A DNA stretch of 36,593 bases from a virus (IMGVR_UViG_3300048839_001022:1-36593), one strand, 5' to 3'; positions 1 through 36,593 are shown, numbered from the stretch's first letter. Notes: a model not told the origin generated them from the letters alone. Program-made: numbers and translations.

Positions 1-74
1 TGCCGTTTGGCAACAATGAAAACCTTTGTTGGTTTTGCCCATGCCATAACTGCACTATTAAGGTTGGGTAACAT
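1..74 (-). CDS. 5' part of a probable head-closure/neck protein, truncated by the window edge (MLPNLNSAVMAWAKPTKVFIVAKR...)
   Basis: ATG at 74-72 overlaps the TGA of the upstream gene (TGATG coupling); open to position 1; function inferred from synteny only. Confidence 0.55.
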   Translation of the reverse strand, partial: MLPNLNSAVMAWAKPTKVFIVAKR

Positions 75-577
75 CAAACCACCTCATAGTTGATTGATCG
101 CAAGAGCTGCCCTGTATCCCACAAAATGGAAAACTTTTCTTTGTTTGAGTTGTTTTTTGCTCGGCCTGTTTTGCTCCGCTGTGCAATCCTTCGGGGAGAT
201 AGAGCATCCCACCCTGGCCCTTGAGCAACAAAAGTTTGCTGGACATACCCAACCCATTTCATCCCTATTTCATTCAAAACAACATCACCCTCACCATTGG
301 CAATTTTTTCAAGGATGATATTCTTTGCCGCTTCATAGTCCTTTTTAAAATCATCCTTGCGATTGATAAATGTTTTTCTTAGAAATGACCGTTCGGGTAT
401 ATTTTGTACTTCAGATCCAAATTCATGAACCATCGCTAATGCGAGAGCACCGATACCTTTTTCTTTACGCTGTTCAGCTGATGCGAGAACGCCAATTTTG
501 ACAGAATGATTTGCATCGATAAACTTTTGAATGTTATCGATCTGCTTCCTGTCAAATTTGATTGCACTCTTTACCAC
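74..577 (-). CDS. phage virion morphogenesis/neck protein (Mu gpG / HK97 gp10-like)
   Basis: VKIGV...AMVHEFG...IPERSFLR and LWDTGQLLRSI motifs; position after the head-tail adaptor. Confidence 0.75.
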   Translation of the reverse strand: MVKSAIKFDRKQIDNIQKFIDANHSVKIGVLASAEQRKEKGIGALALAMVHEFGSEVQNIPERSFLRKTFINRKDDFKKDYEAAKNIILEKIANGEGDVVLNEIGMKWVGYVQQTFVAQGPGWDALSPRRIAQRSKTGRAKNNSNKEKFSILWDTGQLLRSINYEVV

Positions 578-1047
578 GGTGTAGTTGCACCCTCATACAC
601 TTGCACGTTGCCAATCAACAATGGTTTCAGAAGAGAAATGTATTTAATGCCATACCTTGTTGTTGCGAAGGCACCTAATACAGGATCTTCTGATACCCAT
701 GCTGGTATTGTGTATGACTCACTCACACCTCCAATCGATCGGGAACTTACTGGAAAAGATGAACCAGCTCCCAAAGGTTGTTTTGATGTGGTGAGATCGT
801 ACACTAAATAATGAGCCGTTAAATACAAAAACATCATTTTCAATTGATCATCATCGGAGTAGAGCGATTCATTGAAATTGATTTTAGCCTCTAAAAAAGC
901 CCTGTTGATATCGTCGTCAGTGATCATCTCTTTTTGTATGTCACACGGGAATGAAGAGGTTGTAGCCCCTATTGCGATAGCATACGTAAAATCTCTTTTG
1001 AAAAGAGTTTTAAAATCATCGACGACGATATCAGAGACAGTGATCAT
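571..1047 (-). CDS. head-tail adaptor (DUF4054-like)
   Basis: YLTAHYL...VSSRSIGGVSESY...TTRYG pattern; position downstream of the capsid gene. Confidence 0.75.
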   Translation of the reverse strand: MITVSDIVVDDFKTLFKRDFTYAIAIGATTSSFPCDIQKEMITDDDINRAFLEAKINFNESLYSDDDQLKMMFLYLTAHYLVYDLTTSKQPLGAGSSFPVSSRSIGGVSESYTIPAWVSEDPVLGAFATTRYGIKYISLLKPLLIGNVQVYEGATTPW

Positions 1048-1253
1048 TTAATCTCCATCATGAATTCAGGAAAGGATTTAAATAACCATTCCGCTACTTC
1101 TTTTGAGACAATAACGGCTTTTTTAAACTCCACTAATGTCCCATCTGGACACCCAACTGCTCCCGGACGTGTAGAGAACACTCGGACATCCGAGCATTCT
1201 TGTTCTACCACGTTCATCTTTTTAGCGTTTTTATTTTCAACATTTTTTTGCAT
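1044..1253 (-). CDS. small hypothetical virion-associated protein
   Basis: 69-aa ORF between capsid and adaptor, ATGA-coupled to the next gene. Confidence 0.6.
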   Translation of the reverse strand: MQKNVENKNAKKMNVVEQECSDVRVFSTRPGAVGCPDGTLVEFKKAVIVSKEVAEWLFKSFPEFMMEIK

Positions 1254-1263
1254 CGTTCAGCTC

Positions 1264-2244
1264 TTAGGTTGCAGTGTTACCAAAATACAGCATTTCAGCA
1301 GGACGTTGTGCTAGAACACCTGTGAATGATCCATAACCAACGTTTTCCCAGTTGAAGCCGTTGAAAGTTCCGGCCTGTGTCATGGTGTAGTCGATTGGGA
1401 GATCCATTTTGACGCTAGCCTCATCGTAGTTTGTGAGGACGTAACGGTTGTTGGTTGCATCAAAGTTTGCCTTGTCGCAGTAGGCGCAAGGAAGAATTTT
1501 GAAATTTGCATTGGCTGTGATGGTTTTGAAAGCTTCTGTCAACAACTCCAACTTTGTTTTGAGCGGATAATCAGCGTTAGGGAAGTTGACCAGGCCGTTC
1601 CAATCAGCTTCAGGGATAATGAAAAGTGAGGGCTTGGCTGTGCGTGAGCAGTTTGCACGATATGCTTCATAAATTGCACCGGCAAAAGTGTTGAACTCTG
1701 CACTCGTCATTGTTGGAATGCGCTTGGTGATAACCGTTGTATTCACAGTCACGCCGGCTTGGTTAAGCAGTCCTTTGTCGGAGCCGTAACCCAAGAAGGC
1801 AACTTCCTGTAAACCAAGGTCCCACTCCTTACGGCGTGCAATTTCTCTCGCTTCAATCAGGGAGAAGATCGTACCAGCTTGCATCGCTTCTTCAAGCTCA
1901 AAAATGTTTAGGATAACACCTTTGGCCCAGTTGTAGATCGGCTGGGTTAATTGATCGTATGCAGCGTCTACATAGTTCATTTGAGAGTTGTTTGAAGAGT
2001 TGCTGATAACGCCAGTTTTGAAACCTTCGCCCTTGACGAAAGTACGCCAGTTGATGATCGATCTTTGAAACGCACCGTTGCCGACAACAACTGGAACATA
2101 CTCTGCAAAGTCGATTTCATAGAATTTTTGCTCTGAAACCTTCTTGCCAACAGCTGTCAGTGTAGTAATCAGCTGTGAATAACCAAGAGAGTTTTTGTTA
2201 ATCTCGTTCTTGTTTACGTCAAAAAATCTAAATGGATTTTTCAT
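1264..2244 (-). CDS. major capsid protein (DUF2184 / HK97-fold family)
   Basis: 326 aa; ELEEA...VAFLG...GLLN pattern; SD GAAAAGGA; synteny after protease and decoration genes. Confidence 0.85.
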   Translation of the reverse strand: MKNPFRFFDVNKNEINKNSLGYSQLITTLTAVGKKVSEQKFYEIDFAEYVPVVVGNGAFQRSIINWRTFVKGEGFKTGVISNSSNNSQMNYVDAAYDQLTQPIYNWAKGVILNIFELEEAMQAGTIFSLIEAREIARRKEWDLGLQEVAFLGYGSDKGLLNQAGVTVNTTVITKRIPTMTSAEFNTFAGAIYEAYRANCSRTAKPSLFIIPEADWNGLVNFPNADYPLKTKLELLTEAFKTITANANFKILPCAYCDKANFDATNNRYVLTNYDEASVKMDLPIDYTMTQAGTFNGFNWENVGYGSFTGVLAQRPAEMLYFGNTAT

Positions 2245-2304
2245 GTATCAATTCCTTTTCGTTTACATGGGCCACTAAGGCCCACAATTATTAATCAAGA
2301 AAAA

Positions 2305-2844
2305 TTAGGCTCCAGTGGGACCAGTAGGACCTGTTGGGCCAGTAGCGCCCGTTGCACCCGTTGCACCCGTAGCGCCCGTAGCGCCCGTTGCACCGCTTAT
2401 TGCAGCCCTGAAAACCATCGCCCTGAACAGAGAAGCGTTACCAGCTGCATTTTCCATAGCGATACCAACCACTGTGTTGCTGTCGGCATGTGTTGCAACC
2501 TTCTTGGTATCATGCGCATACTGCAAATTAGCACCAGCAGTGATTGCACCGCTTGCTTCAAGGATTACTAAAGATCCCATGAGAGCGATTTCAAGCTTTT
2601 CGCCAACTGCATATGATTCTTTGAGAGGGTTTGTTAGAACCACACCAAAGTAAGCATCAGTGAGGTTTGCTCCAGCAGTCACTTTTGTGACTTGACCTGT
2701 TGCTGTTGATCCAATCAACACGAATTCACCGGGGGTAATTGTGTCTGTACCTGTTGCAGAGTAAAACTCTACTGTCATTGATTTGCCCGAAATTAAGGTC
2801 CCCTTGAGAGTGGACATCCCGAACTGATTCTGATTTAAAGCCAT
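2305..2844 (-). CDS. head decoration/cement protein with C-terminal (Gly-X-Thr)8 collagen-like tail
   Basis: Position between protease and capsid; ASGAITAGA...VGIAMENA motif of small capsid-decoration proteins; ends GATx5-GPTx3; ATG 2844 follows SD AGGAG. Confidence 0.7.
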   Translation of the reverse strand: MALNQNQFGMSTLKGTLISGKSMTVEFYSATGTDTITPGEFVLIGSTATGQVTKVTAGANLTDAYFGVVLTNPLKESYAVGEKLEIALMGSLVILEASGAITAGANLQYAHDTKKVATHADSNTVVGIAMENAAGNASLFRAMVFRAAISGATGATGATGATGATGATGPTGPTGPTGA

Positions 2845-2902
2845 TTTAATCACTCCTAATATTTTTATTGCTTATCGCTAACTTTTGTCGCTTGCTAACT
2901 AA

Positions 2903-3922
2903 TTAAGCTCTACGTCCGTAACGCTTTTTGCCCAGCTCCACTTTTTCACGAGTAGACATAAAATCAGTCTCAATACTGTATGTCACACCGTTTTCGTGCA
3001 GCTCTTTTACCATTTTAAAGTTTTTATCTGTCTCTTCATCTTCAAGAGAGTTTTCTTTTTTCTCTTCTTTTTTATCTTCACAGTCTGTTTCGTTTTTCTT
3101 TTTTGATGCACGATACATCTCTTTTAGAGAAGACATTTTGATCTCTTCACCATCGATATCGACAGTAGAGCTGTCTTCATTTTCCTTTTTATCTTCTTCT
3201 TCTTTTTTGTCTTCTTCATTTTTCTTGTTGAGTTTCAGCTCCTCAACTTGTGAAACGAGGCTTTTGTTTTGGGCGAGTATGTCTTTGATCGACAGCTCTT
3301 TGCCTTCAACTTCAATTACGAAGTCTTCGCCTTCATTCGTTTTCAGCTCTTCTTTTTGTGTAAGCTTTTTAAATATTCTCCCAATCATGCCTTGGTCCCT
3401 CTTCTCGATGTTTTTATTAGTTACTATTGTAGCTGGTTCTTCGCTATTTTGCAAAGTTTGCGAATTTAGGAAAATGGGGTTATTGGCCATTTCATACCGA
3501 GGGTTTTTGACAATTGCCAAATGCTCGTATCTTCCCTCTACCAATTCTCGGTCGTATGGGACATTGTTCAGCGTTCCACCTTCGAGGTATTTATCGCCAA
3601 ACCATGCTGTGCTGACACCCCAACCGTTTTGTAAAAGGTTCACTCCCTCTTGATCGTCAAGCACAAATTCTGCAATCCAAAGATCGGAATACTCGTCGTA
3701 TTCCATTGTGCTGACACGTCCCACGATTTTAACACGGTCAATCGTCTCATCTGTGAGCAGCTCTTGAGGATGATCGATAACAACCGGGATGCCCATTGCT
3801 GATTGTGACATTTGCCACAATGCCTCTTGCGAAACCAAGATTGTTTCGTTTGGATAGGCGCAAAGTCCCTTACGCATACATGCCATTCGGATTACTTTGC
3901 CTGTCACCAATTTTTCACTCAT
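2903..3922 (-). CDS. prohead protease/scaffold fusion (DUF2213-like)
   Basis: GIPVVIDHP, GVSTAW, YEHLAIVKNPRY; acidic/Lys-rich coiled C-terminus; likely start ATG 3922. Confidence 0.8.
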   Translation of the reverse strand: MSEKLVTGKVIRMACMRKGLCAYPNETILVSQEALWQMSQSAMGIPVVIDHPQELLTDETIDRVKIVGRVSTMEYDEYSDLWIAEFVLDDQEGVNLLQNGWGVSTAWFGDKYLEGGTLNNVPYDRELVEGRYEHLAIVKNPRYEMANNPIFLNSQTLQNSEEPATIVTNKNIEKRDQGMIGRIFKKLTQKEELKTNEGEDFVIEVEGKELSIKDILAQNKSLVSQVEELKLNKKNEEDKKEEEDKKENEDSSTVDIDGEEIKMSSLKEMYRASKKKNETDCEDKKEEKKENSLEDEETDKNFKMVKELHENGVTYSIETDFMSTREKVELGKKRYGRRA

Positions 3923-3923
3923 A

Positions 3924-4670
3924 TCAAAACCCTTCAAAATTTATGGTGCTGCATGTTGTGTGGATCGGGAGATACTTTGCCCATTTCAGTCTGATGTATG
4001 TCTCACTTTGATAATAACACGGTGGTAAAGTTTTTAAAGATGAATTATGAGAGCATGGTGCATCTATAACATAAGATTTTTTCCCGAGCTGTTTCGCTTG
4101 CAAGCAAAGATCAGTCCCAAAGAGGTGATGGTGCGGTATTTTTTCATCGAATGTTATTGCAGGATAGAGGGTTTTATTGAAAACGATGAGCAATTCGTCA
4201 AGAGTTTGAACAGCTGTCGGTTTGAAATCCTTGGTAATGAGCGGATAACCCCGATCTATGACATTAGCTGATAAGGTCCCCATTTTGGTCTTGCCAGCCA
4301 CTCCTAACACCGCCCAAGGGCAATCAGAGAGCAGATGAAGCGCCCGATCCAAGGACGGGAAAAAATCATCATGCAGCACAACATCCTGATGAACAAAAAT
4401 TACAATATCATTTTGACATGTTTTTAAAGATTTATTATATGCTTTCTTAACATTATTATTACAATCTTGGCTTTTAATAACTTGCAGGTCATGAAGCATG
4501 ATATCTTTCGAATGCAGCAAGTTATCGTAAAGCACTTGAGAATTATTTGAGCAGCAAACTATCGAATAGATTTTAAGTCCCTCCCATGAGATAAAACCTT
4601 CGGCCCAGCCTAATGCCGGAAAACCGTTAGGCTCAGTGGATCGAGCCCACGGGCCATCAAATAATCTCAA
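3924..4670 (-). CDS. GT-A fold glycosyltransferase (Glyco_tranf_2_5-like); true start uncertain (TTG 4670 or ATC 4571)
   Basis: YSIVCCSNN, KAYN, IFVHQDV, LGVAG, VQTLDELL, HLFGTDLCLQA motifs. Confidence 0.8.
   Translation of the reverse strand: MRLFDGPWARSTEPNGFPALGWAEGFISWEGLKIYSIVCCSNNSQVLYDNLLHSKDIMLHDLQVIKSQDCNNNVKKAYNKSLKTCQNDIVIFVHQDVVLHDDFFPSLDRALHLLSDCPWAVLGVAGKTKMGTLSANVIDRGYPLITKDFKPTAVQTLDELLIVFNKTLYPAITFDEKIPHHHLFGTDLCLQAKQLGKKSYVIDAPCSHNSSLKTLPPCYYQSETYIRLKWAKYLPIHTTCSTINFEGF
4602..4655. other. GC-rich three-way-junction element
   Basis: GGCCC/GGGCC outer stem, AGCCTAA-CGG/CCG-TTAGGCT arm and GTGG/CCAC arm, all seen directly. Confidence 0.5.
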
Positions 4671-5005
4671 ACTTCATCTTTGCAAAGCATTGAATACCTG
4701 AGAGCCTTACTTGATCGGCCTCTTTTACATGACCAAGTATCTGTGCCTGTTTTGTTACAAAAATGGCGAGACTCTCCCGGAAATTCCATGATCAGGTAGG
4801 TATCACTTTTGAAATAATACATCCCGATATTGTCCGAAGGTGTGTTATTAGGCCCAAAATAGTAGACCTGCCCTTCAGCTCCCGGTGCCCCAAAGTCCCC
4901 ATAAAATTTCGATTCTGCATCAAGTGCATTATTAGAACAGTAAAAGGTTGCTTCTGCGACAGCTGCATTCAGTAACAATAAACCTGCGATTAAAAACTTA
5001 CTCAT
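4667..5005 (-). CDS. small secreted hypothetical protein
   Basis: Sec-type signal peptide MSKFLIAGLLLLNAAVAEA; four Cys; SD AAGGAG. Confidence 0.7.
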   Translation of the reverse strand: MSKFLIAGLLLLNAAVAEATFYCSNNALDAESKFYGDFGAPGAEGQVYYFGPNNTPSDNIGMYYFKSDTYLIMEFPGESRHFCNKTGTDTWSCKRGRSSKALRYSMLCKDEV

Positions 5006-5009
5006 GATC

Positions 5010-5462
5010 TTACTCCTTTATTGCTTTCAAAAAGGCAATAACCCAACAAATTTTGTCATGCGTCATTGCCGAAGTACAAATATTGACAATACCAAACTTT
5101 GGCTTGATATCGTAAAGCTGGCGATACCTGTCATCTGTGTAATACAAAAAACTGTTCTCATTCCAAAAGCTATAATGTGTAGGGTCCTGAAAAGCCCCCC
5201 GACCATCTGTTGACGGTGTTTGAGAAATGAAAATACCATTTGGTTTTAATATCCGCCAAATCTCCGACATGATGTGGATGCGCTTATCGTTATTGATATG
5301 CTCTAAAAAATCAAAAGCGACAATCTCATCAGCGCAATTATCTTGCAGAGGTATTGTTTGATTGCAATCGCACACAAGGTCAACACCATCCAGCTGTTGA
5401 CAATCGATTCCAAAATAGTCTGGCCTTTTCCTTCTCCCACAACCTAAATCAATCTTCATCAT
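5010..5462 (-). CDS. class I SAM-dependent methyltransferase (type 11-like)
   Basis: IDLGCG motif I, DFLEHI, EIWRILKPNG, AFQDPTH. Confidence 0.85.
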   Translation of the reverse strand: MMKIDLGCGRRKRPDYFGIDCQQLDGVDLVCDCNQTIPLQDNCADEIVAFDFLEHINNDKRIHIMSEIWRILKPNGIFISQTPSTDGRGAFQDPTHYSFWNENSFLYYTDDRYRQLYDIKPKFGIVNICTSAMTHDKICWVIAFLKAIKE

Positions 5463-6000
5463 CAAATTCCTCTTTTCTTATTCCGTAAAATCTCAAATCA
5501 GCCCCAAATGTTTCAATCTTATATTCGCTGAAATAGTTGTCCCAATTCAGGACAGCCAAAAGATCACTTTCTGTTATGTTTTTGTAATGATCGTTTGTAT
5601 GCGGACTATGTCCAGCCCAATGAGCTGTGGTCCCATGTTCAGGAGTGCCTGTCGATGCACAGCTGAAGGCGAACAACCCTTTTGGTTTCAAAAGATTGAA
5701 CACGATATTTTCGATTGATTGATTGAACCTGCTATCATGCTCAAAAGCGTTGGAGCTAATGATCGTGTCAAATTGAGGATCTTCGCCATACAACTCAGGA
5801 TGAAAATCGGCCACATGTTGCACAATATCAACATTGTTACCCGGCCCCATGTCTAACCCGATATATGCGCAATTCTCAAACAGATATTTGTTAGTGCCGT
5901 TGACATCGAGAGATCCAACGTCCAAAACGAATTTCTCTTTGAAATGCTCTGAGTATTTTCTTTTGACCATTTCCATGAAATCTTTTGAAGCCTGATGCAT
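5449..6000 (-). CDS. class I SAM-dependent methyltransferase
   Basis: VLDVGSLDVNG, YIGLD, FDTIIS..AFEHD, LKPKG; ATG 6000 follows SD GAAAGGA. Confidence 0.85.
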   Translation of the reverse strand: MHQASKDFMEMVKRKYSEHFKEKFVLDVGSLDVNGTNKYLFENCAYIGLDMGPGNNVDIVQHVADFHPELYGEDPQFDTIISSNAFEHDSRFNQSIENIVFNLLKPKGLFAFSCASTGTPEHGTTAHWAGHSPHTNDHYKNITESDLLAVLNWDNYFSEYKIETFGADLRFYGIRKEEFDDED

Positions 6001-6011
6001 TTTGATCCTTT

Positions 6012-7016
6012 CTACCATCCTACAATTGGCTGTGCTATACATCTACAATTGAAATCTTCGCCGGGGTGTGCCCTACGTCCTGATTTCTCATCTACAATGG
6101 GTGGATGATCCCAATCAATAATTTCTCCATCCAGCTCATTATGTCTTTCTCTAACTTTGTGATCTCCTACCGTAACCCATTTGTATTGATTGATGCCATA
6201 CTGTTGATATTGAGATTTTTTAAACTTGGTTGTCAATAGTGCCGTTTCTTGCCTTGCGATAAACTTGGCCCTCGTTTTTGAGATGTTGAGTTCAGCCATG
6301 ATTGTTTTTTTGACCGTATCTCTTGACCTGCCGTCTAAAATGAGAGTTTGAAGTTTGCTCCTCAATTTTTCTACAATATCCTGTTCAAAATTTTCAATTG
6401 CCTTGGTCGCTCCCTCTTCAAACTCCCTCAAGAGCTTTTTCCGAATAGGAAGGTCAATTGTGGTTAGGTAGTCCTTGGAGATCTTCTCCAACCCAATTTC
6501 ATCAAGTTGAGGCTGAACAGCAACATTTTTTCGAATAGTGCGCTTAAACTCCTTGCTGACACGATCCATGGTTGACACACCCATACTTTGGATTGTCATG
6601 TTTTTGACTAATACAGATGTTTTGCCGACCATGTTATCAAGTTGTTTAGTGATACGCTGTTGCAACAGTTCCGACTTAGCCTTGTTGATTGCAATGGCTC
6701 TTTTCAATTTCAAAGGTAGTTTTGTCGGGTGAACAATCCATGCTCCGTCAATGAATTTTCCACCGAGGTCTTTAAGCTCCCTTGAAATCTTAGCTGAAAA
6801 GTCCCCGGTGAATTGATTGCCGTTGTATTCAATCAATCCTTTTTTCAAAGCCTCTTCTAATACTGTATCTTTTTCGTTTACCATCAATTCAATGTCATCA
6901 ATTTCCTGCATCAATGGTTTGAATACCGAAAGAAATATTGTCTTGTAAATCTCTCGATACAATGCAATATGCCACTTGTCCTGATAGATGATTGGCCTTA
7001 ATGTTTTTGTCTTCAT
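6012..7016 (-). CDS. minor head protein (SPP1 gp7 / Mu gpF family)
   Basis: RAKFIARQET, YKWVTVGDHKVRERH, HPGEDFNCRC. Confidence 0.9.
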   Translation of the reverse strand: MKTKTLRPIIYQDKWHIALYREIYKTIFLSVFKPLMQEIDDIELMVNEKDTVLEEALKKGLIEYNGNQFTGDFSAKISRELKDLGGKFIDGAWIVHPTKLPLKLKRAIAINKAKSELLQQRITKQLDNMVGKTSVLVKNMTIQSMGVSTMDRVSKEFKRTIRKNVAVQPQLDEIGLEKISKDYLTTIDLPIRKKLLREFEEGATKAIENFEQDIVEKLRSKLQTLILDGRSRDTVKKTIMAELNISKTRAKFIARQETALLTTKFKKSQYQQYGINQYKWVTVGDHKVRERHNELDGEIIDWDHPPIVDEKSGRRAHPGEDFNCRCIAQPIVGW

Positions 7017-8359
7017 AATTCACTAGTACCTGCAACGCTAGTTTCATTTGCTGATTCTAACTTATCGACACCCATTTTCTTCAATTCATCTAAAGATATC
7101 GCCTCATTTTCATCTAGTTCGCTGCAAAATATCTTTTCGCCATTTATCAACTCGACTGCTTTTTCGCTTGTGCAAAGTCCGCTGTTTACTGCTGTTGTTA
7201 TGCGATTTAAAGCGTTCGTTTTCATCGCAGATTCTTGTTCCGCATTGACAATTCTGAGAGGTTTAAACTCAAATGCGAGGTTTTCAGGTATATACCCAAG
7301 AGTTTTTTGACTACAGATCGAAATCACTTTCAATAAACCTAATTTGACCTTTGATCTGATTTCAGATTCAATCATCCCATTATAATTTTCGATATCATCA
7401 AGCCCTGAATTAAAGCCAGACGCTGATAAACCGAAAAGCTTTGTCATAGGCATTCTAAGATCACAAGCCAGGCCAATTCTGATCTGACTTAATATTTCTG
7501 AAACACCCGCAAATCCCAAAGTCTTTTGCTCGTAGTCATCTTCTTTATCAACCACTAAAGCATTTTGATAATTTTTTATTTTTGAAGCTGCACTAATCCT
7601 TGTCGCTGTTTTTTGCGCCCCGTCCCGAGTAGCGATTGCAGAATTGAAACCAGATATTTTGAACACGTCAACTTTTGACTCGTCTAAGATTTCATAAGTG
7701 ACGTTTTGGTGTTTCAAATATTGATTGTACGATCTCATAATCTTTTCGACTTCAGAGACTCCCCACCCTGCAAATTGACCCCTGATAAGGGAAGGCGCTT
7801 CCTTGTTTTTAATCTTAATTACATTTTCTTTATGCAAAGGTTGACCGTAATAGTTATATGGGCAATCCAAAGTGTCATCAAGCTTGAATTGATCGACCAT
7901 GGACATTCCGCTAGGTGAATACGAGAGTTCCCAGCGATCCACAGCATAAAACTCAAGAGGTGTTCTTTCTTTGATTGAATTGATATTAAGGGGCTTAGTC
8001 ATATCTTGCCCAGCGTTTACGATGATACCAGCCCCGCCATACAGTCTTGACCACTTGAGGGCCTGTGCGTATGTTTCAATGATTTGATTCATTGCAATGA
8101 AAGCGTCAAGTTTTTTCAAATCATCTGCTGACAATTCCGGGGAGCTTATTGTAATTCCTCCCCTGAAAGCATCGTCAATCGGTTGATCTATTAAAACCTG
8201 AATTATTCCGTGCTCCAGATAGGTTTGCGACAATAGCGCCCTATTCAGCGTTATTGCGTAAAACCTATTGTTATAAGCCAATGACTCTGTAGAACTCGAA
8301 TTCGCAGTAAGCCCATTCATAAAGTCCATCATCGAATTTTCGTGTAAACTGTTTTCCAT
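7013..8359 (-). CDS. portal protein (DUF1073 family)
   Basis: WSRLYGGA, WGVSE, PMTKLFGLSASGFNSGLDDIENY; position after TerL. Confidence 0.88.
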   Translation of the reverse strand: MENSLHENSMMDFMNGLTANSSSTESLAYNNRFYAITLNRALLSQTYLEHGIIQVLIDQPIDDAFRGGITISSPELSADDLKKLDAFIAMNQIIETYAQALKWSRLYGGAGIIVNAGQDMTKPLNINSIKERTPLEFYAVDRWELSYSPSGMSMVDQFKLDDTLDCPYNYYGQPLHKENVIKIKNKEAPSLIRGQFAGWGVSEVEKIMRSYNQYLKHQNVTYEILDESKVDVFKISGFNSAIATRDGAQKTATRISAASKIKNYQNALVVDKEDDYEQKTLGFAGVSEILSQIRIGLACDLRMPMTKLFGLSASGFNSGLDDIENYNGMIESEIRSKVKLGLLKVISICSQKTLGYIPENLAFEFKPLRIVNAEQESAMKTNALNRITTAVNSGLCTSEKAVELINGEKIFCSELDENEAISLDELKKMGVDKLESANETSVAGTSEL

Positions 8360-8403
8360 AATTACATCACCCCTATTTTATATTTATATGTTTCACAACT
8401 ATT

Positions 8404-9096
8404 TTATGTATCCATTTTTGTATTATTGTATTTTATGGTGCAATAACGGGAACAGCATTGTTTTAATTGATATTTGTTTACTTCAAATTCTTTGCTACAA
8501 AATTTGCATGATTTAACAATATTATCTACTCCTGACGCTCTTCTATTCCTGCTTACGCATACTTTTGAGCAAAATTGATTACAATGGTCGTGCCGTGTTG
8601 TTTTAAATTCTTTGCCGCAAAACGCACATTTTTTAGTGATCGGCACGAAATTTATATACGATAATTTTGCTATCTTTTTATGAAACCCCTGCCCTTTTGG
8701 TGAATCTCTGAACTCTCTTGAAATTCTTGTATTACTAGCAATGCCCTCTTTAGTAGAATGCCATGAAGATGCTAATGGTCTGACATTTTCAAGATGTTTT
8801 ATTTGCTTTGTTAACCTATCATCATCCCATTTATGTTTTCTCATATGGTCTTTATGCGTAAGCATCTCAAGGTTTTCAATTTTATTATTTGCTGGATCAC
8901 CATCAATGTGATGTATGTGCATCCCACTTGGAATTCCCCCGTTATAAAACTCCCATATTTCCCTGTGCATCCAAATAACTCTTCTTTTTAAATTTTCTTG
9001 CTCCCTTCTGTAAAAATAGGATTTCCGTTTTTTACCCTCTGTATTCGTACAGCGTATATATTTTTTCCCATTCCATTCTATTACTTCTTGCGCCAT
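8404..9096 (-). CDS. free-standing HNH homing endonuclease with C-terminal Zn-ribbon repeats
   Basis: MHREIW...HIHHIDGDPANNKIENL; two CxxC...CSxxC units; inserted between terL and portal. Confidence 0.88.
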   Translation of the reverse strand: MAQEVIEWNGKKYIRCTNTEGKKRKSYFYRREQENLKRRVIWMHREIWEFYNGGIPSGMHIHHIDGDPANNKIENLEMLTHKDHMRKHKWDDDRLTKQIKHLENVRPLASSWHSTKEGIASNTRISREFRDSPKGQGFHKKIAKLSYINFVPITKKCAFCGKEFKTTRHDHCNQFCSKVCVSRNRRASGVDNIVKSCKFCSKEFEVNKYQLKQCCSRYCTIKYNNTKMDT

Positions 9097-9108
9097 CGGT
9101 TACACCTT

Positions 9109-10305
9109 TCACATAACCCCTTCATCATATATAGACTTCTTGTGCTGAATAAGAGAATTTAGCGCATACCTAACAGCGTCAATTCCGTGATCGAAGTCGT
9201 CGATCACAATAGGCAATACTTCATTTGTTCGCTTATCAACTTTAAAAGAAAACCGCTTAAACTCTTCTATTATATTTTTGCATGAAGGATGTATTATAAC
9301 TTTTGAAAACCCTTTTATGTACTCGATACCATCAATATTTGAGTTTGTCCACTTTTTAGCTGATTCAATATTCCAACCTTCATTTTTCAGGTAAGAAATA
9401 GTCTCTGGCCTAGCGCAATCAGCTTTTATTTTATAATACTCATTTGCTATGACTTTTCTTATTAACTTCCCAAGATCATTAATCTCAACATGATAACCAT
9501 ACGCTTCAGCATCTATATAAAGATTTTTATCTCTTATGAAACATCTAATCACAGTTGATGGATCGTTGGCAAAACCAAAGTCCATACCATGATAAAATGC
9601 TTCAACGCCCTCAGAGCTAAACTCCTCCACCACGAATTTACCTTTGAAGACTTGGGCGTCTGAAACTGTCCTTAGCTCTCCTTCCCAAACGTGAAGATAT
9701 TTTTCAAAGTCTGTCGCTCTCAAGTGAAGCCGTTCTTTTTCGAGAATCTCAGGAAAATAGTCATTGTCGTTATAATTCACCTTGACGACTAATGCATTAT
9801 GTTGACCTTTGACAATAAACATTTGATAGACTGGATCATCCTCATTGGTAGGGTTGAATGTGATGATTAGTTTACTGCCTGGCTTTCGAATTGTGGGTAT
9901 GAGAATATCCCAAGAGGATTGAGATACTTTATCAGCTTCTTCAATCCATACGATATCGACACCCTCGGTTGACTTTACCGATTCAATGTTATGAGCGAGC
10001 CCTTTGAAAATAAAAACAGACTTATTGAATTTGCACTCAATAGAAGCTATTTTTATTGAAAAATACCTTTGGAGACCGTAGAAATAAATGATCTCTTTGA
10101 GCAGCGTATAAACTGATTCTGTAATTGAGTTTTGAAGCTCCCTTGCACACAGTATTTTCGTTGTTTTTGAAAGTGCTGTATAGACTAAAAATCTTGCAAT
10201 AGAATGAGATTTACCGCTACCACGTCCACCGTAGTAAACATAGTAACGATAATCATCAAAAAGATCGTCGAATATTTCAGGCACGACTATTTCAATGTTA
10301 CTCAT
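9109..10305 (-). CDS. terL: terminase large subunit, PBSX family
   Basis: YGGRGSGKS Walker A, VWIEEA Walker B, TFNP, GMDFGFANDP and DHGIDAVRY nuclease motifs. Confidence 0.95.
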   Translation of the reverse strand: MSNIEIVVPEIFDDLFDDYRYYVYYGGRGSGKSHSIARFLVYTALSKTTKILCARELQNSITESVYTLLKEIIYFYGLQRYFSIKIASIECKFNKSVFIFKGLAHNIESVKSTEGVDIVWIEEADKVSQSSWDILIPTIRKPGSKLIITFNPTNEDDPVYQMFIVKGQHNALVVKVNYNDNDYFPEILEKERLHLRATDFEKYLHVWEGELRTVSDAQVFKGKFVVEEFSSEGVEAFYHGMDFGFANDPSTVIRCFIRDKNLYIDAEAYGYHVEINDLGKLIRKVIANEYYKIKADCARPETISYLKNEGWNIESAKKWTNSNIDGIEYIKGFSKVIIHPSCKNIIEEFKRFSFKVDKRTNEVLPIVIDDFDHGIDAVRYALNSLIQHKKSIYDEGVM

Positions 10306-10676
10306 TTATCTGCTTTTTTATCTGCTCGCCTTGCTGCGAATGTCACTACTGGAATAGTAGAATCTTGGCTTTGCGTGTCTGTCGTTATTTTATCAGACCA
10401 ACCGAGAATGTTTTTTAGCGCAAAAATAAGGACAGCTGTATTGCCCTCATCAATTTTCTGCCATGTTTTTCTTCTTAGACTAATCTTGCCTTTTGCCGCC
10501 TTTTGTCGCCATAGATCCGCAAAACCCTTTTTTTTCTCAGTTACGCATCGCCTTTCAATTGTATCCTCAGAGACATTAAAAAAACTTGCTATTTCTTCTA
10601 GCGTACAATGCATAGCGCAAAGTTTATCAAATTGATTCCAATCAATGGGAATTTTAGGTCTACCAATTTTAGACAT
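10302..10676 (-). CDS. terS: terminase small subunit (HTH)
   Basis: GRPK, TLEEIASFFNVSEDTIER helix-turn-helix, LIFALKNILGW; ATGA-coupled to terL; SD GAGGAG. Confidence 0.75.
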   Translation of the reverse strand: MSKIGRPKIPIDWNQFDKLCAMHCTLEEIASFFNVSEDTIERRCVTEKKKGFADLWRQKAAKGKISLRRKTWQKIDEGNTAVLIFALKNILGWSDKITTDTQSQDSTIPVVTFAARRADKKADK

Positions 10677-11394
10677 ATGACTCCTCAATTACATCATTTC
10701 TATTTGTATTTTGATTTTTTGATTGGAGCGTATCGGTCAGACTTGCACTGCCTTCTGCTGCTTGGAAAGCAACCACTTCACTATCAAAGCTTGATACGCG
10801 TTTTGGATAGGGCTTTGCCAATTTCAATATCTTTGTTTTTATATCATCTGTCAATGGCATTAAATATATATGTTTTTTAGTAGGTTTCCTAGTTTTTATA
10901 TTGTTTTTTTGTGCAAATTTAAAACCTGCTTGCCCAAATTTAGCACCTACACTTCTATGGTGTGTCCATTTACCATTGATATAATATTCAAGTGTTCCAC
11001 CAATTTGAGATAATCCAATATATATCCAATTTGTAGCCTGATATATTCCACCATGATGGTTTTGCCTTGGATCTGCAAAACTTACAATAATCTTTAATCC
11101 TTCACATTTTTTTTTCAAATATTTTATCGCTATACTTAAAATTTTAGATACATGATTTTTATGCTTGTTCAAAGCAATTCTAGTTAATTCACATCCTTCT
11201 ATAGTTGTTAATCCATATGGGGTTAACAAATTATTGCAAGCACCCCTAGAAAACAATACCACCCCTATAAACTTATTTTCCTCCCAAACGCCTATTTTAA
11301 CAATTTTCCCTGCTGGCATACATTTGCTATAATGCCAATTTTCACAAGCATACTTTGCAGCTTCATGCGTTGCCCAATCGATCTTAAGAGTCAT
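10669..11394 (-). CDS. mom: Mom-family (GNAT-like) DNA adenine modification protein
   Basis: ENWHYS, GVWE..FIGVVLF, ELTRIAL, VSFADPRQNHHGGIYQATNWIYIG, KPYPK; ATG 11394 ATGA-coupled to the ParB-like gene. Confidence 0.8.
   Translation of the reverse strand: MTLKIDWATHEAAKYACENWHYSKCMPAGKIVKIGVWEENKFIGVVLFSRGACNNLLTPYGLTTIEGCELTRIALNKHKNHVSKILSIAIKYLKKKCEGLKIIVSFADPRQNHHGGIYQATNWIYIGLSQIGGTLEYYINGKWTHHRSVGAKFGQAGFKFAQKNNIKTRKPTKKHIYLMPLTDDIKTKILKLAKPYPKRVSSFDSEVVAFQAAEGSASLTDTLQSKNQNTNRNDVIEESYV
10724..10799 (-). tRNA. non-canonical tRNA-Gly(TCC)-like RNA embedded in the mom coding sequence
   Basis: GCGTATC/GATACGC acceptor stem, T discriminator, CCA; D stem GCTT/AAGT; anticodon stem GTTGC/GCAGC with loop TT-TCC-AA; T stem GGCAG/CTG(A)CC with loop TGCAAGT; exactly 76 nt. 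Confidence 0.82.
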
Positions 11395-11861
11395 ATTTCT
11401 AACCCACAATGTGGACATATTTTTTTCTGTTTTTCATCAAGTTTCCCTTGATCATCTTCTGTACCTGGATCGAAGTCTTTATCATCTAAACTAAAATCAC
11501 AAAAACCAATATCCCCGATATCAAAGTCCTGCTTGTCAAGCCAATCAAGCTGCTCTTTAAGGATATCATCGTCCCACTCTGCAAGCTCGGAAGTTTTGTT
11601 GTCAGCCAGCGCAAAGGCCATTTTACCTAGCTCATCAAGCTCAGTTACCACAGCATTGATATGCGTCCAGCCGAGTTGTTTTGCAGCTTCCAGAGTGCCA
11701 TTACCAGCTATCACAACATTTTTTGAATCGATCACAATAGGTTTTTGTTGCTTGAATTTAGCGAGCGAGCCCTTGATTGCCTTTAAATTTTTATCGCTGT
11801 GCTTCCGAGCGTTGTTCGGATCAGCTGCAAGCTTTGATATTTCTACCTTAATAACGTTCAT
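11391..11861 (-). CDS. ParB/Srx N-terminal domain protein with C-terminal CPxCG
   Basis: DPNNARKH, PIVID...VIAGNGTLEAAK, ALADNKTSELAEWD, CPHCG; likely start 11861 after SD GAGAGGA. Confidence 0.85.
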   Translation of the reverse strand: MNVIKVEISKLAADPNNARKHSDKNLKAIKGSLAKFKQQKPIVIDSKNVVIAGNGTLEAAKQLGWTHINAVVTELDELGKMAFALADNKTSELAEWDDDILKEQLDWLDKQDFDIGDIGFCDFSLDDKDFDPGTEDDQGKLDEKQKKICPHCGLEI

Positions 11862-11890
11862 ATCATTCCTCTCTTTGCCCATGTCTTTTT

Positions 11891-11947
11891 ATTATACATC
11901 ATTTATGCCACGTTATATTATTAAACCAATTATAACAACACATTATA
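11891..11947 (-). promoter_or_regulatory. candidate sigma70-type promoter(s) for the packaging/head operon
   Basis: Three TATAAT hexamers on the minus strand in an AT-rich intergenic gap, one as extended -10 TGTTATAAT. Confidence 0.45.
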
Positions 11948-11994
11948 AAATAAATTTAAGTTTTTGTGGAAAATTGCCGATATGTTATTTACAA

Positions 11995-12022
11995 TTGGCA
12001 AGTGTCAATTGACAGGTGTCAA
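11995..12022. promoter_or_regulatory. tandem palindromic operator pair TTG(A/G)CA-N2-TGTCAA
   Basis: TTGGCAAGTGTCAA followed directly by TTGACAGGTGTCAA at the divergent junction. Confidence 0.55.
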
Positions 12023-12051
12023 GGGCCAACAACAAACGAAAGGGCTACAAA

Positions 12052-12222
12052 ATGAAAACATTCAAAGTAACAATCAAAATTCAAGGTCTTATGGGCACAA
12101 CAGAGAGAACCCATGAAATAAAGGCTAAAACTTTGGCATCAGCTCAGAAAAAAGCATTTGCGATCATTGGCAATCAAACAGGTGAAATAATCTCAATCAT
12201 ACAGTCAGGTATTCGTAAATAA
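12052..12222 (+). CDS. small early hypothetical protein
   Basis: ATG 12052 after ACGAAAGGG; MKTFKVTIK..., 56 aa. Confidence 0.65.
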   Translation: MKTFKVTIKIQGLMGTTERTHEIKAKTLASAQKKAFAIIGNQTGEIISIIQSGIRK

Positions 12223-12255
12223 TCACATGGTATCAATAATCACATGGTATCAATA
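12218..12255 (+). repeat. 17-bp perfect tandem duplication AATAATCACATGGTATC (x2 plus AATA)
   Basis: Seen directly. Confidence 0.85.
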
Positions 12256-12277
12256 CACAATAACAGACTGAAGGAAT

Positions 12278-12457
12278 ATGAACATGAAAAACAATAGAAG
12301 CTACAAAAACCACGGTTTTAGGTACATCACAAGAAAAAGTATTTTTTCAGTAGCGATAGTAGTTGACGGTGAAAGAGTTACCGCATGGCATAGGACTTTC
12401 TCAGAAGCATCAGCAGAATTTAGATCTCAGATTGACGACATAACTTCTCACCTATAA
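12278..12457 (+). CDS. small hypothetical protein (59 aa, below ORF-track cutoff)
   Basis: SD AAGGA; MNMKNNRSYKNHGFRYITRK...SHL*. Confidence 0.55.
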   Translation: MNMKNNRSYKNHGFRYITRKSIFSVAIVVDGERVTAWHRTFSEASAEFRSQIDDITSHL

Positions 12458-12498
12458 CTTACTAAAGTTTTAATTGCGATCATAAAAGGATTATTGAG

Positions 12499-12606
12499 AT
12501 GACTAAAAAAACATGCTTTATAAAAAACGGAAAAGGTGAAATTACAGGAAAAATAAATCTTTACTACAGCAAACAATTAGGTTGGGTATCATTACCCAAA
12601 AAATAA
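12499..12606 (+). CDS. small hypothetical protein (35 aa)
   Basis: SD AAAGGA; MTKKTCFIKNGKGEITGK...LPKK*. Confidence 0.45.
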   Translation: MTKKTCFIKNGKGEITGKINLYYSKQLGWVSLPKK

Positions 12607-12680
12607 AAGAGGATTTAGGTGCTCGCTAATAACTGTCGAGCATAACTATACAACAACAAACCAGAATTGAGAGCGTAAAA

Positions 12681-13190
12681 ATGAAAAAAATTATGGCAAA
12701 AAAACCGATGTTTGAAACACTGCTTTCAATTTTTAAAGCGCACGAAAAAAAGGCAATAAGAGATTATGCAAAAACGTTCCATGTCGCTGATGACTCAAAA
12801 ATAGTTTACTCGGATGGTTTCTTTATTCTTGTTGCTGACATACCGCACAAATTCGCACGAAACGGAACCTACAATATTGACGGGAGTCCCTCATCATTAC
12901 GTTATCCAAATTATCACTCGATCCTTCCCTGTGATCAAAAAAAGGTTTATGAGGCGAATGCTCTTTTAAAAATCGCTCGGCTTGTTGCACCGTCCACAAG
13001 AAAAACTGTCTTTATCAATCGATTTGGAGCCATTGAAAACTATGATGAGAAATATAATTGCAATCTTTCACATGCTGTCATTGCTGCAAAACTTGATTGC
13101 GAAGCTTGCAAAGAAACAAATGACGGGTTTTTTATATTTGAGAGCGAAACAATAAAACTTTTATCGGCTGGAGTATCGACAAAAAAATGA
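12681..13190 (+). CDS. hypothetical early protein
   Basis: 169-aa ORF in the early cluster; no family recognised with confidence. Confidence 0.65.
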   Translation: MKKIMAKKPMFETLLSIFKAHEKKAIRDYAKTFHVADDSKIVYSDGFFILVADIPHKFARNGTYNIDGSPSSLRYPNYHSILPCDQKKVYEANALLKIARLVAPSTRKTVFINRFGAIENYDEKYNCNLSHAVIAAKLDCEACKETNDGFFIFESETIKLLSAGVSTKK

Positions 13191-13360
13191 TTACCCAAAA
13201 CTATGGAACTGCAATTTTAATAATAATCGGTTTTTTAACAATTCAATTTGGTGTCCCCATGTGTGTGAATAAATTCGCACCTGATGACGATATTCAACAA
13301 CAACGAAAGGAACTAAAAAATGAACTACACGACCAAACAAGAGGAATTAATCAAGAGTAA
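13187..13360 (+). CDS. small membrane protein (57 aa)
   Basis: ATGA-coupled; hydrophobic AILIIIGFLTIQFGVPM segment. Confidence 0.45.
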   Translation: MITQNYGTAILIIIGFLTIQFGVPMCVNKFAPDDDIQQQRKELKNELHDQTRGINQE

Positions 13361-13445
13361 TTGCGATCCATGCTCTGAGAGTGAGTTGCATGAAAAATTG
13401 TTTCATTTCTCCCCAAGCTTGGGTGGGAGTTGCAAGAGAGATTAA
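13320..13445 (+). CDS. small hypothetical protein (41 aa)
   Basis: Strong leader CAACAACAACGAAAGGA; MNYTTKQEELIK... Confidence 0.45.
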   Translation: MNYTTKQEELIKSNCDPCSESELHEKLFHFSPSLGGSCKRD

Positions 13446-13480
13446 GGAAAAATTCGAAACATACAACAAGGATAAATGAC

Positions 13481-13663
13481 ATGAAGATTGCACTTAAAAA
13501 CAATGGCACAAATCGCTTCACCGTGTACGAGATTAAAGACGATGATACTCGGGTATGCCTTGGGCAATATGCGGGTTCCATTGCCACCGTAAGACGCCTT
13601 GTATCGACCAAGCATGGTTGTCACGTCGATGTTATCCGCTTCAATTCGAAAGGATGGTATTAA
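13481..13663 (+). CDS. small hypothetical protein
   Basis: SD AAGGA, ATG 13481; MKIALKNNG... Confidence 0.6.
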   Translation: MKIALKNNGTNRFTVYEIKDDDTRVCLGQYAGSIATVRRLVSTKHGCHVDVIRFNSKGWY

Positions 13664-13664
13664 G

Positions 13665-13868
13665 ATGAAAAAAACCGTTTTAAAGTTGTATGAAAAATTG
13701 GCGTATGGTCGGGTGTTGATTTGTTGCGAAAACGAAACCGATCAAAAAAACATCCACACCTTGACGGGCAAAAAAACTCTCTCACTTGCCGATGTTCAAG
13801 CATTGGAAGAGCTTGGCGTTACAATCGAATGGAAAAAAATGAGGTCAACACCATGCCCGACAAAATAA
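13665..13868 (+). CDS. small hypothetical phage protein
   Basis: YGR...LTGKKTL...ALEELGVTI pattern; closely packed with neighbours. Confidence 0.6.
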   Translation: MKKTVLKLYEKLAYGRVLICCENETDQKNIHTLTGKKTLSLADVQALEELGVTIEWKKMRSTPCPTK

Positions 13869-14050
13869 TATTGCGCTTGGAACGCAATGAAACAGAATAT
13901 TGGGAGCTTGTGGCGTATTCAATTTATGGAAGAGACATTTTGAAAAATCATGGCGAATTCCGGGAACGAAAAGACGCCATTTCCTATGCCTATACTTTTT
14001 TGCTTGATGATGATTTCAAATTTTGTTTTGAGGAACCGCACCATGTCTGA
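13853..14050 (+). CDS. small hypothetical protein
   Basis: SD GAGG, ATG 13853; MPDKIILRLE... Confidence 0.55.
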   Translation: MPDKIILRLERNETEYWELVAYSIYGRDILKNHGEFRERKDAISYAYTFLLDDDFKFCFEEPHHV

Positions 14051-14108
14051 AAAATACCCGTATCACCAAAGACTTGATAAGACCTTTTCAAAAAAATTAA
14101 CAATTTAT

Positions 14109-15312
14109 CTCCGATGCCGTAAAACCCCGTTCTTCAGGACGGGGATATAAGGCATCCGCCTGAGCTTCTGTGAGAACAGAAGCGATTCTCTGGTTGTCTC
14201 TCTATACATTATAATATATACAACTGGGCAGGGAGAAGACAATGATTAAGACCTATAAATATCGAATCAAAGACGCATCAGCAGCTAAAAAGCTAAAGGC
14301 AGCGGCGAGAGCCGTAAACTTCGTGTGGAACTACTGCAACGAAATATCTATCTATGCGATCAAAAATAGATCAAAATTCCTGTCTGGATTCGACCTATCA
14401 AATCTGACAAAAGGAAGCTCAAAAGAGCTATTCCTTCACTCGCAGACGGTTCAGGCCATTTGTGAGGAATATGCAACCAGAAGACAAAAAGCCAAGAAAA
14501 TTAAACTTAGGTGGAGAGGAAAGCGATCCCTTGGGTGGATACCTTTCAAGAAAACAGGAATTAAAATCGTTGGCGATAGCGTGACATACTCTGGAAATAC
14601 GTTCAGACTTTTTCTATCAAGAGATATCCCTACTACAATCAAGACGGGATCTTTCAGCCAAGATGCAAGAGGACGGTGGTATTTCAATGTTGTGTGTGAA
14701 GTGGAGGAACATATTCGCTCGGCTGCTGGTGAAGTAGGGATTGATCTTGGTCTGAAGGATCTAGCAAATCTTTCAAATGGCCAAAAATTTAAGGCCAATA
14801 AATACTATCGTAAATACCAGCGCATCCTTGCCTTGTCGCAAAAAGATGGTAAGAAAAAGAGAGTGAAGGCAATCCACGCAAAGATTGCAAATAGCAGAAA
14901 AGATGAGATTCAAAAGATGAGTCATGAAGTAACAAGAGACTTCAGCCTCATCTGTGTGGGCGATGTATCGTCAGTCAAACTTGCAAAAACAAAGCTCGCC
15001 AAAAGCATCTATGATGCCTCTTGGTCGCAGCTCAAGTCCTGCCTCGAATATAAATCGATTGCGAGAGGCGGGATGTTAGTCATAGTGAATGAACACATGA
15101 CAACCCAAACCTGTTCCAACTGTCTGTCTACAGGCGTTGGCGCACCGAAAGGAGCGAAAGGGCTAGGGATAAGAGAGTGGGTGTGCAGCAGTTGCGGATC
15201 GACACACGACCGTGACACAAATGCGGCACTAAACATTCTCCGATTGGGAAGACAATCGCTGGGTCTAAAGTGATCTAGGAATCCCCTTCCTTCAGGGAGG
15301 GGAGGGCTTCAA
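14109..15312 (+). mobile_element. non-autonomous IS200/IS605-family (IS1341-like, tnpB-only) element
   Basis: Left-end hairpin CCCCGTTC-TTCA-GGACGGGG preceded by AAAA; right-end hairpin CCCCTTCC-TTCA-GGGAGGGG preceded by GAAT and ending TCAA; (T)TTAT target motif at 14104-14108; no tnpA. Confidence 0.88.
14242..15273 (+). CDS. tnpB: RNA-guided endonuclease TnpB
   Basis: KTYKYRI, VWNY, VGIDLGLK (RuvC-I), TTQTCSNC/WVCSSCG Zn finger, HDRDTNAALNI (RuvC-III). Confidence 0.95.
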   Translation: MIKTYKYRIKDASAAKKLKAAARAVNFVWNYCNEISIYAIKNRSKFLSGFDLSNLTKGSSKELFLHSQTVQAICEEYATRRQKAKKIKLRWRGKRSLGWIPFKKTGIKIVGDSVTYSGNTFRLFLSRDIPTTIKTGSFSQDARGRWYFNVVCEVEEHIRSAAGEVGIDLGLKDLANLSNGQKFKANKYYRKYQRILALSQKDGKKKRVKAIHAKIANSRKDEIQKMSHEVTRDFSLICVGDVSSVKLAKTKLAKSIYDASWSQLKSCLEYKSIARGGMLVIVNEHMTTQTCSNCLSTGVGAPKGAKGLGIREWVCSSCGSTHDRDTNAALNILRLGRQSLGLK

Positions 15313-15404
15313 TTAACGATCTACACAACCCTGCTCGTTATTCTTATCCTGTTTATTGCAAAGTTAATTTTTGCGAGTTGAACCCGTCCACTCTTAATGC
15401 AATG

Positions 15405-15436
15405 ATGACCTATCATTAATTTTAATGGGAGGTCAT
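15405..15436 (+). promoter_or_regulatory. hairpin sequestering the SD of the GH5 gene
   Basis: ATGACCT/AGGTCAT plus TCATTA/TAATGG stems cover GGGAGG. Confidence 0.5.
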
Positions 15437-15438
15437 TC

Positions 15439-16893
15439 ATGCGCTTTATTTTGCTGTCTTTACTACTTTTATCATCAACATTATTCGGTAACACCCTATA
15501 CGATGGAGAGTCCAAACTTTTCGGGGGATCTGTTAAATGGGATAACAACGGATCGATCCTGACTCAATCTCAGGAGATCCCCTTCTCCCCTCCAAATCAT
15601 CTCAGGGTGTCTTTAGTAAATGTAAACTACTGGGGAGCGGCAGGATATGTCATTGAAAAATGGAAGCCGATCAACTTCATTACCTACCACACTCTTAACC
15701 TTGTCATGAGAGCCGACAATAATGTGACGGTTGGCGTCCAGCTATTTGATGCTGGGAACAAAAGTAGCCCTGCTGTTAAAGTCGATCTGTCTTTCAGTCA
15801 CCAGCTTATCAGCATCCCAATTTCGATGTTTAGCGATATTGATTTGACAAAAGTCACTGCAATTATCTTTTCTGTCTCGACACAAAAAGCTGAAAAGAAA
15901 TATTTAGTTGATATCGATAACATTACAATTGAGCGTGAGATCCTGCCCCCGGATGATGAGGATGATATCGATCCCCCGAACCAAGGTGTCATGAACACCA
16001 AAGGCCGCTCCCTGTATGACTCATGCAACAAGAAGGTTGTCCTGCGTGGTGTCAATCATATGACGTGTTACACGGATTGGGTAGGGACACCGAGGGACGG
16101 TGAGCCGATGTTCACTGAGATTGCTAAGACAGGGGCAAACTCGGTCAGGATCGTCTGGACTTACTCAGAGAATACCACCCCTGCGGAGCTAGATAGGGCG
16201 ATCACCAATGCCGCTAAAAACCAGCTTATCCCTATGGTTGAGATATTGGATCAAACATGCGAATGGTCGAGAGCTGCTTTCGACAAGGTTTTGTCGTGGT
16301 GGTTACAGCCTGACATAGTGAAGGTGATGAAAAAGCATGAGAAGTATGTACTTCTAAACTTTGCTAATGAAATGGGAAATGGCGATACGACTCTTGAAAA
16401 TTACAAATCAGAGTACAAGCGAGTCATTGAAAAGATGAGGGGAGCAGGGTTAAGAAGCACTATCGTTATCGATGCCCCTGGCTGTGGACAGAATGAAACA
16501 ATCATGCTTGATGCTGCAAACTATTTAATCGAGTCTGATCCTCTTAAAAATGTAATGATGAGTTTGCACCTGTGGTGGGTTCCCCAAGACAAGGACCGTA
16601 TTACAAACCTGATGACTCGTGCACACAAATTAAACATCCCTTTAGTGATCGGTGAATTTGCCGGTGTTGCTGTTGATTGTAAGACGCCTACTTTTTACTC
16701 ACATCTTTTAAAAATTGCTCAAGATACTGAAACCGGCTGGATGCCATGGAGTTGGGATAAATCAAATGGGTGTCAAGCGCATAGCATGACTAAAGACGAT
16801 ACCTATTCGGGTCTGTTCGGATACGGCAAAGATGTTGCAATTGATGACCCCAATTCAATCAAAAATACCAGCGTCCAATCCACATGTTTTTAG
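15439..16893 (+). CDS. secreted GH5 glycoside hydrolase (beta-mannanase-like) with N-terminal CBM-like domain
   Basis: Signal peptide; acidic/Pro linker; LRGVNH, KTGANSVRIV, NFANE (acid/base Glu), VIGEF (nucleophile Glu), GWMPWSW. Confidence 0.88.
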   Translation: MRFILLSLLLLSSTLFGNTLYDGESKLFGGSVKWDNNGSILTQSQEIPFSPPNHLRVSLVNVNYWGAAGYVIEKWKPINFITYHTLNLVMRADNNVTVGVQLFDAGNKSSPAVKVDLSFSHQLISIPISMFSDIDLTKVTAIIFSVSTQKAEKKYLVDIDNITIEREILPPDDEDDIDPPNQGVMNTKGRSLYDSCNKKVVLRGVNHMTCYTDWVGTPRDGEPMFTEIAKTGANSVRIVWTYSENTTPAELDRAITNAAKNQLIPMVEILDQTCEWSRAAFDKVLSWWLQPDIVKVMKKHEKYVLLNFANEMGNGDTTLENYKSEYKRVIEKMRGAGLRSTIVIDAPGCGQNETIMLDAANYLIESDPLKNVMMSLHLWWVPQDKDRITNLMTRAHKLNIPLVIGEFAGVAVDCKTPTFYSHLLKIAQDTETGWMPWSWDKSNGCQAHSMTKDDTYSGLFGYGKDVAIDDPNSIKNTSVQSTCF

Positions 16894-17199
16894 GTATTCG
16901 ACCGCAAGTCTTTGCTCTAAAAGCGTCTCAGCAAAATTTTTGTTATTGATCCAAAGATCACATAAGCAGCGTCCAAAAGAGTCATAATGATAAAAATCAA
17001 TTATGACTTTTTTATCAAGCAGCTTTTTGATTGCGTAGTTTTTGGCGTCAATTCCATCTTGATTCTTATGATCCATCTCAGGACAGTTGATGCCAAAGAG
17101 CCTGATTCTAATTTTTATCGTCAAATTAAAATCGAGGTCCACGATGCAATCATAGGTATCGCCGTCAATAACATTTGTTATCGTGCCGTTATGGAGCAT
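16855..17199 (-). CDS. thermonuclease (SNase-like) protein
   Basis: VIDGDT, IRLFGINCPE, DSFGRCL; likely start ATG 17199. Confidence 0.88.
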   Translation of the reverse strand: MLHNGTITNVIDGDTYDCIVDLDFNLTIKIRIRLFGINCPEMDHKNQDGIDAKNYAIKKLLDKKVIIDFYHYDSFGRCLCDLWINNKNFAETLLEQRLAVEYLKTCGLDAGIFD

Positions 17200-17950
17200 A
17201 CCAGCACCGAGGTCTTGCACATGTTGCTTTTGCATTTTTTGGGATCACTTTATCATTCCACTCTTTATCACATACCGCACCTGCGAGGTAGGTATCAAGG
17301 CGACACTGGGCCGCTGGATGCTCCTGCTTTGTTTTTCTAACCACGGTTGGATCAAAAGTATCATATGAGGGCATGGGCTCATTATTTAATGTTGCAAGTA
17401 GTGTTGCGAGTGATAGTCCCGCTTTTAATGACCTCGCGCATGTTTTTTGCTCATCTTCTGTTTTCAATACTTCGCAAAAGTAAGGTATCTCGGTTTCATC
17501 TGCTGAGTATTTTGAAAGCACTTTTCTTGCGCATACATGAGTAGCGTAATAATCAGATTGACCTTCGTAAGAGGCCCACCCTGCATTAGGAAAGCCCCCG
17601 AGGTGATGACCAATCTCATGACAGATCACCATGCGAAACCCATCTAGTGTGACTTCAGGCCGTCTTGCAAGTCCACCGAACATGTTGACATGATATTCCG
17701 ATCCTGACCTGCTTGCATAAGCGTTGACTGTTGAATCATCCCAATTTCCTGAGAGGACAAACCAGCCGCCAAAACCTCTAATGATCGGTGAGTAAAGTTG
17801 TCTCATTTCATCGATGACAGCGTAAAATTCTGCCTCGGTGATATTCGACATAAATTTATTGTCCTGTTTCCACAAGTCGTTTTCCGGGAGTGACGCAAAT
17901 GAATGAGATGAGATTAGCAATGCAATGATTGCAAAAAGAATCTTTTTCAT
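17189..17950 (-). CDS. secreted zinc metalloprotease (HExxH, M48-like)
   Basis: Signal peptide; TVNAYA, MFGGLAR, CHEIGHH, EGQSDY, HPAAQCRLD. Confidence 0.85.
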   Translation of the reverse strand: MKKILFAIIALLISSHSFASLPENDLWKQDNKFMSNITEAEFYAVIDEMRQLYSPIIRGFGGWFVLSGNWDDSTVNAYASRSGSEYHVNMFGGLARRPEVTLDGFRMVICHEIGHHLGGFPNAGWASYEGQSDYYATHVCARKVLSKYSADETEIPYFCEVLKTEDEQKTCARSLKAGLSLATLLATLNNEPMPSYDTFDPTVVRKTKQEHPAAQCRLDTYLAGAVCDKEWNDKVIPKNAKATCARPRCWYAP

Positions 17951-17956
17951 AAAAAC

Positions 17957-17992
17957 CCCGCTATAAGTTGTTATTCACAAATTATAGCAGGG
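17957..17992 (-). promoter_or_regulatory. extended -10 promoter within an anti-SD hairpin of the metalloprotease gene
   Basis: TGCTATAAT lies in the 5' arm; GCTATAA/TTATAGC and CCC/GGG stems cover SD GCGGGG. Confidence 0.55.
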
Positions 17993-18010
17993 CGCATGGA
18001 GGATTACCTA

Positions 18011-19198
18011 TTATTTTTTATCGGCAGCCAAGACTTTTTCTTTCACGCCTCTGATATTCTTAGAGACGTTGACTGTCGTAGAAGCTTTTGCTGTACCGCA
18101 CTTGTTTGTTGCATACAGCGTAAGGGTTTTAGTAATTGCTGGCCTAAAGTCAATCATCGATACTTCGGGTTTGCCGCCATTGTCGAATGGTGGGCTTGCT
18201 GTCCAGTAGTAAGATGTGTCTTTTCTTGGCTGCATACCAATTCTTACTGTCTGTCCCGATCTAATCCAGATTGAAGGTCCGAAGCCAGTTGATGCAACTG
18301 GCTTTGGTTTGCAATCCGGATCTGGCTTAGGATCAGGGTTTGGATTGGGATCTGGATCAGGAGTTGGAGTATCGTCGAAAACGACGTAGTTCGCCCACTC
18401 TCCTACTCCGTTAGCATTCCACCTGATTTTCATGTACCCCGACTCTCCCCAGCTTCCCCACGAGTTCTTCAATATCCAGTATTGCCCTGCATCAGACCAG
18501 CCCACAAGGTTCACAGCGTGATTGAGTTGGCGTGATCCTGAGTCTTGGAATACTCCTCCCGTATATCTTGAAAAAGCATCGTCGGCAGCCACTCCCACAC
18601 TTACAATTCCGTAGCGATATATAGCGGCTTTTATCTCATCAATTGATGGTTTTTCACCGCCCGGTGTGTACGACCATTGTTTAATTCTGAGTTGATGATT
18701 GAGTCCTGACTTGCATGGTTCATCACTTGCACTATACGGCCATGCGGATCCTGCAACACCCCCAAAAGGACTCATGTGGCGGTTGTAGTCGAAAAATCCA
18801 CCGTTGCACGTCCACTCCCCCGGTTTTGTACACGAAAGGATATGCTGTTCGCTGGTATCATACTCTTTCCCGGTTTGATATTTGAATGCGTCCTGCACAG
18901 TGGCGGACATGGAAAATGCCCAGCAACTTCCGCAACTTAACTGGTTCTCAGGTGCTTTATATCCACCTGCTTTTACCCGAGCATCAAACTCAGCAGGGAG
19001 ATCACCACGAAGTCCATCTCTTGCAGATTTTACGTTGGTCGGATTGAAGTCTTTTGGAACAACAAGACCTGTTGAATAAATTTGCCCGTTCGCACCCAAG
19101 AATGATACGGGCTGTTCTTTTTTCTCATTTGTTGTTGAGCACGATAAACTCATGACAAGCGGCAAAAATGCTAAAAATAGTTTTCTGTACCAATTCAT
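18011..19198 (-). CDS. papain-like C1A cysteine protease, probable lipoprotein, with Pro-Asp linker and C-terminal Ig-like domain
   Basis: Lipobox-like MSLSC; QLSCGSCWAF, SEQHILSC, NHAVNLVGW, WILKNSWG. Confidence 0.92.
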   Translation of the reverse strand: MNWYRKLFLAFLPLVMSLSCSTTNEKKEQPVSFLGANGQIYSTGLVVPKDFNPTNVKSARDGLRGDLPAEFDARVKAGGYKAPENQLSCGSCWAFSMSATVQDAFKYQTGKEYDTSEQHILSCTKPGEWTCNGGFFDYNRHMSPFGGVAGSAWPYSASDEPCKSGLNHQLRIKQWSYTPGGEKPSIDEIKAAIYRYGIVSVGVAADDAFSRYTGGVFQDSGSRQLNHAVNLVGWSDAGQYWILKNSWGSWGESGYMKIRWNANGVGEWANYVVFDDTPTPDPDPNPNPDPKPDPDCKPKPVASTGFGPSIWIRSGQTVRIGMQPRKDTSYYWTASPPFDNGGKPEVSMIDFRPAITKTLTLYATNKCGTAKASTTVNVSKNIRGVKEKVLAADKK

Positions 19199-19204
19199 AA
19201 AATC

Positions 19205-19240
19205 CCCTTTTCGTTAAATTTAACTAAGGGCATTGTATCA
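19205..19240 (-). promoter_or_regulatory. extended -10 promoter plus anti-SD hairpin of the papain-like gene
   Basis: TGATACAAT then CCCTT-A-GTTA-AATT-TAAC-GAA-AAGGG. Confidence 0.45.
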
Positions 19241-19669
19241 TCTAAGAGCTGACAGCTCATTCAAATTGAAGTTGGGACATGTTTTTTTTCGGTCAAAATG
19301 GTTATGAGGATAAACATTTTCTTTAGTGATCCTAAAGCGATCCATCAGGCTTTTGATTAAATCATTTGCAGCTGCGAATTGAATTTTTGTAAATTCATGC
19401 CTTCCCGATAAACATATTCCGATTGATTTGAGGTTTTGCCCGATGCAATGAGCACCGATCCTATAAAGAGGCCTCCCGATTTCTATTTGCCCTGTTTTTC
19501 GGATGAAGTAATGATAGCCGACATCTGAGAATTTCCGCTCATGGTGCCATTGCCTGATTGTGTCGATGTTGTCATGTTGTGGGAGATCGCTATCAGAACA
19601 GTGAAGAATCAGCTTATCAATTATTTTGAGATCTCTCATTGTCTCTGATGTTTTACAATCAAACGCCAT
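19238..19669 (-). CDS. N-acetylmuramoyl-L-alanine amidase endolysin (T7 lysozyme-like)
   Basis: LILHCS, DVGYHY, GAHC.GQN..SIGICL, HNHF...KTCP zinc ligands. Confidence 0.92.
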   Translation of the reverse strand: MAFDCKTSETMRDLKIIDKLILHCSDSDLPQHDNIDTIRQWHHERKFSDVGYHYFIRKTGQIEIGRPLYRIGAHCIGQNLKSIGICLSGRHEFTKIQFAAANDLIKSLMDRFRITKENVYPHNHFDRKKTCPNFNLNELSALR

Positions 19670-19673
19670 AATA

Positions 19674-20156
19674 CTATCCTTTTATGAATGTCCACTCTCG
19701 ATAGACTTTTGACGTGAGCTGTAACAATCCCCAAGAGGCTATGTGGTATGCATCAATCAGCCCGTCTTTGCTTTTACAAATTTTTGAAGTGGGATTAGCT
19801 TTTTTGAATGCAAGCCAAGAGCGCACTTTTGGATTATCGCCCTCGCATCCCCTGTGTGCCAGCTTTTGCCAATTTTTAGGTTCAACCTCATGGTAGTTTC
19901 GATTGTAGAGCCATGCTCGAATTAACCCACTGTTCGCCCCAAACTTGAAACACACAGAGCTTCCCCAGACTGAGCGGCCACGAACTTTTTCGATCCAAAC
20001 CGGAACTTTTAGGTCAGAGAAGATCCTGTTCAATTTGTCGTAGTCGATCAATTTGTCATGCCTGTATGGAATGGCACAGTAAATGGCCTGCATGGTGTCA
20101 GTGTCGAGTTGCACGACATAGCCTGTGCTGCCGGGATCTATGCCTATAATCCTAAT
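19674..20156 (-). CDS. ruvC: RuvC-like Holliday junction resolvase, probable ATT start
   Basis: IIGIDPG lies upstream of the GTG start called by the ORF track; VWIEKV, FKFG..SG, VEPKNWQK, DGLIDA. Confidence 0.78.
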   Translation of the reverse strand: MRIIGIDPGSTGYVVQLDTDTMQAIYCAIPYRHDKLIDYDKLNRIFSDLKVPVWIEKVRGRSVWGSSVCFKFGANSGLIRAWLYNRNYHEVEPKNWQKLAHRGCEGDNPKVRSWLAFKKANPTSKICKSKDGLIDAYHIASWGLLQLTSKVYREWTFIKG

Positions 20157-20157
20157 A

Positions 20158-20763
20158 TTATTCTCCTTTTTTAATGAGTAATTCTATTGTTTTTTCAGGA
20201 GATCCCGTAGTTTTTCTTATGAATTTATATTTTGACCTTTTGATTCCAAGTTTTTCGCATATTTGATTTATAGTTAAATACTCGTCAAAAAAATCATATT
20301 TTTTTGCATGAAGTTTTTTATGCTCGGATGCATTAGTTAAAAGTAAATTTTCTATTCTGTTATCATCTTTTATACCATTGATGTGATGAACATGCTCATT
20401 TAATTTTAATTTTCTTCCTATATGTTTTTCCATCACATAACGATGTTCTGATAAATGTCTTTTTTTGCATTTTTCATGACCTTTTACCCATATTTCGCTA
20501 TACCCACGATGACTAACCTTATATTTTTTTTTGCTATAACCTCCATTTTTTTGACTATGGATTGCAAAACACGGTCTGGAGCAATATTTAGCTCCTCCTT
20601 TTCTTTGTTCACATTTAAAAGATTTAAATTCTTTGCCACAATTCAGGCAATTTTTAGTTTCTGATCGACAATTTTTTTGGTTATGAAAACAATTAAGAGA
20701 ACAATATTTGGATTCAATTCTCCCAAAATATTCGATACCGCAGTAGGAACAAATTTTTTTCAT
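20158..20763 (-). CDS. HNH homing endonuclease with N-terminal Zn-ribbon repeats
   Basis: CxxCG...KYCS x2; EHRYVME...HVHHINGIKDDNRIENL; ATG 20763 after SD AGGAG. Confidence 0.88.
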   Translation of the reverse strand: MKKICSYCGIEYFGRIESKYCSLNCFHNQKNCRSETKNCLNCGKEFKSFKCEQRKGGAKYCSRPCFAIHSQKNGGYSKKKYKVSHRGYSEIWVKGHEKCKKRHLSEHRYVMEKHIGRKLKLNEHVHHINGIKDDNRIENLLLTNASEHKKLHAKKYDFFDEYLTINQICEKLGIKRSKYKFIRKTTGSPEKTIELLIKKGE

Positions 20764-20817
20764 AAAACTCCTGGCTGTTGCTAATTTCATTTTGGGAGTT
20801 TTTGCGAAGATTACAAT

Positions 20818-20845
20818 AAAAAAAGGCCGCATGATGACTGCGACC
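20818..20845 (-). terminator. intrinsic terminator
   Basis: GGTCGCA-GTCATCA-TGCGGCC followed by T7. Confidence 0.65.
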
Positions 20846-20883
20846 TTCTCTAACAACGAAACGACTATATCCTGTCAACACTG

Positions 20884-20906
20884 AAAAAAAAGGCTCTTAC
20901 GAGCCT
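20884..20906 (-). terminator. intrinsic terminator
   Basis: GGCTC-GTAA-GAGCC followed by T8. Confidence 0.7.
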
Positions 20907-21053
20907 GATTGCGGGAGCGAGTACCCCTTTGAAGATATCATCCCCGCTGGACCTTTATGTCATATTTAAATTTGAGAAACAAGAGGTTTATTTAGTGCTT
21001 GCCAAGATGGGTATAAACCATTAATAAAAATAACACTGTTTAGGGAAATGAAT

Positions 21054-21080
21054 AAAAAAAAAGGCCGAATTACTTCAGCC
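21054..21080 (-). terminator. intrinsic terminator antisense to the rep leader
   Basis: GGCTGAA-GTAA-TTCGGCC followed by T9. Confidence 0.7.
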
Positions 21081-21241
21081 AATTTTCGTTTCGTTTTAAG
21101 CAAAGCTCGAACTTCTTTGCTTGATGTTGAAGAAACTGTCCTAAACTAACACAACCCAGAAAGACAAAGCCTCCTGCAACAAAAGGAGATATATTATTTT
21201 CTCCCAAATGCTGCAAGGGTTTTTCGAAGAAAGAAAAACCG

Positions 21242-22216
21242 ATGTTAAAAAATGATTTGAAATACTCACAAAAAAAATCCTTAAAATCAAAAATATTCTT
21301 TGCCTCAAGTGGCGGTATTGCTTTAAACGCTGTTTATGCCATGGATGACTTAAATGTTTATGAAACAACTGTGTTGATTTTCATCGGTGCTAATACCGAT
21401 TTCCGAGAGCAAGAAATCATTTACCCTAGCATCCGTAAAAAAGACATACAAAATGCCACAAAAATTAGCAGGGCGACTTTGACAAGGGTTCTTTGTCAGC
21501 TTGTTTCGAAAAGTTATCTTTACATTCAAAACAACAGCGATGAAAACGGTTACGATGTCGAAAGTACATATTTTCTTACTGATTACCTGTTTTCTGAGTA
21601 TGCCAAAAAATGGTATGCCATGTTTGGGGAGGCTCACAGAGAGCCCCCGGGAGGCTCACAGGGAGCCTGTTATTATACTAGCGTAGCGATTCCTTCCGAA
21701 GTTGCTCCCCCGTTTTCAGAAGAAAAAGAAAAAGAAAAAAATACCGCCTTTAATAAACCGTGTGGTAGTCGAGCCGAAGGCGAAGGGCTAAGCCCACGTC
21801 AAATTGATGCTGTACCCCCCGATTCGCCTAAGGCGAATACGGCACACGATGAATTGGAGGATATTTTCCCACCTTATGATATTCGACCAAAAACACAATT
21901 TGGAAAGCGCATTGAAAAGGCTAAGCATGATAACCCCGACTTAAAGTTTTTGAAGGTGACTGAATCTCACCGAAAAATGGTCATGATGTTCAAACCTGAT
22001 CCAAGGCTAAAAAGCTTTGTGCGAGACAATGAAATTTATTTTATGACTGATCAAGTTTTGGAAATGTATGGTCATCAAGGACATGCCATTATAGAAAAAC
22101 TGTTTATATATTTTAAAGAAAACTCCAAGTGCGGACAAATGGCTTGGAATGTCAATACTGTTTGGGATTTAATCCGAGCATCAAAAACAACGATCGAAAA
22201 AGGAAATTCAAAATGA
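21242..22216 (+). CDS. replication initiator (N-terminal winged HTH, lambda O-like layout)
   Basis: DIQNATKISRATLTRVLCQLVSKSYL helix-turn-helix followed by a low-complexity linker carrying iteron repeats. Confidence 0.65.
   Translation: MLKNDLKYSQKKSLKSKIFFASSGGIALNAVYAMDDLNVYETTVLIFIGANTDFREQEIIYPSIRKKDIQNATKISRATLTRVLCQLVSKSYLYIQNNSDENGYDVESTYFLTDYLFSEYAKKWYAMFGEAHREPPGGSQGACYYTSVAIPSEVAPPFSEEKEKEKNTAFNKPCGSRAEGEGLSPRQIDAVPPDSPKANTAHDELEDIFPPYDIRPKTQFGKRIEKAKHDNPDLKFLKVTESHRKMVMMFKPDPRLKSFVRDNEIYFMTDQVLEMYGHQGHAIIEKLFIYFKENSKCGQMAWNVNTVWDLIRASKTTIEKGNSK
21627..21667 (+). repeat. two 19-bp iterons (22-bp period), probable replication origin
   Basis: GGGAGGCTCACAGAGAGCC and GGGAGGCTCACAGGGAGCC, each with a GGCTC-N5-GAGCC dyad; A-rich tract at about 21718-21742. 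Confidence 0.65.
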
Positions 22217-22860
22217 GTGATGAAATCAGCAACGCTTTTAAAAGAAATTCAACACTGGGCAATGACTTCACTGAAATTGATGAGGATAGAACTGAAGCGT
22301 TTATCCTCACCAAATCAATTTACCATCCTAGGCTGACTGATAAGAATGGGAAACCTCGTTATTATCTTTCAAATGAAGAGATCCATTTCATCAGCAAAAG
22401 GGCACTAGCAAAGTATGGTTTGGATACAATCCGCAAATTTTATGAAAAAATGAAAGAAGACGATCTTCTTGGAAAAAGGGATGAATTTGACCTAGATGCC
22501 ATGACAAATGACATAGATATATTTTTGGGGAAAAAACCAAAAGAAAAGCCTGTCAAAAAAACAGAGATTGCAAAAATATCAGATGCGGAACAATCAAATC
22601 GCTATATGCATCTTATTTATGCACCAAATAAAGTTAATGTCGATGTTTTAAAAGAAGAGCCAATAGAAGCGATAACTGTCCTCACCAACAGCATGGCCGT
22701 GAAATTCGGACATAAAGCAATAGAGATTTTAATAGATTATTGTACGATAAATAATCTCATACCCAAAAAAGGAGCTTGGTCATACCTGTCTGTTCAAGAG
22801 GACATAAAAATGGCTATTAAATGGTCAATAGAAAATTCTCATGAGTACCCACGTGCTTAA
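22213..22860 (+). CDS. hypothetical replication-associated protein with two internal helical repeats
   Basis: ATGA-coupled to the initiator; repeats resemble the initiator C-terminus. Confidence 0.65.
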   Translation: MSDEISNAFKRNSTLGNDFTEIDEDRTEAFILTKSIYHPRLTDKNGKPRYYLSNEEIHFISKRALAKYGLDTIRKFYEKMKEDDLLGKRDEFDLDAMTNDIDIFLGKKPKEKPVKKTEIAKISDAEQSNRYMHLIYAPNKVNVDVLKEEPIEAITVLTNSMAVKFGHKAIEILIDYCTINNLIPKKGAWSYLSVQEDIKMAIKWSIENSHEYPRA

Positions 22861-22875
22861 AAAAAGGATCCAAAA

Positions 22876-23895
22876 ATGAAAATAGGATTGGGCCTCATTG
22901 TCAAGAATGAGGAAATAGACATTGTGACATGCTTAAACTCTTTTTTGCCATTAGTCGACTGTGTGTGTCTTGTTGATACTGGATCAACAGACCGAACGTT
23001 GGAGATCGCTTATAAGATCATTGGAGCATCTGGAAAACCGAACAGGGTTATCACTTTTATCGATGCGAACGATTCTGAAGGAAGGCTGTGCGATTTTTCA
23101 GCAGCCCGGAATGTCTACATCCGAGAACTCGAGTCTTTAGACATGGACTACATTCTTTCAATCGATGCTGATGATACCTTCATAGGTCCCGCAGATCTTC
23201 GGTCCTACCTGTTAGACCACTCTGACATTGACGTTCATGGCCTTAAGTATTTTTTAAATGATGAGGTTTCGATCAATACCTATCGCCTTTGGAAAACCGG
23301 GTTTGGGATCAGATACGAGGGCAGGGTGCACGAGTGCATTACAATCCCTTGGGATCGGGCAAAAGTGAGCGAAGGCGCTATAACGATCAAACACAATCCA
23401 ACCTCCCATGAGGGCCAAGAGCACTCTGGACAGCGCAACATGCGCATACTCCGAAAAGAGATCTACCCTTCTTTCAGGGCAATGTTTTACTGGGCCAATG
23501 AGAACGTGGATGCTGGGAATTATGAGGAGGCTGTCAAATGGTATCTCGAATATATCAGGCGGTCAAAAGCAGGTGAAAAGCCTTGGATGATTGAGCTTGC
23601 CCATTGTTACTTCAGGGGAGCCCGTTGGTTGCACCACTTGAAGCGAACCAATGAGGCCGAGCGACTCTGTCTTGAGCTCCTCTCTTGGGACTCCAGCTGG
23701 TCAGAGGCTTGGTGCGAATTGGCTTATATCAATCGACTTCGAGGCGACTTTGAGAAGATGAAATTTTTCGCAAAAAAGGCGCTGGATAACAAATATGTCC
23801 CGAGGCTTTTCAGTGAGCCTGATAAATACACCACGACTCCAGCAAACATGCTCATGATTGCAGCGATTCATGAAAAAATTGGTAAAAAAGAGTAG
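22876..23895 (+). CDS. GT2 glycosyltransferase with C-terminal TPR repeats (protein glycosyltransferase-like)
   Basis: IVKNEE, VDTGSTDRT, DFSAARN, SIDADD, YEGRVHE, RN..IL, YEEAVKWY TPR. Confidence 0.88.
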   Translation: MKIGLGLIVKNEEIDIVTCLNSFLPLVDCVCLVDTGSTDRTLEIAYKIIGASGKPNRVITFIDANDSEGRLCDFSAARNVYIRELESLDMDYILSIDADDTFIGPADLRSYLLDHSDIDVHGLKYFLNDEVSINTYRLWKTGFGIRYEGRVHECITIPWDRAKVSEGAITIKHNPTSHEGQEHSGQRNMRILRKEIYPSFRAMFYWANENVDAGNYEEAVKWYLEYIRRSKAGEKPWMIELAHCYFRGARWLHHLKRTNEAERLCLELLSWDSSWSEAWCELAYINRLRGDFEKMKFFAKKALDNKYVPRLFSEPDKYTTTPANMLMIAAIHEKIGKKE

Positions 23896-23910
23896 ACAAT
23901 TGTTTCGTTA

Positions 23911-23938
23911 TATTGTAATTAAATATTGCAATTAAATA
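23911..23938 (+). repeat. 13-bp tandem repeat TATTG(T/C)AATTAAA upstream of the recombinase
   Basis: Seen directly; intergenic. Confidence 0.6.
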
Positions 23939-23956
23939 ACGACGAAAGGACATGAA

Positions 23957-24892
23957 ATGGAAACAAAAAACAATGCGCTGGCGACACTTGAAAAAGGCTC
24001 GATTGAATATCTCATGAGCATGGCTGCTGTGCCTAAAAATCAGATCAGACGTGAGATGGATCGCAATTATTTGACGCTGCTCAAGAATTCAAATCCTCAT
24101 CTTGATGATATTTATTTTATCGACTTCATTCATAAATGTCAGATCACGGGAGCCGATCCACGATTGAACCAGATCTATCTCATCTCGCATAAATCTTGGA
24201 ATAAAGATCTAGGGCAACATGAGTATAAGGGCACTGTGATTTTCGCGTATTTGTTTTTTGTTCAAATGGCGCAAAGAACGGGTCAGTTAGAAGATTGGGG
24301 AGTGGAGTGTGTGGACGATACATACACTGATATCACTACCGGAAAAAAAAAGCCGTCTTACACTTCGACATGTTGGGTAAAGCGAAAGGGGCAAGCCAAA
24401 GTTACTTATACCGCCTATTTTTGGGAACTTGCAAAAACATATAATGGTAATCCAACAGCCACATGGGCAAATAGTCCAAAACTTATGCTTAATAAGTGTG
24501 CAGTAGCTAATGCATTCCGTTGGGCATTCCCCGAGACTTTGGGTTCATTTTACATTCAAGATGAAATTAAAGATGCTATCGATGTTGAATTCACCCCGAT
24601 GGAACCTACTGCAAAGCCAGCTCCGCAACCAGCCGAGCAGGTGCAACAAGTCCAGCAAATCGAACAGACTGCACAGCAATTGGATAAAGAGACAATTGAA
24701 GCCGAGACATTCACTCCTGAGCGAGACATTGAAGATCTGAGAGGTGAGCTTATTGAATTTCTTGGCAATGCCAGCCCTGAGTTTTTTGGAAAGCTTGGCA
24801 AAGACAAAGTCTCAATGCTCGATAAGGTAGTGAATACTAGAACCTACAGCAGCATGAAGACTATCTATGAAATTTGTCTGGCGGTGAAATGA
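23957..24892 (+). CDS. bet: Red-beta/RecT-like single-strand annealing protein
   Basis: CQITGADP..NQIYLI, W...PKLMLNKCAVANAFRWAFP...Y..DE. Confidence 0.82.
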   Translation: METKNNALATLEKGSIEYLMSMAAVPKNQIRREMDRNYLTLLKNSNPHLDDIYFIDFIHKCQITGADPRLNQIYLISHKSWNKDLGQHEYKGTVIFAYLFFVQMAQRTGQLEDWGVECVDDTYTDITTGKKKPSYTSTCWVKRKGQAKVTYTAYFWELAKTYNGNPTATWANSPKLMLNKCAVANAFRWAFPETLGSFYIQDEIKDAIDVEFTPMEPTAKPAPQPAEQVQQVQQIEQTAQQLDKETIEAETFTPERDIEDLRGELIEFLGNASPEFFGKLGKDKVSMLDKVVNTRTYSSMKTIYEICLAVK

Positions 24893-25077
24893 TGAAAGCA
24901 AAACTAATAATTGATATGCCTGAAAAATGCGACCATTGCCGTTTTTTTTGTCAATTTGAGGATGGAGAAGATTTTTGCTGTGCGCTTTCTTTTTTGAAAT
25001 ATTTTACTGATGATGAAATTGACTACGTTGGATCAAAAAGAGCCGATTGGTGCCCGCTTGAGGAGATGCCAGAATGA
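24889..25077 (+). CDS. small Cys-rich hypothetical phage protein
   Basis: DMPEKCDHCRF...RADWCPL. Confidence 0.7.
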   Translation: MMKAKLIIDMPEKCDHCRFFCQFEDGEDFCCALSFLKYFTDDEIDYVGSKRADWCPLEEMPE

Positions 25078-25526
25078 ACTACCGAGGCAACAACCAACAA
25101 TGTGACATCTGCTGCGGTAGGACCAAGTGTTCCTACTGCGGCAATGTCCCTCGGGAGATCCCCAAGAGGAAGTTCTCGACAATTCGCTGGTCGAAGCATC
25201 ACGAATTTTACGAGTTGAAATTTGAAAGCAAGTCAATGGAATTAGACTGTGTCAATAACGAGTTTAATCCCATAGTCTCATCGTTAGTCATGCGTGATAT
25301 CGATGTTGAAAGCGAAGAGTTTAAAGAGATCATCAATTTGACCACTGTAAGGACGTCTCATGATGCTCATCTTTTTTTGGGCTGTACCGAGACATTCAAA
25401 GAATTTTTCAAACTTGATGAAAGTGACCTGCTTTTAACAACAGGCATTATTGTGACTGGTTTTAAGTATGGGGAATCTTCAATTCAAAAAATAATTGTCG
25501 GCATTGCGAGAGGGAAAGTCGAATGA
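25074..25526 (+). CDS. hypothetical protein with N-terminal Zn-finger-like motif
   Basis: CDICC...CSYCG; ATGA-coupled on both sides. Confidence 0.65.
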   Translation: MNYRGNNQQCDICCGRTKCSYCGNVPREIPKRKFSTIRWSKHHEFYELKFESKSMELDCVNNEFNPIVSSLVMRDIDVESEEFKEIINLTTVRTSHDAHLFLGCTETFKEFFKLDESDLLLTTGIIVTGFKYGESSIQKIIVGIARGKVE

Positions 25527-25741
25527 AACAAATCAAAGATGCGCTGAGGAAAATAGATCACCCAGTTGAATTAGAGGCGCTGTCTCGTGCTTGGATAGAA
25601 ATCACCTTGGAGCGAAATGATTACAACAGGTCACGGTCATGCATCGATTTAGGGATCTCACTAGCGAAGATGAGAGCCTATATCATCCAAGGAAAAATTA
25701 CCGTGAAAGACTCTCCGGCTGGGAAAAGGGCGAAGGGTTAA
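25523..25741 (+). CDS. Fis-type HTH protein
   Basis: WIEITLERNDYNRSRSCIDLGISLAKMRAYI matches the Fis/NtrC HTH pattern. Confidence 0.6.
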   Translation: MKQIKDALRKIDHPVELEALSRAWIEITLERNDYNRSRSCIDLGISLAKMRAYIIQGKITVKDSPAGKRAKG

Positions 25742-26079
25742 CCTTCGCTGTCTTCTTGGAATGGATCTTCAGCTTCAACTTCTTCTTGAGCTTCAACGTC
25801 TTTTTTCTTACGCCCTCTTGACACGTAATACTTGCGCTCATAGTCTCTTGCAAAATCTTCTTTTGCACAGCAACAAAGCTCGCCTTTGGCTCCCCGGATG
25901 ATCCAATCGCCTTTTTTGCATACAACGTCACCCTCTAATGTCGCAATTGAAATATCATCATTTTGCAGATCACAGGAATTCCATGTGATACGAGAGTCAT
26001 ACTTAAGACAGTCAATTGTCACACCCTCATACTGAATTGCTTCAACAGCTACAGGCTTCTTCACATATCTTTCAAACAT
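25738..26079 (-). CDS. conserved phage hypothetical protein (PGDYG-like)
   Basis: YVKKPVAVEAIQY...IATLEG...GDWIIRG.KGE. Confidence 0.75.
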   Translation of the reverse strand: MFERYVKKPVAVEAIQYEGVTIDCLKYDSRITWNSCDLQNDDISIATLEGDVVCKKGDWIIRGAKGELCCCAKEDFARDYERKYYVSRGRKKKDVEAQEEVEAEDPFQEDSEG

Positions 26080-26084
26080 AATTA

Positions 26085-26126
26085 CCCCTTCAATTGTTAA
26101 TAGTGCAATGAAGGGGAATAATGGCA
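26085..26126 (-). promoter_or_regulatory. extended -10-like site plus anti-SD hairpin
   Basis: TGCCATTAT then CCCCTTCA...TGAAGGGG covering the SD. Confidence 0.5.
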
Positions 26127-26134
26127 GGAATTAC

Positions 26135-26485
26135 TCAGAATTTCAAGGATAATAGGAGCTTGATGATTGCGAATGGATTGCCTGTTTTGATAACTGCGAT
26201 CCCTTGAATGAACGCTTTACCGATCTCAGCAATTGTCGAAAGATCAAAAGAAGATTTAACCGGGACGATCTCTCCAGTTTCAGCATCAGGTGTTTCAGAC
26301 TTGATTGCGTCGATCACATCAATTACAGCTTGCCCTACATTTTGGAATACAGTGATCGCTTCGATTGCATCAATGTCTTTCGCCTGTGCTGTGATCACTT
26401 CCAGATCAATTGAAGATAATGAAAGTGCGGTGCCTTTGAGGACATCAATCAGCTTATTGATTTCGTCGATACCTAAATTTGACAT
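26135..26485 (-). CDS. hypothetical helical protein
   Basis: 116 aa, SD GGAG; no family recognised. Confidence 0.65.
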   Translation of the reverse strand: MSNLGIDEINKLIDVLKGTALSLSSIDLEVITAQAKDIDAIEAITVFQNVGQAVIDVIDAIKSETPDAETGEIVPVKSSFDLSTIAEIGKAFIQGIAVIKTGNPFAIIKLLLSLKF

Positions 26486-26486
26486 A

Positions 26487-26693
26487 TTAAAATCTCTCCT
26501 TCTTCAATAGCTCGTTAATAAAAGCGGTGTTGACCGCAAGGTTTTTATCTATGTCAGCCAGCTTGAAATTAATGGACTCTATTTTTTTCATAACGTTCTG
26601 AAAGCATTTAAAAAAGAATCCCGACACCGCACCAATTCCCGCTAATGCGCTACCGCATATTGTTACGAGTTCGTGGAATGTAATATCAATCAT
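26487..26693 (-). CDS. small membrane protein, holin candidate
   Basis: One N-terminal hydrophobic helix plus coiled-coil C-terminus. Confidence 0.5.
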   Translation of the reverse strand: MIDITFHELVTICGSALAGIGAVSGFFFKCFQNVMKKIESINFKLADIDKNLAVNTAFINELLKKERF

Positions 26694-26735
26694 TTATATC
26701 ATCCCCTCATTTTTCGGCATGAAGCAATGATATAA
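26694..26735 (-). promoter_or_regulatory. anti-SD hairpin of the holin candidate
   Basis: TTATATCAT-TGCTTCAT-GCCGAAAA-ATGAGGGG-ATGATATAA directly before the ATG. Confidence 0.55.
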
Positions 26736-26744
26736 CATTAGCCA

Positions 26745-26894
26745 CTATCGCCACAAGGATTTATGCCCCGAATTCCTGTTGGCATAAAATGATCTTCTTT
26801 GAATTATTAGAAGCGTGAATATTGCTGATATGAGACATGCTGGAATGGATATTGCGACAATAATGAAAAGGATAACGGCAGGTGGCATTATCAT
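26745..26894 (-). CDS. small membrane protein (49 aa, below ORF-track cutoff)
   Basis: SD AAGGAG; MIMPPAVILFIIVAISIPACLISAIFTLLIIQRR... Confidence 0.55.
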   Translation of the reverse strand: MIMPPAVILFIIVAISIPACLISAIFTLLIIQRRSFYANRNSGHKSLWR

Positions 26895-26895
26895 T

Positions 26896-27765
26896 TTACT
26901 CCTTCTGCTTCATGTACTCGATATAAGCTTGCAACTGTTCGGCTTCCGATAACTGCTTAGTTTGAGATACTAAGTGCCTGACTTTTGATCGAGTCACCAA
27001 AGCATGCTTGATACCTAATTTTTGTAGTTCGTCGGAATACACGTTATCAGAATACCAGAAATTCACGGTCTGACAAAGCTTCATCCCTTTTTCGTAGAAA
27101 ATAGATCGTCTAGCGACAAGGCACCAACCACACACTTCGGCACCGATCCTGTAACCTTCAATCATGTCTACATCGGGTATTCCACCGTACACCCGGCTAT
27201 GCCACTCCCATTGATCATTCCACGGAGAAAAAGACTCCATGTCCTTGCGCATGTTATGAGCGATCACAATCTCCTGCATCCAACCCGGCTCAAAAATCAA
27301 ATCATTGTTGGCAAAGACTACCCATTTGTTTAAACTCGCAATTAACCCCAGATTAAGAGCCCGGTTATAACAAAAAACGTCATTACCGTAACGAATAGTT
27401 TTTTCCTGACCGCACTCTTTAATCTCGGGGCCTGACTCCACGACAATGACATTAAATTTTATTTTCTTTTCTGACGCTCTTAAACTATCAATGCAATTTT
27501 TCAAAAGTAGGAAATGTTTTTCGTCTTCTGTCTTTGAGACAATAATGACGTCTACTGTTATTTTTGTTATCAAGAATTTCTCTATTTTCCCCCTGTCAGG
27601 ATACCAAGTTTGATCCGTTGGAACTTTCATCAAATCATCACCGCTTGTCTGCATCCGCTGTAACACCCTTCTATTGTTTTCTCGAATTATTTTTGATGTA
27701 TCCTGCACAAATAACCTCTTATTTGCTATGATTGATTTAGCAAATCTGTTATTATTGCCGTTCAA
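26896..27765 (-). CDS. GT2 glycosyltransferase (start uncertain)
   Basis: VDVIIVS, NVIVVES, FCYNRALNLG, VFANNDLIF, FWYSDN, VRHL. Confidence 0.85.
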   Translation of the reverse strand: MNGNNNRFAKSIIANKRLFVQDTSKIIRENNRRVLQRMQTSGDDLMKVPTDQTWYPDRGKIEKFLITKITVDVIIVSKTEDEKHFLLLKNCIDSLRASEKKIKFNVIVVESGPEIKECGQEKTIRYGNDVFCYNRALNLGLIASLNKWVVFANNDLIFEPGWMQEIVIAHNMRKDMESFSPWNDQWEWHSRVYGGIPDVDMIEGYRIGAEVCGWCLVARRSIFYEKGMKLCQTVNFWYSDNVYSDELQKLGIKHALVTRSKVRHLVSQTKQLSEAEQLQAYIEYMKQKE

Positions 27766-27771
27766 AATTGA

Positions 27772-27866
27772 GCTTGACTATTTCCGTCACAATACCACGT
27801 TTAATCTCGTCACACAACACGTCTATATCTGCAAAATAAACACTTCTAATCGGAAATAGATCAAGC
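27772..27866. repeat. 15-bp inverted repeat enclosing two imperfect 22-23-bp direct repeats
   Basis: GCTTGACTATTTCCG / CGGAAATAG(A)TCAAGC; CGTCACA..CACGT..ATCT twice. Confidence 0.65.
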
Positions 27867-27871
27867 CACAA

Positions 27872-28471
27872 TTATCCAGCTCTAACTGCTCTGATATATG
27901 TACAAGCTTCATTACCTGAGATCCCGTTTATAATGTTTGAATCATTTTTATAAACAGTGACTGACCCAATGTTTGAGGATACAGAACATGCAAAACTTAA
28001 CTTAAAAGTTTTCGGATTATTTTTTACAATGATCCTCTTTTTACCGTAAAGCTGTGTGATAACTTCAGCAGCTCCGTTGGGTGCCGAAATTGAGATAACT
28101 GACTCTGTCCCCTGCTCTGGTTTATCTTTATCATCAGTTATTCTCAATCTGCCGCCCACAGCTGAAACTCCACTTGATCTTGACGCAGCTACCGAAGCTG
28201 AATACTCCACGTCCCAAATGCCAATATCAAATGGAAGCAAACAGCCGGGAATATCGATCTCTTTACCTGCTGTCACAGTTTTTGCCTCAGAAGTGCTGTA
28301 TGCGATCACTTCCTCACCGATAACTTTTTCCGGGATCGGTTTGCCGTCTGTTCTGCCGGGGATGCCTTCGGCTGGGACTAACCCATCCGCTTCGCCCGGC
28401 TTTACTTTTTCGGGTTTCACCGTATCATCTTTATTTTTTTTATTCTTAACACCGATATCTACTATTGCCAT
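27872..28471 (-). CDS. stand-alone fibre-tip (beta-sandwich) protein, paralogous to the C-terminus of the collagen fibre
   Basis: GIPGRTDG...IGE...IRAVRA versus GIVGKTDG...IGE...ITAERIA. Confidence 0.6.
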   Translation of the reverse strand: MAIVDIGVKNKKNKDDTVKPEKVKPGEADGLVPAEGIPGRTDGKPIPEKVIGEEVIAYSTSEAKTVTAGKEIDIPGCLLPFDIGIWDVEYSASVAASRSSGVSAVGGRLRITDDKDKPEQGTESVISISAPNGAAEVITQLYGKKRIIVKNNPKTFKLSFACSVSSNIGSVTVYKNDSNIINGISGNEACTYIRAVRAG

Positions 28472-28588
28472 ATGGTTTTCCCTTTTTTCTCATTATCTGA
28501 TAAAAACATGTGAGTCCTTTCTTAATTGTTATTCCTTTTAAATTGGGCCGAGGAGGCTGATGCAGAATGAATTTGATAGTTTCATGGC

Positions 28589-29557
28589 TTACCCTATCGT
28601 ATATGATGCAGTGTGCGCTAAAAAACCACCGTTCCCAGAACCCGCAAAAGAGGAGCCATTCCACTGTTGAAATATTTCAGCTGAACCGTCATAAAAAAGC
28701 ACTATTCTACCGGGACGGTCTGGATACACAGTTGACTCATAAGTTGGTACTAACCACTGAACCCCTCCACTTGCTGGCCTAATTGCTGCGGGAAACCCGT
28801 TTGCAGCTGGTATCACTACAGTTTGTGATTTATTTGTCGCAAAGATTGCTTCATTCATAACAATAGTGACTTGTTTTCCAATGCGAACATATCGTCCAGT
28901 CAGATTTTGTGTCGTGGCAGTCCATGGCCCTTGAGATATTACCGAGAATGTTCCTTCTTCGTAGTGATTCAAGGTACTCTGCCCTGCCGCATCATCGAGC
29001 TTGAGACCATCATTATACGTCTTAACCCCAGCAAAAGTCTGCGCTTCTGTGCTAACCAAACCAGCCGCACTAGCACTAGCCGGACCAATCCAAACGTCAA
29101 CCGCCGTCACGCCTTCCATGTTCGCTGCTGTGGTGTATGTTGTGGGTTCGGCGTTTAGTTCAACATCTCCTGAAAACGCATAATAATCAGTCGTCCCAGA
29201 AGCATGTTGATAAGATACATTCCCGGTATTGGCCGTGGTATATGCCTGAGAAAACAGAGGACCGCCACCAGAAAATGCTACGACCGATTGGTCGGCTGTA
29301 GCTTTGAAAACTACATCCGCAATAGTCATTGTTGCAGATGTTCTGCTCCCGGATGCTACAGTATAACGTACGTTGAATTTCATTCTCCAAACGCCCGAGC
29401 TATCTGCATAAAATACCGCTACAGCTCTAGTAACCGCAGATACGGTTGGATTGCTTGTGACTGCTGAACTTAGGTCTAATTGTTTCGTCCTCTTCGTCGC
29501 AGCTGAGTAAGGGACGAGAACGTTATTGTTGCGGATACCGATTATGTTTGAAGGCAT
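28589..29557 (-). CDS. tail fibre / receptor-binding protein
   Basis: AGLVSTEAQTFAGVKT, LNHYEEGTF, GRYVRIGKQV, FPAAIRP fibre motifs. Confidence 0.75.
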   Translation of the reverse strand: MPSNIIGIRNNNVLVPYSAATKRTKQLDLSSAVTSNPTVSAVTRAVAVFYADSSGVWRMKFNVRYTVASGSRTSATMTIADVVFKATADQSVVAFSGGGPLFSQAYTTANTGNVSYQHASGTTDYYAFSGDVELNAEPTTYTTAANMEGVTAVDVWIGPASASAAGLVSTEAQTFAGVKTYNDGLKLDDAAGQSTLNHYEEGTFSVISQGPWTATTQNLTGRYVRIGKQVTIVMNEAIFATNKSQTVVIPAANGFPAAIRPASGGVQWLVPTYESTVYPDRPGRIVLFYDGSAEIFQQWNGSSFAGSGNGGFLAHTASYTIG

Positions 29558-29569
29558 GGTTACTCCTTG

Positions 29570-32922
<3,353 letters not shown>

Positions 32923-32934
32923 GACATCCCTTTA

Positions 32935-33612
32935 TTATGCGGTGTAATTTTTTAATAAATCCCACTTATCCCCAGAGGATCTAATTACTATAGCGCCCCA
33001 TTGAGCAAGGTTTGTTGTGGCATTGCCAGCAATTGTTGACCCACCATTAACAACAATAGAGCATGTTCCTGAGTTGATATTCTTAATGACGATCTCTCGC
33101 CCTTTGTTTGCTTCTGATGGTGTGGGCACGGTTATTGTTATTGCTGTAGCTTTATTCGCAAAAACAGCATGGATATCATAAGCTACAGAATAATTATCCT
33201 CCGGTGATATGACTCGATTTTCTAAAACTAGCTTCCATTTTGTTGTGTCGCTCAAAGCATTATTTAAATTATCGTCGGCAACAGACATGAATACTCTACC
33301 ATCAGATTCTTTGATAAATGAACCGATATAATATGTTTTAGCAGAATCCCATTCAGAAATACCTTCCTCAGCTAAATAAACTAATTGCGAAGTAAGCACA
33401 TAAAATAAAGTATTTAAATCTTGTATCATCGGACAATTATTTACATCTACCGCTGATGAAAATCCATCATTCCATGCATCCCTAGATTGTAGATCATCGA
33501 TATTTTCAGAATAAGTAGGATCAGATTCAGCATATGACCCAAATTCTGACAACACTCCTGTAGCCCCTACACTTGCAAATATTTTTGTTCTTTTTTGAAT
33601 CAACCTTGCCAT
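32935..33612 (-). CDS. baseplate-anchored short fibre protein, paralogue 3
   Basis: MARLIQK..KIFA...EFGS...GISEW...YYIG...DDNLNNALSD..KW anchor; start ATG 33612. Confidence 0.72.
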   Translation of the reverse strand: MARLIQKRTKIFASVGATGVLSEFGSYAESDPTYSENIDDLQSRDAWNDGFSSAVDVNNCPMIQDLNTLFYVLTSQLVYLAEEGISEWDSAKTYYIGSFIKESDGRVFMSVADDNLNNALSDTTKWKLVLENRVISPEDNYSVAYDIHAVFANKATAITITVPTPSEANKGREIVIKNINSGTCSIVVNGGSTIAGNATTNLAQWGAIVIRSSGDKWDLLKNYTA

Positions 33613-33626
33613 AAAAAATCCTTTAC

Positions 33627-34370
33627 TTAAGCTGGAGAAAGATTGTCGATAAGATGCCAAGACGAACCACTACAAATAAAATGAGCATGAGCGCCAGACT
33701 TTGGTAAGGTTATAAATGCATTGCCATCTATGGTTGATGAATCTTTAACATACACTCTAACAACTCTTAGTGTTGGAGGAGAATACCATCTATTTGAAAC
33801 GATAACCGTTCTACCTTTTAACCCGTTAGATGCTGTCGGCAAATAAACAGATATAGGAGAAGAAGAATGTGTATAAACTGTATAAAAATAATCATCATAA
33901 CTTATATCTGTTGAAATGCCTCCTGCTCCAGTAACGTAGGCTGTTATAATATTTGTTTTGATGCATCTCCATTTGGTCAAGTCAGATAGTTGATTATTTA
34001 AATTATCATTTGTTAATGATTCAAAAATAGCTACACCACGTCTATAATCACTCCATACATATTTAAGTACTAAAGAACCCTCATAATATGTCACCAAGCT
34101 TGACCATTCAGTTAGGCCTTGTTGTTGCAAATAAGAAATTTGTCTAGTTATTACATAAAGCAAAGAGTTGATATCTTGCACAGCAGGATTATAATTGTTA
34201 ATTAATGCAGATTGCAAACCATCTACCCATGCCGTCCTTGATTGAATTTCAGCAGGATCATCTGAATAAGCTATTGAACCATCTTTGAGAGATCCAAACT
34301 CTGCCAAAATATTATTAGCCGGCACATCACCAGCAAAAATTCTTTGATATTTTTTTGTTATCTTAGCCAT
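33627..34370 (-). CDS. baseplate-anchored short fibre protein, paralogue 2
   Basis: Same N-terminal anchor; divergent C-terminus. Confidence 0.72.
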   Translation of the reverse strand: MAKITKKYQRIFAGDVPANNILAEFGSLKDGSIAYSDDPAEIQSRTAWVDGLQSALINNYNPAVQDINSLLYVITRQISYLQQQGLTEWSSLVTYYEGSLVLKYVWSDYRRGVAIFESLTNDNLNNQLSDLTKWRCIKTNIITAYVTGAGGISTDISYDDYFYTVYTHSSSPISVYLPTASNGLKGRTVIVSNRWYSPPTLRVVRVYVKDSSTIDGNAFITLPKSGAHAHFICSGSSWHLIDNLSPA

Positions 34371-34384
34371 TCAAATTTCCTTTG

Positions 34385-35104
34385 TTATGCATAAGGTGAT
34401 GCAAAACTGCCCAAAACAATTTTCCATCTTCCTGAAAATGAATTATCAGCTATGAATGTCAATGATTGATATATATTAGTTAGGGTAGCCACAAGAATAG
34501 CATCACCCGTATATATTTTAACATCAAATGATGCGGCAGTAGGAACCTCACTCATAACTGAAATTTTTCTTCCAACATAGTCAAGACCAGAAGATCCTGA
34601 ACTTAACGGCAATTTTATTATAATGTCCTCGCTTGGAGCTGCGTTAACAACCCTTATATGTTCTTCATCATACGCTACAACATGCTCATACCCCGTAACT
34701 GTAACCGTTTTACCGTTACAAAATAATTTCCATTTAGCTGTATCACTCAAAGCATTGTTTTGGTTATCATCGACTAATGACATAAAGATAATGCCATTCT
34801 CTTGCGCTAAACAACCTATATAATAAATGGTATTTTCATCCCATTCTGGTATCCCTGTTTGTTGAAAATATGCAACTTGTCTTGTCATGATATTAAACAA
34901 AGCATCAAACTCTTGAATCGCAGGTGGAGCCTGATTAATCAAAGCTGATCCCAAGCCAGAACCAAAATATGTTAATGCCTGAATAACATCTGGATCATCT
35001 GAGTATGTAGGATTCCCAGCTTTCAATGAGCCGAATTGAGCGAGTTTTCCATCGGCTGCAACATTGGCGAAAATCTTTTGTAATTTATAAGGTAAACGAG
35101 CCAT
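34385..35104 (-). CDS. baseplate-anchored short fibre protein, paralogue 1
   Basis: Same N-terminal anchor; directly after the DUF2612 gene. Confidence 0.72.
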   Translation of the reverse strand: MARLPYKLQKIFANVAADGKLAQFGSLKAGNPTYSDDPDVIQALTYFGSGLGSALINQAPPAIQEFDALFNIMTRQVAYFQQTGIPEWDENTIYYIGCLAQENGIIFMSLVDDNQNNALSDTAKWKLFCNGKTVTVTGYEHVVAYDEEHIRVVNAAPSEDIIIKLPLSSGSSGLDYVGRKISVMSEVPTAASFDVKIYTGDAILVATLTNIYQSLTFIADNSFSGRWKIVLGSFASPYA

Positions 35105-35105
35105 T

Positions 35106-35852
35106 TTATATCCCCATTGTATAATCTAAAAATTCGGCTGTTGACGTATCGCCTTCATAATCTGAAAACCCATCTGTAGCTAAATAAGATGTCTCATAAT
35201 CACCCCATACCCAAACGTTGAGAGGATCAATTACTGAAAATACATTTTTGATACCAACTCCCATTGGTTTTGGCAATAAATCGGCAAGATACCCAGTTGT
35301 TACAATAAAGACAGTATAAGACTCATTGCTGATAAAATAAGTTATTGTCATGTCTAAATTGTCAAACATGATAATCTTGTCATCAAAGAATTGCTTCAAA
35401 GAATCCGTTATTTCATAGTAAGTATTTTTTGACAAATTCAAGAAAAGTTTAAGCTTTAAAAGAAATCTGTAATCATCATCATTCAATGATGATTCTCCTG
35501 ATGTTGCATTGATATAACTATAAAAATATATCCCTAAATTGACAGTTGAATCATTATAGTCAGTAAGACCATATGTTGTACCAGCTAAAAATTCTTGATC
35601 ATCAAATTTTAAATATGTCCTCCTAATTGGTACAGATAGAACCCTTGATAACCCTATGTATTCTCCCAATACATCAAGTTGTTTTCCAATAGCGGTTTCA
35701 ATGTTAAACGCTTGATCCAAGTCTTTTGCGACGAGATCGCAAATGGCAACATCGACTAAAGCCGCGATAGTAGCTTTAGCCTTCGGTTGATTGATATATT
35801 GATATAAAAGGAGTTCGACATAATAATTTTTGGTATCTTCTAATTCTGTCAT
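35106..35852 (-). CDS. baseplate wedge protein (DUF2612-like)
   Basis: LLLYQY..QPKAKATI, FNIETAIGKQLDVLGEYIGLSR, LNDDDYR..LK.K, LLPKPMGV. Confidence 0.85.
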   Translation of the reverse strand: MTELEDTKNYYVELLLYQYINQPKAKATIAALVDVAICDLVAKDLDQAFNIETAIGKQLDVLGEYIGLSRVLSVPIRRTYLKFDDQEFLAGTTYGLTDYNDSTVNLGIYFYSYINATSGESSLNDDDYRFLLKLKLFLNLSKNTYYEITDSLKQFFDDKIIMFDNLDMTITYFISNESYTVFIVTTGYLADLLPKPMGVGIKNVFSVIDPLNVWVWGDYETSYLATDGFSDYEGDTSTAEFLDYTMGI

Positions 35853-35854
35853 AG

Positions 35855-36593
35855 TTACACCACTATAATTGCAATTTTTGCACCCGATATAATCCACCTA
35901 CCATTTATAGTTGGAGGGGCAATATATGAGTCTGTAGGCGAAGGCGCTGAACCTACACCACCGCTTGCGATTACTGCTAATGGATCAATTGATTTGACAT
36001 GAGCGGCAATCTCAGAGTAATCGGCCATTTCATTAATCCCGTACACAATATTTGAAAATATCGATGATTTGATGAAATCTGTATCAATAGTATGTGACAC
36101 GTCTTTGCTTGTTATTGTTAGTTCAATATAGAGATCGTAATAGGTTGGCCTTGAAAACAAGATATCAATGGGAACACCATTGACTTGTGTAATTGTAACC
36201 GACTTTGCTGTTCCTGTAGGGCCTGTCGGGCCTGTCCCGTAGTACATTCCACAGCCAGCGTTTCTTTTCTTATTTATAATGTCCGCTATATCGTCTTCAT
36301 CACCACCGTCAACAATAGGCCAAATAGAGTGTGGCGGTATTCCGTTTGCGTCTGTCACCGAAGTGTTGTTTTCAAAAACAAGAGCGTAAAGAACCTCTTC
36401 AATGCCGAGTAGAGCACTTGTTAGTCCGTCAAGATATCCCGTTGAAGGGTTTGCTACCGATTGAGTCCTTCTAAATCTAAGCTGTGCATCTGTTTCCTCA
36501 TTCGCGCCTTGGATAATCGCTCCACTTGGGTTATTGGCTGTGAGAACCCCTAATGTCACGGTTTCGATGTTTGTAATGGTATCGTCAATGACT
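35855..36593 (-). CDS. baseplate J / Mu gp47-like protein, 5' end outside the window
   Basis: GANEETDAQLR.RR, ENNT..TDANGIPPHSI..IVDGG, FSRP. Confidence 0.88.
   Translation of the reverse strand, partial: VIDDTITNIETVTLGVLTANNPSGAIIQGANEETDAQLRFRRTQSVANPSTGYLDGLTSALLGIEEVLYALVFENNTSVTDANGIPPHSIWPIVDGGDEDDIADIINKKRNAGCGMYYGTGPTGPTGTAKSVTITQVNGVPIDILFSRPTYYDLYIELTITSKDVSHTIDTDFIKSSIFSNIVYGINEMADYSEIAAHVKSIDPLAVIASGGVGSAPSPTDSYIAPPTINGRWIISGAKIAIIVV

Follow-up and report, generated by a model that had tools for sequence, protein, structure and literature searches.

The Mom protein of phage Mu (PF25680, PDB 8bv8) is a GNAT enzyme that moves glycine from Gly-tRNA(Gly) onto the N6 of adenine, yielding 6-NcmdA; each of the three E. 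coli tRNA-Gly isoacceptors serves as donor, whereas Gly-tRNA(Ala) does not (Silva 2026, PMC13219725). The same report states that Mom drains Gly-tRNA(Gly) and notes a possible cost of co-opting host translation; neither a tRNA embedded in mom nor one encoded by a phage is mentioned in its text, its preprint or two supplements. Good documentation of tRNAs dedicated to a non-ribosomal task exists only for the cell-wall synthesis of staphylococci, in which FmhB, FemA and FemB use the non-proteinogenic (NP) tRNA-Gly species NP1-3 and EF-Tu sequesters ordinary Gly-tRNA from the transferase (Rietmeyer 2021, PMC7826273). tRNA-like sequences within protein genes have also been described. A tRNA-Sec that serves translation is nested in the C-terminal extension/3' end of selB (Mukai 2021, PMC8124441), and a mom homologue of Dehalococcoides ssrA islands contains a 76-bp tRNA-Gly-like 'pseudo-tRNA' with a DCC anticodon and a 5-nt loop; in the available text of the latter study, no function was assigned to the RNA, its sequence was used as a primer target, and methylation was predicted for Mom (McMurdie 2011, PMC3146451).

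Here, we analysed a 36.6-kb virus record with an estimated completeness of 45% (hereafter the window, i.e. the whole stretch of DNA studied), which carries a single copy of a tRNA-Gly-like element inside a Mom-family gene. The element shares with the Dehalococcoides locus its length of 76 nt, its likeness to tRNA-Gly, the DCC-type anticodon, the 5-nt loop, the position inside a mom ORF and an adjoining ParB-domain gene. It differs in that the Dehalococcoides copy belongs to integrative ssrA islands and falls within the initial 150 bp of mom, whereas the copy studied here occupies codons 199-224 of a phage gene and bridges to terS. The two loci are likened by description, and a T-arm motif searched in IMG/VR finds both the 5' and the 3' type. 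An earlier note on this DNA, made from the sequence alone, had left it open whether the overlap was already described. It is not wholly new, since the 5'-end case is known from PMC3146451, but no description of the 3' form in phages, of the breadth of the family or of a donor role emerged from a search limited largely to open-access literature.

With the staphylococcal NP species, the element has in common a GlyRS-type acceptor and anticodon, a TGC T-loop, a 6-bp anticodon stem with a 5-nt loop and a consumer with GNAT fold; its 51-63 pair may likewise be weak. In contrast, the staphylococcal RNAs are chromosomal, free-standing and restricted to staphylococci, keep U8 and feed peptidoglycan synthesis (PMC7826273), while the phage RNA is viral and dual-coded, has a bulged T stem and variants with shrunken D arms, and would feed DNA modification. 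By analogy, it would work like a staphylococcal NP tRNA-Gly without being a member of that group, and the likeness is probably convergent. Unlike the tRNA-Sec of selB (PMC8124441), with which it shares neither gene nor organism, it appears built to avoid translation. The Mom protein of the window belongs to the same family as Mu Mom and shares its catalytic residues, but Mu Mom ends at PYPK with no tRNA-like sequence thereafter and uses host isoacceptors.

The element and its gene

The element (10724..10799, minus strand) is a non-canonical tRNA-Gly(UCC)-like RNA of 76 nt, assigned by its fold and by comparison with homologues. It is composed of a 7-bp acceptor stem, a D arm, a T stem with a bulged A in its 3' strand and an anticodon arm which, given a pair between positions 32 and 38, consists of a 6-bp stem and a 5-nt loop. 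Sequence, coordinates and strand agree with the earlier note, and so do the features listed there: G1-C72, C2-G71, G3-C70, the anticodon TCC, U73 and an encoded CCA, A8, a D-loop lacking GG, the T-loop TGC and the bulged A. Only the 32-38 pair had been overlooked. The element further shows U14, A18G19, U33, A37 and, as in most copies, a pyrimidine at position 4. Canonical translating tRNAs are characterised by U8, A14, G18G19, a T-loop TTC, a 7-nt anticodon loop and an unbulged T stem. The element does not conform to this list; it does have the canonical four-stem cloverleaf with a CCA end.

This cloverleaf is both the minimum free energy and the centroid fold (−22.7 kcal/mol), with UCCA left single-stranded, and its stem pairs reach probabilities of 0.69-0.89 when the element is folded in 200 nt of mRNA context. 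The folding energy as such does not stand out: z is −1.52, and 16 of 200 shuffles do as well. The GC content is 50%, compared to 32% in the surrounding gene. On both strands of the window the geometry occurs at one site only, which is the element itself and matches by construction as the geometry was derived from it, and it occurs at none in 20 Markov-1 shuffles. The element is not a product of chance. Would conventional tRNA finders recognise it, as the earlier note proposed to check? ARAGORN called no tRNA gene in the window and thus missed the element, and the Rfam tRNA model (RF00005) gave 21.3 bits (E 4.6), below the 29-bit cut-off; at E ≤ 5 the window had no further Rfam match. Our own covariance model R1, whose training set included the element, assigns it 64.8 bits.

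The element reaches from the second base of codon R199 to codon Q224 and lies wholly within an ORF of 241 aa (10669..11394, minus strand). This ORF belongs to the Mom family according to PF25680 (158.4 bits; curated cut-off 27.1), PHROG 1384 (phrog_1384) and a phmmer match to PDB 8bv8 (E 5.8e-8). Its core (residues 1-198) ends in PYPK, the RNA begins in the codon right after, and a 43-aa tail is read through it. Eight residues of Mu Mom that are essential or important according to Silva 2026 (PMC13219725), H58, Y59, R111, S124, D149, R151, Y159 and W181, correspond to H21, Y22, R72, S83, D108, R110, Y118 and W143, as counted by hand from the phmmer alignment to 8bv8, the chain of which carries S124A. 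Among 48 homologues, H21, Y22, R72, D108 and Y118 are invariant, S83 is kept in at least 90% and R110 is variable. AlphaFold2 predicts the core with confidence, while residues 201-235 remain below a pLDDT of 50.

The gene is embedded in a late packaging operon context. The stop of a ParB-N-like gene (11391..11882, minus strand; PF02195, 26.9 bits) overlaps the mom start in an ATGA. At the other end, the ATG of the terminase small subunit gene terS (10302..10676, minus strand; phrog_309, E 1.8e-11) overlaps the end of mom by 8 nt and is preceded by a Shine-Dalgarno-like GAGGAG in the mom tail; the terminase large subunit gene terL (9109..10305, minus strand) follows. Inside mom lies a candidate sigma70-like promoter (10826..10854, minus strand; TTGACA, 17 nt, GATATT; score 10/12), which ends 27 nt before the 5' end of the RNA. 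The promoter scan of this region gave 9 sites compared to 9.3 expected, and a single site is not significant alone.

Conservation among Mom homologues

The forward set was built from the best 80 of 588 viral candidates and the best 80 of 173 genome candidates that encode a relative; four loci without a C-terminus were left out and the window was added, resulting in 152 unique loci. A first parser, based on pairing geometry only (score of at least 30 directly after PYPK), passed 108 of the 152, compared to 13, 7 and 3 of 152, 13 of 148 and 4 of 145 at five control offsets. The final definition (7/7 acceptor pairs and at least 4/5 T pairs) yielded 115 candidates, from which L134 and L141 were dropped as they lack the GC...GC ends. 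Hence, an RNA is found at the same spot in 113 of 152 homologous loci, corresponding to 109 distinct RNAs. A covariance model built from 51 of the RNAs added six copies in the same position and another at a second copy of mom, after which about 33 of the 152 homologues were still without RNA: prophages of Bacillota, Yersiniaceae and Pseudonocardiaceae and a few others. Five RNA-less genomes were scanned with the model, and matches elsewhere were weak (37-39 bits) in four and absent in one. On a Mom tree calculated with a quick method, the 31 RNA-less rows require eight changes, and full-length and short RNAs are interleaved with no single origin for either. Rfam detected no other RNA family over 20 homologous loci.

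Several features recur throughout the family. U73 is present in 112, the encoded CCA in 92 and the bulged A in 105 of 115 candidates; G1-C72 and C2-G71 are present in 109 of 109 RNAs, although the final filter required these ends. CC is found in the predicted anticodon loop of 108 of 109. Of the same 109, 90 have G55 in the T-loop, 85 have AA at positions 8-9 and only 4 keep G51-C63; the usual tertiary contacts of tRNA are not conserved. About 60 of the 109 copies measure 67-71 nt and have a shrunken D arm; 39 measure 76 nt. G1-C72, C2-G71, C35, C36 and U73 are invariant in all 38 gap-free 76-nt copies, in which 96.4% of the cells pair, compared to 34-45% in slid controls. Compensatory changes affect 16 of 22 pairs and all four stems, and none of 500 shuffles reaches any of the measures. 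Pairing of the acceptor and T stems was part of the selection; pairing of the D stem and of positions 32 and 38 was not. Both covary: compensatory changes number 13 at 11-24, 13 at 12-23 and 15 at 32-38, which is paired in 35 of 38 copies; since the sequences are related, such counts overstate the number of independent events. The expectation of the earlier note that homologues would show stem covariation together with a conserved NCC anticodon, U73 and CCA was thus confirmed.

These data bear on the reading of the element as a tRNA pseudogene in decay, as what is left of an attachment site or as a side product of protein conservation, to which we give hardly any credence. The unremarkable folding energy would suit such a remnant, and a degenerate copy in phage P8625 (see below) may be a relic of this kind. 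Yet the compensatory changes in all four stems largely refute it, the conservation is independent of reading frame and stop position, and the peptide overlying the RNA is predicted to be disordered. The attachment-site remnant was rejected; no integrase gene is found among the flanking genes that were annotated.

Could the element be a phage tRNA-Gly that takes part in translation in the usual way and is odd in appearance only? In 5 of 60 loci ARAGORN reports a tRNA-Gly(TCC) at the position of the element, a tRNA-Gly is annotated beside mom in cultured phages, and the window copy has kept U33 and A37. The same copy falls below the Rfam cut-off and is missed by ARAGORN, and across the family U8, TTC and G51-C63 are mostly lost. 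Searched around the CC, the anticodons were TCC in 48, ACC in 42, CCC in 8 and GCC in 4 of 102 copies (7 of 109 were unparsed), so that ACC is common; of the 102 anticodon loops 82 measure 5 nt, and only 22 of the 45 full-length copies retain U33. We therefore consider a role in ordinary translation very improbable.

The peptide encoded over the RNA is not itself conserved. Across the homologues the two ends of the RNA fall in all three codon phases; 98 of 109 mom genes read through it, and 11 stop before or inside it. Stops inside the RNA occur in the mom frame in 10 of 109 cases, compared to 47 and 75 in the other frames. In 87 of 97 loci, the distance from the mom stop to the start of the following gene ranges between −35 and +15 nt, and in 52 of these it is −1, −4 or −8. 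Among the first 40 viral loci listed (of 103), mom is followed by terS in 27, by terL in one, by members of other families in two and by an unmatched gene in ten. The open frame and the spacing of stop and start suggest that read-through preserves translational coupling to terS across a stable structure, and such coupling is the likely role of the tail peptide. A functional tail was rejected on account of the differing frames and the predicted disorder; the peptide over the RNA is probably a passenger and not a functional part of Mom.

The promoter candidate has counterparts as well. Sites scoring at least 9/12 were found in 26 of 109 homologues, compared to 2-8 at control offsets. TTGAC occurs in 29 of 99 homologues with the RNA and in 1 of 32 without it. 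The codon CTT is used in 38 of 83 cases, compared to 111 of 494 other Leu-before-G codons, and the enrichment of GAC after CTT is not significant (p = 0.07). A sigma70-like site within the 'MPL(D/T)' codons may give the RNA its own transcript, although kinship among the homologues inflates all of these statistics. With this putative promoter 27 nt upstream, and with free copies after the stop in other loci, production of the RNA need not come at the expense of the mom mRNA.

Linkage to mom in a reverse search

The search was also performed in the opposite direction. Two exact T-arm/3'-end patterns in IMG/VR returned 240 loci (215 distinct), some of which are shared with the forward set. A 7/7 acceptor partner is located upstream in 195 of 210 matches and CC stands in the loop of 184 of these 195, neither of which was part of the pattern. 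Of the distinct matches, 131 have a close Mom directly upstream, 26 a Mom of a distant subfamily upstream and 14 a Mom downstream; two show no Mom within at least 600 nt and 42 have too little flank. A same-strand Mom gene thus adjoins 171 of the 173 assessable matches. In the first of the two exceptions mom lies 1.3 kb upstream, beyond a glycosyltransferase gene, and in the second the contig begins 760 nt upstream of the RNA. All 37 ORFs tested from the distant-upstream and downstream groups belong to PF25680. In the 14 cases with a downstream Mom the RNA is located at the 5' end of mom, with the ORF covering it in 13 of 13 tested. A single RNA family thus accompanies three or more Mom subfamilies and is located at the 5' or the 3' end of their genes. 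An RNA specific to the mom 3' end was ruled out by the 5' copies and by free copies after the stop. The two narrow patterns lead to estimates of about 480 and 310 stretches in IMG/VR.

Similar arrangements exist in cultured phages. Salinibacter phage B2_17 carries a copy directly after the mom stop, which is annotated as tRNA-Gly; in Psychrobacter phage Y8A, the stretch from the mom stop to terS contains two short tandem copies that lack annotation; and in Arthrobacter phage Zartrosa an unannotated, unbulged copy overlaps the mom stop. In Microbacterium phage Appa, mom is directly followed by a near-canonical tRNA-Gly(CCC) encoded on the opposite strand. No copy was found near mom in Mu, phiEf11, JeffCo, ASh-2020a, Alsa_2, Riggi, PAN70, JD024 and Melnitz-3. 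The complete genome of Verrucomicrobia phage P8625 presents the reverse case: no Mom was detected in it, but a copy with two mismatched stem pairs lies behind a ParB-methyltransferase gene, within a small ORF that is coupled to the gene after it.

The P8625 arrangement is among the points in favour of a cis-acting element for mRNA processing or regulation, in which cutting by RNase P or RNase E would leave a stop-less mom message, thereby keeping Mom levels down, and release or stabilise terS-terL. The cloverleaf lies between mom and terS in most loci, the prevailing read-through means that cutting would remove the mom stop, and an analogous hypothesis exists for the tRNA-Sec nested in selB (PMC8124441). 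A cleavage site, however, would not need invariant C35/C36 or U73; the RNA also occurs at mom 5' ends, wholly after the stop and in tandem, and the candidate internal promoter would bypass the mom mRNA. We regard a purely cis-acting element as unlikely, but processing in cis may be a real side effect of a glycyl donor.

As a further alternative, the charged RNA might act as a decoy or reserve in phage-host conflict, i.e. as a sink for tRNA-cutting or tRNA-acetylating toxins or for GlyRS or T-box sensors, and not as a Mom substrate. Positions 32-34 and 38 of the anticodon loop are highly variable, as escape from anticodon nucleases predicts, and Mu Mom does well with host tRNA (PMC13219725); a mom-less copy such as that of P8625 would also fit. 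But nothing about a general decoy would call for a position within some 100 nt of mom in nearly all assessable cases, or at either end of three Mom subfamilies, and we find this explanation rather improbable.

A proposed dedicated glycyl donor for Mom

We think it reasonably likely, judging from the sequence comparisons, that the RNA is a dedicated, EF-Tu-evading, non-ribosomal glycyl donor for Mom. The RNA would be transcribed late, from the parB-mom-terS mRNA and/or from the internal promoter, and host RNases would excise it from the transcript and mature it. Host glycyl-tRNA synthetase would then charge it, EF-Tu and the ribosome would ignore it, and Mom would move the glycine onto adenine in new phage DNA. 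The tail peptide would be a disordered by-product, kept open so that ribosomes can cross the structure and start terS. Family membership and the catalytic residues suggest that this Mom performs the chemistry of Mu Mom.

Charging is expected from the GlyRS determinants that the RNA has kept, namely G1-C72, C2-G71, C35, C36 and U73 (PMC10464925); U73 additionally protects Gly-tRNA from DTD (PMC6097841). The Lactobacillus GlyRS barely charges a D-armless tRNA, needs both D and T arms and prefers a purine at position 4 (PMC10464925). Against the preference of this enzyme, and thus against a donor role, stand the many copies with shrunken D arms and the pyrimidine at position 4 in most of them. 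Exclusion from translation would follow from the loss of the T-loop TTC, U8, the 7-nt anticodon loop and G51-C63 and from the bulge in the helix read by EF-Tu. Based on Table 2 of PMC3239215, our own sum of the EF-Tu T-stem energy, in which the bulge lies outside the model, is +0.1 kcal/mol for the element (C51-G63), compared to −1.1 kcal/mol for G49-U65/C50-G64/G51-C63 of S. aureus and +0.6 kcal/mol for the NP set.

But, why should a phage maintain a private donor at all? The chemistry does not require one, as Mu Mom works with ordinary isoacceptors and Mu itself has no such RNA. Like Mu, the homologues that lack the RNA and a methanogen mom that lacks it too, the P8625 copy without a Mom counts against a donor role. 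The dedicated, translation-evading donor proposed in the earlier note is thus backed by covariation, the identity set and the precedent of Mu Mom, but not as something essential for Mom in general. If the donor reading is true, the RNA is how many Mom phages avoid the translation cost and the competition with EF-Tu, and DNA modification in viruses would provide nature's second example of a dedicated non-ribosomal tRNA. The family exposed here comprises several hundred or more copies in IMG/VR, most of which ARAGORN and Rfam miss, and the RNA accounts for the unusual extensions seen at the C- and N-termini of many Mom proteins. Its members are also predicted to offer natural minimal, EF-Tu-orthogonal GlyRS substrates.

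A more far-reaching version appears possible but rather doubtful to us. Most environmental Moms would be two-part systems encoded in one gene, preferring or needing their own orthogonal tRNA, which they would recognise by its bulged T arm; in many phages the RNA would have shrunk to a nearly D-armless form of 67-71 nt still charged by bacterial GlyRS, its promoter would lie in Mom codons, and its discriminator would follow the domain of the host. DNA hypermodification would then be fed by a private aminoacyl channel which the virus itself encodes and which tRNA finders do not see. The last point touches on archaea, in which the discriminator of tRNA-Gly is A73 (PMC6097841). A Mom match was found in 5 of 329 archaeal genomes: the two copies of the RNA, from related methanogens, have A73, and the other three genomes have no copy; a third methanogen mom has none either. 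A contig labelled as Woesearchaeota carries U73. A73 in the methanogen copies is in line with a donor role but represents one event at best.

Mom and the tRNA-like RNA found apart

In phage P8625, a ParB-N6/N4 methyltransferase gene is followed by an ORF of 64 aa (L426:1392-1586) that contains the tRNA-like RNA, which persists there though no mom gene was detected in the complete genome. This copy may be left over from an event in which mom was replaced, or it may point to a role that is independent of mom.

Mom genes without the RNA were found in Bacillota prophages (loci L087, L092, L095, L096 and L099, also L082, L090 and L154). These genes stop at PYPK, the terminal motif of the Mom core, and are followed by a distinct, conserved set of hairpins (at about 3100-3200 in the first five loci), for which Rfam returned no match in the three loci scanned (L082, L087 and L154).

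Tandem and unusual copies

The RNA is duplicated in tandem in L423 (1462-1529 and 1534-1602), L115 (970-1108) and L201; in Psychrobacter phage Y8A the tandem copies stand free of any ORF, and in L201 translation apparently continues through them in frame. In locus L048 (1072-1763) mom itself occurs as a tandem pair, and the RNA follows the second gene only; in L114 a canonical tRNA-Met directly follows the tRNA-like element (3151-3224).

In Microbacterium phage Appa, mom is immediately followed, on the other strand, by a tRNA-Gly(CCC) in which G7 and A66 are mismatched (L163:2154-2228, minus strand). The copies in methanogen proviruses (L131:3103-3182; L174:1295-1374, minus strand) carry A73, their D loop is enlarged and their anticodon loop is ambiguous; ARAGORN called the L131 copy Val-TAC, and the motif of the tRNA-like RNA family suggests the anticodon ACC.

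Glycosyltransferases and other genes

In L188 / L420 the gene order is mom, GT-B-like glycosyltransferase, RNA, small ORF in terminase position and terL-like ORF, an arrangement that suggests an additional DNA-modification step.

Pfam assigned three family-2 glycosyltransferase-like genes and one methyltransferase in the window (3924-4670, 5449-6042, 22876-23895 and 26896-27765), two of them in the head module, where they are flanked by the Mu-F-like gene on one side and the capsid genes on the other. Further Pfam assignments were an IS605-type TnpB (14242-15273), a GH5 cellulase-like gene (15439-16893), a papain-family peptidase (18011-19198) and a collagen-repeat fibre protein (29570-32587), and Pfam and PHROG identified HNH genes at 8404-9096 and 20158-20856.
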